A stretch of 64,000 bases of DNA from a virus. Its lineage: Duplodnaviria; Caudoviricetes. Positions 1 through 64,000 of this stretch are shown here, piece after piece; positions within the stretch are counted from its first letter, which is position 1; each line of letters opens with the position of its first letter. A model generated the notes under the pieces. It saw nothing but the letters and a program-made list of their open reading frames with translations. It ran no database searches and was not told where the DNA came from. The DNA lies in the IMG/VR virus record IMGVR_UViG_3300036958_000333, positions 160,001 to 224,000 of that record, one strand, 5' to 3'. Both the position numbers and the translations under genes were made by a program.

Positions 1-75
1 ATACTAAAACTATAATTATCTTTTTTTACAAGATTATAATTATAATCTTGAGATTGTTTGTATTTTATAAGTTTT

Positions 76-1041
76 CTATTTACTTTCATATTTTTGTATT
101 AAATTTTTAAATGCATTAAATATAACATTTTCATTGTTTTTATTCATACATGGTAGTGGAAATTGCTTGTTTTTTTCTTTATAAAAACACGTAGGCCAAT
201 TCCAACAAGGGCACTTCTCAAAATCACTTGATTTATTTCTATGCATTTCCTGAACTAATATTGATTTTTTGTGATATTTTCCTAATATTTCCGAATCAGT
301 CCATGGAAAAACTCCAACCGTTGGTATTTCTAATGCTGCAGATAAATGAAACGTCCCTGTGTCCACTGATATAACATAGTCAAACAAACTTATCATACTA
401 ATAAATTCTTTAATAGATAGACCATATATAGTTAATGAATTTATATTTTTTGATCTTAAACTAGAATCTAAAACACATGGATTGTAGCCTTTACTTTTCA
501 TTAAATTAATAAGTTTTGCAAGAATATCATCTGGTATATCTTTAGAAACAGAAGCAGATTTTGGACATATTGCTATTTTAGGATTAGCAGTATATTTAAA
601 CTTATCTATCATTTGTTTTTTCATTAACTCAACTGTATTAATGTCTGGCTTTATACAAAAATCATGATCTATTAATTTTATACCTAATGATAATTCAGCC
701 CATATATCGCTTCTATGCTTATCTACAAATGGCATTTTTGAAGATTCATATTTTCCACAATCATAAGATATATCACAAACATAACCATATTTATTTAAAT
801 CCATTTCATTTACATCTAATATTTCGTCAATATATGGATTACTATCTACAAGTTCAAAATAATTTTTAGGTATATAATAAGTAATATGTAATTCTGGATA
901 TAATGTTTTTATTGTTTTAAATAAGCACATTTGATTTACAATATCTCCAAGTCCACCGTGTCTTCTTATAATTGCTATTTTATTTCTTTTATTAAGTAAT
1001 GTTTTTAATGAATATTTTTTAGAATCATTTTTATATAACAT
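76..1041 (-). CDS. Glycosyltransferase family 9 (heptosyltransferase-like)
   Basis: N-terminal RRHGGLGD and C-terminal ISVDTGTFHLSAALEIPTVGVF motifs typical of GT9. Confidence 0.85.
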   Translation of the reverse strand: MLYKNDSKKYSLKTLLNKRNKIAIIRRHGGLGDIVNQMCLFKTIKTLYPELHITYYIPKNYFELVDSNPYIDEILDVNEMDLNKYGYVCDISYDCGKYESSKMPFVDKHRSDIWAELSLGIKLIDHDFCIKPDINTVELMKKQMIDKFKYTANPKIAICPKSASVSKDIPDDILAKLINLMKSKGYNPCVLDSSLRSKNINSLTIYGLSIKEFISMISLFDYVISVDTGTFHLSAALEIPTVGVFPWTDSEILGKYHKKSILVQEMHRNKSSDFEKCPCWNWPTCFYKEKNKQFPLPCMNKNNENVIFNAFKNLIQKYESK

Positions 1042-1053
1042 ATTGTAAATAAA

Positions 1054-1082
1054 AATACCTCCTAAATATCATAGGAGGTATT
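1054..1082 (-). terminator. Probable intrinsic terminator after 1108..1653
   Basis: AATACCTCCTA-7nt-TAGGAGGTATT stem followed by TTTTATTT on minus strand. Confidence 0.65.
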
Positions 1083-1107
1083 AAAAAAAATTATCAGATT
1101 TTTATAA

Positions 1108-1653
1108 TTATAATAATCCGGCAACTATTACTTGAACACTAGCAGCACTAGAAGATCCAGAAATAGTATTTGATATAATAATATTATTTAATAACAATTC
1201 GCCATTAGAAAATGTCAATGAAGTACTAGAATCTAAATCTATTCTTGCAGAATCAGATCCATTTAAATAAACATATACATCCTGATCAGATTCTATTGTC
1301 ATAAATAATGCTGGTCCATTAAGATCTTTAAAAAAATCAAGCTTTACACTGTCTCCAGCTCCAATAAGTTCATGATAAACTTTTGGATAATTTGGTATAT
1401 TAGTAAAATTTTCAGAAAACGGTAATCCATCATCTGTAATTAACTCTAATATCGCTTCATCAGCGGCTCTAGATTCTTCTACTCCAGAATCTATTAATCC
1501 TTGATAAGTAAAACGTTTGTAATAGTTAGATCCTGTAAATGTTTCACTTGGATTAATATATTTTATAGCTCCAGCTCCTAACGTTCCATCGCCTTCTCTC
1601 AAAAACCCTTGAACATATAATATTCCACTAGAAATATTTTTAAAAACACTCAT
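1108..1653 (-). CDS. Hypothetical protein, probably virion structural
   Basis: 181 aa, AAGGAG RBS, beta-rich G/S/T composition unlike the K/N/I-rich accessory ORFs. Confidence 0.5.
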   Translation of the reverse strand: MSVFKNISSGILYVQGFLREGDGTLGAGAIKYINPSETFTGSNYYKRFTYQGLIDSGVEESRAADEAILELITDDGLPFSENFTNIPNYPKVYHELIGAGDSVKLDFFKDLNGPALFMTIESDQDVYVYLNGSDSARIDLDSSTSLTFSNGELLLNNIIISNTISGSSSAASVQVIVAGLL

Positions 1654-1739
1654 GTTTAACTCCTTACAGTTAATTTTATATAAATATATATATTATCTAA
1701 AATTAAATATTTAAAAAAAATATTTTATATATAAATTAT

Positions 1740-1958
1740 ATGAAATATAAAGATTGTAAAATTAATCAATTAAGAAAAATACTTTATAATAGTTGTGAAA
1801 AATATTCGATGTATTATGAAAAAGACAGGGATGAGTTTTTAAAGATTTATAATAAAATAACAAGAATGAATAGAGAGAAAATACTTTTAGAATTAAATGT
1901 AAAAGAAAATGACGAGTTAAATGAAAAAACATATAATATTATAAAAAATATTATATAA
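1740..1958 (+). CDS. Hypothetical protein
   Basis: 72 aa ORF filling the gap, followed by terminator. Confidence 0.55.
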   Translation: MKYKDCKINQLRKILYNSCEKYSMYYEKDRDEFLKIYNKITRMNREKILLELNVKENDELNEKTYNIIKNII

Positions 1959-1966
1959 AAAAATAA

Positions 1967-2006
1967 AAAAGGCATAATAAATTATATTTTTTTTATTATG
2001 CCTTTT
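1967..2006. terminator. Bidirectional terminator between convergent genes
   Basis: AAAAGGCATAATAAA ... TTTATTATGCCTTTT inverted repeat. Confidence 0.7.
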
Positions 2007-2012
2007 AATTTA

Positions 2013-2648
2013 TTAACTATTAGGACATTTCTTGCAAGAAGTAGAATTTGAATCATTATTATTACAATTTGTTGTACTATTACTGGATCCAACATAACAA
2101 TCTTTTTTATCATTACAACTTCCATCTTCACAAGAATCATTAGATTCTTTAGATTCTTTTTGTTTATTTGAAGAAAAAGCTTCTTTTATACTTTTAGATA
2201 TATCAGAAAGATTGTCTTTCCAAGCTTTTTGTCCTTCTTCGTCATTAACATCAGAATTAATATTTTTTATTAATTTTACAAGACCTGTTATTACTGGTAT
2301 TAATGCTGGAATAGATGGTGTTCCACCAGCAGCAGCGGCTCCGGCCGTTACAACTAACGTAGCTATTCCAGAAATAATTGCCCTATTAGCAGCTTTTACT
2401 TTTTCTATTTCTTTTTTATGAGCAATTATATCGGAATCTATTCTAGAATCATCAACTGTTGGTTTAGAAACCGTTACGGGAATAGATACATCTATTCCTT
2501 TTTTAAGATCATCTATGGAACTATCAATTTCTTCATTTTTTATAATATTTTTAGCTAAAATTTCTATTCTTTTTGAATAATCTTCTTGAGATTCTCCGGG
2601 TTTTAATCCATCTAATATAGCATCAATAAATTTTTTTTCTTTGTCCAT
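2013..2648 (-). CDS. Hypothetical membrane-associated protein with Cys-rich tail
   Basis: Central hydrophobic stretch AIISGIATLVVTAGAAAAGG..ALIPVITGLV; six Cys in last 40 aa; AAGGAG RBS. Confidence 0.6.
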   Translation of the reverse strand: MDKEKKFIDAILDGLKPGESQEDYSKRIEILAKNIIKNEEIDSSIDDLKKGIDVSIPVTVSKPTVDDSRIDSDIIAHKKEIEKVKAANRAIISGIATLVVTAGAAAAGGTPSIPALIPVITGLVKLIKNINSDVNDEEGQKAWKDNLSDISKSIKEAFSSNKQKESKESNDSCEDGSCNDKKDCYVGSSNSTTNCNNNDSNSTSCKKCPNS

Positions 2649-2660
2649 TTAAATCTCCTT

Positions 2661-3188
2661 TTATTTAGAATTCTGATAATATTTGCTAATTACATCCGTC
2701 AATGATTTTTCTATTTCTTCAGGTATTCCAGAAGCAAAAAAATCTTTTAACAATTGATCTTTTACTGATGCTTCTTCTGTAGCCATACTATTTATAACTT
2801 CTACTGCTCTAGCACCAGCATCTATTTTTTGTGATATAACAATTAATCTAGAAATTTCCGTTTCACTATCTTCTTTTATTTTTTGAATACCAATTATATA
2901 ATTTTGTCCAGCCAAAGCTGATTTTTCAGATATTTCTTTCTGATCTCCAATATATTGTTCCTGAATATCAGACAATACCTTGTCATATTTTTGTTTTAAT
3001 TGAATACATGCTTTTTCTGTTTTTTCAGTAACAATATAATTTATTAAATTAGAAACTTCTTTTGATGCTTCAATTAATTGGGTTTTAGTATCTGTTGCGA
3101 GTTTTGTTCTTATTTCAATAGCTTTTTTACTCGTAGCACATGAACTAAAAGTTATTGATAAAGCAAGAAAAATAATTAATTTTTTCAC
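2661..3188 (-). CDS. Putative lipoprotein, helical/coiled-coil
   Basis: GTG start after AAGGAGG; MKKLIIFLALSITFSS|C signal peptide with lipobox-like Cys. Confidence 0.7.
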   Translation of the reverse strand: MKKLIIFLALSITFSSCATSKKAIEIRTKLATDTKTQLIEASKEVSNLINYIVTEKTEKACIQLKQKYDKVLSDIQEQYIGDQKEISEKSALAGQNYIIGIQKIKEDSETEISRLIVISQKIDAGARAVEVINSMATEEASVKDQLLKDFFASGIPEEIEKSLTDVISKYYQNSK

Positions 3189-3250
3189 ATTATCCTCCTT
3201 ATATAAATTAAATTTATATATTATATTATAGAAAATTTATATAAATAAAT

Positions 3251-4011
3251 TTATTTTACTAAATTATTTTGTAAAAAATTTATAATCTTATGAGGAGTAT
3301 TTTTGTCTTTTATATCAAATTCCAATGAACCAGTATTTTTAGATCCAATTGAAGGTATTAATTTTATTAAAGTTTGATTTTTTCCATTTTTTTTGCAAAC
3401 ATCAAATTTTATATCATAACCTATTTTTTTTAATGCTTCAATAATATTTTCTTTTCCAGTAAGGTTAGAATTATCAATTTTATATAAATGATTTTGTATC
3501 CTTTGAAGGACTTTAATTAAATTATTATTAAATTGTTTGTTTTCTTCTAATATAAAAGATTCTTTAATATCATTTTTGTTTATTGTTTTTTTTTATTATT
3601 TTTTTCTTTTTTATCTTTTTTATTATCTTTATTGTCTTTCAAAAATGATTTTAATCTTCCATCATAAATAGATAATTTAGCAAGATCAGTTCCAGATGTT
3701 GTAAACAAATAACCAACAGGATATTGTATTGTTTGCCATCCATTTGCTCTAGCAGATTCTTCTAATGCTCTTGTAAGATCTTCTTGATTTAGTTTAAATT
3801 TAGCGCCATCATTATCTTCTATTGTAATAATTCCAGATTCTTCATTATTATCAATAACTTTATAAATTTTTCTTCCAGGTATTTCTGCAAATATTGAATT
3901 TTCATTTTCGCTTTTTATACCTATAAATGATTCTGGAAAATAAAATTCTGATTCATTAATTAATAAATTACTTATTTTCCATCTAATAAATGAATTCATC
4001 TTTTTTTTCAT
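3251..4011 (-). CDS. Hypothetical protein split by a frameshift at an A9 run (143 aa ORF 3580..4011 plus 111 further codons in the -1 frame)
   Basis: Manual translation: -1 frame opens at the A9 run (3586-3594) and runs TINKNDIKESFILEE...NFLQNNLVK to TAA at 3251-3253. Confidence 0.55.
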
Positions 4012-4100
4012 AAATTACCTCTTATTATATTAATATAACATTTAATAATATATATAAATATTTTAAATAATTTTAAAATTATTTGTTTAAAATTATAATA

Positions 4101-4292
4101 TTATTCTAATGAACTAGAATCAGAAATAGACCCAGAAATAGTTGGGAAATATGCATCTCCTGATCCATAGCTAAAACTTTTTAAATCATTAGATTTATAT
4201 TTTGAATAATAATTTCTACAAAAACAATATGGATAATATTTTCTTTTTTTTCTTTTTTTAGATTTAGTTATTATATATTTTTTAAATTTCAT
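4101..4292 (-). CDS. Small basic hypothetical protein
   Basis: Likely start MKFKKYII at 4292. Confidence 0.45.
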   Translation of the reverse strand: MKFKKYIITKSKKRKKRKYYPYCFCRNYYSKYKSNDLKSFSYGSGDAYFPTISGSISDSSSLE

Positions 4293-4311
4293 ACTATTAT
4301 ATATTAACAAT

Positions 4312-5781
4312 ATGATTAAAAAATGGATATTAAATAATTTATTTATAAATAATAAATTAAATAAAATTAGATTAAGAAAAGAATATGTTTTAAGTAATAA
4401 AAATTATTTTGATATTATTTATAATAAAACATCATTTTTAGATAATAATTCTTCAATGTCAGAAAGATTATATTGTATTTTAAATAATATAAAATCAAAA
4501 ACGACATGTAAAAATATTAATTGCAATAATAAAGTTAATTATATTAATTTTTACTTAGGATATCATAGATTTTGTTCTACAAGATGTGCATCTAATGATT
4601 TTGATGTTAAACAAAAAGTAATTAAAACATGTAATGAAAAATATGGAAAAAATCATCCTCAATTAAATGATAAAATAAGACAAAAATCTATAAACACTAT
4701 TATTAAAAAATATAAACAAAATAGTTTTTCAAAAACAAAATTATTTAAACAAAAAATGAGAGATAATTGTATTAAAAAATATGGAAAAGATAATTATATG
4801 CATGTAAATCACATAAAAAACAAATTAAAACAAACTAATTTAATTAGATATGGTCATGAAGTTGCTTCTAAAAATATAGAAATAAGAAAAAATATATTAA
4901 AAAGAAGAGTTGATATACCAGAAAATAAATTAGATTTATTGTTTAATAAAAAATGGCTTGAGTATAATCATATTGTTTTAAATAAATCATGTAATGAAAT
5001 ATCAAAAGAAATAGGTATAGATGTAAAAACAATTTATTATAAATTTAAATATTTCAACATTCCAATAAATAAAAATCATAAAAGTAAATATGAAAAAGAA
5101 ATAATAGATTTTTTAAAATCAGAAAATTTAATAAAAAATTCTAGAAATATAATACCACCATATGAACTAGATATTTACTTACCAGATTATAAATTAGCTA
5201 TAGAATTTAATGGATTATATTGGCATTCTAAATTTGATAAAAACTATCATATAAATAAAACAAATTTATGCGAACATAAAGGAATTAAATTATTACATAT
5301 ATTTGAAAATGAATGGATTGATAAATCAAATATATGGAAATCCATTATTAATAATAATTTAAATAAAAATAAACTCATATTAAAACATACTATAAAAAAA
5401 ATATCTGACATTAATATTATAAAAAATTTTATAAATAATAATTCAATATTAGATGTAAAATTAAAAGGTTTATATTTTGGAGTTTATTATTTAAATGATT
5501 TAATAGGAATAGCTATAATAAATAAAAATAATATTAATATTTTTAATAAAATAAATATTGATTTTAATAGAAATAATATAATATATAAAATAATGAATCA
5601 ATATAATATAGATAAATTATATTTAAATCTAAATAGAAGAATATTTTCTAAAATAAACATAAAAAAAGAATATTCATTAACAAAACCTCATAAAATATGT
5701 TTTAATAAAAATAATAAAAATATGATTGAAATATGGGATTGTGGAAATATAATCGTAGAATATAATGAAAATACCGTCTAA
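4312..5781 (+). CDS. Free-standing homing-type endonuclease (Hef/Vsr-like), copy 1
   Basis: CxxxxC..FCSxxC zinc motif, KKYG repeats, HTH, PPYELDIYLPDYKLAIEFNGLYWHS nuclease motif, WDCGN C-terminus. Confidence 0.75.
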   Translation: MIKKWILNNLFINNKLNKIRLRKEYVLSNKNYFDIIYNKTSFLDNNSSMSERLYCILNNIKSKTTCKNINCNNKVNYINFYLGYHRFCSTRCASNDFDVKQKVIKTCNEKYGKNHPQLNDKIRQKSINTIIKKYKQNSFSKTKLFKQKMRDNCIKKYGKDNYMHVNHIKNKLKQTNLIRYGHEVASKNIEIRKNILKRRVDIPENKLDLLFNKKWLEYNHIVLNKSCNEISKEIGIDVKTIYYKFKYFNIPINKNHKSKYEKEIIDFLKSENLIKNSRNIIPPYELDIYLPDYKLAIEFNGLYWHSKFDKNYHINKTNLCEHKGIKLLHIFENEWIDKSNIWKSIINNNLNKNKLILKHTIKKISDINIIKNFINNNSILDVKLKGLYFGVYYLNDLIGIAIINKNNINIFNKINIDFNRNNIIYKIMNQYNIDKLYLNLNRRIFSKINIKKEYSLTKPHKICFNKNNKNMIEIWDCGNIIVEYNENTV

Positions 5782-5799
5782 AAATAGACGGTATTTTCA
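5766..5799. terminator. Bidirectional terminator
   Basis: 15-bp perfect stem TGAAAATACCGTCTA-AAAA-TAGACGGTATTTTCA between convergent genes. Confidence 0.75.
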
Positions 5800-5817
5800 A
5801 AAATATAAATAATGAAA

Positions 5818-6015
5818 TTACTTTACTTTATATATTTTTTCAACTATAACGTCACCCTTGTTCTCTAAAGCAGTTATCTGATCACTAAATTTCTCTTCAG
5901 GTATATCAAGAGTAGACTTCCATGGCAAAGTAATAACATGTGTTCCACCGCCATCTCTTGTTCTTAAAGCTAATTGAATAGGACCGCGTCTTTTATTAGT
6001 TACTCGATAAATCAT
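5818..6015 (-). CDS. Small hypothetical protein, probably structural
   Basis: 65 aa, AGGAG RBS, directly after gp15-like gene. Confidence 0.6.
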   Translation of the reverse strand: MIYRVTNKRRGPIQLALRTRDGGGTHVITLPWKSTLDIPEEKFSDQITALENKGDVIVEKIYKVK

Positions 6016-6033
6016 TTTTACTCTCCTGTATAA

Positions 6034-6843
6034 TTATTTGTCATTAGGAGTTTCTCCTTCTTTTACTTCTTGTGTCTGTTCGTCAATAGTATCACTAGGC
6101 ATTAAATCTCCTAATATAACATATTTTTTAGTAATTTGTAAAACCGACTTGTCTCTACGAATTGGTTGAGTTATATGCCCTTCTGCTACAATAGAAAAAG
6201 AATATTTTAATATTCTAACTTGGCTATCCTCTACTTCCATGTTAATGTTATTCGTAGAACCAGTAAGTTTTACAGGAGTTTCCCAAGGAATCCCCTCTAT
6301 AGTTATATATGAAACTAAAGAAAATTTTTGCATTACTTGTTCAACCATTTGCATTAAATGTTCATAATATTTTGACCATAAATTTAATGTATAATTAAAA
6401 TTAACCGGAATACCTTTGGCAAATCTATAAACTACGTCAAAGTTTCTTTTTTCATTACCGTAAGCTCTTTGAATATCAGCTTTATGATATATATAACGAT
6501 TTTCATCTAATGATATATCCCCAGGGTTTAATGCCATGACAGGCAATATAATTCTATCAACCAATCCAGCTTCTTGTCTATCTGGATTTTTAACAAATTG
6601 TTCTCCAAAAACATAAATAGCGGCTCTTTCATGAGAACCAAAAATTATAGGAACAGGATATATTATATCATTGTCTATAATAGTTGTATCAGAAAATAAA
6701 TCCATCATTGCTTTATTTGTATTTCTTATACATTTAGAATACCCATAAATATAATGTCTAGATACATTAGATTTAGGAGTATATATTCTAGGTTTTTGTA
6801 TTTCTGGATTATTTGCAAATGATTTATCTGTTATGTTTGCCAA
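6034..6843 (-). CDS. Tail terminator / sheath stabilizer, T4 gp15-like
   Basis: VPIIFGSHER, ILPVMAL, PVNFNYTLNLWSK...QMVEQV pattern recalled from gp15 family; structural context. Confidence 0.7.
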   Translation of the reverse strand: MANITDKSFANNPEIQKPRIYTPKSNVSRHYIYGYSKCIRNTNKAMMDLFSDTTIIDNDIIYPVPIIFGSHERAAIYVFGEQFVKNPDRQEAGLVDRIILPVMALNPGDISLDENRYIYHKADIQRAYGNEKRNFDVVYRFAKGIPVNFNYTLNLWSKYYEHLMQMVEQVMQKFSLVSYITIEGIPWETPVKLTGSTNNINMEVEDSQVRILKYSFSIVAEGHITQPIRRDKSVLQITKKYVILGDLMPSDTIDEQTQEVKEGETPNDK

Positions 6844-6872
6844 TTTATATTTATCCTTTTTATATTACAAAA

Positions 6873-7232
6873 TCAATTAATACCGTCAATTAATTGTATT
6901 AATTGAGATATTATTGGTAATTTACTTAAATTAGGATCAGTTTTTAGCTTAGAAGCAATTTGTTTAACTTTTTCTACATTTGGATTGGTTTGTTGTTGTG
7001 TTTTAACAGGAATATTTATTGCCCCTTGTTTGTTAGAAATATTCTGGTTTTGGGTTTGCTGAAGGGTGTTTGGATTTTGATTTTGAATATTTCCATTTTG
7101 GTTTTGGTTTTGATTATTATTAATAAATTGTTGTTCTAAAAACTTATCATATTTATCTATATATGACTTTAAATCATTATCCATAGTAAAAGATTCTTTT
7201 AAATCAATCATTTTTTTTCTCCTTAATAACAA
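6873..7232 (-). CDS. Q/N-rich hypothetical protein
   Basis: 119 aa with NQNQNQ low-complexity centre. Confidence 0.55.
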   Translation of the reverse strand: MLLRRKKMIDLKESFTMDNDLKSYIDKYDKFLEQQFINNNQNQNQNGNIQNQNPNTLQQTQNQNISNKQGAINIPVKTQQQTNPNVEKVKQIASKLKTDPNLSKLPIISQLIQLIDGIN

Positions 7233-7249
7233 TATAATATTATATATTA

Positions 7250-7531
7250 TTATTTTTTTAATAATTCCAATATTTCTTCACTCGGGTTATCAATATATTC
7301 AATAGCGTCTTTATTTTGCAATACTGCTATTTTTTGAACTTCTATTGGACATCTTGGTAAAAACTGCAAAACTAAACCATTTAAACTTGCTGCTAATTTT
7401 TGTAATTCAATAGAAGGATAAGTCAAATATCTTATATTATATGGATCTTGTTTTATTAGTTGTTCTTTATCTTTTTCTTTTAATTCGTCGTATTCTCTCA
7501 TTTCATTTATATATTGATTAAAACTTTTCAT
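7250..7531 (-). CDS. Short helical-repeat protein (DUF4116-like) with capsid-targeting-like N-terminus
   Basis: Repeats of PSIELQKLAA / PIEVQKIAV / AIEYIDNPSEE; starts MKSFNQYINE. Confidence 0.6.
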   Translation of the reverse strand: MKSFNQYINEMREYDELKEKDKEQLIKQDPYNIRYLTYPSIELQKLAASLNGLVLQFLPRCPIEVQKIAVLQNKDAIEYIDNPSEEILELLKK

Positions 7532-7542
7532 TATTATCTCCT

Positions 7543-8277
7543 TTAATCTATATATTTTATTCCTTTCCAGTTTTCTCCTTTTTTTCCATGATATATATGT
7601 AACGGTACATTATCAAAATATATTATTTTTTCATATAAACCTAATGACTTTAATTGTCCATATATTTTATAATCTATTACATCATATCCTACATGTGATT
7701 TAATTGAATCTAATTTAATTGTATCTATTTTATTTAAATAATCTGATTTAAATGTTAAAAACCATCCCATAAAAGGTGATGGATATAATACTTCTCTTTT
7801 TATATTTTCCCACACCCAATATTTATTATTTTTATTATTATTATATAATTTAAAAAATAGATCTATATCATCTTTAGAAATATCTTCTCTATATGACGAT
7901 ATTAATAATTTTTCACTTTCAATAAAATTACATGATGTTTTTAATAAAATATCAGGAGGAAATATAATATCGGCATCAGTTAAAAACAAAAACTGGTTTA
8001 ATCCTATTTTTTTTATTATATTATAACAATAATTTATCATTAATCCTTTATTATTATAATCATTACCAGAATAAGGTATTAAACAGATATTAAAAAATCC
8101 ATTATTAATATAATTATATACTACTCGAGCGGTTTCGTAATCTTTATTACTACTTATTATAATTATTCTGTATAATTCTTTATTATATAACACATTGTTC
8201 CAATAAAATAAAGATGCATTTAAATAATTAGAATAATAATTGCAAACAATTAATATATCAAAAGTTTTGTATTTCAT
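7543..8277 (-). CDS. Glycosyltransferase, GT2/GT-A fold
   Basis: NKGLMIN, FLTDADIIF (DxD), HIYH. Confidence 0.7.
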   Translation of the reverse strand: MKYKTFDILIVCNYYSNYLNASLFYWNNVLYNKELYRIIIISSNKDYETARVVYNYINNGFFNICLIPYSGNDYNNKGLMINYCYNIIKKIGLNQFLFLTDADIIFPPDILLKTSCNFIESEKLLISSYREDISKDDIDLFFKLYNNNKNNKYWVWENIKREVLYPSPFMGWFLTFKSDYLNKIDTIKLDSIKSHVGYDVIDYKIYGQLKSLGLYEKIIYFDNVPLHIYHGKKGENWKGIKYID

Positions 8278-9256
8278 TTATTATATTTCTCACAGTTTTT
8301 TCCCAAGATATTAAATTCGGATAATTTTCAATAAAATCATTTCTTATATTAAACGGAGTATTTTTACTATAATTATTTAAAACATTATTTATTTTATTAA
8401 CAATATTATTCGTGTTCCATAATATAATATTATTAGATTTTAAATAAAAACTTGGAATTTTAGCATCTTCATGTAAAAATATATAATTTCCAGCATATTG
8501 ATTTTCTAATATTGGATATCCAAAACTTTCATTCATACATATAAATATTTTTGATTTATTATATACTTTACATATTCTTCTATAATGAGAAGTTGGACCA
8601 TATAGATTTCCACATTTTTCAAAAACAAATGGGTAATTACCAAATTGTATAAATTGAACGTTACATTTTTTTAATATATCACTATATGCTTTTTTTAAAT
8701 TATAATATATAGGTTCATCCCAATTTATTTTACAAAAATCAACAATTATTCCATTATAATCTGATTTTTCTGGATATATCCAATCAAATTGACCACATCC
8801 TATTTCTATCTCTTTATTATTAATATATTTCTTTTTAATTACAAAAAATTTATCTATTGAGTTAAAATTATTTAATTCTTCTTGATTATTAGATAAAAAC
8901 TTATATTCATTATTAGTTATTTCAAAATCTTTTTTATCATCAAATGGAGCAAATCCAGAATATGAAATTATTTTAGCATTTGTTTTAGATTTAATATCAA
9001 ATAAATTACATTTTGATATTCTTTTTCCTATCCATATAGGGAATATTATAAAATCAAATCCTTTTAATTTTTTTGGATCTATATATAATCTTTCAGGTTC
9101 GTGGATATCTAATCTTACAAAAATTATTTGTATATCTTTAAAAAAATCTATATTTTTAATTGATATATTTCTTATTCCGTTTTTAATTCCTTCTATTAAA
9201 AAAGAAGGGGCATTATTCCATTGTTTTCTTACACATAATACTGCTATTTTTATCAT
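8258..9256 (-). CDS. Glycosyltransferase, GT-B (GT4-like)
   Basis: ESFGYPILE motif near C-terminus. Confidence 0.65.
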   Translation of the reverse strand: MIKIAVLCVRKQWNNAPSFLIEGIKNGIRNISIKNIDFFKDIQIIFVRLDIHEPERLYIDPKKLKGFDFIIFPIWIGKRISKCNLFDIKSKTNAKIISYSGFAPFDDKKDFEITNNEYKFLSNNQEELNNFNSIDKFFVIKKKYINNKEIEIGCGQFDWIYPEKSDYNGIIVDFCKINWDEPIYYNLKKAYSDILKKCNVQFIQFGNYPFVFEKCGNLYGPTSHYRRICKVYNKSKIFICMNESFGYPILENQYAGNYIFLHEDAKIPSFYLKSNNIILWNTNNIVNKINNVLNNYSKNTPFNIRNDFIENYPNLISWEKTVRNIINEIQNF

Positions 9257-9744
9257 TTTTCGTTTCTTAAATCAAAAATTTCATTATTAAAAATATCATT
9301 GTTTTTTATTAATTCAGAAATTATAATATCATATTTTTTCATAATTTCAATAAATTCATCATATAATAATTTGTCACATGACTTAAATGTAATTGAAAAT
9401 CTTTTTAATATACTTTCTAAAGATTTTTTCTCGTTTATTAATTCAGATATTAAATATAATATTCTTTTTTCTCTAATTAAATTTTTATAATTTTTTTTAT
9501 TATTTAAATTCATTTTTTTTATTTTATTTTTTCTATTTTCAACTATTTCGATATATGGTCCGATTTCTGAATTGTATTCTGAATTATTAAATGTACAAAT
9601 AAATTCAGGACTTTCTATTATTATTTTTAATAATTCTATCTTATTAATGTTTAATTTTTCTGAAATATATTGTAAACTTTTATATTCTGTTTTTTCAGAT
9701 ATAACTATTTCTTTTATTTGTTTTATAATTTGTTTATTGTTCAT
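9253..9744 (-). CDS. Hypothetical protein
   Basis: 163 aa overlapping both neighbours in an operon. Confidence 0.5.
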   Translation of the reverse strand: MNNKQIIKQIKEIVISEKTEYKSLQYISEKLNINKIELLKIIIESPEFICTFNNSEYNSEIGPYIEIVENRKNKIKKMNLNNKKNYKNLIREKRILYLISELINEKKSLESILKRFSITFKSCDKLLYDEFIEIMKKYDIIISELIKNNDIFNNEIFDLRNEK

Positions 9745-10756
9745 GATTTTCTAATACCTCTAGTATATAATTTACTAAAACTCTTGGATTATAATACTCA
9801 TCAAAAAACTCTTTTCCATTTTTAGCAATTTCTTTTCTTTCTTCTTTATTAATTAAATAATACATAATTTTTTCTTTTAAATCGCTTTCGTTATTAAAAA
9901 ATACACAATGCTTTTTATCTTCTGGTTCTATATATGCAAATTTATTCTCTGTTTTTTGAACTAATAAAAATCCACCTAAATATAATATTTCAAATTGTCT
10001 AAAACAATTTCCTCCATTTCCTCTAAGAGATATATTAATTTTACTAGACTTTAATAAATTAATATATTCAATCATATTAAATTCTCTACATTTAATATTA
10101 TCCGGGAAAGCTACATTAAAACTTAAATCTTTTCTATTATATAATCCTCCAAAAAAATTAATATCTGGCCATTGTTTTAACATACTAATATATTTTATTC
10201 TGTCTTTCGGCCAAGCAGATCCAGAAAAATAAACATCTATATTTTCTCTATTTTCTTCACAATGAGTTTTATATAAATCATTATTAATTTTAAATGAAGT
10301 TAATAAACAAAAAGGATAAAGTTTTTTATTTAAATCTGATGATTTTATATTTTTTTGATTTCCCTTAATATTTATGTTTGATATAATCGTATTTTCTTTA
10401 AACTGACTTTTAAAATATATCTCACAATTATTCCAATAATATTCTGGTATAAGAGAACTATCTATAGAATCTATAATAACTCTTTTCGTCTTTGATTTAA
10501 GATGAGAAGAAATAAAAACAAACAATGAAGAATCTGAAAATATAACATAATCATAATAACCATCTTGTAATCTTGTTAATGCTATTGGTTCTGAAACACA
10601 TGAGATTTCTTCCATTTCGCTAAATGGCAAAAAGCTTTCTCTATACCATCTTTTTCCAGTCCAATTAAATTGGTTTGGACCTAATTTTATTGAAAAATAA
10701 TGTATTAAATTTTGAACTGTTGGATTTATATGTTCATTTAAAAGTAAAATTTTCAT
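9734..10756 (-). CDS. Glycosyltransferase (GT-B, CgeB/Glyco_trans_1_2-like)
   Basis: DVYFSG, SKINISLRGNGGNCFRQFE, ERKEIAKNG motifs. Confidence 0.75.
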   Translation of the reverse strand: MKILLLNEHINPTVQNLIHYFSIKLGPNQFNWTGKRWYRESFLPFSEMEEISCVSEPIALTRLQDGYYDYVIFSDSSLFVFISSHLKSKTKRVIIDSIDSSLIPEYYWNNCEIYFKSQFKENTIISNINIKGNQKNIKSSDLNKKLYPFCLLTSFKINNDLYKTHCEENRENIDVYFSGSAWPKDRIKYISMLKQWPDINFFGGLYNRKDLSFNVAFPDNIKCREFNMIEYINLLKSSKINISLRGNGGNCFRQFEILYLGGFLLVQKTENKFAYIEPEDKKHCVFFNNESDLKEKIMYYLINKEERKEIAKNGKEFFDEYYNPRVLVNYILEVLENHEQ

Positions 10757-10851
10757 TAATATAATTTATTATAGAAAACATTATAAAATAATACAAATAT
10801 ATTATTTATTTGACTTAAAATTTTGATTGATAAATAATTATTATTTAACGT

Positions 10852-11400
10852 TTATGTTTCACCGCTAGATAAATCAGGAGATTGAGAAGAAGGAGCTGGA
10901 GGGGGCATTGATCCTCCTCCAATCCCAAGACCGGCACCTAATTCACCACCTATTCCACCACCTATTCCACCACCCATTCCACCACCCATTCCACCTCTAA
11001 ATAATCCACCTAATGGAGAAGATCCTGGAAATTCACCAAACTGTTGATTATCAGATAATCCTTTTATTCCTTTCATTATTGTTTTCTTTTCTGATAAATC
11101 GACCCAACTAATTGTATTTTTTGATTTTTTAATAGCTTCAACAAATTTTTCACCTAAACCTCCAGGTTTTTTCCAATCATTAATTGAAAAACTAGTCGTT
11201 CCAGATTTATATTTACTTTTATCTAGAAAATGATTGTTTATCCAATTTTTAGCTATTTCTTTATGGTCATCGCTTTGATTAATATCAGGTTTTATTATAA
11301 CAAATTCTCTATCATCTTTTTTATATAAATTTAATGATACCTTTCCTATCTTTAAATTATTTTCTTCTGATTCTAACATGTATTCTTTAAAAGTTTTCAT
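10852..11400 (-). CDS. Putative internal head protein with Gly-rich tail
   Basis: Starts MKTFKEYMLE (T4 internal-protein-like targeting peptide); GGGM/GGGI repeats. Confidence 0.55.
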   Translation of the reverse strand: MKTFKEYMLESEENNLKIGKVSLNLYKKDDREFVIIKPDINQSDDHKEIAKNWINNHFLDKSKYKSGTTSFSINDWKKPGGLGEKFVEAIKKSKNTISWVDLSEKKTIMKGIKGLSDNQQFGEFPGSSPLGGLFRGGMGGGMGGGIGGGIGGELGAGLGIGGGSMPPPAPSSQSPDLSSGET

Positions 11401-11563
11401 TATTTATTATATATTATCTTAATATTTTTTATTTTATAAAATATTTTCTTATATACATCTTTAAAAAGATTATATTATAAATTATTTATTATAAAAATCA
11501 ATATTAATTTATATCAAAAAACAAAATATTTATTATATATAGTATAAAAAGGAAAATTATATT

Positions 11564-12115
11564 ATGGCGATTTATAAAACAGACGGATCTAATTTTAATT
11601 TACTTGGAAGCATGCAAACATATCCAATAAAACAAGCAGACACAGAATTATTTGATAGACTTGATAGAGAACAAATAAAAATAGGTGGAAGTGAAGTAAT
11701 TTATTATAAATCTTTTTTAGATACAAATTATGATGAGTTATATATGGAAGCTTCTGATATAATAACTTCTCAAGAAGGATATCATATTTATTCTCAATTT
11801 ACTCCAATTAGACCAACTCAGCCGCATACTATTTTTGGAATTGATTCACCAGATGAAATGATATTTAATTTCAATTTAACAGAATGGAAAGAAACAATTG
11901 GAGAATTACCAAAATTAAAAAGTTTAATATATTGTAAATGGGATTTTGGATCTGTATGGGAAATCATTGAAAATAATATTTCTGAACCATATAAAATATG
12001 GAAAAAATATAGACTTCAAGTTGTTACTAAAAAATACCAACCTTCTAGATCAGAAAGACATCCTACCAGAAGAGATTCTGAGGATGTAAGTTTAAATAAA
12101 ATAAACATATATTAA
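11564..12115 (+). CDS. Neck / head completion protein, T4 gp14-like
   Basis: EQIKIGGSEVIYY, DELYME, FGIDSPDE, WEI pattern recalled from gp14 family. Confidence 0.65.
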   Translation: MAIYKTDGSNFNLLGSMQTYPIKQADTELFDRLDREQIKIGGSEVIYYKSFLDTNYDELYMEASDIITSQEGYHIYSQFTPIRPTQPHTIFGIDSPDEMIFNFNLTEWKETIGELPKLKSLIYCKWDFGSVWEIIENNISEPYKIWKKYRLQVVTKKYQPSRSERHPTRRDSEDVSLNKINIY

Positions 12116-12270
12116 TATATAATATTTGAATACATTGATTTTAAATATTTATCAATAGCTTTAAATAGTCAAAAATAATAAAGATAATTATTGAAAAACA
12201 ATCATTTTATATTATACAAAATAATAGAAAATTATTAAATATTATTAAAAAAATTATATAAAATATAATA

Positions 12271-13432
12271 TTAAATATTAAAATTTTTAATATTTATTTT
12301 TGCATAATAATTATTATTGATCATTTTTTTATTATATCTTGATAAACATTCATTATATGATTTAAAATTTTTACAATCAAGCGTTGGTAGTGATAAAACT
12401 ATTGGAACATATGGACTATATTTTTAAACAATCTTTTCCAGAATATCCCATTAAAATCAAATCTTTTGGAAACAATACGTCTTGATATACTTTAAATTGT
12501 TTATTTAATATTCCATAAAATTTAATTCCATAACTTTCATCGATATTTAAATTTTTTTCAAAATCAACACGTGTTTCAAGAATTGATATGTTTTCTATGG
12601 ATGTTATTATAAAATTACCATAATTAGTTAAAATATTTTTATATATTATACTAGATATTTCCATTATTTTATGATATAAATAATCAGATTTTTCTTTTAC
12701 TGTTTTCCCATCAACTATCGAAAAATCCAAATCCATTTCTATTCCTGCGTTAAATATAATATCATTAATTATTTGCCTATCTATTTCTGATTTTATTGAA
12801 TATATAAAATCTTTTATAATATTTGATTCTAAAATCAAATTATTATCATGTAAAATTTCTTTATCAATATTTAACATAAAAGGAGTATTAAATTTTTTGG
12901 TATTAACAGATATATTTTCATGTTCTATAGAAACATTTAATGAAAATTCATCTGAATCTTCTTTTGATGTCTTATAATAATATACACTTCCAGTTGGTTG
13001 GGTGGTTGGCTGAATAGATACTATATCATTTATTATTAAATTTTTAAAAATTTCTTTTACTATTGGTAAAGAAATTTTTAAAAATTTTTTACCAATTCCA
13101 TAACAATTATATTCCTTAAAAGATATATCATTATATTTGACTTGATTTTTTAATAAAATATATACCACTTTTCTTGTATGCTCGTCACTTATATCATCTA
13201 ATTTCCAATCAAACTTATAAGGTTTTTTTACTTTTTCTATTATTTTTTGATCAAACATAGGATTATTCTTTTTCAAAGAACATGATCTACAAATATGTTT
13301 ATTATGATTTTTAATAAAATTTTTATTGGCATCTTTCCATTTAATAAAAAATTCTTTACCACATCTATTATAATCACCATTACAATCATATCTAATCTTT
13401 ACTAAAGTATTGTTTTTAAGATTTTCCAACAT
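12271..13432 (-). pseudogene. Divergent gp23-like capsid paralog with N-terminal zinc-ribbon and frameshifted C-terminus
   Basis: Aligns by eye to the MCP (IVSIQP..PTGSVYY, EIDRQIINDI, KVYQDVLFP, LMGY); last 49 aa continue in another frame at 12271-12420. Confidence 0.75.
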
Positions 13433-13522
13433 ACATGTTTTACTCCTTTATAGTTCATATTATATAAAATATTATATTAAAATTATTTATTTTAGTCTTT
13501 CTTATAATAAAAGGAGTAATAA

Positions 13523-14029
13523 ATGAAAACTATTATTATGACAAAAGATCAATTGTTAAAATATTATGAAAATCATGAAAAATTCGATATGATAAAAAAT
13601 GAAATAATAAATTCAAAAAAATTAAAAACACAAGTAAATTTTAATAATATAGAATCTCCAATAATTGGAAGATATAAAATAATATTTATTAATGAAAAAA
13701 ATGATAAAACAAAACATCTATATGAATATGCTAAAAATATATCTAATATAACTATATTTAATGATAAAAATACAAACGTTGCTGATTTTTCATTTAAGTT
13801 ATTTTTTGACGGATCAGGATCTAATACTCTTCAAGAAATTATATTAAAAAAAGATCATTCTGGAGATATAATAATAAAACAAATTAATGAACTAAACCAA
13901 TCATATTTCTTTATAATATTAAAAGATTATAAAATCAATGAAATAAAAATAAGTGAAATAAATAAAGGAATGGTTGATATAATAACATCAATAGAATATA
14001 AAGAAACAATAATTATTAATAACGATTAA
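13523..14029 (+). CDS. Hypothetical protein (weak tail-tube-like pattern)
   Basis: 168 aa, AAGGAG RBS; alternating hydrophobic strands. Confidence 0.45.
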   Translation: MKTIIMTKDQLLKYYENHEKFDMIKNEIINSKKLKTQVNFNNIESPIIGRYKIIFINEKNDKTKHLYEYAKNISNITIFNDKNTNVADFSFKLFFDGSGSNTLQEIILKKDHSGDIIIKQINELNQSYFFIILKDYKINEIKISEINKGMVDIITSIEYKETIIINND

Positions 14030-15876
14030 TTCCATACAAAAACCATATTTCCACAGTCCCATATCCTTCTATAACCATTATTATAAATATTTTCTATCTT
14101 TGTTAAATCTTTGTTAAAATATTTTAATTTATATTTTTTAAATTTATCATTATAATATAATTCTAAATCATTTGGAAGGAAATAATAATAATTGTATTCA
14201 GTATTGTTAATATATTTAAATCCTAAATCATAAAATACATCTCCGTTTCCATATCTTCTGTTTTCATAAGCTATAATCGATTTCGGTTTGTATTTATTAA
14301 TAAAATAATTAAATATCTTGTTATATCCACCAATAATTGAATAATTAATTAAAGAACTATATCTAGACAATTCAAATTGATATTTACAATTAGATCTTGG
14401 AATCCTAAATGACATAACAGAAATTAATTTATTATTATAACATAATCCTATATTTATAATAGAATTAGTATATCCATATAAATGATTATTATTATAAAAA
14501 TCATTACAGTTTTTTATTTCTACAATATTACAATATTTGGAATTTATACATATATTTTTTCCAATTTTATCATTAATAATTGATTTCCATATATTCTTTT
14601 TTATATCATTTATCCATTCATTTTCAAATATATGAAATAATTGTATTCCTTTTAAATTACACATATCAGTTTTTATTGCATGCTTGTTTTTTAAATTACT
14701 ATCTGAATAAACATTATTAGAAGAATGCCAATATAAACCATTAAATTCAATTGCTAATTTATAATCTGGTAAATATATATCTAATTCGTTTGGATATATT
14801 ATCTTTCTATCATTAAAGATAATATTTTTAATTTTAATAAATTCTCTTATTTCTTTTTCATAAGATGATATACAATTTTCATATCTTATTGGAATTTCTA
14901 GCCTATGTAAATAACTAAGAACAGTCGTATAATAAACATTTAATTGTTTGGCTATTTCTTTGGACGTCTTATTATTATTTATATATTCTTTATATAACCA
15001 TTCTTTGTTTTGCAATAACGCGAGACTTTTATCACTTATATGTTTTTGATTGTAATTTGTTTTTCCATATTTTATTAAACATGTTTGTTTTCCTTTTTGA
15101 CGAATATAACTAGAACACAACGAGCTGTTTCCACCATATTTGATTTTACAAGTATTTTGTGTTTTTTGTTTAATATTATCTGATTTTTGTGGATTATCAC
15201 AGCCATATTTCTTTATATTAGTATTTTTAATTTTATTTTTAATTTTTGTAGAAGAAAAAACATTCTGTGCGCCATATTTTTTTAAATTAGTTTTTTTTAT
15301 TTTTTCTTGAATACACTTGGATCCAAAAGGAGAACTAGACTTATACTTTTCTTGAAATACTTTACGAATTTTTAATTGTACATTTGAATCATTAAAACAT
15401 GATATGTTTAATTTAGATAATGAATCAGAAATCTTTTTTTTGATATTAATATTTTGAACAGCATGTTCTACTCCATATTTTTTTAAACAAGTTTGTTTTC
15501 TTTTATTTATACTAGATTGTATTCGATCATTTGTTAATAATGACCAATTATATTTTATTTTTTTAGAAATAACACTTTTAACATTTTTATCTGTATGAGA
15601 ACAATTTCTGCAACAAAATTTTTGATATCCTAGATTAAAAGATAAAAATTTACTATTATTTTGACAATTAATATTATTACATTTTACGTTTTTAGTTAAT
15701 CCATTAATTATACAATATATTCTTTCAGAAATAGAAGCATTATCATTTAAATAACTAGTTAAATCTAAAATTATATTATATTTATCTATATGTTTTTTCT
15801 TAATTATTCTAAATCTATTTGGATCAATATTTTTGTCTTTTCCAATAACATTTTTATATAACCATTTTATAATCAT
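14026..15876 (-). CDS. Free-standing homing-type endonuclease (Hef/Vsr-like), copy 2
   Basis: Six K(K)YG-type repeats, ELDIYLPDYKLAIEFNGLYWHS, RIWDCGN. Confidence 0.75.
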   Translation of the reverse strand: MIIKWLYKNVIGKDKNIDPNRFRIIKKKHIDKYNIILDLTSYLNDNASISERIYCIINGLTKNVKCNNINCQNNSKFLSFNLGYQKFCCRNCSHTDKNVKSVISKKIKYNWSLLTNDRIQSSINKRKQTCLKKYGVEHAVQNINIKKKISDSLSKLNISCFNDSNVQLKIRKVFQEKYKSSSPFGSKCIQEKIKKTNLKKYGAQNVFSSTKIKNKIKNTNIKKYGCDNPQKSDNIKQKTQNTCKIKYGGNSSLCSSYIRQKGKQTCLIKYGKTNYNQKHISDKSLALLQNKEWLYKEYINNNKTSKEIAKQLNVYYTTVLSYLHRLEIPIRYENCISSYEKEIREFIKIKNIIFNDRKIIYPNELDIYLPDYKLAIEFNGLYWHSSNNVYSDSNLKNKHAIKTDMCNLKGIQLFHIFENEWINDIKKNIWKSIINDKIGKNICINSKYCNIVEIKNCNDFYNNNHLYGYTNSIINIGLCYNNKLISVMSFRIPRSNCKYQFELSRYSSLINYSIIGGYNKIFNYFINKYKPKSIIAYENRRYGNGDVFYDLGFKYINNTEYNYYYFLPNDLELYYNDKFKKYKLKYFNKDLTKIENIYNNGYRRIWDCGNMVFVWN

Positions 15877-15925
15877 AACAAAATAATAAATAAAATATAT
15901 ACTCGCTTAATTATATCTACAATAA

Positions 15926-15958
15926 ATAAAAAAGTGGGAAGACTTTCGTCTTCCCACT
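15926..15958 (-). terminator. Intrinsic terminator of major capsid gene
   Basis: 11-bp stem AGTGGGAAGAC-GAAA-GTCTTCCCACT followed by T tract on minus strand. Confidence 0.9.
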
Positions 15959-15990
15959 AATAAATTCATACAGCGTTGATTTTATTAAAC

Positions 15991-17706
15991 TTATATCACG
16001 AAATTTTGGACGCTGATTCTGGCGTAAAATTTAGCACCCTCTCTCAATAGTTTCTTTCCATATCGGGTTAAAACACCCCTTCGAGGACAGAAACTGTCTG
16101 GATCCAACACAACGGGAGTTTGTGTTAATGGTACATACGGACAATAGAAATATCCACTATCCATATAACTATCACCACGATATCCCATTAGAATAGAACC
16201 ACGAGGGAATAAGGGATCTTTATACACTTTCCAGCGACCATTTACTGTTCCAATATATTGAATTCCTAATGAAGATTCAAAATTATTGGAAGGAGCAGGA
16301 GCAAAACCAGCTGTTGCAGTTTCAAAAATAGATGCAACTTCTGGAGATGTCACAATCCAGTTTGCGCCACCGCGCAATGTTTTTCTATGAATGATATTGG
16401 AAATTTCAACTACTTTAATATACAACGACTCATACTTTTCTTTTATAGTATCGCCAAGAGCCGTTGCAAAGTCCCAAGTAGCAACTGTTCCAGCATTTCT
16501 ACGAAGATCAGTTATAATTTCCCTGTCAATTTCAAGATTGATTTCTTTTGCCAAGACCTGAGTCAATTCAGCCTCAGCATCAATATTGTGCTGAGAACGA
16601 AGATCTTGCTGTGCCTCAAATGACCAAACAGCTTTTAACTTTCTGGTTTTTGCGACTATAGACTCAGATTCAATAACCAAATTAACCTCTGGCATATCAG
16701 CATTGCATTCCATGTCATATTCATAAGTAGAAGTTGTAATAGTTAAAACATCAGCACCAGCACCAGCACTTGTATTTACAAATCCTGTTCCTGTAAAAAC
16801 AATCACTCCAGTTGTTGGATTAAAAGTAACCTCGTTTAGCGTTATATCAGTTGTAATTGCAGTATTTGTAATATCATATTTATACGTTCCATTAGTTAAA
16901 GTTCCATTAACAGATTCGTCAACAGCGGCTAGAGCAGCTGTTGTTCCAACCCATCTAAATACAGATGTAGAAGCAGAACTAATTGAAAAATCAAATGTAA
17001 CTGTTTGATTTTTATCTGTATCTTTACAAGTAAATTTTCCCCATACCATATAAGGAACATTAGTTCCAAATGGAGAGCCATATCCACCAGGAAAACCACC
17101 AGCTGTTGCAGCCGTAACAGCATTATTTGCATTTGCATCAGAAATATCTGCATAAAGTGTTCCATTGTTTAGAATAGGTGTATGGGAAAATACACCTGTT
17201 GCTGTAGTTGTATTAGTAATTACAGTAGATACAGATTCTCCAGCAACTCTTTGATGAGAATACCAAATATCTAAGTTGGCATCACCATCTGTTTGCTGTT
17301 GCATAGTAATGCTTTCAGCACCAGCTGTTCCAACAGGCTGGTCTTTATTAGTTTGACCAAGAGTAGTTCCTTTATCTGTTCCATAGCGAAATCTTAAGTA
17401 ATAAACAAGTCCTGTTGGACCAAGTAAAGGTTGAACCGAAACGATTTTATTAGCTACTAACTGAGGATAAATTCTTCTTACTAGAGGAATAGAAATTCTA
17501 CGGAATTGTGCGACGTCTGAAGTATCAGTTCCGCCAGTAAGAGCCTCGTTAATAGGTATTTGTCTGTTAAGAAGCTCTTGATTTTCTAATAGGACAGATG
17601 TTACTCTTCTGGTATATATATCATCTATACCTTCGAGTAATCCACTTTCATCCCATTTTTCTTCAAGTTTAGTTGCTTCTGCGATTAGAATATTATTAAT
17701 ATCCAT
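15991..17706 (-). CDS. gp23: Major capsid protein, T4 gp23-like
   Basis: LLENQ, IPLVRRIYPQL, VSVQPLLGPTGLVYYLR, TRKLKAVWS, EINLEIDREII, YCPYVPL, TRYG. Confidence 0.97.
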   Translation of the reverse strand: MDINNILIAEATKLEEKWDESGLLEGIDDIYTRRVTSVLLENQELLNRQIPINEALTGGTDTSDVAQFRRISIPLVRRIYPQLVANKIVSVQPLLGPTGLVYYLRFRYGTDKGTTLGQTNKDQPVGTAGAESITMQQQTDGDANLDIWYSHQRVAGESVSTVITNTTTATGVFSHTPILNNGTLYADISDANANNAVTAATAGGFPGGYGSPFGTNVPYMVWGKFTCKDTDKNQTVTFDFSISSASTSVFRWVGTTAALAAVDESVNGTLTNGTYKYDITNTAITTDITLNEVTFNPTTGVIVFTGTGFVNTSAGAGADVLTITTSTYEYDMECNADMPEVNLVIESESIVAKTRKLKAVWSFEAQQDLRSQHNIDAEAELTQVLAKEINLEIDREIITDLRRNAGTVATWDFATALGDTIKEKYESLYIKVVEISNIIHRKTLRGGANWIVTSPEVASIFETATAGFAPAPSNNFESSLGIQYIGTVNGRWKVYKDPLFPRGSILMGYRGDSYMDSGYFYCPYVPLTQTPVVLDPDSFCPRRGVLTRYGKKLLREGAKFYARISVQNFVI

Positions 17707-17733
17707 ATGTTTTTTACTCCTATATAAAATTTT

Positions 17734-18855
17734 TTACTTTGTTATGCCTGCTAATTTTCTCATATAATCAGATTCAGACATAATAATATTTCTATTGGCT
17801 CTTTTGTCTACGGCTCTCTCTGTAATTAATTCGTGTTCAGAAATTACACTTCCGCGACCTTCTACTTCCTCTGCATTTCTTTCTGATAACCTTCTTTGTA
17901 TTCTTCTTTCTATATCATCACCTCGATATATACTGTTTTTATTTTTAATATAATCAATATCATCTTTATAATCATTGTCATTATACTCATTGTCATCATC
18001 ATCATCTTCATCTAAATCAATCTTTCGATTTTTAAAATCCTCATCTCTAGTATAAATACCTTTATCTTTTTTATTATAAATACCTCTATCTTCGAGTGAT
18101 TTAGGACGATATTTTTTCGAAGAACTTTCTGTTAAAAGTCTCATATTTTTAGCTTTAATTGTTTTGTTTTCTGCCTTTAATCTTTTAATACTTTCCTCTA
18201 AATTTTCTATTTTTTCAGATACAGAATCATCAATTTCACTAGAGCTTAGAGAAGACGATACGATTTTTTTGATTTTATCAAATGCAACTTTATGTTCTAG
18301 AATTTCTGGAGAATTTTGTAATTCTCTTTTTACGGCTTCTGTAATTTCATCAACTCTTTCTTCAAGGAATCCATCGATTTTTTCAACAAGATCATTTTTC
18401 ATATCTTCTATTTGTCTCATATATTCTTCATATAAGTTTTGCTCTAATTGTTCATTATAAGCTTTTTCTTCTTCAATCATGTTCTTAGCAATTTCATACT
18501 GCTCATTTAGAAATGATTCAAATTCATTGGCTTGTCTTTGTAATTGTTCATCTTTTTCTTGAATTTCTAATTTAGCTTGTTCATATCCTTCAATTGCTTT
18601 ATCAATATTTTCTTGCAATTTATATTCATTTTGTTCTTTAATTTCTTCAATCTTATTTTCATAAGATTCTTTAATGCTTTTCATTTGCTGATCCCATTCA
18701 CTATATGATGATTCTAATGTTCTTTCATATTCTTCTTTGAGATTTTCTCTTGTATTTTCAACAAATTCATTAATAGCTCTTTCGACATTAGAAACCTGAT
18801 CTCTAGGAATAAGATTTTTTACGCTTTCTAATATAACATCTTTTAATCTTGACAT
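17734..18855 (-). CDS. gp22: Prohead scaffolding protein, gp22-like
   Basis: Acidic coiled-coil between protease and MCP; LVEKIDGFLE; C-terminal MRKLAGI. Confidence 0.8.
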   Translation of the reverse strand: MSRLKDVILESVKNLIPRDQVSNVERAINEFVENTRENLKEEYERTLESSYSEWDQQMKSIKESYENKIEEIKEQNEYKLQENIDKAIEGYEQAKLEIQEKDEQLQRQANEFESFLNEQYEIAKNMIEEEKAYNEQLEQNLYEEYMRQIEDMKNDLVEKIDGFLEERVDEITEAVKRELQNSPEILEHKVAFDKIKKIVSSSLSSSEIDDSVSEKIENLEESIKRLKAENKTIKAKNMRLLTESSSKKYRPKSLEDRGIYNKKDKGIYTRDEDFKNRKIDLDEDDDDDNEYNDNDYKDDIDYIKNKNSIYRGDDIERRIQRRLSERNAEEVEGRGSVISEHELITERAVDKRANRNIIMSESDYMRKLAGITK

Positions 18856-18887
18856 GTTTTAATCTCCCATTAAAATTTTTTATATAT

Positions 18888-19577
18888 TTAATCTTTAATT
18901 GATTCTTTAAAAAGTTCTCCAATTAATCCTATTAATTGATGTGAATCTACATTATTGTTTCTATTAATGTTGTTAGTAGTATTTATTAACGAAGATTGTT
19001 TTTTTTGTTGAAATTTTTGAGGATTATTACGAAAACGGTTTTTTATACTTTCTCCAATTTGTTGTGAAACAAATGCGCTTGGAGTAGAAGGATCAGCGAC
19101 AACATCAAATGTAATTAATTTGAAAGTTTCATCAACTATCATTGTACCATCTTTATCTGTCTTTCCGTTTCCAATACCACGAGAAGATATTCCAACAGGA
19201 ATTCCACATCTAATAATAGTTTCTAATATTTTTCCGGCTGGAGTTGGAAGTATTTCTCCTTCACCATATAAAACATTATCAATCCACCAAAGTCTTGTTA
19301 TTAAATGTGATGCATTTTCTAAATGGATAATAGAATCAGATGGATGATCTAATTCTCCAAATAACCTTCTTTCTAATATTATTGGATCTAATCTGCATCT
19401 TTCTCTTTCAAGAAGATTATATCTATATAATCTTCCATTTTTATTTTTAACTTCAGCTTCTTGAAATTTACCTTTAAATTTTACAAAACCATTAGAATTT
19501 GCAGATTCATTAACTTCAATTTCAATCATTGAACTTCCAACGCAATCACATATTAAATATTTTTTTTCTTTTTCCAT
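18888..19577 (-). CDS. gp21: Prohead protease, gp21-like
   Basis: NKNGRLY, GELDHP, TPAGKI, GISSRGIG, FDVVADPSTP. Confidence 0.95.
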   Translation of the reverse strand: MEKEKKYLICDCVGSSMIEIEVNESANSNGFVKFKGKFQEAEVKNKNGRLYRYNLLERERCRLDPIILERRLFGELDHPSDSIIHLENASHLITRLWWIDNVLYGEGEILPTPAGKILETIIRCGIPVGISSRGIGNGKTDKDGTMIVDETFKLITFDVVADPSTPSAFVSQQIGESIKNRFRNNPQKFQQKKQSSLINTTNNINRNNNVDSHQLIGLIGELFKESIKD

Positions 19578-19590
19578 TAATTTGTTCCTT

Positions 19591-21468
19591 TTAGCTTAAA
19601 TCTAAATTTCTCGAATCGAGAGATTTAGGAGCCATTGGGTTTTGAACAACTCCATTTTTCATAACATTAAAATCTTTATATTTATCCGGATTAAATAAAT
19701 CTAATTTATTAGGATCAAATTCTTTTTCTTTTAAAGAATATTTATCACTTAAAACATATGAGTACATCTCTTCGTCACCGATATACGAGTCTTTTGTAGA
19801 TTTTTTGGTTAATTTTTCATAATCATTTTTATCTAAATCTATATTGTCTCTAAAATGACAGGGTTCTTTGAATACCAATTGATTTAAAGTATAATCATTT
19901 TGGACTCTTGTTAATAAAGAACCAACAATATTTTTAACAAGATTTTCATTAAACGGATTAGATTTAATTCTACCAGCTATTTTACGATATTCTAAAATAA
20001 GCTGTTGAACTTCTTTATCTTTGATAATTTCTGTATTTTCAGCTTCTGATTCTAATATATCGGCAACTTTTTCTATAGTTTCATAAAGATTGTTTATGAC
20101 TTTAAATTGTTTATTTGCTCTATCATAAATATCTTCATAATATCTTGAAGAAATTTCTTCAAAAGCTTCATAATCATCATCAGAAACCTCTTCGTCTAAT
20201 GAAACAACTTCGTCAATAGCACAATATTTTGCAATATCATAAGCCTGATCATTATATATTTTGTGAGCTAATTTTCTTAAACCAATAGCAATATCTTCGC
20301 ATAAATAAAAATCATACCCACTTTCTCCTCTAGATTCTAATATTCTAGAAATCATTGAAGATAATTCATCTTTGGATACATATATAATTTCTGGATTTTC
20401 AGCAACAATATCAATCAATGCCTCTTCTATTGCCTCTCCATCACCCATATTGTTATCTCTTTTAATTTGAACTATTTTATCCGAAAAATCAGAGTCTTTT
20501 TCTTTTTTTGAAAACTTATTTCTTGCAGCATGAACTTTAACGCGATGTTTTTTAGACTTAACACCCATTGATTTCTTTTTATTATCTTTATCTTTTGTAT
20601 CTACCTCTACTTCATCTATTTCTTCATCCTCATCTTTATCTTCGTCATCTTCGTCATCTTCGTCTTCATCATCTTTGTCATCTTCATCTTCATCATCTTT
20701 GTCATCTTCATCTTCAATATCATCATCTATATCTTCATTTTCATCATCGTTATATTTGTCTTTTTTATTTTTTTTCTTTATTTTTACGTCTTCAACCTCG
20801 TCTTTTCCGACAATTTCGTCCGTATCTTTTAATGCTTCGATTAAATATTTCATCGAAGATATATAATTTGGAAGTTGATGGGCGTATTCCTCTAAACAAG
20901 GATCAACTGCTTTTAATGTCATTAATTCATCAGACGTAGATGTTAAAGATCCATATCTTCCATCTGATTTTCTAGATGATCTAATTTTTCCTTGTCTTTC
21001 TTGGTCTTCTTCATCTGCATTAAAACATCCACTATCTCCTGGAGCATGTCCTGTTTTTGCAGCTTTCTTTTTAACCATTTCTGTTATCGGAAATTTATAC
21101 ATTAGTTCTTCCCAACTTTCATTTGCAGATTCATTATCATCATTTTGAAGAGAGTTTATCATATTCTTTAAAATTTTCTTTCTTGATTTCTGTTTTGAAG
21201 ATTCGTCTAATATTATTTTCTCAAAATTATTAAATTTAATAGTATCATTTTCTGTAAATCTATAACGAGCTTTTAAGAAAATATTAGGATTATCTTCTGA
21301 AGCAAATACAACATAGTCATCATTAATATTTTCAACTTTAAGTTTCTTTTTAAAAGCTTTTCGAAGTTTATTACTAGCTTTACAAATCTCGTCTCTAATA
21401 TTATCATGTGACCTTTTTCGAATTGCTTCAAATGTTTCTTGTCCTATTTTTCTAGTTTTCATCAACAT
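19591..21468 (-). CDS. Large acidic protein, probable prohead core component
   Basis: Upstream of gp21 in same operon; long D/E tract with duplicated DEDDKDDE unit; RBS spacing favours ATG at 21462. Confidence 0.55.
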   Translation of the reverse strand: MLMKTRKIGQETFEAIRKRSHDNIRDEICKASNKLRKAFKKKLKVENINDDYVVFASEDNPNIFLKARYRFTENDTIKFNNFEKIILDESSKQKSRKKILKNMINSLQNDDNESANESWEELMYKFPITEMVKKKAAKTGHAPGDSGCFNADEEDQERQGKIRSSRKSDGRYGSLTSTSDELMTLKAVDPCLEEYAHQLPNYISSMKYLIEALKDTDEIVGKDEVEDVKIKKKNKKDKYNDDENEDIDDDIEDEDDKDDEDEDDKDDEDEDDEDDEDKDEDEEIDEVEVDTKDKDNKKKSMGVKSKKHRVKVHAARNKFSKKEKDSDFSDKIVQIKRDNNMGDGEAIEEALIDIVAENPEIIYVSKDELSSMISRILESRGESGYDFYLCEDIAIGLRKLAHKIYNDQAYDIAKYCAIDEVVSLDEEVSDDDYEAFEEISSRYYEDIYDRANKQFKVINNLYETIEKVADILESEAENTEIIKDKEVQQLILEYRKIAGRIKSNPFNENLVKNIVGSLLTRVQNDYTLNQLVFKEPCHFRDNIDLDKNDYEKLTKKSTKDSYIGDEEMYSYVLSDKYSLKEKEFDPNKLDLFNPDKYKDFNVMKNGVVQNPMAPKSLDSRNLDLS

Positions 21469-21596
21469 TCTCCTTATACTAATCTAATATTTGAATTTAT
21501 ATACAATTCTTATATACATTATCTTTAGTAGCTATATATTAAATATTATCAACATTTTTTAAAAATATTTTATAAATTTTATGTATATAAATTTAA

Positions 21597-22115
21597 ATGA
21601 AAGAATTTATTGATTACATGAATACAAATAATGAAGAAAAAAGCAAAGAAAACGATTATAGCAACTCAGAATTATAAGAATTATGTTTAAAAGCAGTTAA
21701 ATCTTTTGGATGTTCACTTATGTTTATTCCTGAAGATTATCCTTCTGAAAAAGTACAATTTGCTGCTGTTAAACAAGAAGGAGCATATATATCATATATT
21801 AATAATCCAACAAAATATGTACAACATGAAGCAGTACGTCAAAATATTGATAATATATTTTATATAAAAAATCCTGATCCAAATGTTGTATTTTATTGTA
21901 TGGCTTCTGATCCAGAATTATTAAAAAATGAAAAAGAAAGAAGAGAAAAAATTCCATTCTATAAAGACCTTCCAGAAAATTATTTTCAAGATTTATCATT
22001 GGAAGTTCAGAAAATGTTAGTAAAATATGATGTAGCATTTACATTAATAATACCAAATTTACATCCTAAATTAAAAACTAAACTAACTAATGTTAGAAAC
22101 ATAGGATTGATTTAA
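21597..22115 (+). pseudogene. DUF4116-like repeat protein interrupted by in-frame TAA at 21675-21677
   Basis: MKEFIDYMN...SEL*ELCLKAVK... is in frame with ORF 21720..22115 (PSEKVQFAAVKQ repeats). Confidence 0.6.
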
Positions 22116-22197
22116 TAAAAAACTATATCAATCTATTTAAATTTTTCCTATTATATACATATATAAATATTATTATATTGTTTTCTAAGGAAAATTT

Positions 22198-25100
22198 ATG
22201 AAACCATGGGAAAAATTATTTGATATTTTTAGTTCTGTATTTTCAAGAGATCTTTCTAAAGAAATACCTAGTCCATCATCACTCTCTGGAGCGGGAATAG
22301 GACAAGCCGACTCAGTAGGATCATCTGAATACCTTGAAGGCGGATCAACATTCAACCACTCCATAGAACTAACAGACCTAAATGACTTCCTAGAAGTTGG
22401 AGAACATACAGATAGAAAAGCTAGATATCTAGAATATGACAGAATGGAAAATATACCAGAAATATCATCTAGTCTAGACACTTATGCAGATGAAATAACA
22501 GTCCCAGATGTAAATGGAAAAATATTTGATGTAAAAACACCAAACAACGGAATAAAAAAAGAATTAGAATGGCTATTCAATAATATGCTACACCTTGACG
22601 ATGGAACACTATGGTCATGGGCTAGAAATATATGCAAAAATGGAGATATATTTCTTGAAATAATTATAAACAGCGAACACCCAGAATATGGAATACAAAA
22701 AATAATGGAACTACCTCCTGAAACTATGTACAGAATTGAAACAGTCAGAGGAAGACTAATCGAATTCCAACAATCATATCTTGGACCAGATTACCAAGCC
22801 GTAGTAAATGATATAAAATCTAATAACCAAGAAAATAAACAACAAACAATTAATATTCCAACATTTGCATATATGACAACAACCGGAGAATTCCCAACAT
22901 CTAATACCATAAGATTCACCCCACAACAAATAATACATATGAAAATAGGAAATAAAAGAAGAGGCTTTTACCCATATGGAATATCAATACTATATGCCGG
23001 AAGAAGAATAGCGCATCTACTAAAACTAATGGAAGATGCTATGGTAATATACAGATTAACTAGATCAACAGAAAGAAGAATATTCTACATAGATATTGGA
23101 ACATTACAACCTAATAAAGGCGAAGCGGTAATAGAAAGAATAAAAGATAAAATAAAAAAGAAAAAAATATACAACAGACATACAGGACAAATAGATGAAC
23201 GTTATAACCCGTGGGCGCTTGATGAGGATTTCTTTATTCCAACTAGACCAGAATCAAATACAAGAGTTGAAACTTTACCGGGAGCATGTTTGTCATTAGA
23301 TACAAACATTCCATTGTTAGATGGTAGAGTTTTAAAATTAAAAGATATAATTGATGAATATAATAATAGAAAACAAAACTGGGTTTATAGTTGTAATCCA
23401 TCAAATGGTGATATTGTTCCAGGTTTAATTAGTTGGGCTGGTATTACAAGAAAAAATACAAATGTTGTTAAAATTATATTTGATAATAATGAAGAATTAA
23501 TTTGTACACCAGATCATAAATTTCCAATTATTGGAAAAGGAAAAGTTCAAGCAAAAGATTTGGTTATAGGTGAAAGCATAATTCCATTTTATACAAGAAA
23601 GTGTTCTACTGGACACAAAAGAGATTATATTCAAGTATACAATAATTATACGAAAAGATGGAAATTCGTTCATAGATTAGTGGCTGAATATTTTAAAAAC
23701 ACAGATCTTTATAATGAATTTTTATTTAATGAACAATATAAAGAAAATAAAAAAGGATTAGTTCATCATAAAGATTATAATAGATATAATAATAATCCAG
23801 ATAATTTATATTGGATGAATTTACAAGATCATTCTGATTTTCATTCAACTAATTATTATTCTAAAGATTTAAAAGTAAAAATGCATAATGGTCTTAAAAA
23901 ATATTTTAAAAATTTAACAAAAGAACAAAGAGAAATAAAAAGAATTATTTCTTATAAAAATATATTAATTGGTTTAAATAAATATTTACATAGATTAAAA
24001 TCAGATAAAAATTATTCAGAATATTGTATAGAAAGAAGAAAAGAAGGTTTTAAAAAATCAAAAATATTAAATCCAGAAAAATGGGAAAAAAGAAGCAAAC
24101 AACTATCTGAGCTCAATAAAAAAAGATTTTCAAATCCAGAATTTAAAAAAATGATAAAAGAAAAAGTATCTTTAAAATTTGATTATAAATTATTAAAAAC
24201 AGTTGTCGATATATTTAATAAAAGATATAATATAACACAAGTAATAAATAGTTTAAATAAAAACAAAGAATTTATAAATCATTTTATTGAATTAAATAAA
24301 CATATAGTTAGGTCTAACTTTAAAGAGTGTGTAAAGTCAAAAGGTTTTACTGCAAACCATTTAAATAAAATGTTAATTTATTTTGGATATAAAAATACAA
24401 AACATTTTATTAAAGAACATAAATATCTAAATCATAGAATTGTAAAAATCGAATATTTAAATGAAAAAATGGATACTGGAACATTAACAATTGATGTTAA
24501 TGAAAAATATCATAATTTTCATACATTTGCAATTAATAATATTGGATTTGTATACAATTCGAATCTTGATCAGATAGATGATACAAAGTACTTTCGTGAG
24601 AAATTGATGGTTGCCCTGAAGTTGCCGAAAAATTATTTATTTCAGGAAGAGGTTTCAATTACAAGAACAAATTTTGCTACACAGGATATGCGTTTTGCTA
24701 GGGCTATTTATCGTGTTCAAAAGGTTTTGTCATATGGTTTGCGACAGATAGCAATAAGACATTTAACATTAAAAGGATATCCTGATAGTGATATTAAAGA
24801 TATAAAGATAGATTTTACATCTCCATCTGATTGGTTAGAATTATCAAGGGCAGAGTTGTTAAGTAGTAGATATAATTTGGCATCTTCTATAAAGGGTTCA
24901 ATGATTTATGATGATTTTACAATATTGACAAAATTGTTAAATCATACTGACGAGGAAGCTCGTGAAATTATAGATAGAATAGAGGCTCAACAATTAAGAA
25001 TGCAGGAAATTCAGGCTCAGGGTCAAATATTTGCTCAACTAGCTACGGCAGAGGCTCAGAATCCTTATGCAGAGCCTAGCCAAGAACCTGAACAAACTCC

Positions 25101-25287
25101 TCCAGAAAATATTAATCCTTCTGATATAATAGAAAAGAGCCCAGAGGAAGAAAAGTCTACCAGTGTTCCTGAAAAAGAAGGTAGTGTTAAAAAGCCAACT
25201 CGTAGTAAAAAGAAATTAAAAAGATATGTTGATTTTTCAGATTTAGAAGCTGATGAAGAAGAAACAGATATCAACTACGATTTATAA
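22198..25287 (+). CDS. gp20: Portal protein, T4 gp20-like, intein-containing
   Basis: YDRME.PEISSSLD, LKLMEDAMVIYRLTR, ERRIFYIDIG, EDFFIPTR, ETLPG, YFREKL..ALK.P. Confidence 0.95.
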   Translation: MKPWEKLFDIFSSVFSRDLSKEIPSPSSLSGAGIGQADSVGSSEYLEGGSTFNHSIELTDLNDFLEVGEHTDRKARYLEYDRMENIPEISSSLDTYADEITVPDVNGKIFDVKTPNNGIKKELEWLFNNMLHLDDGTLWSWARNICKNGDIFLEIIINSEHPEYGIQKIMELPPETMYRIETVRGRLIEFQQSYLGPDYQAVVNDIKSNNQENKQQTINIPTFAYMTTTGEFPTSNTIRFTPQQIIHMKIGNKRRGFYPYGISILYAGRRIAHLLKLMEDAMVIYRLTRSTERRIFYIDIGTLQPNKGEAVIERIKDKIKKKKIYNRHTGQIDERYNPWALDEDFFIPTRPESNTRVETLPGACLSLDTNIPLLDGRVLKLKDIIDEYNNRKQNWVYSCNPSNGDIVPGLISWAGITRKNTNVVKIIFDNNEELICTPDHKFPIIGKGKVQAKDLVIGESIIPFYTRKCSTGHKRDYIQVYNNYTKRWKFVHRLVAEYFKNTDLYNEFLFNEQYKENKKGLVHHKDYNRYNNNPDNLYWMNLQDHSDFHSTNYYSKDLKVKMHNGLKKYFKNLTKEQREIKRIISYKNILIGLNKYLHRLKSDKNYSEYCIERRKEGFKKSKILNPEKWEKRSKQLSELNKKRFSNPEFKKMIKEKVSLKFDYKLLKTVVDIFNKRYNITQVINSLNKNKEFINHFIELNKHIVRSNFKECVKSKGFTANHLNKMLIYFGYKNTKHFIKEHKYLNHRIVKIEYLNEKMDTGTLTIDVNEKYHNFHTFAINNIGFVYNSNLDQIDDTKYFREKLMVALKLPKNYLFQEEVSITRTNFATQDMRFARAIYRVQKVLSYGLRQIAIRHLTLKGYPDSDIKDIKIDFTSPSDWLELSRAELLSSRYNLASSIKGSMIYDDFTILTKLLNHTDEEAREIIDRIEAQQLRMQEIQAQGQIFAQLATAEAQNPYAEPSQEPEQTPPENINPSDIIEKSPEEEKSTSVPEKEGSVKKPTRSKKKLKRYVDFSDLEADEEETDINYDL
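23287..24558 (+). mobile_element. Intein (424 aa) with HNH homing endonuclease in portal
   Basis: PGA|CLSLDT start, CTPDHKF block B, VHRLVA...VHHKDYNRYNNNPDNL HNH, ends FVYN|S. Confidence 0.92.
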
Positions 25288-25375
25288 AATTAGAAAAAGT
25301 TTATTAAAATAATTAAAAAAAATTAAAGGCGATTATAGAATTGTTTTAATAAATTATATTGTAGAGGAAAATTTC

Positions 25376-25930
25376 ATGAAAAATAATGATATAAAAATAG
25401 ATTTTAGTATAAACATTGATGGAGAAACATTAAAAAATGAAATTAGTATTTTTAAACCTTATGTAAAAACAAAGGAATATTATAATAATTTTTTTAGTGC
25501 TTCTATGAAATATATTGTTAATATTGTTTATACTAAAAAAATAGATTACAATAATTTAATGTTATTTATAGAAAATATATTATTGCCAAATGGAGAATTT
25601 GATATAAAAGTTTATGACTCAAATGACAATAATATTTTAAATATTATATGTAACGAAAGTGAAATTTATAATTATGGATATTATATTAATACATATATTT
25701 CTTATAGGATTAATATTAAAAATCAAGATATGATCAACTCATTAAATTGTAAAGAGGAAGCTTTTCTATCAAATATTAATACTTTTATAGAAAAAATAAA
25801 GAATAGCATAATATTTAACGAAATAAAAAACAAATTAATATATTTTTTAGATAAAGAAATTATCACAAAAGCAATAAAAATAAATCCAGATAACTTACAA
25901 ATAATAAAAAAATTAAATATAAAATATTAA
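25376..25930 (+). CDS. Hypothetical protein
   Basis: 184 aa ORF, GAGG RBS. Confidence 0.5.
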   Translation: MKNNDIKIDFSINIDGETLKNEISIFKPYVKTKEYYNNFFSASMKYIVNIVYTKKIDYNNLMLFIENILLPNGEFDIKVYDSNDNNILNIICNESEIYNYGYYINTYISYRINIKNQDMINSLNCKEEAFLSNINTFIEKIKNSIIFNEIKNKLIYFLDKEIITKAIKINPDNLQIIKKLNIKY

Positions 25931-25937
25931 AATAAAG

Positions 25938-26669
25938 TTAATATAAGTTTATTATATATTTTCCTGGTTCTTTTTGTATATATGTTTCTTCTATATAAAG
26001 ATATTCAAAATCATTATTAAAAAATTTATCTAAATTATATTGTTTTTCATTTAATTCATTTATTATTTTAATTGTTTTTAATTTTTTATTAATTATAAAT
26101 TTAGTACTTTTTTCTTTTTCTATTTTAAAAAAAGGTAAATTTTGTCTAAACTGCTTGTCGAATCTATTATTTTTAAATTCATCGAGAAAAACATTACAAT
26201 GATTATCAAAAAAAAATAAAGTTAAACTATAATAATCGTTTCCCCTAGTTGTTATATTAGTATATTCTTTTTGCATAAAAAACGATATTTGACTAGGTTT
26301 TATACATGTAATATCAAATTCTACTTGTTCTTTATTTAAATGTATAGAAAAAGGAATATTATTTTGTTTATTTATAATTTTAAATTTCTCTGAATTATTA
26401 ATATCAAAATTATCTGAAGAGTTTATAATCAAAACACTATCATTATCAGAAACCAAATCAAATAATATAAATTCTTCTATTAACTTATCATCAACAAACC
26501 AATCTATAAAAAAATCATGATGTTTTTTTACTTTTATAACATGTTTTCCAGGACTAACAGATACACTTTTATATTTTGAATCTATTGATAGATGTATAAT
26601 ATTTGTATTTTCTATTTCACAAAATCTTTCGCAATCATTGTTTAAATTATCTATAATAATATTTTTCAT
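25938..26669 (-). CDS. Hypothetical protein
   Basis: 243 aa ORF. Confidence 0.5.
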   Translation of the reverse strand: MKNIIIDNLNNDCERFCEIENTNIIHLSIDSKYKSVSVSPGKHVIKVKKHHDFFIDWFVDDKLIEEFILFDLVSDNDSVLIINSSDNFDINNSEKFKIINKQNNIPFSIHLNKEQVEFDITCIKPSQISFFMQKEYTNITTRGNDYYSLTLFFFDNHCNVFLDEFKNNRFDKQFRQNLPFFKIEKEKSTKFIINKKLKTIKIINELNEKQYNLDKFFNNDFEYLYIEETYIQKEPGKYIINLY

Positions 26670-26717
26670 ATGTTTCTATTATATATAATAGAAAATAATA
26701 AGGAAAAATAATAAAAA

Positions 26718-26978
26718 ATGCCAATATATGATCATAAATGTAAAAAATGCAATAAGATATCTGAACATCTTTATTCTAATAGTAAAGATATAGAAAAAGA
26801 ACCTATTTTATGTCCTTTTTGTAATGAAATAACGGAAAGAATTATAAGCAATGTTCACTTTGGGTGGGAAAGAAAAATATATAAAACATTTGTAAAAGCC
26901 GAAGATGAAAGAGCCGAAGCCGAACAAAAAGATCATATGGGAAAAAATCCGTACAGTCTATTTCAAGACGAACAATAA
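26718..26978 (+). CDS. FmdB-family zinc ribbon protein
   Basis: MPIYDHKCKKC...CPFC...ERIIS. Confidence 0.85.
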   Translation: MPIYDHKCKKCNKISEHLYSNSKDIEKEPILCPFCNEITERIISNVHFGWERKIYKTFVKAEDERAEAEQKDHMGKNPYSLFQDEQ

Positions 26979-26983
26979 TATTT

Positions 26984-26989
26984 AAGCGA
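26984..26989 (+). promoter_or_regulatory. Representative copy of recurring AAG(G)CGA upstream motif
   Basis: Same motif about 27-57 nt upstream of eight genes (see findings). Confidence 0.45.
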
Positions 26990-27039
26990 AAAAAAAATAA
27001 ACTTTTTAATTATAAAAATATTAATAAAGGAGAATTTAT

Positions 27040-27681
27040 ATGTATTGGGGTGATTTATCAAATACGAAAAGAGAAATGTTATTAAATGAAAAAATTATTT
27101 CCCCAGAAAAAGTTCATAAACCAAAAGCTGAAATATTTAAAGAACCATCTTATGTCGAGGTTGTAAACAACAGAGTATATTTTTATTCATATGTTGGGTC
27201 ATCAGAAATATTACAATTAAATAGAAGAATAACAGAATTAAATAATAATTTATTAGTAGATGCAATTACACAGAGTAGGGAGCCGGCATCTATATTTTTA
27301 CATGTACACAGTTTTGGAGGATCTATATTTTCTGGTTTATGTGGAATGGATGAAATTAAAAACTCTAAAGTTCCTATAGTAACAATAGTTGACGGATGCT
27401 GTGCAAGTGCAGCAACATTTTTAACGGTAGTTGGTAAAAAAAGACTAATATATGAAAATAGTTTTATGTTAATACATCAATTATCTACTTTTTTCTGGGG
27501 AAAATTTGACGAGATGCAAGACGAGCATGAAAACTGTACTGTTTTAATGGAAACAATAAAAAGAATAATGGATAAATATACCAAAATACCTTCTAAAAAA
27601 ATAAATGAAATATTAAAACACGATTTATGGTTTGATTCTAAAAAATGTTTAGAATATGGTTTAGTTGACGAAATAATATAA
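27040..27681 (+). CDS. clpP: ClpP-like protease subunit
   Basis: HSFGGSIF, GCCASAAT (Ser), MLIHQ (His), HDLWF (Asp), EYGLVDEI. Confidence 0.88.
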   Translation: MYWGDLSNTKREMLLNEKIISPEKVHKPKAEIFKEPSYVEVVNNRVYFYSYVGSSEILQLNRRITELNNNLLVDAITQSREPASIFLHVHSFGGSIFSGLCGMDEIKNSKVPIVTIVDGCCASAATFLTVVGKKRLIYENSFMLIHQLSTFFWGKFDEMQDEHENCTVLMETIKRIMDKYTKIPSKKINEILKHDLWFDSKKCLEYGLVDEII

Positions 27682-27693
27682 AGAGAGATTTTT

Positions 27694-28527
27694 ATGAAAC
27701 ACGAAGAAGAACAATATTTAGAATTATTAAATCTTGTTTTGAATAAAGGAAAGAAAAGAAAAGATAGAACTGGTGTTGGAACAATATCTTTATTTAGTCC
27801 TCCAGATCAAATTTATGATTTGTCTAATGGAGATTTTCCATTATTTACGACTAAAAAAATGTATTTTAATGGTGTTAAAGCAGAAACATTATGGTATCTT
27901 AAAGGCGATGATAATATAAAATTTTTAAAAGATAATAAATGTAATATATGGAACGATTGGGCGGACAAAGACGGAAATTTGGGTCCTTTATATCCGGTTC
28001 AATTTTGCGATGTTCACGAATATGATAGAAAAAAACAATCTATAACAGGAAAAACCATTAATCAGGTTAAAAATTGTATAAATTTAATTAAAAACTTTCC
28101 AAACAGCAGAAGAATTCTTATAAATTTATATAATGTTCAAGAAATTAATTTTATGGCATTACATCCTTGTCATTATGCTTATAACTTTTATGTAGACGAA
28201 GACTATTTAAATTTAAAAGTTATAATTAGAAGTAACGATTTGGCATTAGGGCATCCATTTAATGTTGCATTTGCATCATTATTTTTATCAATGATTTGTC
28301 AATGTACTGATAAGAAACCTGGAAAATTAGTTATAGATATATGTGATGCTCATATATATTTAAACCATATTGATAAAGTTAAAGAACAAATAAAGAGAAA
28401 ACCATTTAATTTTCCAAAATTATCATTAAATAAAAATATAAAAGATATATTTGAATTTAAAATGGACGATATTTCTATATTTGATTATAAACATCATGAT
28501 ACAATAAAATTTGACATAGCTGTATAA
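27694..28527 (+). CDS. thyA: Thymidylate synthase
   Basis: DRTGVGT, FPLFTTKK, IWNDWAD, ALHPCH, RSNDLALGHPFN, DAHIYLNH. Confidence 0.97.
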   Translation: MKHEEEQYLELLNLVLNKGKKRKDRTGVGTISLFSPPDQIYDLSNGDFPLFTTKKMYFNGVKAETLWYLKGDDNIKFLKDNKCNIWNDWADKDGNLGPLYPVQFCDVHEYDRKKQSITGKTINQVKNCINLIKNFPNSRRILINLYNVQEINFMALHPCHYAYNFYVDEDYLNLKVIIRSNDLALGHPFNVAFASLFLSMICQCTDKKPGKLVIDICDAHIYLNHIDKVKEQIKRKPFNFPKLSLNKNIKDIFEFKMDDISIFDYKHHDTIKFDIAV

Positions 28528-28537
28528 ATAATAATAT

Positions 28538-28878
28538 GGGGGTGAATTAGAATCGACTAAGTTGTTAAAAAAACAATTGCAAGCGGAGCATGTTTTAATA
28601 TCTCCTTAAACTATAAAACAAAAAATAAATGCAAATAATTTTGCTTTAGCTGCTTAGTTGTAGCGATTTTTAATAATATTCTTGTATTTATTAAAAATTT
28701 CACTTATTCGAGATAGTTATATAAAATTATTGTAATTATATAATGAATCTAACAATATAGTTTATATAAAGTTTTTTATTTTTCTTATATAAATTAAATT
28801 AAAAAATAAAAAAGCTTGTAGTATATTGTTTTCTAAACAATTTAGGACGAGAGGAGCATTACCTCTCCACCTCCACCA
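28538..28878 (+). ncRNA. ssrA: tmRNA, tag peptide (A)ANNFALAA
   Basis: 5' GGGGGTG pairs with CACCTCC-A-CCA including G3.U70; TCGAC near 5' end; tag ORF 28631-28657; T-arm GAGAGG-AGCATTA-CCTCTC. Confidence 0.93.
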
Positions 28879-28917
28879 TTTTTTAAACAAAAAATAAAAA
28901 AAACAACAAATAACAAT

Positions 28918-29625
28918 ATGATTAGATTAGTTAAATTTATTGATTATATTAATGAACAAATTAATTTTAGCAAAGCATATTATCACGGAACACCAACAAA
29001 ATATAATTATGAAAATATCAAAAAAAATGGATTAATTCCAAGAGGGTTTAAAGAATATACAAAAAAATATATTGAACATAATAATTATTCTATGATGCCA
29101 TCAACATATGTATTATATCTTACAAAAGATATTTGGCAGGCAGCAAGATATAGTTTTATAAGCGATGACGAAGAATATAATGTATTTAAAGAAAAAGAAC
29201 CATATGGATATATTTTAGAATTTTCACCAGAAGGTTTTGGAAAAATATATGTTGATGAAGATTTACTTGAACATATATTAAGAAATATAATTATATATCC
29301 TGACGGAGAATATGCACAAAAATATCCGTTTTTAATTAATAAAATTAATAGATTTGATGTAAAAAAAATAAAAACGAATAAGGAATTACAAGGAATTGTA
29401 AAAAATATATCAAACTTATTAACAGAAAAACAAGTAGAAGAAATATTAAATAATGAAGATTCAAGAGAAATAGTTTCTAGATATAAAACCTTATTTCCAG
29501 TTCATGGTTATAGGATAAAAAACCAGATGTTAAATTTTTTAAAACAAAAGAAGAATATCAACAGTATACGGAAGAAAATATTGAATCGTTGTTTTAAATT
29601 AAAAAATAATAAGCGTAAATTTTAA
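28918..29625 (+). CDS. Putative ADP-ribosyltransferase-fold protein with capsid-targeting-like N-terminus
   Basis: YYHGT...IKKNGL...LYLT..AARYS...YILE; N-terminus KFIDYINE. Confidence 0.5.
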   Translation: MIRLVKFIDYINEQINFSKAYYHGTPTKYNYENIKKNGLIPRGFKEYTKKYIEHNNYSMMPSTYVLYLTKDIWQAARYSFISDDEEYNVFKEKEPYGYILEFSPEGFGKIYVDEDLLEHILRNIIIYPDGEYAQKYPFLINKINRFDVKKIKTNKELQGIVKNISNLLTEKQVEEILNNEDSREIVSRYKTLFPVHGYRIKNQMLNFLKQKKNINSIRKKILNRCFKLKNNKRKF

Positions 29626-29647
29626 TATGTAATAAATAGGTGATAAA

Positions 29648-30145
29648 ATGATTTCAATTATTGTTGCAATAAATAATAAAAACGTTATTTCCTCTGATGG
29701 AAAAATCCCATGGAAATGTAAAGAAGATTTGTCTCTTTTTAAAAAATTAACTCTTAACAAACCAGTAATAATGGGTAGAAAAACATTTGAATCTTTAAAT
29801 AATAAACCGTTAAAAAATAGAACAAATATAGTTTTAACATCAAACCCTATTTCTATAAATAAGAAATTTTATGATAATTCTTTTGGTCCATTTATTGTTA
29901 CAGATATAAATACTTCAATAAAAGTAGCTTCAGCTTTTAATAATGAAATAATGATTATTGGGGGAGAATCTATTTACAATCAATTTATGGATTCTAATTT
30001 AGTAGATAGAATATATATTAGTAAAATCAATAATAACGAAAGAGGAAATAAATTTTTTGAAATAAAAGATGTTTCGAAATGGGAAGAAAAAGAATCAAAA
30101 CAATATAACGAATTTATATTTAAAATATATGAAAAAAGAATATAA
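29648..30145 (+). CDS. folA: Dihydrofolate reductase
   Basis: IPWKCKEDLSLFKKLT, VIMGRKTFESL, PLKNRTNIVLT, IIGGESIY. Confidence 0.96.
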   Translation: MISIIVAINNKNVISSDGKIPWKCKEDLSLFKKLTLNKPVIMGRKTFESLNNKPLKNRTNIVLTSNPISINKKFYDNSFGPFIVTDINTSIKVASAFNNEIMIIGGESIYNQFMDSNLVDRIYISKINNNERGNKFFEIKDVSKWEEKESKQYNEFIFKIYEKRI

Positions 30146-31727
30146 AATATATTTTCCATACAGTAAAATAAGGCCAATACAAAAAACTGCGTTTGATTTT
30201 ATTTTTTCGAATTTAAATTCAAAAAAATATATCATTTTAGAAGGTCCGGTTGGTTCTGGAAAAAGCGCAATAGCTTATACATTGTCAAAATGGATATTAA
30301 ATAATTATAAACCATCTTGTGATTTTGAAAATGGATCATATATTGTAACTACTCAAAAAATATTACAAGAACAATATATTAATGATTTTAATGATATAGC
30401 AAATATATGGTCAAAAAGTAATTATACATGTAAACATAGAAAAAACATGTCTTGTGATGATGGACAAAGACTTGCTCAAATATTTTCAGACAGTAAAGAA
30501 TCAAAAAAATGTAATATAGACTGTGTTTATAATACAGAGTTTAAAAAATTTTTAGCAAATCCAATAGGAGTTACTAATACGGCATATATATTAAATCAAT
30601 TAACATATAATAAATCCGAAAAACTATCATTAAAAAAAAGAGCATTATTAGTTATAGATGAATGCCATAATTTAGAACAAGCTATTGTTAATTTTGTTTC
30701 AACAAAAATATATAAAAATTTTTGTGAAGAAGATCTTGAAATAGATTATATTAATGACGAAAATTTAGATTTATTAAGTATAAAAAAATGGATATCTGAT
30801 ATATTTATGAAAGGATTAGAAGATAAAATATTAAATATAACTGACGAAATATTATCAATAGATCCTAAAAAACAAAAAGTAAGACCTCTTGTTAAAAAAT
30901 ATAATGATTTAGATAAAATAAAATGTAAAACTGATAGATTTATAAAAATGTTTAATGAAAAAAACTGGGTAGTAACAAAAGAAAATGATTATTTTGAATT
31001 AAAACCTATTTATATTAATCAAATAACACAATCATTATTATTTAATATAAGTGAAAAAATATTATTAATGTCAGGTACAATATTAAACCATGAAACTTTT
31101 TGTCAACATGTCGGAATACCAATAGAAGAATCGTGTTTTTTATCAATGGATTCTCCATTTAAAAAAGAAAATAGAAAAATATTTATATCAAATATAGCAT
31201 CGATGAATTATAAAAATATAGATAGTGGAATTAAGAATATAAATAATGCTGTTCAATATTTATTAAGCCAACACCGTGGTCAAAAAGGAATTATACATAC
31301 TCATACTTATAAAATAGCAAAATACTTAAAAGATAATGATAAAACAAAAAGATTATTGATACATGAAACTAATAATAGAAACGAAATATTAAACAAGCAT
31401 ATAAAATCTAAACATGATACCGTATTAGTTTCTCCTTCTTTTACAGAAGGAATAGATTTAATTGATGAATATAGTAGATTTCAAATTATATGTAAAATTC
31501 CTTTTCCATATTTAAAAGATAATTATATAATAGAAAAAATGAAAAAATGTAAAAACTGGTATGAATGGCAAGTTGCAAAAACAATAATACAAGCTTTAGG
31601 AAGATCTGTAAGATCAGAAAATGACTATGCAATTTCTTATATACTAGATTCGGATTGGAATTTCTTTTATAACAAAAACAATTTCTTGTTCCCGAAATGG
31701 TTTAAAGATTCTATTATTTTTTTATAA
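30129..31727 (+). CDS. DinG/Rad3-like SF2 helicase
   Basis: FPY..RPIQ, GPVGSGKS, DECH, MSGT, EGIDL, KIPFP, QALGRSVRSEND; start moved to second Met to limit overlap with folA. Confidence 0.92.
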   Translation: MKKEYKIYFPYSKIRPIQKTAFDFIFSNLNSKKYIILEGPVGSGKSAIAYTLSKWILNNYKPSCDFENGSYIVTTQKILQEQYINDFNDIANIWSKSNYTCKHRKNMSCDDGQRLAQIFSDSKESKKCNIDCVYNTEFKKFLANPIGVTNTAYILNQLTYNKSEKLSLKKRALLVIDECHNLEQAIVNFVSTKIYKNFCEEDLEIDYINDENLDLLSIKKWISDIFMKGLEDKILNITDEILSIDPKKQKVRPLVKKYNDLDKIKCKTDRFIKMFNEKNWVVTKENDYFELKPIYINQITQSLLFNISEKILLMSGTILNHETFCQHVGIPIEESCFLSMDSPFKKENRKIFISNIASMNYKNIDSGIKNINNAVQYLLSQHRGQKGIIHTHTYKIAKYLKDNDKTKRLLIHETNNRNEILNKHIKSKHDTVLVSPSFTEGIDLIDEYSRFQIICKIPFPYLKDNYIIEKMKKCKNWYEWQVAKTIIQALGRSVRSENDYAISYILDSDWNFFYNKNNFLFPKWFKDSIIFL

Positions 31728-31757
31728 AATAAAATTAATTATCCTAAATTATATTAA

Positions 31758-32321
31758 ATGAATTTAAAAAATATTAATATAGATAAGATTTTAATAGGAC
31801 ATAGTGTACATAGAGATACACCTATTCCTCATGAATATAATGAAGAATTGGATGTTTTACCTATATATGAATTAAAAGATTTAGATTATTCTAAACTAAA
31901 AGTTTTTTCATTAAATATGAAAACAAAAAAAATTGAACTAACAAGTGTTAAATCAATATTAAAACATGAATTTAATGGACAATGGATACAAAACCTCCAA
32001 GGAAATGGAATGGTTATAACAACTCCAAATCATTCTGTATATAATGAAAATTATGAAACTTTTTATCCATATGAAAATGAAACATTAAGAATTCTTACTG
32101 TTAATATACCAAATAAATTAATTGAAAATAAAAAGAAATCTTATAATTGGGATATTTATTTTATTAATTTAAATCTATTATCTAAAAATGATAGAAAAGT
32201 TATAAAAATTGATTCTAAATATTCATCAAATGATGCTTGGGATATAGAATGTATTGATAATCATAATTTTATAGGTGGACAAAGAGAGCTTTTTGTATTG
32301 CATAATACAAATAATTCTTAA
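31758..32321 (+). CDS. Stand-alone mini-intein / Hint-domain protein (168 aa Hint, 15 aa N-flank, 4 aa C-flank)
   Basis: GH|SVHRDTPI block A, TTPNHSV block B, AWDIECIDNHNF block F, VLHN|T block G. Confidence 0.85.
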   Translation: MNLKNINIDKILIGHSVHRDTPIPHEYNEELDVLPIYELKDLDYSKLKVFSLNMKTKKIELTSVKSILKHEFNGQWIQNLQGNGMVITTPNHSVYNENYETFYPYENETLRILTVNIPNKLIENKKKSYNWDIYFINLNLLSKNDRKVIKIDSKYSSNDAWDIECIDNHNFIGGQRELFVLHNTNNS

Positions 32322-32403
32322 CATATAGATCTTATAAACAATAAGGCGAAAAATAGTTTTAAATAATAATCAATATTAAAATTAAAAATAAGAAAAGTAA
32401 AAA

Positions 32404-33666
32404 ATGAATGAATTTGTACATATTCATTTACATACAGATTTTTCTTGCTTAGATGGATATTCTGATATAAAACAATATATTCAAAAAGCAAAAAAAAATA
32501 ATATAAAATATTTTTCTGTTACAGATCATGGTAATTGCGCTTGTATTCCAAAATTAATACAAGAATGTAGGGAAAATGAAATAAAACCAATATTTGGATG
32601 TGAATTTTATGTAAATAATTTTCATCATTTAGTTCCTAATTTTAAAAATTTATCTGATGAAGAAAAATATTTAGTAAAAAAGAACAATCATTTAATATTA
32701 ATAGCTAAAAACGATATAGGTTATGAAAATCTAATAAAATTATCTTCTGAAAGTTGGATAAATGGATTTTATTATAAACCTAGAATATCACTTGATTTAA
32801 TTAAAAAATATTCAGAAGGATTAATATGCACAACGGCATGTTTAGGATCAGAATTATCTCAATATATAATTAAAGAAAAATATAAAGAAGCAATAGATTT
32901 AGTAAAAGAATACAAAGATATATTTGGAAAAGATTATTATTTAGAAATACAAATGATTAACATGAAAGAACAAGACGATGTCAATTCATATTTGATATCA
33001 TTATCAAATAAATTAGATATACCTTTGGTTCTAACTAATGATGTTCATTATTGTGAAAAGTCTGAATTTATTAATCAACAAATACTATTATTATTAAATT
33101 CTAAAGGAACAATAAGCAAGCCAGAAGGATTAGAGTTTCATACAAATCAGCTTTGGTATAAAACAATAGATGAATTAGACGAATTATGGGAAAATAATTA
33201 TAAATCAACTATACCTTTAGAAGAATATAAAGAATCAAAAATAAATACGGTAAAAATATGCGAAAAATGTAATGTTGTAATAGATACAAATCCAAAATTT
33301 CCAAAAATAGAAAATGCAGAAAACGAAATATCAGAAAGATGTATAACTGCAATGAAAAAGAAAGGGTTATATAAAAATAAAATATATCGAGATAGATTTT
33401 TAAAAGAATATGAGGTTATATTTTCTAAAAATTATTGTTCTTATTTTATGGTAGTAACAAAAATTATAGAATATGTTAAAAACGAATTAAAAGAACAAGT
33501 AGGTCCTGGAAGAGGAAGTTGTGGTGGAAGTTTGATATGTTATTTGTTAGGAATAACGCAAGTAGATCCAATTAAACATGAATTATTTTTCGAAAGATTT
33601 TTATCTAAAAGTCGCGGCGGTAAATTTGCAAAACTACAATTTGAAGAAAAAGACGAAATAATATGA
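32404..33666 (+). CDS. dnaE: DNA polymerase III alpha, N-terminal piece (PHP domain and start of palm)
   Basis: HIHLHTDFSCLDG, TDHG, GFYYKPRI, TNDVHY, GPGRGS..GSL..YLLGIT.VDP, FERFL; stops before PDID. Confidence 0.95.
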   Translation: MNEFVHIHLHTDFSCLDGYSDIKQYIQKAKKNNIKYFSVTDHGNCACIPKLIQECRENEIKPIFGCEFYVNNFHHLVPNFKNLSDEEKYLVKKNNHLILIAKNDIGYENLIKLSSESWINGFYYKPRISLDLIKKYSEGLICTTACLGSELSQYIIKEKYKEAIDLVKEYKDIFGKDYYLEIQMINMKEQDDVNSYLISLSNKLDIPLVLTNDVHYCEKSEFINQQILLLLNSKGTISKPEGLEFHTNQLWYKTIDELDELWENNYKSTIPLEEYKESKINTVKICEKCNVVIDTNPKFPKIENAENEISERCITAMKKKGLYKNKIYRDRFLKEYEVIFSKNYCSYFMVVTKIIEYVKNELKEQVGPGRGSCGGSLICYLLGITQVDPIKHELFFERFLSKSRGGKFAKLQFEEKDEII

Positions 33667-34265
33667 AAACAATAATTGTACAAAACGATAATCCAATGGA
33701 CTGTTTAATATATATAATAGATAATTTTATAGAAAACAGTCCTATGTATATAGAAACAGATTTAAATAATATTGATGTTTCTAGTGATTTTTTTAACAAA
33801 TATAAATCAATGTTTAAATGGCATTTCAATGATTCTTTTAGATCTGTTTTGGTTAAAATGAAAAGACCTTTAACAAAATATGAGTTTTCATATTATAATA
33901 GAATATATGACTATTTCGGAGTAAATCAAGAAGAAATAATATCTAGAAATTTTAATAACATAATTTGTAATTGGGATTCTAAATCTGATTACAAAAATCA
34001 TCCAAAACCATGTTTTTTAACAGCAAAATTTATACAAGAAAAAGAATATATACATTTATCTATAACGTTCAGAACACGAGATATTATTAAAAGATTATAT
34101 CCAAACTGGATAGCGTTAAGAATTTTTTTTCAAAAAATATGTGATAAACATTGTAAAAAAATGGGAAAACTATTTGATTTTTCTAATCAAATAATCTGTG
34201 ATTCGAATAAAAGAAATCAAATAATGAATCTAGAAGAATATATAAATTATAAGCGACAGTATTAA
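33663..34265 (+). CDS. Divergent thymidylate synthase-superfamily protein
   Basis: SYYNRI..YFGVNQ, WD, PKPCF (catalytic Cys), FRTRD...PN. Confidence 0.7.
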   Translation: MKTIIVQNDNPMDCLIYIIDNFIENSPMYIETDLNNIDVSSDFFNKYKSMFKWHFNDSFRSVLVKMKRPLTKYEFSYYNRIYDYFGVNQEEIISRNFNNIICNWDSKSDYKNHPKPCFLTAKFIQEKEYIHLSITFRTRDIIKRLYPNWIALRIFFQKICDKHCKKMGKLFDFSNQIICDSNKRNQIMNLEEYINYKRQY

Positions 34266-34284
34266 TATCAATAATTATAAAAAT

Positions 34285-35223
34285 ATGGATAAATATAGGA
34301 AAATATATATAAACATTAATTCCAAATGTAACTATAATTGTATCGGTTGTTTAATGAGTAAAAATTATAGAAATAAACTTGATTTTATAAGTTTAGATAA
34401 TATAAAAAATATAATAGAAAATAAATTAAACAAATTGGTAAATGATAATTGTAAAAATATATATGAGATAAGTGGTGGAGAGCCGACTCTACATCCAAAT
34501 TTTAAAGAAATATCCAAATATATTCACGAAATACCAAATTCATATAAAACCGTTTTATTAACAAATGGAGATAAATTATCAGATAATAATTTTTCTAATG
34601 AAATATCAAAATATTTAGATGATTTTGTAATTTCTTTTTATTCTATAGATAAAAAACAACAAGATGAAATTACAAAAGTGAAAGGGTCTTGTTCAAATAA
34701 ATTAAAAGCTATAGAAAATATAATTCAATTAAATAAGAAAGTTCATATAAAAACAATAGTATCTGCCAAAACATATAAATCAATACCTGAAATAGCTGAA
34801 TTTTTTGGAAAATTATATGGTAATAAAATACATTTTACAATAAATTCAATACATTTGATTGGAGAAGCTTGGAATAATAAAAATAATCTTGCTATAAAAT
34901 ATACTGATTGTAGTCATTATATTGAAAAAGCAATAGATATAGCGTCATTATATAAAATGACTGTTAGTTTGTTTTTTCCTGCATGTATGATAGATCCAGC
35001 GTATTGGGAATTTCTTCCTATTAATTATGTAGAATCTATAAAAAGATCATATTCAATAACGCCAAATGGAGAATTAAATAAAGCTGGATTATTATTAGAT
35101 GAATTTATAAATAAAAACAAAACATGCAATGAATGTATAATTAAAGATAGGTGTAATTGGCCATGGGAAGAGTATATAAAAATATTTGGCGATAATGAAA
35201 TAATTAAAGGAGTAATAAAATAA
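34285..35223 (+). CDS. Radical SAM protein with C-terminal Cys cluster
   Basis: CNYNCIGC, SGGEPTLHP, LTNG, PAC, C-terminal CNECIIKDRC. Confidence 0.9.
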   Translation: MDKYRKIYININSKCNYNCIGCLMSKNYRNKLDFISLDNIKNIIENKLNKLVNDNCKNIYEISGGEPTLHPNFKEISKYIHEIPNSYKTVLLTNGDKLSDNNFSNEISKYLDDFVISFYSIDKKQQDEITKVKGSCSNKLKAIENIIQLNKKVHIKTIVSAKTYKSIPEIAEFFGKLYGNKIHFTINSIHLIGEAWNNKNNLAIKYTDCSHYIEKAIDIASLYKMTVSLFFPACMIDPAYWEFLPINYVESIKRSYSITPNGELNKAGLLLDEFINKNKTCNECIIKDRCNWPWEEYIKIFGDNEIIKGVIK

Positions 35224-35224
35224 T

Positions 35225-35374
35225 ATGAATAATAATAAAAATAAAAAAAATAAAAATACAATCATGGTGTTTTCTAAAAAACGAAAATGTTTTATAAAAT
35301 TCGATGTAGTTCCAAATAAAATTAAAAAAGAGCTAATCGAAAATATTGGATGCAGTAATTCAGATTATGGTTAG
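35225..35374 (+). CDS. 49-aa peptide (not in ORF track)
   Basis: MNNNKNKKNKNTIMVFSKKRKCFIKFDVVPNKIKKELIENIGCSNSDYG; fills the gap between radical SAM and endonuclease genes. Confidence 0.5.
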   Translation: MNNNKNKKNKNTIMVFSKKRKCFIKFDVVPNKIKKELIENIGCSNSDYG

Positions 35375-35386
35375 AAAGATATATAA

Positions 35387-36841
35387 ATGTTAAAAAAATG
35401 GATTTATGATAATTTATATGATTATAAAAAATCACAATTAACACCATCTAGATGTAATTTTAACTGGTTTAAAAAGAGAAATTTAGAAAACTATTATTAC
35501 AAAATAATAGAAAGTACTGGTTTTTTAGACAAAAATTCGGAATTAAAAGAAAGAATATATTATATAACTAATAATATCAATAAACAAATAACTTGTAAAA
35601 ATTGTGGAATTAATATAAAATATTATAGGAAATTCTGTTCTACAAAATGTTCAAGTAAATCTATAGAAGTTAGAAATAAAACCGCAAAAACGAATATGAA
35701 AAAATATGGAAATTCATGTTCTTTAAATAATGAAATTGTTAATTATAAAAAAAACAAAACATGGTTAAAAAAATATGGATGTAATCATATATTTCAAAAT
35801 GAAAAAATTAAATTAAAAATACAAAATACATTAAGAAAGAAACACAACAATGATTTAATAACAAACCAAGGACAAGTTCATTTAACAAAAGATATAATAG
35901 AGAAAATTAACAGTAAAGAATTTTTATATAATGAATATGTTATAAATAAAAAAACATATTCAGAAATAGCTAGGGATGTTGGAGTAAGCACAAGAACTAT
36001 ATGGCTACATGCAAAAAGTTTTAACATACAATCGAGAACAAGCTCGTTTAGATCATCTTATGAAAATGATATAATGAGCTTCATTCCTAGTAATTTTATA
36101 ATATTAAAGAATGTAAAAGACATAATACCACCATATGAACTAGATTTATATCTTCCTGATTATAAGTTAGCGATTGAATTTAACGGAATATATTGGCATT
36201 CACATAATAATGAAAAAAATAATGTAATAAATAGACATTATATAAAAACAAAACTATGTAAACGAAAAAATATTAAATTATTACATATATTTGAAAACGA
36301 ATGGATAAATAAAACAAAAAGACAGGTATGGAAATCAATAATTAATAATAAATTAAATAAAAATATATCATTAAATATTAATGATTGTAATATACAAGAT
36401 ATAAAAGATATAAATATTATAAATAATTTTATAAATGATAACAGCATAACATGTTTAGATAAATTTAATTTATGTGTTGGATTATATAATAATAATGAAC
36501 TATTGTCTATTTTATATGGATATTATAAAAATAACAAATTAATTTCTGATTTTTGTACTAAAAACAATCATTTTATAAAAAATTCAAAAAAAGCATTAAT
36601 TGATTTTTTTATACAAAAATATAAACCATATAAAATAATAACAAAAATAGATTTAAGATATAATGATATAACTGACTATGAAGAATTAAATATGAAATAT
36701 ATAAGATATGAAAAACCAACATTTATGTATATAAAAAATAATAAATTTTATGGCGAAAAAAATATAAATCCTATATTTGAAAATGAATATAGAAAAATAT
36801 GGAATTGTGGTAAAATTATTTTAGAATGGAGAAGTAATTAA
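35387..36841 (+). CDS. Free-standing homing-type endonuclease (Hef/Vsr-like), copy 3
   Basis: CKNC..FCSTKC, KKYG repeats, PPYELDLYLPDYKLAIEFNGIYWHS, IWNCG. Confidence 0.75.
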   Translation: MLKKWIYDNLYDYKKSQLTPSRCNFNWFKKRNLENYYYKIIESTGFLDKNSELKERIYYITNNINKQITCKNCGINIKYYRKFCSTKCSSKSIEVRNKTAKTNMKKYGNSCSLNNEIVNYKKNKTWLKKYGCNHIFQNEKIKLKIQNTLRKKHNNDLITNQGQVHLTKDIIEKINSKEFLYNEYVINKKTYSEIARDVGVSTRTIWLHAKSFNIQSRTSSFRSSYENDIMSFIPSNFIILKNVKDIIPPYELDLYLPDYKLAIEFNGIYWHSHNNEKNNVINRHYIKTKLCKRKNIKLLHIFENEWINKTKRQVWKSIINNKLNKNISLNINDCNIQDIKDINIINNFINDNSITCLDKFNLCVGLYNNNELLSILYGYYKNNKLISDFCTKNNHFIKNSKKALIDFFIQKYKPYKIITKIDLRYNDITDYEELNMKYIRYEKPTFMYIKNNKFYGEKNINPIFENEYRKIWNCGKIILEWRSN

Positions 36842-36843
36842 AT

Positions 36844-37614
36844 ATGTCTAAAAAAGAAAGATTAGAAAACGATGGAGAAAAAAGAATTATTAATAAAACA
36901 GATCTTCGAACAGATACTGCGACAAAAAGAGTTTACATTCATAGGGATTATATCGCTCATGTATTAAGATATACTCATGTTGTTAAATGGTTTCAGAAAT
37001 TAAAAAACAGAAAAGACAATTTAAATATTTTAGATATGGGTTGTGGAAAAGAATTTCCTATATTAAGAATGTGTTATACTAATAAATTAAAACCACAATA
37101 TTATCTTGGTTTAGATATAAGAAAATTAAATTTTGATGAATTTCATAAAGAAATGAAACCTAATTTTGATTATGAATTTCAGCAATATGATTTTATTAAT
37201 CCTTTACCAAAATGTAAAAACGGAAATTGGGATTTTATTATATTTTTAGAAGTTTTAGAACATAATTCTAAAGAAGCAGGTATAAAAATATTAGAAAATA
37301 TTAAAAATATAATGAATCCAGATACAATATTTATTATGTCAACTCCATCATTTAATGGAAAAGCCGCTGAAAATCATATATATGAATGGGAATATCAAGA
37401 ATTAAAGCAAGAATTAGAAAAAACATTTATTATAGAAAATCATTATGGGACATTTGCGTCTCAAAAAGATATAGAAAATGTTATGTCTGATTGTGAAAAA
37501 GAAATATATGAAAAATTAAAAGATTATTATGATAGCAATTTCTTGTCTGCTGTTTTTGCACCAATTCACCCATATGCGTCTCGTAATTGTTTATGGAGAC
37601 TTAGATTAAAATAA
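36844..37614 (+). CDS. Class I SAM-dependent methyltransferase
   Basis: ILDMGCG, YLGLDI, FLEVLEH, MSTP. Confidence 0.9.
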   Translation: MSKKERLENDGEKRIINKTDLRTDTATKRVYIHRDYIAHVLRYTHVVKWFQKLKNRKDNLNILDMGCGKEFPILRMCYTNKLKPQYYLGLDIRKLNFDEFHKEMKPNFDYEFQQYDFINPLPKCKNGNWDFIIFLEVLEHNSKEAGIKILENIKNIMNPDTIFIMSTPSFNGKAAENHIYEWEYQELKQELEKTFIIENHYGTFASQKDIENVMSDCEKEIYEKLKDYYDSNFLSAVFAPIHPYASRNCLWRLRLK

Positions 37615-37679
37615 ATCATATAAATCAATACCATTAAAATTTATAATAATATTTTATTATTAATATAATATATAATATT

Positions 37680-37925
37680 ATGATAGGAAGATCGTATTTT
37701 TGTGTAAGTTGTGGATATAAAAGTTCTAACTCTAATTCTTTAATTAAAGGAAAAGGAGGATGCTCCAGCTGTGGTAAATCTAATTATAAGTGCCCAAGAT
37801 GTGGAATGATTATGAAAATGAAAAAAATAGAAATACAAAATAATAATGTTTTTGAAAAAGCTATAAGCCCAAATATTGGAATAAAAGAAGGTTATTACGG
37901 TAATATTAGAATCAAAAGAGCATAA
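37680..37925 (+). CDS. Zinc-ribbon protein with three CxxC
   Basis: CVSC, CSSC, CPRC. Confidence 0.65.
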   Translation: MIGRSYFCVSCGYKSSNSNSLIKGKGGCSSCGKSNYKCPRCGMIMKMKKIEIQNNNVFEKAISPNIGIKEGYYGNIRIKRA

Positions 37926-38091
37926 TATTATAGAATATAAGTACGTTTGTATTTTATGTTCTTATTCTTCTATAAATACAAGTAATCTTAAAAAAGTAGA
38001 ATGCAAAGAATGCAAAGATAAAAAAAACAATTTCAATTATCTTTGTCCATTGTGTCAATATCCTTTATTAAAATATAAATTAAAAAAATAA
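37897..38091 (+). CDS. Second three-CxxC zinc-ribbon ORF without ATG/GTG/TTG start
   Basis: Manual translation: YVCILC...CKEC...YLCPLC; ACG 5 nt after AAGAAGG. Confidence 0.45.
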   Translation, partial: TVILESKEHNIIEYKYVCILCSYSSINTSNLKKVECKECKDKKNNFNYLCPLCQYPLLKYKLKK

Positions 38092-38152
38092 AGCGAATAT
38101 TTTAATTATATTAGAACTAGAAATGTAATTAATTGTATTTATAGGAATAATT

Positions 38153-39025
38153 ATGAAAGAAAAATTTCTTATAATAGATACCTATAACATGATTATAAGG
38201 TCTAAAAATTCAAAGGGAAAAACAATAGAATTATTTATAAAAACATTATATGATTCTATATTATTATTTAACCCAACAAGGGTTATTATGCCTATAGATG
38301 ATTATGTTGGAAATAGTTTTAGAAGAAAAATATTACCAACATATAAACAAAGAAATGATAAACAATTATTAAATCATAGTTTAGATTATAATTTTAAGAA
38401 AGAAAAATTTTCAATATTAAAAATTATAAAAACAATATTGCCAGTATATTTTTTGAAATATAAAGGATATGAAGCTGATGATATAATATCTATTATATGT
38501 AAAATAATTTCCGACAATATTGATATAATAATTTGGTCGAATGATCTAGACCTGGTTCAATTACAACAAAAATTTAACAATGTAAAGGTTTATGATCCAA
38601 AATCTAAAAGTTTCTTTAAAAGTCCTAAATATAATTTAGCTTATTATAAATCAATTATTGGAGATAAATCAGATAACATACCTGGAATTATAGAAATGAA
38701 TCATAAAATGGCAAAAAAAGCTTTAAGTTCATACAGCGAGTTTATAAGATTAATTGCAAGTGATCCAATAAAATATATAAAATATAAAAATAATTTAAAA
38801 ATAATAGATTTAATAAATAATAATCTTGAAATTCCAAGTAATTTAATATTTATATTAGAATCAAGTGTAAAATATCATCAAAAGGCATTTGAAAGAATAT
38901 TAAAGAACAATAAAATATATAGTATTATAAAACAAATTAATGAATATCATCAAGCTTTTTATTATTTAGAAAAATATAGTGAAATAAAAGGAGATAACTT
39001 TTTTAACAAAGGAGCTGGTAAATGA
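38153..39025 (+). CDS. 5'-3' exonuclease / flap endonuclease (T4 RNase H, PolA N-terminal type)
   Basis: IIDTYN, FRRKILPTYK, YEADD, SNDLD, GDKSDNIPGI. Confidence 0.92.
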   Translation: MKEKFLIIDTYNMIIRSKNSKGKTIELFIKTLYDSILLFNPTRVIMPIDDYVGNSFRRKILPTYKQRNDKQLLNHSLDYNFKKEKFSILKIIKTILPVYFLKYKGYEADDIISIICKIISDNIDIIIWSNDLDLVQLQQKFNNVKVYDPKSKSFFKSPKYNLAYYKSIIGDKSDNIPGIIEMNHKMAKKALSSYSEFIRLIASDPIKYIKYKNNLKIIDLINNNLEIPSNLIFILESSVKYHQKAFERILKNNKIYSIIKQINEYHQAFYYLEKYSEIKGDNFFNKGAGK

Positions 39026-39219
39026 ATGAAAGATGTCATGGAAAAAGAATTTTTATAGATGAAAATAATAATAAATATATTGGATTTAATAAAGATGATT
39101 TAGAATATGAAAGAGAAATATTAAAATCAATAATGAACAAAGAAGAAAATGTATTAATTAATTTATGGGCAATGAATAAAATAATATTGATAAATGATTT
39201 TATAGAAGAAAATCAATAA
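39022..39219 (+). CDS. Hypothetical protein
   Basis: 65 aa, AAGGAG RBS, coupled to upstream gene. Confidence 0.55.
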   Translation: MNERCHGKRIFIDENNNKYIGFNKDDLEYEREILKSIMNKEENVLINLWAMNKIILINDFIEENQ

Positions 39220-39220
39220 T

Positions 39221-40111
39221 ATGAACATTTATGTTAATACTGGCGGAGTAGAAGCTTTAATTATTACTGATAATTTAAAAAAATGGATAAAAAATACAGA
39301 TTATAATAATTCTGGATATGTTGATTTCAAGATATCTAAAGTATTTAAAAATATAGAATTTAATTATATTAGTATTTATAATTTTAATGAAATATTTAAA
39401 TCACTTGATTATAATAAAATATTTTGTTTTGGAAATAAAATTTATTTAAAATCGAAAAATAATTATTATTTAATAATAAGTTTGTCTAAATTTGGGTATT
39501 TTAGTGAAGATAAAAAGTCCAAACATTATATAATGTTTAAAATAAACGATGTTCCTTTATATTATAATGATATTTTATATTTTGCAGATACAATATCTTT
39601 TTTAAACAACGAAAACATTCCATATAATATGTATAGTCAAATTAAAAATTCTTTAGAATGGAGAGATGAAGATGCTGCATTTAAATTTACAAGAAAATGT
39701 AGAATGTCTGATAAAAGATTAAATCTACCAATATTTAGATGTATGATAAATAATAGAATTATACAGGGTATTAATGATATTTATGCAAGTGAATCATTAT
39801 TTGAATCAAAAATTCCTATAAATAAAAAGATAAAAGATTTACATGATAGAAAAATATTTGAAATAATATCAAAATGCCAAGAAATAATGAGAAAAAGCTA
39901 TATGTTAGGAGGATTTATAGAAAAAGGGCGCGAAAGTCTTGGGCCAAAAGGATATGGTAAAAAAATATTAAAAGTTTATGGAAAAAAAGGAAAACTATGT
40001 GAAAATTGTAAATCTGGAATTATACAATCAAAAAAAATTAAACTATCAAAAAACACTTTTATAAAAATGTATTATTGTCCAATTTGTCAATCGGAGAAAA
40101 ACAATGAATAA
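39221..40111 (+). CDS. Fpg/Nei-like protein, catalytic N-terminus missing
   Basis: H2TH-like IQGINDIYASESLF, VYGKKG, CENC...CPICQ zinc finger. Confidence 0.75.
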   Translation: MNIYVNTGGVEALIITDNLKKWIKNTDYNNSGYVDFKISKVFKNIEFNYISIYNFNEIFKSLDYNKIFCFGNKIYLKSKNNYYLIISLSKFGYFSEDKKSKHYIMFKINDVPLYYNDILYFADTISFLNNENIPYNMYSQIKNSLEWRDEDAAFKFTRKCRMSDKRLNLPIFRCMINNRIIQGINDIYASESLFESKIPINKKIKDLHDRKIFEIISKCQEIMRKSYMLGGFIEKGRESLGPKGYGKKILKVYGKKGKLCENCKSGIIQSKKIKLSKNTFIKMYYCPICQSEKNNE

Positions 40112-40847
40112 AAAAATAAAAGATATGACTGTTGAAGAATATAAGGAATATAGACGAAAATATGCAAAAGAATACAATGAAAGAAAGAAAAAAGAAAAAG
40201 AAAAAAATCATCATGATAATGTAATAAAAAAATTAAAAGGAAAAGCAAAAAAACATTATATATCAGAAATGTCTTCTGAAGATGAAAAAAATATAAAAAA
40301 AATAGATGATAATAAATTTAATTTAATAAATTGGCCAAATGGAACTTTTTTTCCATTAAAGGTTCTTTATAATTCGGCAAATTTATATTTAGACTATACA
40401 GGATTTGATGCATTCATTGAAGTAACAGGATGTGTTGAAATAAGAGGAGAAGGAAAAGATAAAAAAATAATATTAGGAATAAATATAATAGTTATATCAG
40501 GAAGTTCAATTGGTCGATATTTTAAAACATATAATATTTGGGAAAAAGATATAACATACATGAAAGAAAATATAACATCTAAAAATTATTTCAAAGAATT
40601 ATTACCAATGACTCAAAAAGAATGTAGTGAAATAAAAAAAATGTCATTTGAAAAATTTATAACAACATGTATAGAATATTGCAATAAAGAAAAACAAGAA
40701 GCTGTTGATATAATATGGAGTTCTATAACGCCAGAATGTGAAAAAAAATATGGAATTACATTAGAAAAAATAAATTCTATTGCAGATGTAAAAGTAAATA
40801 AAAATAAAATAATTAAATATTCTAAAAAAATAAAGAGAAAAAAATAA
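40104..40847 (+). CDS. Hypothetical protein
   Basis: 247 aa ORF in operon. Confidence 0.55.
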   Translation: MNKKIKDMTVEEYKEYRRKYAKEYNERKKKEKEKNHHDNVIKKLKGKAKKHYISEMSSEDEKNIKKIDDNKFNLINWPNGTFFPLKVLYNSANLYLDYTGFDAFIEVTGCVEIRGEGKDKKIILGINIIVISGSSIGRYFKTYNIWEKDITYMKENITSKNYFKELLPMTQKECSEIKKMSFEKFITTCIEYCNKEKQEAVDIIWSSITPECEKKYGITLEKINSIADVKVNKNKIIKYSKKIKRKK

Positions 40848-40947
40848 TTATAATCCTTTTATTTATTATAATATATATTATAAAACTCAGCTGAACTAAA
40901 ATAAAATTGCGATTTCTGTTCAGCGAATCGGTTAAAAGGAGTAAAAT

Positions 40948-41634
40948 ATGTATAAAAATAATTTTGTAGTATGTATTAAAGATTGTAATGGACAAGTTCT
41001 TAGAGAAACAAACAACAATGAAGTTTATCTACCGTTTTATTCAGAATATTCTATAAAGATAAAAAACAAAAATGATTATGATTGTATTGCGTCAATATTT
41101 ATAGACGGAATAGATATTCTAAATGGTTCGTTTTTATTTATTAAAAAAGAAGACGAAACAGAAATAGAAAGATTTTTTTTAGATGAAAATGAAAATAATG
41201 GAAAAAAATTTAAGTTTGTTCCTTCTGATAATATAAAAGAATCAGATAAAAATGAAAATGGAATAATAAGAATAAAACTACTAAAACAAAATAATAATAA
41301 TACATATACGTATTATTATCCATATTATGATCCATATAGGATTTATAAACCATATAGTCCAACATATCCAGTATATTCATGTTCAAAAACAACAAGTGAA
41401 TATGAAACATTAAGCTTATATTCTGGAAAAACAGAGGAAGGATTAGAATCTAACCAATCATTTTTTAAAAAAGATAATATAATATATAGTGATTTTACTG
41501 AAATTATAATTAAATTGAAACATAATGACAAAACTTTAACAATAAATAATACTAAAAATAAATTTTGTAAAAATTGTGGAAAAAAAATGAAAATAAAAGA
41601 TTTTTTTTGTTCTAAATGTGGAAATAAATTATAA
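40948..41634 (+). CDS. Conserved-type phage protein with C-terminal double zinc ribbon
   Basis: VYLPFYSEYSIKIKN, IDG.D, FCKNCG..FCSKCG; AAGGAG RBS. Confidence 0.65.
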   Translation: MYKNNFVVCIKDCNGQVLRETNNNEVYLPFYSEYSIKIKNKNDYDCIASIFIDGIDILNGSFLFIKKEDETEIERFFLDENENNGKKFKFVPSDNIKESDKNENGIIRIKLLKQNNNNTYTYYYPYYDPYRIYKPYSPTYPVYSCSKTTSEYETLSLYSGKTEEGLESNQSFFKKDNIIYSDFTEIIIKLKHNDKTLTINNTKNKFCKNCGKKMKIKDFFCSKCGNKL

Positions 41635-41660
41635 AAAGATAAATTTAAAGGAAATAATAT

Positions 41661-41966
41661 ATGAAAGAAAATATAGTATCTCAAAAAGAAATAGAAAATC
41701 TTACATTAATAAATTCAAATTTTGCATCATCAAACAGGCAATTAGTAAAACAATTTAAAGAAATAAATAAAAAATTATTTTTATATGAAAACCAAATAAA
41801 ATTAATAAAAAAAGATATTGATGATATTAAGAAAGAAAATCAAATAAAATTAAACATAGCCACCATACAACGTAAAGATCCTATAGAAATCGAAAAAACA
41901 AAATCTAAAATAGAAATAATAGACAAAATAAATAATATAATTAAAGAAAGACTAAATTTTATTTAA
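41661..41966 (+). CDS. Hypothetical coiled-coil protein
   Basis: 101 aa ORF with AAGG RBS. Confidence 0.5.
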   Translation: MKENIVSQKEIENLTLINSNFASSNRQLVKQFKEINKKLFLYENQIKLIKKDIDDIKKENQIKLNIATIQRKDPIEIEKTKSKIEIIDKINNIIKERLNFI

Positions 41967-43230
41967 ATAAATGTAATTTTGAATAAATTCTTTTAGCAAG
42001 AATATTATTTGAAATTATGTTTTCTGCTTCTATCCATCTCTTTTCTAAAACAAATACTGCATATTTTACTGCTAATATTGCATAATTATTTTTTAATATT
42101 TCTTCTTCTAATTTTTCCCATCTTGTGTTTTTAACGATTTGCTCGTGATGTTTTAAATATTTAATAATATATGGATATTCAAACATTTTACCAGAAAACA
42201 TAAGTTGACCTTTTATTGTATTAGCATCATATTCTAAACCACGCCTGTTAGTTCCATAGCTGATAACATTTCCTTTTTAAACTTTTACAAATTCATTATA
42301 TTTAAAACCATGAGTATATCCTCCTTTAGGAATCTTATATATTCCATCTTCAACCTGTTTATTTTTTTCATCGAAAAATTTTTCTACAGCTTTAATAAAA
42401 CCAGGAACATTTGTTCCATAAACCTGTTTATTTATTACATAATAAGGTTTCTTTTCAGGATATTCTTTATTATAATACGGTTTAATAAGAACTCTACATA
42501 TTGGATTTCTTATTTGAGTATCTCCTTTTCTTATAAGATATGCTATAACTGTCCCTTCTTTAACTTCTTCTTCTACAACATTATCTTTATTATATATATT
42601 TTGACAACTAGTCCATCCTTTGTTTGTAGACATACCAGCAACATCCGTAGGGTGTTTAGAAATAGCAATAAAAAAATCTCCACCAGAAGAAGAAGATCTT
42701 CTCGATGCAGATCTATATTTATCTTCAGAAAAATCTTTTAATAATTTTTTTAGTTATCTTAATAATTCTGATAATTCTATAATTCTTTTTTCTTTAACAT
42801 TTAAATCTTCAATATTTAATAAATTACTTATCTCTTCTCTTAATACCATTATTTCTTTTTCTATTTCTGTTATTTTTCTTTGTAATAATTTTCCTATTGA
42901 AATTTTTCTTATTATTTCTTTTCTTTTTCCATCTATTTCTTTTATTTCTTTTTTTAATGCAATACCAGATAAATAATCATATGTCTTATAACCAATATTA
43001 TTTAAATATCTATTTATTTCATCGTAAGAAGAATTTTTTTCTACATAATTTACATTTTCTATTTTAAAAGGAATATAAATCCTATAATTATTACCAAATA
43101 TTTCTTTATGAACATTTTTATAATAAAAATGAGTTCCTTCTGCTTGTTTAGCAATTCTAGTATATTTTTTATCTAGTCTTAAACTTCAAAGACTTTCATA
43201 TAATTTTCTAAAATATTCTGAAAACCTCAT
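41959..43230 (-). pseudogene. Tandem paralog of 43266..44702 broken by three in-frame stops
   Basis: Single frame of 424 codons with TGA 43186-88, TAA 42754-56, TAA 42277-79; aligns along paralog (RIYIPFK, AISKHP.DV, KGWTSC, NPICRVLIKP). Confidence 0.85.
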
Positions 43231-43265
43231 ATTATATTATATAATAATCTAAAAATTTCATATTA

Positions 43266-44702
43266 TTAATTTAATTTTGGATCTATTCCTCTATCCAAAC
43301 AATAATGTTTCCAATATTTTTCGTTTTGTTTTAATATATCTTCTGCTTCTGGAACTCTTACTTTTTTTATAAAATTAGCTACAACAAGATAAGCAAAAGT
43401 TGCATGTATATCTTTAAATACAGATTTTTCAAATTCTTTATCTCTATGACCTAATACTTTTATTAAATAAAGACAAGAAGCCAAAGGATCAGTTAAAATA
43501 ATATCTTCTGCTTCTGGCCATCTTTCTTCTAAAACAAATGCAGCATATTGAGCTGCCAATATTGGGTCCTTGTCTTTTAATACCTGTTCTTCTAATTTTT
43601 TCCATGTTTTATTTATAAAAGATTTATTATGTTCTTCTTCTTGAACCTTAATAAACAATGGATATTCTTTCATTTTATTTACAAAATCTTTTTTTATAAT
43701 ATCAGAGTCGATTATATTATTCTTATAAATATTATAACCAACAATATTACCTTTTTTAAGTTTTATAAAATCTCCATATTGAATTGAAGATTCAAGATTA
43801 TGTGATTGTGGATTACGACCATATAATCCAGTCATTTCTTTAGATATTTTGTCATTAATTTCATTAAAAAATTTCTTTACCGTTTCAACAAAACCTGGAA
43901 CATTTGCTCCATAAACCACGTCACTTGTTATAAAATATGGTTGTTTTTCTTCTTCTTTATATTTAAAAAATGGCTTAATAAGAACTCTACATATTGGGTT
44001 TGATATTTGTTTGTCTTCTTTTTTTATAAGATATGCTATAATAGTTCCAGATACAGCTTCTTGAATTGCTAGAGATCCTGCCATACAGCTAGTCCATCCT
44101 TTATTAACAGACATACTACCAACATCTATTGGATGTTTAGAAATAGCAACAAGAAAATCTTCAGAAGATTTTCTTGCCAAAGATCTTGCTGGATCTTTAA
44201 CAAAATTTTTTAACAATTCTTTTGCTAATTCCAATGATTCTGATAAATTTTTAATCTCTTCTTTTTTAATTTCTATTTTATCGGTATTTTTTTCTTTTGA
44301 TAATTTTTTTATTTCTTCTTCTAATAAATCTATTTCTTTTTTCATTTTTGTTATTTTTCTTTCTAACAATTTTCCTATTGTTATTTCTCTTACTACATTT
44401 TTTCCAAACATGTAATTATTTTGTTTTTTACTTATAGCAATACCAGACGAATAATCATCTATCTCATAACCAAACTTATTTAAATAATTATTTAATTTGA
44501 TATACGAAGGGAGATTTTTTATATTATCGTTGTCTTTTTCTTTAAAAGGAATATAAATTCTTGATTTATCACCAAATATTATTTTATGAATATGTTTATA
44601 AGAAGATCCTATTAATTTTCTAATTTCTTTAGTAAATTTACGATCTTTCCTAAAACTTCCAAAACCTTCGTATAACCTTTTATAATATTCTGAAAATTTC
44701 AT
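43266..44702 (-). CDS. Hypothetical protein with capsid-targeting-like N-terminus and C-terminal helical repeats
   Basis: MKFSEYYKRLYE; ISKHPIDV.SMS..GWTSCM; YA..VL..RWPEAEDII repeats. Confidence 0.7.
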   Translation of the reverse strand: MKFSEYYKRLYEGFGSFRKDRKFTKEIRKLIGSSYKHIHKIIFGDKSRIYIPFKEKDNDNIKNLPSYIKLNNYLNKFGYEIDDYSSGIAISKKQNNYMFGKNVVREITIGKLLERKITKMKKEIDLLEEEIKKLSKEKNTDKIEIKKEEIKNLSESLELAKELLKNFVKDPARSLARKSSEDFLVAISKHPIDVGSMSVNKGWTSCMAGSLAIQEAVSGTIIAYLIKKEDKQISNPICRVLIKPFFKYKEEEKQPYFITSDVVYGANVPGFVETVKKFFNEINDKISKEMTGLYGRNPQSHNLESSIQYGDFIKLKKGNIVGYNIYKNNIIDSDIIKKDFVNKMKEYPLFIKVQEEEHNKSFINKTWKKLEEQVLKDKDPILAAQYAAFVLEERWPEAEDIILTDPLASCLYLIKVLGHRDKEFEKSVFKDIHATFAYLVVANFIKKVRVPEAEDILKQNEKYWKHYCLDRGIDPKLN

Positions 44703-44776
44703 ATTATTTATTTATAAGCGAAAACAAAAAAAATAATAAATTCTTTACAAATTTATAAAAATTAAGGAAAAATAAA

Positions 44777-46084
44777 TTGGAAAAATTAAAAAAAATAGCA
44801 ATTGAAAAATCAAAAGATAATAAGAAATATATAAAAAGATTAAATATTGAATTTGAAGAAATAGATAAGGCCGGTTTATGGAACTATTTCAAAGAAATAA
44901 TTAAATCAAATAAAAAATTTCATAATACTAATAATTTATTATGTGCATACTTGTGGGGAATATGTCCTGAAAATCCAATAGATAAAGACGAAGAATTAAA
45001 ATGGTACTATAGTAATGAATATCCAGATATAGACGTAGATTTTTCTCCAGAATCTAGAGATAAAATAAAAGAATTTTGCGCAAAAGAATTTGGAGAAAAT
45101 AATGTTGTATCAATAGCAAATTATAATCATTTTGGAATAAAATCCGGAATAAGAGACATTTCAAGGGTATTAGAAATACCATTAGAAGAGGTAAATGAAT
45201 GTACAACAAAACTAAATGATGATGTAAATGACATGAAATGGGAAGATGCTATAAAAACATATCCCGTACTGGAACAATTTGAAAAAGAACACCCAAAAGT
45301 ATGTGAATTAGTCAAACAATTTAATGGAAAAGTAAGATCTATAGGAAAACATGCTGGAGGATTAGTAATATCATCTTGTGATTTAACTAAAACAATACCG
45401 TTAATAACAAGAGAAAATCCAGAAAGTGATAAAAAATTTATATTATCTTCATTTTCAGAAGGTCAAAATAGATCTGATTTAAAAACAATGGGTTTAATAA
45501 AACAAGATATACTTGGATTAGATAATCTAAACTATATAAGTACTTGTTTAAAATATATGGAACAAAGAGGAAAATATGATCCTAAAAAGGGAATATTTAG
45601 AACAAAAGAAGACGGAGAAAATTGGGAAGATGAATCATATTTAAACGATCCAGAGTCAATAAAAGTAGCAAATAATGCAGATTTACAGCTTGTATTTCAA
45701 TTTGATTCTGATGGAATAAGAAAATTAGTTAAAAAAACTGGGGTTAATAATTTTTATGATTTAGTAGTATTTAATGCGCTGTATAGGCCTGGTCCTTTAA
45801 ACTGTTTGGAAGAAAATACTAAAATACTTACAAATAATGGATATGTTGAAATAAAACTTCTATCAAATAAACATAATAAAATTGCCTATATAGACAATAA
45901 TGGAAATATTAAGTATACATCCAAATTTATAGTAAAAAAGAAAAATAAAACAAAAAAAATATTAAAAATATCAACGAGTGAAAATGAAATATTATCTTCA
46001 TTAGATCATAAGTTTCTTAATAAAGATAATAAATTTATTGAAGCAAAAAGATTAAAAATTAATGATGAAATAAAAACAATATGA
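44777..46084 (+). CDS. dnaE: DNA polymerase III alpha, middle piece fused to split-intein N half
   Basis: YPDIDVDF, GKHAGG, KQDILGL, VFQFDS, ALYRPGPLN|CLEENT; TTG start. Confidence 0.95.
   Translation: MEKLKKIAIEKSKDNKKYIKRLNIEFEEIDKAGLWNYFKEIIKSNKKFHNTNNLLCAYLWGICPENPIDKDEELKWYYSNEYPDIDVDFSPESRDKIKEFCAKEFGENNVVSIANYNHFGIKSGIRDISRVLEIPLEEVNECTTKLNDDVNDMKWEDAIKTYPVLEQFEKEHPKVCELVKQFNGKVRSIGKHAGGLVISSCDLTKTIPLITRENPESDKKFILSSFSEGQNRSDLKTMGLIKQDILGLDNLNYISTCLKYMEQRGKYDPKKGIFRTKEDGENWEDESYLNDPESIKVANNADLQLVFQFDSDGIRKLVKKTGVNNFYDLVVFNALYRPGPLNCLEENTKILTNNGYVEIKLLSNKHNKIAYIDNNGNIKYTSKFIVKKKNKTKKILKISTSENEILSSLDHKFLNKDNKFIEAKRLKINDEIKTI
45803..46081 (+). mobile_element. Split intein N fragment (93 aa)
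   Basis: CLEENTKILT block A, SLDHKF block B, EAKRLKIND, then stop. Confidence 0.9.
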
Positions 46085-46968
46085 AAAGAATTCCATGGAA
46101 TAAAGGTCTAAATAAATATAATAATAAAACAATGGCTATAATAGCTGAAAAAGTAAAAAAATCTTATGATAAAAAAAGAAGAAAAGAATATTCTGATAAA
46201 TTAAAAGAAAAATATAAAAACGGCGATATATTAACTCCAGAAAAAAGAAGAAAAGTAATATTATGTGGATCTAAAGCTTGGGCTAATAAAGTAAAAAACG
46301 CTTCACTAGAAGAAAGGAAAAAAATATTATTTAATTTTATTACTGCTGGAAATAATGCTCAAAAAGAAAGAAGAAAACATCTAACTCCAGAAGATTATCA
46401 AAGATTATATCCGTTTGCGAAAGGAATAGCGAAATATTATAATTGCGATAATTGTGGAAAAAAAGTAATAAAATGGTTTGGTGGTAAAAAAAGATCAAAT
46501 AAAAGATTTTGTTGTAGAAAATGTTATACCGACTTTTTAAGAAAAAATCCATCATATGGAATAAATAACAAAAAACAAATTCTTTTTTATTCTAAAAAAA
46601 TGTTATGTCATTTTAAACTTTTATCTAGTTTAGAAAAATATATAGCAAATATATTAGAAGAATCAAAATGGATAAAAACATGGAGCGCAAACTCTATATG
46701 TATTCAATATGTTGATAAAAATAAAAAGAAAAGAAGATATTATCCTGATTTTTTCTTTAATGATAAATACATTTTAGAAGTAAAATCAAATTATGTAGAA
46801 AATATAAATAAAAATAAAGATAATTTAAATAATAAAAAAATGGAAGCTAGAAAATACTGTAAAAAAAATGGATTTGTATTTTTATATTGGAAATTTAATA
46901 AAACAGATGAAAAAAGTGTTATAAAAGATCGTAGAATTAAATTTTTATTTGGCGAAATAAATCAATAA
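46081..46968 (+). CDS. Free-standing endonuclease (TnsA-like PD-(D/E)xK) between split-intein halves
   Basis: PWNKG DNA-binding motif, CDNC..FCCRKC, RRYYPDF...LEVKS. Confidence 0.8.
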   Translation: MKRIPWNKGLNKYNNKTMAIIAEKVKKSYDKKRRKEYSDKLKEKYKNGDILTPEKRRKVILCGSKAWANKVKNASLEERKKILFNFITAGNNAQKERRKHLTPEDYQRLYPFAKGIAKYYNCDNCGKKVIKWFGGKKRSNKRFCCRKCYTDFLRKNPSYGINNKKQILFYSKKMLCHFKLLSSLEKYIANILEESKWIKTWSANSICIQYVDKNKKKRRYYPDFFFNDKYILEVKSNYVENINKNKDNLNNKKMEARKYCKKNGFVFLYWKFNKTDEKSVIKDRRIKFLFGEINQ

Positions 46969-46982
46969 TACAAAATAAAATC

Positions 46983-47117
46983 ATGATTAAAATAAAAAAA
47001 ATACAATCAATAAAAAAATTAGAAGAAAAACAAACATGTTATGATATATGTTTATTAGAAAAAGATACATATATTAATGAATCTAATTTTATAGCAGAAG
47101 GTTTTATAGTTCATAAT
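46983..47117 (+). mobile_element. Split intein C fragment (45 aa)
   Basis: MIKIKKIQSI...CYDI...NFIAEGFIVHN followed by Ser. Confidence 0.9.
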
Positions 47118-48614
47118 TCTGGAATGGCAAATGCTTATACTGAAAGAAGAAATGGAAAAAAAGATTATAAGACACATGAAATATTAGATAAAATAATAGG
47201 AGACACACAATATGTTATAATATATCAAGAACAATTATTAAAAATAATGAATGTTATTGGAAATATTTCTTTACAAGACTGTGAAATGATAAGAAAAGCA
47301 ATGGCCAAAAAAAGAGAAAAAGAATTCATAAAATATAAAGAAATATTTATTGAAAATGGACAAAAAACCCTAGAATGGAGCAAACAAGAAATAGAAGAAT
47401 TATGGAATCAAATGATTACATTTGCAGATTATGGATTTAACAAATCTCACTCTGTTGCATATACTATGATATCTTCAAGATGTTTATATTTAAAGACTCA
47501 TTATCCAGAAGAATATTTTGCTGCAGTTTTAACGCATTTAAAAACTGGAGATGAAAGAATAAAAAAGTATATACAAGAAGGAGAAAAAAAAGGACTTGTA
47601 TTTATACCGTTAGATATAAATAAATCCAAAACAGGATTTATACCAACAGAAAATGGAATTATAATAGGATTTGATAAAATAAAAGGAATCAAAAAAGAAG
47701 CCATAGAATTAATAAACTTACAACCATTTCATTCTTTTGAAGATTATTTAGAAAGATATGGATTATCAAAAATAACTGCAGAAATATTAATAAAGGCAAA
47801 TGCTTTTAAAAATTTTGAAAATAATATTAAAATATTATTAGAATATTTTAATTATAGAAGAAGCATAAAAGAATCTGATTGTGGAATGGGTAAAAATGAT
47901 TTTGGAAAAATGTTTAAAGAAATAAAAGGATTAAAATCATGCCCTAAGAATATCTATGAACAATTTTTACAATTATGTGATAATAAAAGTAAAATAAAAT
48001 ATAATATATTATTAGATTTTATTAAAAATAATAAATTTGATTTTACAGAAATAGACAAAAACACAATTTTAGAATATATTGAAAAACATAAAAATATATT
48101 TAACTTATCTATAATGACATTAGAAGAATTTAAAAAACAACAACATATTCAAGAAATATCTGATTTTTCATATGAAGAAAAATGTGAATTTGAAGAAAAA
48201 CTATATTCTTTTTATTTTAATCATCCAATAGAAAATTATCAAATAGAAGGAAAACAAATATCAGATGTTATAGAAAATGATTTGGGAGGAATTATTGAAG
48301 GAATAATAAAAGATATAGTAAAAAAGAAAACAAAAAACGATAATTCATATTATATTTTAACTATAGAAGATAAATATGATCAAATTAAAGTTTTACTATG
48401 GTCAAATCAATATAATAAGTATAAAGATATAATATATAAACAATCTGCTATAAGATTAAAAATTAAAAAAAGCCCTTATTCAGCATATAATTTATCAGAT
48501 GATGAAAATATTAAAAGAATAAGGAAAAAAGACGAATTATCTGAAAAAAAAGAAAAAGAAATAAAATTAAAAGAAGAATTTGAAAAACTATTAATAGATT
48601 TAGATAATAAATAA
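46983..48614 (+). CDS. dnaE: Split-intein C half fused to DNA polymerase III alpha C-terminal piece
   Basis: YDI...NFIAEGFIVHN|SG, IIYQEQ, IRKAMAKK, YGFNKSHSVAY, YLKTHYPEEY, DINKS, C-terminal OB fold. Confidence 0.95.
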   Translation: MIKIKKIQSIKKLEEKQTCYDICLLEKDTYINESNFIAEGFIVHNSGMANAYTERRNGKKDYKTHEILDKIIGDTQYVIIYQEQLLKIMNVIGNISLQDCEMIRKAMAKKREKEFIKYKEIFIENGQKTLEWSKQEIEELWNQMITFADYGFNKSHSVAYTMISSRCLYLKTHYPEEYFAAVLTHLKTGDERIKKYIQEGEKKGLVFIPLDINKSKTGFIPTENGIIIGFDKIKGIKKEAIELINLQPFHSFEDYLERYGLSKITAEILIKANAFKNFENNIKILLEYFNYRRSIKESDCGMGKNDFGKMFKEIKGLKSCPKNIYEQFLQLCDNKSKIKYNILLDFIKNNKFDFTEIDKNTILEYIEKHKNIFNLSIMTLEEFKKQQHIQEISDFSYEEKCEFEEKLYSFYFNHPIENYQIEGKQISDVIENDLGGIIEGIIKDIVKKKTKNDNSYYILTIEDKYDQIKVLLWSNQYNKYKDIIYKQSAIRLKIKKSPYSAYNLSDDENIKRIRKKDELSEKKEKEIKLKEEFEKLLIDLDNK

Positions 48615-48629
48615 AATGGAGGAAAAATA

Positions 48630-49223
48630 ATGCCTAATTATATAGAATGGGGAAAAGACCCAGAAAAAGGAATGTCTTTATTTGGATTTTCTTGTAAAGC
48701 CGTTCTAGAAGGAAAAAAACTAAAAAGTGAAATAATTGGATTGTTAAAACAAGGAGAAGTTGGTATAAGAAAAGCCATAGCTCATTTTAAATCTGAATCA
48801 TTAGCGTGTTCTGATGAATCAATTAATGTTGTTATGAGAATAAAACAAGATATGAAAAATAACAATATAGATTATATTTATAAGAAAAGCTATGTTTATA
48901 CAATCAATAGGGTTTTTTGGGCACACGATAAAGACGTTCCAAAAAATGATCCGAGATATTGTAAATTAGAAATAATTGATTGTAATAAAATAAATAAAGA
49001 TAAATATATGAAATCAAACAGACAATTTGACGCAAAAAATTTTATAAAAGACTTTTCTAATCCAGAATTTTTAAAAACAAAAAAGAGTAAAAAGAATTTC
49101 TTTATAAAAGAAGAAATACCAGAATCAAACATTCCAAACGAACAAATCGACCAAGAATGGAACAATAATCAAAAGGAAGGATCTTTAAATACAAAAATTG
49201 AAAGAAGAAGAACAAAAAATTGA
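48630..49223 (+). CDS. Hypothetical protein
   Basis: 197 aa, GGAGG RBS. Confidence 0.65.
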   Translation: MPNYIEWGKDPEKGMSLFGFSCKAVLEGKKLKSEIIGLLKQGEVGIRKAIAHFKSESLACSDESINVVMRIKQDMKNNNIDYIYKKSYVYTINRVFWAHDKDVPKNDPRYCKLEIIDCNKINKDKYMKSNRQFDAKNFIKDFSNPEFLKTKKSKKNFFIKEEIPESNIPNEQIDQEWNNNQKEGSLNTKIERRRTKN

Positions 49224-49491
49224 ATTTCATCCATATGAAAATATTAATATTAATTTTAAATCTAAGTATGTATTTTTATATTATGAAAATACTAAAAAAG
49301 ATAAAATATTTTCCTTTTGCCAATTACTGATAAATAAATATAAAAATTTTGGAATTATATATACAAACAGGGGAATATTAATTAATTTAGAAAAAGTTAA
49401 TATTAATAAATTAAATATTAATGATTATGATAATATTATTAATAATGGAATTATTGCTATAAAAAACGAATTAATAGAATATATTTATTAA
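49198..49491 (+). CDS. Hypothetical protein
   Basis: 97 aa ORF in operon. Confidence 0.45.
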   Translation: MKEEEQKIEFHPYENININFKSKYVFLYYENTKKDKIFSFCQLLINKYKNFGIIYTNRGILINLEKVNINKLNINDYDNIINNGIIAIKNELIEYIY

Positions 49492-49995
49492 ATGTTAATA
49501 ATTTCATATAAAAAACAAGATGAAAAATTAAACATATATGATCATAAAAACACTTTATATATAATTAATAAAAAAGATATAGAAATTAACAAATTAATAG
49601 GAAAATTTGTAGAAATAATAAACGAAAATATAGAAAAAGAAATTATAAATATAATAACTAAATATTATAAAAAATTTAATTATATTTTGTTAATTAATAA
49701 CAATATAATAAATTTTAGTCATATATTTGATTTAATAAATAAATTAAAAGAACCATGGTTAATATGTGGAAATATTATTAAAGAAAAATATTATAATGAC
49801 AAATTTATACCAGAACACTTTAATATTAATTGTTTATTAATAAATTGTAATAAAATAAATATAAGCGAAATAAAAGAACAAATAATAAAAGATATAAATT
49901 TTCCTATTTTTTCAAAAATAATATATTCGAATAGAAAAAAATGTATTGATAAAAACATAATGAAAATAAATAAAAACAATTTAATAATAATTTAG
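49492..49995 (+). CDS. Hypothetical protein
   Basis: 167 aa ORF in operon. Confidence 0.45.
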   Translation: MLIISYKKQDEKLNIYDHKNTLYIINKKDIEINKLIGKFVEIINENIEKEIINIITKYYKKFNYILLINNNIINFSHIFDLINKLKEPWLICGNIIKEKYYNDKFIPEHFNINCLLINCNKINISEIKEQIIKDINFPIFSKIIYSNRKKCIDKNIMKINKNNLIII

Positions 49996-50003
49996 GAGAT
50001 AAT

Positions 50004-50579
50004 ATGAAAATAAAAAATATTAATGAAATTGTACCTACAATTTCTTTATTAAATGAAGAAGAAAAACAAAACGCAAAAAAAGAATGGTATACTATTTTAC
50101 ATGAAATGTTTGATTGGCAAAGAATGTTTGGAGATTATTGTTTTAAAAAAAATAATATAAAAGACAATGACGGAAATATATTAGAATTTAATACAATATT
50201 TAAAGAATTTCAAGAAAAAAAATTCGGACCAAATGATCTCCCAAACGAATGGATAAAAAAATTTCACGAATGTATGGTAAAAGAATTAGAAGAAATAGAA
50301 GAATTATTACCATGGAAACATTGGTCTAAAGAATCTATTGGAGAAAAAACATATAAAGATTTAACAAAAGACGAAAGACTAGGAATGTTAAAAATAGAAC
50401 TTGTTGATATATGGCATTTTTTAATGAGCGCTATGATGTGTGTTGGAATGGGACCAAAAGAATTACATGAATTGTATATTTCTAAAAATAAAGTTAATTT
50501 TGAAAGACAACAAAAAGAATATAATACAGCTAATAAAAACGAAGATGATAATATAAATATAACAAAAAAAATTAACTAA
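50004..50579 (+). CDS. Dimeric all-alpha dUTPase/dNTP pyrophosphatase
   Basis: ELEEI...PWKHW, ELVDIWHFLMS, YISKNKVNFERQ. Confidence 0.9.
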   Translation: MKIKNINEIVPTISLLNEEEKQNAKKEWYTILHEMFDWQRMFGDYCFKKNNIKDNDGNILEFNTIFKEFQEKKFGPNDLPNEWIKKFHECMVKELEEIEELLPWKHWSKESIGEKTYKDLTKDERLGMLKIELVDIWHFLMSAMMCVGMGPKELHELYISKNKVNFERQQKEYNTANKNEDDNINITKKIN

Positions 50580-51373
50580 ATTTTATAAAATTTATTATTT
50601 GAATATTCCATAAGTTGAAGTATTTTATTTGTTTTTTTCATATTAATCTCGTCTCTCCATATTCGTAATCTTGTATATTTTTTCAACAAATCTGAATAGA
50701 TTTTAATAAAATCTTTATTAATAAAATGATCTATTATATGTACTGAAAATTCATTACCAGAATTATAAATCATTTCTATTCCATCTAGAAATTCATGCAT
50801 ATTAAACATCTTTCCAGTAGGATGACAAGAAACTATAAATTTTATTTTTTTATTTATAATTTTTTTTAAATTATTAATATTATATATTGAAGTAAACAAT
50901 AATATATTTTTAGAATATTCTAAAAGTATATCAATTATTTTATTAATATTTTTATGCAACAAAGGTTCGCCTCCAGCTACTTCTATTATTAAATTAGAAT
51001 TAGGAAAATTAACTTTAAAATCATTAAATAATTTTAAAGTTAATTCTACTGGAATACTTTCTTTCGATAAATTGTTTGGATATTTTACACCACAATATAC
51101 ACAATCATTAAGACAAGTAGTAACTGGATGAAAACTCATTCTTATTATAGAATTATTATATTCACTTGTCTTTTCTGATCTAGTAGTATATGATAAATCA
51201 CAATCTATCTTGCATTCTTTATAATATTTACAACTAAAATCATTGCATAATTTAAAATTATTTTTTATTGAATATATCTCTATATTTTTATGAAAAAACT
51301 TATGGCATCTAAATACTTTCCAATCATCTGTTTTTTCAATAACAAACCAATTATTTCCTGCAGAACAATACAT
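50576..51373 (-). CDS. Radical SAM protein with N-terminal Cys-rich domain
   Basis: CLNDCVYC, AGGEPLLH, SCHP; N-terminal CSAG...FRC...C..C...CD. Confidence 0.8.
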   Translation of the reverse strand: MYCSAGNNWFVIEKTDDWKVFRCHKFFHKNIEIYSIKNNFKLCNDFSCKYYKECKIDCDLSYTTRSEKTSEYNNSIIRMSFHPVTTCLNDCVYCGVKYPNNLSKESIPVELTLKLFNDFKVNFPNSNLIIEVAGGEPLLHKNINKIIDILLEYSKNILLFTSIYNINNLKKIINKKIKFIVSCHPTGKMFNMHEFLDGIEMIYNSGNEFSVHIIDHFINKDFIKIYSDLLKKYTRLRIWRDEINMKKTNKILQLMEYSNNKFYKI

Positions 51374-51376
51374 ATA

Positions 51377-52510
51377 TTAAATTTTTTCAAATTTTTTTTC
51401 AATTTCAACATTATTTGATGATTTATATAAACTATAAATTGTAAAGTTTTTACATCTATGTCCAATACAGTGTTTTTCATAATAAATATTAAAATTATAT
51501 TTTTTTTGAAAAACTTGTTGTTTAATGAATTTTTTAATTTCATCAATATGATCATTATTATCTATATGAATATTAAATGTTTCTAAATCTTCTTGTTGAA
51601 TTATTTGTAAATAATCATGTTTTTTTATTATATCCTTTAATATTATTAATTTATCAGTAAAATCTATTAATTCTCCTTTGTGGTTATATAAACATGTAAT
51701 CATACATGGTTCAAAATTAAATTTTCTATAATAACTTCCACATTCACATAAATGAAATTCGTTTTCTAAAGGATAAATATTATCTGGATTTCCATCTTTT
51801 TCATTCCACCAAGTATTATAAAAATTAAATAAATCTATTATTTTTCTATCTTCTGTACAATAAAACAGATTTTCCATCCAATGCATGTTTCCATATGGAC
51901 AAGTATAAAAAGCAGTACCTTCTTTCCAACTCCTCATTTGATTAACATATGGTATACCTAATTCTTTTAATATATTAAAATCAAAATATTTATTATCTGT
52001 TTCAGTTGTAGATATTACAGACGCTGTATTTTTAATCAAATCTATAAAATTATCATATCTTAAAAGTTCATGTAATGTCATAGGAGTACATATATAACAA
52101 ACATTGTTTAAATAATAAAAATCTTTTAAATTATTATATGGATTAATATAAAAAGCTTTTCCCTCGGATTGTATTTCTTTGTCATTAATATATGAATTGA
52201 TATTATATATTCTTAAATATAACTTGTTTTGTACATTATAAAATCTATGCATATAATTCCATATCAAATCACATATAATTCTAAAATTTGGACCCCATTT
52301 ATACATAACATGAGAACATTTAGTTGATCCATTAGATTTTAATTTTACATAATTACAAAAGTTATTTTTTAATTTTTTATATATTTTTTCTAGATCATAT
52401 AAGTGTTTATATGAAATTTTATTTTCTTGAATAAAATATCCTAAATTTTTTATACTATCTATTGGATTATTTATATATTCTTCATATTTTTTTATATATT
52501 CGTTATACAT
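51377..52510 (-). CDS. Phenylacetate-CoA ligase/CapK-like adenylating protein (divergent)
   Basis: SNGST P-loop-like, ISTTE, FYTCPYGNMH, CECG, QIIQ. Confidence 0.5.
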   Translation of the reverse strand: MYNEYIKKYEEYINNPIDSIKNLGYFIQENKISYKHLYDLEKIYKKLKNNFCNYVKLKSNGSTKCSHVMYKWGPNFRIICDLIWNYMHRFYNVQNKLYLRIYNINSYINDKEIQSEGKAFYINPYNNLKDFYYLNNVCYICTPMTLHELLRYDNFIDLIKNTASVISTTETDNKYFDFNILKELGIPYVNQMRSWKEGTAFYTCPYGNMHWMENLFYCTEDRKIIDLFNFYNTWWNEKDGNPDNIYPLENEFHLCECGSYYRKFNFEPCMITCLYNHKGELIDFTDKLIILKDIIKKHDYLQIIQQEDLETFNIHIDNNDHIDEIKKFIKQQVFQKKYNFNIYYEKHCIGHRCKNFTIYSLYKSSNNVEIEKKFEKI

Positions 52511-52528
52511 ATATTTAAAATTTTTATT

Positions 52529-53329
52529 TTATGTTTTTGTGTTATAAAATAAATCATAATATTTTTCTTTATATTTATATAAATCTAAACTAGTAACATG
52601 TAAAAAATCAAATTTTTTAAAATATTTGATATTATCAGTATTAAATGTTTTATTAGTACATACATCTAAAATAATTCCAGTATTTATATTTAATCTAGTA
52701 TAAGTAAGATTAAATATATTATTATATAATAAATTATATAAATTAGTTATCCTATATTTTAATAATAAATAAGCCATTAATATTTCATCATTTCCTTGAT
52801 ATATAGGAAAATTATTAATACATTTATAATATTTTTTTGCTTCATTTAATAAATTATAAATAGTTTGATTATTTTTAATTTCTTTTTTTAATATTTTTAT
52901 AAAAAAATCAAAATATTTTTTTGAAAATAAAATTAAAAAAAATTTAATATAACTATAATAATCTTTTTTAAAATTATTTATATCAAAAACGGAAAACATG
53001 AATTTATCTTTTATATTGTAATTTCTATTTTTATTTAAATTATTTTTTAGTTTTAATATTTTATTTTCAAAATCTAAACGATTTATATTTAATATTGTAT
53101 CAATATCTAATATAAAATAATAATCATATTTATTTAATAAATTATTGTTTATTGAAAATATAGTATAAAATCTTTCTATATAAGTATCATTTATGTTTTC
53201 AATTTTATTTTCTAATAATATACAATCATATCCATTGTTTTTACAATGAAATTCTTGCATTTTATATGCATCATAATAACTATTATATAATTTATTTTTA
53301 CATATTGAAAATATACACAATACAGACAT
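52529..53329 (-). CDS. Putative GT-A glycosyltransferase, paralog of 56790..57599
   Basis: YC..NGYD-like start, YDYYFILDID (DxD), DE motif, late His. Confidence 0.55.
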   Translation of the reverse strand: MSVLCIFSICKNKLYNSYYDAYKMQEFHCKNNGYDCILLENKIENINDTYIERFYTIFSINNNLLNKYDYYFILDIDTILNINRLDFENKILKLKNNLNKNRNYNIKDKFMFSVFDINNFKKDYYSYIKFFLILFSKKYFDFFIKILKKEIKNNQTIYNLLNEAKKYYKCINNFPIYQGNDEILMAYLLLKYRITNLYNLLYNNIFNLTYTRLNINTGIILDVCTNKTFNTDNIKYFKKFDFLHVTSLDLYKYKEKYYDLFYNTKT

Positions 53330-53349
53330 AAATATTATATATTATTTAA

Positions 53350-53745
53350 ATAAGAGTTGTTGTTAATAATTATTAATTATACTGATTTAAAAGCTATTGA
53401 TATATCATAATAATTTTCATCTTCATAACAAGAATAATTCCAACAACAAGAAATAAATTTAATATCTTTATTTAATACTTCTTTTAATGAAGATTTCAAC
53501 TTAATAACATAATCACTATCATTTGCAATATATTCTGGCAATTCGTCTTCTGTTATTGTAAAATGAATATCTATTTCACTTTTTTGAATATTTTTTGATG
53601 TTAAAAATTGAGACCCAGAAATTTTTAAATTCGTTAGATTTTTTGAAAACGCAGAATTTAAAAAATTTTTAATACTATCTACGAGTTTTTCATTTTTCAT
53701 ATTTTACCTCCAGCCTGAAAAATTGGCATTAACAACAACTCTTAT
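53350..53745. repeat. 18-bp perfect inverted repeat enclosing one gene
   Basis: ATAAGAGTTGTTGTTAAT at 53350-53367 and ATTAACAACAACTCTTAT at 53728-53745. Confidence 0.85.
53377..53700 (-). CDS. Hypothetical protein inside the inverted repeat
   Basis: 107 aa, GGAGGT RBS. Confidence 0.7.
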   Translation of the reverse strand: MKNEKLVDSIKNFLNSAFSKNLTNLKISGSQFLTSKNIQKSEIDIHFTITEDELPEYIANDSDYVIKLKSSLKEVLNKDIKFISCCWNYSCYEDENYYDISIAFKSV

Positions 53746-53763
53746 AATAAATAAGAAATATTA

Positions 53764-54099
53764 TTAGTCTTTTTTTATAATATTTATAAAATTTTCATCA
53801 TTTAATAATTCACATGGATTGTCTGGCAATTTTCTATAATATAAATAATATACATATTCATATATTTTTATACATGTATCAGGATCTGCTAAATGTAATA
53901 ATTTATGATGATTTGAACATAACATTACTATATTTATAGAACTATCTTTTCCTCCAAGACATATTGGATTAACATGATGATATTCTTTTTTTTCTTGAGA
54001 ATCACAACAAACACACTTTCCTTTTTGTCTTTGTTTAATAAACTCTTTTAATTGTTTGTTTAATTTATTTCTTTTCTTTATTTCCATAATATTTGTCAA
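53764..54099 (-). CDS. HNH endonuclease
   Basis: CVCC...EYHHVNP...GG....N...LCSNHH...H. Confidence 0.85.
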   Translation of the reverse strand: MTNIMEIKKRNKLNKQLKEFIKQRQKGKCVCCDSQEKKEYHHVNPICLGGKDSSINIVMLCSNHHKLLHLADPDTCIKIYEYVYYLYYRKLPDNPCELLNDENFINIIKKD

Positions 54100-54781
54100 A
54101 TATACTTATTATTTTATTAGAAATATCATCATGATTATCTAGTATTTTATCATTTGGCATAAGTTCTAATACTTTTTTTATTTTATATGGAGGGATTTCT
54201 TTATACCATACTCTTCTTTTTAATACATAAATATAAAAATATAAATAAGAATTTGCACCTCTAATATATTTATCTATTTTTATTGGAAGATCAAAGTCTT
54301 TAATCATTTTAACGGTTCTTTTTTCACAATCTCTTTCGCATTCTAATGTTCTTTTAACATATTCTTTTATTTTATTTTTTGAAAACTCTTTTCCCGTTAT
54401 CCAATCATCCATCAGGGAACTAACATCTACTTTTTTTCCTTTTACATTATCATATAATATATTCCAATACTTTGATTTTTCAACCCATTGTCTATAATGA
54501 CAAAATTCATGAACAAAAATAGGAAACCATTCGTCTATATCATTACCAATTGCACATATAAATTCGGGATAATTATTATAAGAAAAATAACCTATTGATT
54601 TCTCATTATCTTTATAATGAATAAACTTTTTATCTAAAAAACGTATTTTAACATTATTATCAGACATTTCCTTTATAGCATATTTTATGAATTTATCTAT
54701 TTTATTATTATTTTTATATATTGATTTATATACAAAAAGATTATTATTAGATTCATTTATATATTCACTAAATTTCTTCAT
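54065..54781 (-). CDS. Putative zinc metallopeptidase with capsid-targeting-like N-terminus
   Basis: FVHEFCHYRQW (HExxH), downstream ERDCE; starts MKKFSEYINE. Confidence 0.6.
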   Translation of the reverse strand: MKKFSEYINESNNNLFVYKSIYKNNNKIDKFIKYAIKEMSDNNVKIRFLDKKFIHYKDNEKSIGYFSYNNYPEFICAIGNDIDEWFPIFVHEFCHYRQWVEKSKYWNILYDNVKGKKVDVSSLMDDWITGKEFSKNKIKEYVKRTLECERDCEKRTVKMIKDFDLPIKIDKYIRGANSYLYFYIYVLKRRVWYKEIPPYKIKKVLELMPNDKILDNHDDISNKIISIFDKYYGNKEKK

Positions 54782-54820
54782 ATATATTTTTTATTATATA
54801 TTAAAAAATATACAATTAAT

Positions 54821-55801
54821 TTATTTTAATTTATTTACTTGTTTTTCAATCCAAGGATATGTCTTTTTTATACCATCTTCTAGATTATATTTAGCTTTCC
54901 ATCCTAACGAATATATCTTTTCATTGCTAAAATTTCTAGATTCTACACCAACAGGTCCATCAATGTAATTTATATTAATCTTCTTTTTAGCCACTTTTGC
55001 TACAACATTAACTAAATCATTAACAGATGAATATTCTGGAGATCCTATATTAACAGGGACAGAAATATCAGAATCTACTAATAAAATAATACCGTCAATT
55101 AAATCATCAATATAAGTATAACTACGAACAGCTTGTCCTAAGCTGTTTGGATTACTCCATATATCTATAGTTCCTCCATCTTCTACTTCTGCAACTTTCC
55201 TACATATTGCTGCTGGAGCTTTTTCTTTTTTATTATTCCAAGCTCCATATGGACCATAGGTATTCTGAAATCTAGCTATTCTAGGATGAAAACCATACTT
55301 TCTAGCATAATTTAATATTAAACGTTCAGCATATAATTTTTCCCATCCATATTCATTTTCAGGAATTGCCGGATAAGAATCTTCTTCCTTTAATTCAGGT
55401 TCACCTATTTTCATATCTCTATAAACACAAACAAATGAAGAAAAGAAATATTTTGGAATACCCAGTTTAGATATAGAATTAATTATATTAACATTAATTA
55501 ATGTATTATCATAAACAATTTCTTGTTCTTTATTAAAAATCCAACCCATTCCCCCCATGTTTGCTGCAAAATTAAAACATATATCACATGGTTTTCCATT
55601 TATCAATAATGAATCATAACAATTTTCTGAAAATCTTAAATCTAGTATTTTAAACTCATCAACTGGTATATTTCTAAATTCATGATATTTAATATCTACT
55701 CCTCTCACAAAGTATCCTAATTCTTTTAATTTATAACAAATATGTCCTCCAATAAATCCTCCTGCTCCACAAACAACTGCTTTTTTCATTAATTCCTCCA
55801 T
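54821..55801 (-). CDS. NAD-dependent epimerase, GDP-mannose 3,5-epimerase-like
   Basis: GAGGFIG, AANMGGMG, YGWEKLYAE, RFQNTYGP, EKAPAAICRK, GPVGVESRN. Confidence 0.9.
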   Translation of the reverse strand: MEELMKKAVVCGAGGFIGGHICYKLKELGYFVRGVDIKYHEFRNIPVDEFKILDLRFSENCYDSLLINGKPCDICFNFAANMGGMGWIFNKEQEIVYDNTLINVNIINSISKLGIPKYFFSSFVCVYRDMKIGEPELKEEDSYPAIPENEYGWEKLYAERLILNYARKYGFHPRIARFQNTYGPYGAWNNKKEKAPAAICRKVAEVEDGGTIDIWSNPNSLGQAVRSYTYIDDLIDGIILLVDSDISVPVNIGSPEYSSVNDLVNVVAKVAKKKININYIDGPVGVESRNFSNEKIYSLGWKAKYNLEDGIKKTYPWIEKQVNKLK

Positions 55802-55804
55802 AAT

Positions 55805-56752
55805 TTATATATTTAAATAAGTTTCTATCTTATTTATTAAATTTCCTACATTTATATTTTTAAAACAATATGGTATATCATAATTTTTTCTATGACAATT
55901 GGATAATATCCTACACGGACAAGATTTTATTATATTTTTATATTTTATTTGATCATCATCTTTTAATTGTATTATTTTCATAGAATTTTGTTTAGTTATT
56001 ATTCTTGGAATAGTTGGTCCAAAAATTCCAACAACATTATTATTTTTGAAAGCACTAGCTATATTTAAATATATATTATCTGTACAAATTATATATTTTG
56101 AATTACTCATAATATCAAATATTTCATTTAAATTTAAAAAATATTTTAATATTTTTTTAGCCCAATAATCATTAGAATAATCAAAAAATGGTATTGCTAA
56201 TATTTTAATATCAAAACCTTTAATAATAAAATGATCATATATTTTTTTTTCTATTTCTTCTGGCAAAGCTGTTTTTTTATAACCGTTACAACAAATTATC
56301 ATTGATTTATTATTTAAATTATTATATAACATAGATATGTTTAAAGGATACTCTATTCCAATTTCTTTTGATAGTTCTATATGATTTGTATAAATAGAAT
56401 CATAACTTATTATTTTATAAACATGAAGTGGTTTTGAGTTTTTATGAAGATTATAATATTTAATAGGTTCTAAAATCCAATTTTTTAAATTTTCACTACA
56501 AGATATGAATATATCTAAATCTATATTATTATTTTTACAATGATTATATAAAGCAAGAGATAAAAGTAATGTTTGTATAAATATAATTAAATCAAAACCT
56601 TCATATTTAAAAACTATTTTTTTATTTTCAGATATATATATAGGCAAAGGATAATTATTAATTGTTTCCTTTTTTCTAATATTTAACTTATTTAATTTTA
56701 TCATTATTAAAAAATAAGAAAATTTCAATAAATATTTTATATAATAAAACAA
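55805..56752 (-). CDS. GT9-like glycosyltransferase (divergent)
   Basis: IICTDN...IASAF...VVGIFGPT and Cys-rich C-terminus as in 76..1041; start uncertain. Confidence 0.6.
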   Translation of the reverse strand: MFYYIKYLLKFSYFLIMIKLNKLNIRKKETINNYPLPIYISENKKIVFKYEGFDLIIFIQTLLLSLALYNHCKNNNIDLDIFISCSENLKNWILEPIKYYNLHKNSKPLHVYKIISYDSIYTNHIELSKEIGIEYPLNISMLYNNLNNKSMIICCNGYKKTALPEEIEKKIYDHFIIKGFDIKILAIPFFDYSNDYWAKKILKYFLNLNEIFDIMSNSKYIICTDNIYLNIASAFKNNNVVGIFGPTIPRIITKQNSMKIIQLKDDDQIKYKNIIKSCPCRILSNCHRKNYDIPYCFKNINVGNLINKIETYLNI

Positions 56753-56789
56753 ATAAATTGAATATTATTCATAATAATTTTAATTATTT

Positions 56790-57599
56790 TTACATTTTTT
56801 TAAAAAAGTTTTTTCTTTTATTTTTTCTTTTATTTAATAATTTATTGAAATCATATGTATAATATTTTTCTTTATTTTTACTAATTTCTAAAAATGCAAT
56901 ATGAATAATATCTGTTACAGGAGGTATTTTATTAAAATCTTCAGTAAAAGTTTTATCTGAAATATTTAAAAAACATGATTTAAAAATATTATTAGTATCA
57001 AAACTAAATATGTTTAACGTTTTATATTTTATTAAATGATATGCCATTAATTTTTCATCTTCACAAGACCATTTTGCTATTCTATCAATAAATTCATAAT
57101 ATTTGTTTGCTCTATCTAAGGAGATCATAATATCTGATTTGTTTTTCAATTCATTTTTTAATTGTTTTATAAAAAATTTAAAATATTTCTGCGAAAAACA
57201 TATATGACAAAATCTAATATAACTTCCTTCATTATTTTTTAAATCAATTATACTAAAATAAGATAATACAAATTTATCTTTTATATTATAGTTTTTATTT
57301 TCATTTAAATAATTTTTTAATTTTAATACTTTTTTTTTATATTCAGTACAATTAATATTTAATATAATATCAATATCTAAAATAACATAATAATCATATT
57401 TATCTAGTAAATTATCATTTATAGAAAGTAAAGTACAAAACCTTTCAATCCAAACATTATTTATACCTTTAATATTGTTTTCTAACAATATACAGTCATA
57501 TCCTTTTTGTTTACATATATTTTCTTGTATTTTATATGCGCTGTAATAATCATTATAAAATTCATTCTTGCATATTGAAAATATACATAAAATTGACAT
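56790..57599 (-). CDS. Putative GT-A glycosyltransferase, paralog of 52529..53329
   Basis: Start reset to MSILCIFSICK by homology with MSVLCIFSICK; YDYYVILDID. Confidence 0.55.
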   Translation of the reverse strand: MSILCIFSICKNEFYNDYYSAYKIQENICKQKGYDCILLENNIKGINNVWIERFCTLLSINDNLLDKYDYYVILDIDIILNINCTEYKKKVLKLKNYLNENKNYNIKDKFVLSYFSIIDLKNNEGSYIRFCHICFSQKYFKFFIKQLKNELKNKSDIMISLDRANKYYEFIDRIAKWSCEDEKLMAYHLIKYKTLNIFSFDTNNIFKSCFLNISDKTFTEDFNKIPPVTDIIHIAFLEISKNKEKYYTYDFNKLLNKRKNKRKNFFKKM

Positions 57600-57609
57600 A
57601 TATATATAT

Positions 57610-58647
57610 ATGTATAATTTTTTAAACTTAAATTTTAATGAATATAAAGACAAAATTGCCTTGGTTTATAGTTCTTTTTATATTTTTCCAGAAAATGTTG
57701 TATTAAATGAAGTTAATAATTTAGATAGACAAATAGAAATATGTAGAAATATAGAGTACAAAGAGAATTGGAAAGGTAGAGGAATAGTTATATCTTGTGG
57801 AAAAGATCATTACTATTTATTATATATTCAATTAAATATATTAAGAGATTTAAATATTAATTTACCTATAGAAATATGGAATTATCCAGATGAAATAGAT
57901 AACAATATAAGAAACAAGTTCTTGTCATATTTTAATTCGTTAGATATAGAATTTAGAGAATGTTTAGATACAAAATTTATTTGTCATAGATTTAGAGGAT
58001 GGATGATTAAAAATTATGCAATGTTTCATAGCAAATTTGAAGAAGTTATACAACTAGATGTTGATAGTTTTCCTCTTGTTAATCCAGAAAACCTATTCGA
58101 ATTAGAAGAATATAAAAAATATAAATGCATATTTTGGAATGATAGTAAACTATATAGTTCTAATAACAATATAATTATATGGTTAAATTTTAATAAAAAA
58201 AGCCAAATATGGAAATTTTCAAATGTTGAATATAATGATAATTTTCCAACATTAGAAGTCGGACAAGTCTACATAAATAAAAAATATCATTATTTACCAA
58301 TGTTATTGTCTTTGTACATAATAGAAAGATCCGACTTCTATTTTCATATATTTTACGGTGATAAAGATGTTTTTAATATCATATTTCATAGAATCAATAT
58401 TCCATTCGAATACTTAAATATATATCTTATTAATAATAATATTGGATTTTTAATATGCAAAAAATCATTAAATGAAAAATATTTTATTCATATGTCATTT
58501 GGGAATGCAAAGCTTAATAATATATTAAATATTAAATACAATAATAATTCTTTTTTATCACAAGAATTAAATATTATTTATAATTACTTTAATGAATTTG
58601 ATAATTTTATAAAACAAAAAAGTAATGTTTTTTTTAATAAATTATAA
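57610..58647 (+). CDS. Alpha-mannosyltransferase-like glycosyltransferase (GT71, MNN2-like)
   Basis: GRGIVI, LPIEIW, GWMIK.YA...SKFEEV..LD.D, IFW.D, E.GQ..INK, YGDKD. Confidence 0.8.
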   Translation: MYNFLNLNFNEYKDKIALVYSSFYIFPENVVLNEVNNLDRQIEICRNIEYKENWKGRGIVISCGKDHYYLLYIQLNILRDLNINLPIEIWNYPDEIDNNIRNKFLSYFNSLDIEFRECLDTKFICHRFRGWMIKNYAMFHSKFEEVIQLDVDSFPLVNPENLFELEEYKKYKCIFWNDSKLYSSNNNIIIWLNFNKKSQIWKFSNVEYNDNFPTLEVGQVYINKKYHYLPMLLSLYIIERSDFYFHIFYGDKDVFNIIFHRINIPFEYLNIYLINNNIGFLICKKSLNEKYFIHMSFGNAKLNNILNIKYNNNSFLSQELNIIYNYFNEFDNFIKQKSNVFFNKL

Positions 58648-58821
58648 AATTATTTAATTTCATTTTTTAAAATTATTATGTGGTTATATAAATATAAATA
58701 TAATTAAATCAATATTCTATATTTAAAATTTTTTACAAAAAATAATAATTAATTTTTATATATCTTACTTATTTATATTATAAAAAAATAAATTTATACT
58801 TTAATAAATATTTTATATAAA

Positions 58822-58986
58822 ATGAATGAATTAAATAAATTTAATTTACTAATAGATAATTTTGATATCGAATTAAAGGAATATAAAATAGAAGAAAAAA
58901 TATTAATTATTGAAATTTTATTTTTATTATTAAATCAGACAGAATTTACGGAATTTTTATTTAAAGAAGAAAACAATATTGCGTAA
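58822..58986 (+). CDS. 54-aa hypothetical protein (not in ORF track)
   Basis: MNELNKFNLL...EENNIA, overlaps start of amidoligase gene. Confidence 0.35.
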   Translation: MNELNKFNLLIDNFDIELKEYKIEEKILIIEILFLLLNQTEFTEFLFKEENNIA

Positions 58987-59779
58987 AACTGGAATAGAAA
59001 TTGAATTTGCAGATGTTAATATTTTTAATAAAAAAATATGCAAAGAGATATTTGTTAATTTAAAACTTCCATGTAATGAAAAAAACAACGATTTATATAA
59101 TCAGTGGATAGTTAAAGATGATCCAACATGTGGTTTTGAGATTAATACACCAATAATATATTCTAATAATGATTTTTATAATTTAAAGATTGTATTAAAA
59201 GAAATAAAAAAAACATATAAAGAAGAAGAAATAATAAATAAAGATTGTGGATTACATGTGCATATCGATATATCAAATTTTGTTAATGTAAAACAGTTTT
59301 TATATTTATTACAAATAACTAAAATACTTGAAAATACAATTATATTTAAAATTACAAACAAAACAAGAATAAGAAATAAATATTGTAAAAAAATATGTTA
59401 TTATAGCAAAGTTAAACAATGTTTAAATAACGATCTTAAAAAATTTTCTAAAAATATAAACAAATTACCAAAAAATTCCGGATTAAGTATAAAATCATAT
59501 AGCACTCTTGGTACAGCAGAATTTAGATATTATCAATCAACATTAAATTATTATGAAATAATAAATTGGATAAATTTTTTACAAAAAATAATTGATTTTA
59601 TATTTGATAAAAATAATATAAAATGGTTAGATAATAACTATTATAAAATAATGAATAAAACAAAAAAAATTAGCCATAAAAAAATATTTAAAATTCTTAA
59701 ATTAAATAGAGAAACTATTAATTTTATACAAAAAAAGGTTAAAGAAAATGTACGGAATGTTTTATGTAAAAAAAAATAA
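58979..59779 (+). CDS. Putative amidoligase (COOH-NH2 ligase family)
   Basis: GIEIEF, W.VKDD.TCGFEINTP, CGLHVHI, TAEFR. Confidence 0.85.
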   Translation: MRKTGIEIEFADVNIFNKKICKEIFVNLKLPCNEKNNDLYNQWIVKDDPTCGFEINTPIIYSNNDFYNLKIVLKEIKKTYKEEEIINKDCGLHVHIDISNFVNVKQFLYLLQITKILENTIIFKITNKTRIRNKYCKKICYYSKVKQCLNNDLKKFSKNINKLPKNSGLSIKSYSTLGTAEFRYYQSTLNYYEIINWINFLQKIIDFIFDKNNIKWLDNNYYKIMNKTKKISHKKIFKILKLNRETINFIQKKVKENVRNVLCKKK

Positions 59780-60080
59780 TGTTGTAAATATAATATTTTT
59801 ATTTGAAATTAATAAAAATTATCCATATGAAACAAAAAATAATAATATAAGAATATTTGATTGGAAACAGGTTAAAATAAATAATATAATAAAAAATAAA
59901 ATAATAAAAAGTATTAATGAAAATTTCAAACAACCAATAGAAACTTATTATCAAATATTTAAAGATAAAAATGAAATAAAAAAATTTTGTAAAATTAATA
60001 ATATACAAAATTTAGAATCAATATTTAAAACATCTAATCTAGAAATAGATATAGATAACTTACTTTCTCTTAGAATCTGA
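59748..60080 (+). CDS. Hypothetical protein
   Basis: 110 aa ORF. Confidence 0.45.
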   Translation: MYGMFYVKKNNVVNIIFLFEINKNYPYETKNNNIRIFDWKQVKINNIIKNKIIKSINENFKQPIETYYQIFKDKNEIKKFCKINNIQNLESIFKTSNLEIDIDNLLSLRI

Positions 60081-60404
60081 TTTTTTATTCTTATGTCTTC
60101 TTAAAAATATTCTAGGAACTATAATAGAACGATTAGTATCTATAACTTTCACAACAATATCGTTTTTATCACACTCTTTTATAATTCCACCATTTTTCTT
60201 TAAAAGATTATAATTTTCCATTAATAAATCTTTATCTTTGTTTAAATATCCGATTTTAGAAATAACATTTTTTTCAGATAACCTTATAACAACTCTTTCT
60301 CCTATTTTTAGTTTATTATTTTCATCAAAAACAATAGATGATTCATTACTAGATATCAACCATTTTTTAAAATCTTTTAATGAAAATGAAGGTTCATTAT
60401 TCAT
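60060..60404 (-). CDS. Hypothetical protein
   Basis: 114 aa; FSLKDFKKWL N-terminal motif. Confidence 0.55.
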   Translation of the reverse strand: MNNEPSFSLKDFKKWLISSNESSIVFDENNKLKIGERVVIRLSEKNVISKIGYLNKDKDLLMENYNLLKKNGGIIKECDKNDIVVKVIDTNRSIIVPRIFLRRHKNKKSDSKRK

Positions 60405-60422
60405 AAAATCACCAATATACGA

Positions 60423-63400
60423 TTATATATTTTTATTTAAAACAATTGTTGCAATAAGTTTTCTTTTAGTATTATCTGTTCCATGATTGTTTTTTATTAT
60501 CGTACTATTGGGATTAACCATTTTTACTTGTAAATATTCCCTATCATTCCCAGAAGTTCCTTTTTGATTAAAATTTTTAGGTTCCCAATATCCTCCTGTA
60601 TATAAATTCATAGTAATATTATTAATAGATGGAGTAAAAGCAGGTTCATTGGTATTCATTCCTATAAATACTTTTATTTTATTTGTAATTCCTTCTATAA
60701 ATCCAAGATAAGCCTGTGGAATATTTCTTTCTTCATGTCTTAAATAATTATTCCATCCAGACCATGGCCAAGATAATATATTTGATAATTCAGAGAACTC
60801 CATTCCTTGTTCCATAATATCTTTAGAATCAACTATAAACCACAAATCCATATCACTATTATACTTTTTCCATGTTAAACCATCGTCGAAAGAAAATAAT
60901 AATTTTATTTGAGTATCTTGCCATTGCATATATGTACTTGGATCATAAATTTCTATTGGCATTTTTAAAGATTCTGATCCAACTAATTTATTATTATATG
61001 TTGCTGTATTTATTTCTATTTCAAATCCAGCTATAGAAGCATCATATTCACTAACCGTACTTAAATCAAATTTAACATCAAAATAAGAATGTGGAACAGT
61101 AGTGTCTGTCATATCTGAAATGTAAATAAGTTTTAAATCTTCATCATCTTCTGTTGCATCATATATTTTCAATATATTATCTTTTTTTAATATTAACTCA
61201 TCACCTTTAATAAATTCAAAACCTTCATCGTATAATATGAAATATTGATAATATTCTATATTAGTATTTTCTTTTCTAAATATTATTTTTCCAAAACAAT
61301 AAGCTTGTTTATCTTCTAATACGTCGATTATTTTAATTAAATTAGAATTTCCAGGACTATCATATAAAGAATTAATATTTTTTAATTCATTTAAAACCCA
61401 ATTTGGAACATTAATATAAGTATTTGGAATATATGCTGTTTCACCAGTAATATCAGAAATAGAAATATAATTTTTCATAATATAAACATCTATATTCTCA
61501 GAAGAAGAAGATGGAAAAACGTTTGATTCAGGGCTACTATCTAATGTAATTATAGTCTCGGTATTAGATAATATTTTATAATTTCCTTCTAATTCTGAAT
61601 ATTTTGACGTTATTGTCAATATTTTTCCTGCAAATTCATTAATAACAAATCCAGATCCTTGAAATTGATCTGTAGCTATTATTTTACCAATTATTTTTTT
61701 ACATATAGAATTATCATAAACTTCTGTATTATATGTTAACATTCTAGTTCTATCATCTCTTATTCTTGATGCTGTTTCAGTATCCACATATATTTCTTGA
61801 GTATGAACCCATGATGGAATCCTAGAAGAATATTCTCCTCCAATTTTATCTCCAATATATCTAACTAAATGATTAGATATATTGGTTTTATAATAACTAT
61901 TATTATAATGATCTTTTGTATGATAATTAATATCTACTAATTCTATAAGTATATCAGTTGGTATAATCATATCAGTTATAAAAACATTATTATTTATTTC
62001 ATTTTTAGTTTCATCTTCATCAGAAAATTTATCAAATGATCCGCTTATTGTTATTGTATCTAAATTATTACTTTCAATAACATAAACTCCAGTAAAAGAA
62101 CTAGAACTTGAACGCGGTATATATAAAAGTTTTCCAATAAGTTCATCTTCTTCATAATTTAGAATCAACGTTGATTTAAATTCAGTTGAGCTTATTATTT
62201 TTCCATCACCAATGTTTTCTAAATTATCTTTACATAAATAAAAATAAATATTTTCATCATCTTTATCTTTTTCTAATGTATTAATATATAATTTTCCATT
62301 ATCATAATTAAATATTCCTTTAAATATAAAATTATCATAATATACATTTTCAGGTTCAGTATGTAATGAAGAAAAATTGCTATATATTAATAACTTAAAA
62401 GTATCTATGTTTTCAAATTCAATATATCCTAGTCCAGCAGGGACATTGTTATCTAAATCATTATATCTTATTCTAGGCTTTACATAAAAAGAACAATAAT
62501 ATATTGGACACATATACTTGCCTAATAATAACAGATTTAAAGTAATTTTTGCTATTCCCCAAATCGAATAATAAGAATCTAATTCTAAATTATAATTTGT
62601 AACCTCTCCTATTTTTACTGGAGGATTTTCTTTTACTATATTTTTATGTTTTAAACTTATATATTTATCTTTATCAGATCCATCTATTTCTTCCATACGA
62701 TAAATATCTGATTTTTCATTTTGTATAAATACAGAAGGAGAATTCCATTTTAATAAGTTATCAATAACTGTTTTTCCATGAGTTCTCCCTCCAAAATATA
62801 TTCCTCTATTCTCAGAATCAGTTACTAATGCTCCCCATGTGTTTTTATATGGTTTTATACCAACGTCAGTGCTATAATTTTTCCAATTTACTCCGGTTAA
62901 TTCTAAAAAATGAGTATTTTCAATTTTAGAAATATAAGGAATATAATTTGTAGAAAAAGATTGATGTAATGTATTTATAATTTGTATGTGTAATGTTCCT
63001 GTACTGGAATCAAACCAAGATTTTCCACTTCTTATAGTTGGATCAGGATTATACTGACCGCCAGATAATTCAATAAAAGCAAGATTAAAAGCAAAATACG
63101 AACTATTTGGAATAAAATATTCTACATATGAATTTATACCACTATTATAAACTCCAACATAAACAACATGATCTCCACTTCCAGGTCCTCCTGGAATTGT
63201 TATAGTTAGTTTAGATATTATAGTCCATCTTCTTTCACCTATAGGAGATCCATTAGAAGGCCAATATATTCCGTCTATTTCGGTTTCAATTCTACTATCT
63301 CCACTAATTGTAATTCCATCATCATGTAAATAAACATGATGTATCCAATCTGGATGTGATTCTGTTATTTTATCACTTCCGCTATACAAATCAAAATCGT

Positions 63401-63977
63401 CAAAATTAGTCGAATCATATATGCTAAATTCATCAAACCTGTCATTTTCTATTGATATTGTTTTTTCCTGAGCTAAAGAATTTAATTCGTTATTTGAACA
63501 TCTTAAACCATTAGGAACAACAAATAAAGAGCTTAATTTTAAATTAGAAATAATAGTATAATCATTATCTTTTTTAACAAAATCTATATTTCTATTTAAT
63601 GTTGATAAATTAACTTTTCTTCTTGTATAATTTAATTTCCCACACCATATATCATCTAAAGATTTTGACGTAATATAATTTCTTGGATTAATATCATCAT
63701 TATTTCCACATGCTATCCATATTTCATTATCAAGATCTCGTTTCTTTATATATTCTATATAATTTTTTCCATCTGTATGATTATCAACAATAGGTGGAAT
63801 TTCTATATTTCTATTTATAATCGCTATTCCATTTCCATTTCTTGATTTAGGAATATCATCTGTCAAATTTTTAATATAAGCCCATCCAACATTAACATCT
63901 TGGGCTCCTATTATTAATAGAGTATTATCATAATAATTAGTATAATCAGAAGTAGTAAATCCTCCAAAATATATCAT
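60423..63977 (-). CDS. Large virion (tail/baseplate-associated) protein
   Basis: 1184 aa beta-rich; internal repeat (DELIGKLLYI..GVYVIESN / NEFAGKILTI..GNYKILSN); C-terminal SFDDGLTW..QGM. Confidence 0.55.
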   Translation of the reverse strand: MIYFGGFTTSDYTNYYDNTLLIIGAQDVNVGWAYIKNLTDDIPKSRNGNGIAIINRNIEIPPIVDNHTDGKNYIEYIKKRDLDNEIWIACGNNDDINPRNYITSKSLDDIWCGKLNYTRRKVNLSTLNRNIDFVKKDNDYTIISNLKLSSLFVVPNGLRCSNNELNSLAQEKTISIENDRFDEFSIYDSTNFDDFDLYSGSDKITESHPDWIHHVYLHDDGITISGDSRIETEIDGIYWPSNGSPIGERRWTIISKLTITIPGGPGSGDHVVYVGVYNSGINSYVEYFIPNSSYFAFNLAFIELSGGQYNPDPTIRSGKSWFDSSTGTLHIQIINTLHQSFSTNYIPYISKIENTHFLELTGVNWKNYSTDVGIKPYKNTWGALVTDSENRGIYFGGRTHGKTVIDNLLKWNSPSVFIQNEKSDIYRMEEIDGSDKDKYISLKHKNIVKENPPVKIGEVTNYNLELDSYYSIWGIAKITLNLLLLGKYMCPIYYCSFYVKPRIRYNDLDNNVPAGLGYIEFENIDTFKLLIYSNFSSLHTEPENVYYDNFIFKGIFNYDNGKLYINTLEKDKDDENIYFYLCKDNLENIGDGKIISSTEFKSTLILNYEEDELIGKLLYIPRSSSSSFTGVYVIESNNLDTITISGSFDKFSDEDETKNEINNNVFITDMIIPTDILIELVDINYHTKDHYNNSYYKTNISNHLVRYIGDKIGGEYSSRIPSWVHTQEIYVDTETASRIRDDRTRMLTYNTEVYDNSICKKIIGKIIATDQFQGSGFVINEFAGKILTITSKYSELEGNYKILSNTETIITLDSSPESNVFPSSSSENIDVYIMKNYISISDITGETAYIPNTYINVPNWVLNELKNINSLYDSPGNSNLIKIIDVLEDKQAYCFGKIIFRKENTNIEYYQYFILYDEGFEFIKGDELILKKDNILKIYDATEDDEDLKLIYISDMTDTTVPHSYFDVKFDLSTVSEYDASIAGFEIEINTATYNNKLVGSESLKMPIEIYDPSTYMQWQDTQIKLLFSFDDGLTWKKYNSDMDLWFIVDSKDIMEQGMEFSELSNILSWPWSGWNNYLRHEERNIPQAYLGFIEGITNKIKVFIGMNTNEPAFTPSINNITMNLYTGGYWEPKNFNQKGTSGNDREYLQVKMVNPNSTIIKNNHGTDNTKRKLIATIVLNKNI

Positions 63978-64000
63978 AGCTATGTTTTCTACATATGGAT

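Follow-up and report, generated by a model that had tools for sequence, protein, structure and literature searches.

A contiguous PrkA-type mini-intein without its host gene, probably orphaned by loss of the prkA cluster in a T4-like phage

The window analyzed here is a 64,000-nt stretch (positions 160,001 to 224,000 of IMG/VR record IMGVR_UViG_3300036958_000333) from a T4-like phage with a GC content of 22%, whose genes include gp23 for the capsid, gp20 for the portal, and dnaE in several pieces. Among deposited phages, the uncultured huge phage LR756511 is nearest, with a capsid identity of 66%. Near the middle of the window, all on the plus strand, a gene for a Rad3/DinG-like helicase (30069..31727; Pfam matches to Helicase_C_2, ResIII, and DEAD) is followed by an ORF of 187 aa that contains an intein (31758..32321, stop codon included), an 82-nt spacer (32322..32403), and the first dnaE piece, dnaE-N (32404..33666), which encodes a PHP domain and matches DNA_pol3_alpha at profile positions 16-98. 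The same end point at profile position 98 was found in a distant relative (L005:9989-11398, 35% identity), indicating that this intein-free break before the catalytic PDIDxDF motif is conserved in the phage group, and dnaE piece 2 of the window (44777-46084) restarts at profile position 11 and therefore overlaps the dnaE-N piece. Other mobile elements are also present in the window: the portal gene gp20 (22198-25287, +) is interrupted by an intein with an HNH domain, and three DUF7487 paralogues with Vsr/MTES_1575-like matches (4312-5781, +; 14026-15876, -; 35387-36841, +; mutual identity 35-38%) are probably free-standing homing endonucleases. In one related contig (L014; here and below, L numbers designate related phage sequences), a C-terminus resembling these paralogues ends just 5' of dnaE-N. 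We also considered a group I intron or another RNA splitting the gene, but found none, the only Rfam match nearby being a full-length tmRNA gene (28538-28878, +; RF00023, 84.4 bits, E = 4e-32); ARAGORN detected neither a tmRNA nor a tRNA anywhere in the window.

The intein ORF is laid out as MNLKNINIDKILIGH, a 168-aa intein running from S16 to N183, and a terminal TNNS followed by the stop codon, which leaves 15 residues before the intein and four after it. We identified the insert as a contiguous class-1 mini-intein (31803..32306, +) from its alignment with PrkA inteins, AlphaFold2 and Foldseek results, and a weak match to the Pfam family PF14890. Block A opens with the nucleophile Ser1 of the intein (S16, 31803-31805), followed by xxxDT, and block B was read from the sequence as T-P-N-H (T89-H92, 32022..32033, +), with the surrounding TTPNHS kept in most close relatives and several distant ones when aligned with PrkA inteins. 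Blocks F and G together run from AWDIECIDNHNF to LHN (32235..32306, +), with block F itself at 32235-32270, and align with the IntC of L002, L004, and L008 as well as with contiguous PrkA inteins. The intein terminates in H182-N183 (32301-32306) and is followed by Thr184 at the +1 position (32307-32309). Ser1, TxxH, the terminal His-Asn, and the +1 Thr are all present, and all of them align with PrkA inteins. The ORF reading and the fold model described below confirm the initial annotation, made from the sequence alone, in its description of a complete 168-aa Hint domain with these residues. Its further statement that the domain has no endonuclease and no continuing frame on either side holds as well: neither Pfam nor the AlphaFold2 model revealed an endonuclease domain in the ORF, and in-frame stops lie one codon 5' of the ATG and at +5 after the intein. 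With such short stubs and flanking stops, the window copy is not inserted in frame in a host protein that could be ligated, as its relatives are. It is also a single contiguous ORF, while the inteins of L002, L003, L004, and L008 are split. A promoter and terminator scan found promoter-like sites no more numerous than in shuffled sequence and no terminator.

Structure prediction placed the ORF firmly among the inteins. The AlphaFold2 model, built from an input of 20 aligned relatives, had a mean pLDDT of 88.9 and a pTM of 0.84, and all 47 Foldseek matches in the PDB listed at E <= 1e-3 were inteins, intein-encoded homing endonucleases, or BIL domains. The best of these was 9hth, a Ser1 PolB1 intein (E = 1e-7), and the BIL2 structures 6y75 and 6tmm were also among the top matches. 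The modeled protein has the HINT fold predicted for a class-1 intein. The match to Pfam Intein_splicing (PF14890) was weaker, at 27.1 bits (E = 4e-6), and did not reach the gathering score of 35.8. Bona fide PrkA inteins in full-length hosts score only 19-28 bits on the same profile and also fall under its cut-off, which indicates that the model is insensitive to the PrkA-intein lineage. In the window copy the two intein halves are joined in one frame by a short linker, with a pLDDT of approximately 83-84 that is lower than the model mean. This contiguous intein could predate invasion by an endonuclease, or it could have been re-fused once an endonuclease was lost.

To place the intein ORF we examined its closest relatives, of which a profile-free search found only 22 among 1.84 billion representative proteins; tblastn searches against cultured and deposited phages gave no match. 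A Pfam scan of ten relatives showed eight to be PrkA proteins or N-terminal fragments of PrkA, and in all eight the match to AAA_PrkA stops at profile position 281-285, where the intein begins. The insertion site lies after a conserved ...LIGH, at AAA_PrkA profile position ~282. In L001 and L004 prkA is interrupted by a homologous intein, in L003 the N half of the intein terminates a PrkA N-terminal fragment, and the short contig L002 carries both intein halves with PrkA-like extein stubs. Two further relatives allow the flanks to be compared directly: the PrkA of L007 is intein-free at the site and reads ...QMNIDEVLIGH|TNNPEY, while L008 has a split intein at the same position (...LIGH|SVHGDTPIPHEY... 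and ...LHN|TNNPEF...), with which the window intein shares 61% of residues over the N half and 60% over the C half.

The residues that flank the window intein carry the same signature. Upstream, NINIDKILIGH (31770..31802, +) corresponds to PrkA residues -11 to -1 and is identical at 7 of 11 positions to the L007 and L008 sequence (QMNIDEVLIGH), and against PrkA only a fraction of 8e-6 of the six-frame 11-mers of the window score as well. Similarity ends there, as positions -22 to -12 share 0 of 11 residues with PrkA and score within background, and the start codon with the three codons that complete MNLK (31758..31769, +) has no detectable PrkA similarity. Downstream, the C-extein stub TNNS (32307..32318, +) begins with TNN, PrkA residues +1 to +3 (TNNPEY or TNNPEF in L007 and L008), and the stop codon after TNNS falls at the position of a conserved Glu of PrkA. 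Since both flanks match the L007 and L008 PrkA at the insertion site, NINIDKILIGH and TNN are remnants of PrkA exteins, and the intein ORF has its ancestry at the PrkA site. No other PrkA-like sequence was found in the 64-kb window by tblastn with seven PrkA proteins. The initial annotation had proposed a relic of a family-B polymerase intein, and the relic part of that proposal stands, but the host does not, because the flanks and the scanned relatives point to PrkA.

Gene order led to the same site. In L007 and L008 the helicase gene directly precedes prkA, and the order is helicase, prkA, DUF444, spoVR, and dnaE-N; the helicase of the window is 53-55% identical to those of L007, L008, and L009. 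The prkA cluster or its spoVR end also lies 5' of dnaE-N in L001, L005, L012, L013, L016, L017, and L022, and is directly adjacent to it in four of these seven. Specifically, DUF444, spoVR, and dnaE-N follow one another in L012 and L016, and spoVR and dnaE-N in L013 and L017, while the complete trio of prkA, DUF444, and spoVR is followed by a trypsin-like peptidase gene and then dnaE-N in L005, by dnaE-N ~2 kb further downstream in L022, and by several small genes and then PHP and dnaE genes in L001. In the window the order is helicase, intein ORF, and dnaE-N, so the intein ORF occupies the genomic place that prkA has in L007 and L008, between the helicase gene and dnaE-N. The order 3' of dnaE-N is that of the relatives as well, with a 200-aa ORF, a methyltransferase gene, a 5'-3' exonuclease gene, and an Fpg-like gene. 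In L009 the helicase gene abuts dnaE-N directly, which represents a clean loss of the cluster. L009 and the window fall in different clades of the DnaE-N tree, with moderate support, suggesting that the cluster has been lost at least twice and is dispensable.

This part of the genome is rich in inteins among the relatives. An intein is present in spoVR of L008 (6867-10001) and L016 (1270-4368), two LAGLIDADG inteins are present in spoVR of L007 (5570-9961), and the L001 PrkA has two inteins, from which we conclude that the prkA cluster is an intein hotspot in these phages. The second of the L001 PrkA inteins (8160-9054) is frameshifted twice, within block A and where its N and C halves meet, and is either a decaying copy or the result of assembly indel errors. 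In addition, the dnaE-N of relatives has an intein at a position equivalent to window residue 371/372 (L007:10001-11737, L008:10001-12516, L016:4486-6150, and L020). In L008 this intein is split by an intervening gene, and in the other three it is contiguous; the dnaE-N of the window has none.

The sequence between the intein ORF and dnaE-N was searched for further traces of the host gene. The 82-nt spacer contains a possible decayed trace of the PrkA C-extein (LINNKA, compared with LVNNRS), but the background fraction for its permutation score ranges from 1e-4 to 0.17 with the reference used, and the stretch overlaps an ATAA[AG]GCGAA motif. Because of these marginal scores and this overlap we did not rely on a C-extein past the stop codon. 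The PrkA match on the C side is ambiguous beyond +4, which places the breakpoint somewhere between +4 and about +14. No convincing repeats were found at the deletion junctions. The ATAA[AG]GCGAA-like motif occurs at 32338-32350, ~38085-38098, and ~44714-44722, in each case 58-60 nt 5' of a start codon (those of dnaE-N, the 5'-3' exonuclease gene, and dnaE piece 2), and is a candidate promoter or regulatory element.

The arrangement was recovered from more than one assembly. The 3' part of the ORF, the stop codon, the 82-nt spacer, and dnaE-N recur on L010 (from JGI, 99.9% nucleotide identity) and on L011 (from an ENA wastewater metagenome, 99.5%), and the encoded intein ORF protein is identical over the parts covered except for one Pro-to-Leu change in L011. 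The protein is on record in four sources (NCBI, JGI, ENA, and the Logan re-assemblies), the largest contig being 272,848 bp. The initial annotation had allowed for a misassembly that hides longer exteins; two independent contigs with the same downstream junction argue against it there, and the helicase-side junction is seen in the window alone.

Taken together, we consider it likely that the intein ORF is an orphaned PrkA intein, a recent and probably neutral remnant of a deleted prkA cluster rather than a domesticated device. The ancestral layout in this AT-rich T4-like group would have had prkA, a DUF444/yeaH-like gene, and spoVR between the Rad3-like helicase gene and dnaE-N, with prkA often bearing a Ser1/Thr+1 intein after ...LIGH. 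In the phage of the window the cluster appears to have been deleted on both sides of the intein, by deletions whose order and number we infer, presumably leaving the contiguous mini-intein with 11 recognizable PrkA codons before it and three after it. The ATG may be the start codon of prkA itself, kept through an in-frame internal deletion. If the ORF is expressed, and if the intein is competent for splicing, the 187-aa precursor would undergo an N-O acyl shift at Ser16, transesterification to Thr184, and cyclization of Asn183, and the predicted products would be the 168-aa intein and a 19-residue peptide without an expected function. The arrangement is unusual, and is most likely a by-product of gene loss.

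A further question is whether selection has been involved in the survival of this ORF. The initial annotation suggested a domesticated protein ligase or peptide-release device, that is, a stand-alone Hint protein kept by selection for a new role after prkA was lost, with candidate roles that include release of the 19-mer, autoprocessing or ligase activity, and a decoy that acts on the PrkA split-intein halves of co-infecting relatives. Several observations are in keeping with this proposal, the first being that every catalytic residue has been retained, as the annotation had noted. Between 6 and 9% of single-base changes in the ORF would create a stop codon, and the chance that a neutral ORF stays open is 0.06-0.15 at 5% divergence and <0.03 at 10%, making an intact frame at 22% GC unlikely under prolonged neutrality. 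The GC content of the ORF (20.9%) also matches that of the genome (22.2%). When the window is compared with L008, the intein (60-61% identity) is as conserved as its essential neighbors, among them the helicase (55%) and dnaE-N (57%) genes, and as the methyltransferase gene (57%). Relative-rate tests against L008 with distant outgroups gave unique changes of 4:4, 5:7, and 4:4, that is, no acceleration, albeit with low power; an apparent excess of 23:8 was obtained with L002, which may not be a true outgroup. Finally, an intact intein could remain only if two deletion boundaries each fell within ~15 codons of its ends and a usable ATG was left, and under random decay such a combination would be a striking coincidence. 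The tight deletion boundaries, the kept start codon, and the open frame are in fact better explained by maintenance under selection than by neutral decay.

Against domestication, the search for similar stand-alone ORFs that the annotation had called for found no stand-alone homolog among the 1.84 billion representatives, an outcome that the annotation had itself named as part of a refutation, and the sole full-length match in a search of 5.8 billion sequences was the window's own protein. The other copies are only near-identical contigs of the same phage, and the 19-mer is simply PrkA flank sequence. There is no Shine-Dalgarno-like motif 5' of the intein ORF either, although about half of the neighboring genes likewise have none. 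The lack of a stand-alone homolog in these searches leaves domestication unsupported, and we regard it as unlikely. Should the ORF be maintained by selection nonetheless, it would be the first natural extein-less phage intein, with a new role or as an intermediate in the colonization of new sites, and this too we consider improbable. The open frame at 22% GC means either recent orphaning or selection, and the observations on frame, conservation, rates, and deletion boundaries fit both equally. For a neutral relic, which we prefer and for which selection would presumably be absent, the open frame, the conservation relative to L008, and the lack of rate acceleration place a bound on its age.

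Two other proposals fared considerably worse. The window also encodes a DnaE split intein 13 kb downstream, whose N half closes the ORF at 44777-46084 and whose C half opens the one at 46983-48614. That and the position of the intein ORF beside dnaE-N had suggested a helper or competitor of the split intein. These are the only points in its favor, and the ORF has no significant similarity to the DnaE split-intein N half (best E = 0.16), belongs to the PrkA lineage as a contiguous intein of the cis-splicing type, and has no counterpart in L009, which has the same dnaE architecture. The usual place of the prkA cluster is just before dnaE-N, and as this synteny explains why the intein ORF adjoins dnaE-N, we read the adjacency as an inherited position and not as functional coupling; a helper or competitor role is therefore very improbable. 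An origin from a family-B DNA polymerase intein, to which only the loose likeness of ILIGH|TNNS to YGD|TDS points, or an assembly artifact hiding longer exteins, is just as far-fetched, given that the ten scanned relatives include eight PrkA proteins and no family-B polymerase, that the flanks fit PrkA at the insertion site, and that the TNNS-stop, spacer, and dnaE-N junction is reproduced in two independent assemblies and the protein recorded in four sources including re-assemblies.

In the literature that we searched, we found nothing relevant on PrkA as an intein host, nor, in full-text searches, on orphan, free-standing, or stand-alone inteins. Models of intein evolution assume a lasting host gene that the intein enters and in which it later decays and disappears, whereas here a dispensable host cluster was lost and the intein is intact. 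If its survival merely reflects recent orphaning, the locus is a datable snapshot of phage gene loss, whereas selection on the ORF would show that exteins are not needed for an intein to persist, with consequences for the domestication of Hint domains and for the question of how new insertion sites are reached. A family of PrkA inteins with Ser1 and Thr+1 also came to light, some of whose members are naturally split and have a cognate free-standing endonuclease, and split inteins with Ser or Thr nucleophiles are of practical interest for protein ligation.

The closest known systems are the PrkA-site inteins themselves (L008, L004, L003, L002, L001, and the distant P0008-P0014), which have the same site (...LIGH | S...HN | TN...) and share Ser1, TTPNH, NHNF, HN, and the +1 Thr with the window copy, those of the related phages being 50-62% identical to it in the N half. 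These relatives sit in full-length or fractured prkA genes, whereas the host gene of the window copy is gone. Four of them are split and the distant P0008-P0014 inteins have a LAGLIDADG domain, whereas the window copy is contiguous and without an endonuclease. Between the halves of the split PrkA inteins lies one family of free-standing endonuclease genes (L002:498-1388, L003:6951-7487, L004:2832-3677, and L008:3583-4443), which are 45-55% identical to each other and have weak TnsA-like or Phage_endo_I Pfam matches. The term “fractured genes” has been used for split inteins whose halves are separated by a free-standing Vsr/TnsA-like homing endonuclease (Dassa et al. 2009, PMC2677866), and PrkA is absent from the list of hosts in that study. 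The same layout is seen in the prkA of L002, L003, L004, and L008 and in dnaE pieces 2 and 3 of the window, while the PrkA intein of the window differs from fractured genes in that it is unsplit and has extein stubs only. In structure, the best match is the fused Aes123 PolB1 intein (9hth; TM 0.63-0.69), which resembles the window intein in its Ser nucleophile and size but has only 19% sequence identity to it and resides in another host protein at another insertion site. Hint domains are also found in the yeast elements HO and WHO, which are non-splicing and retain a zinc finger and an endonuclease, and in BIL domains, which lie in variable proteins and have family-specific motifs. Like the window ORF, the HO and WHO elements (Coughlan et al. 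2020, PMC7282813) and BIL domains are Hint domains outside a conserved host. The window ORF has neither the LAGLIDADG endonuclease nor the stand-alone conservation across taxa of the HO and WHO type, and it differs from both these elements and BIL domains in keeping the canonical set of intein motifs and a traceable ancestry in PrkA.
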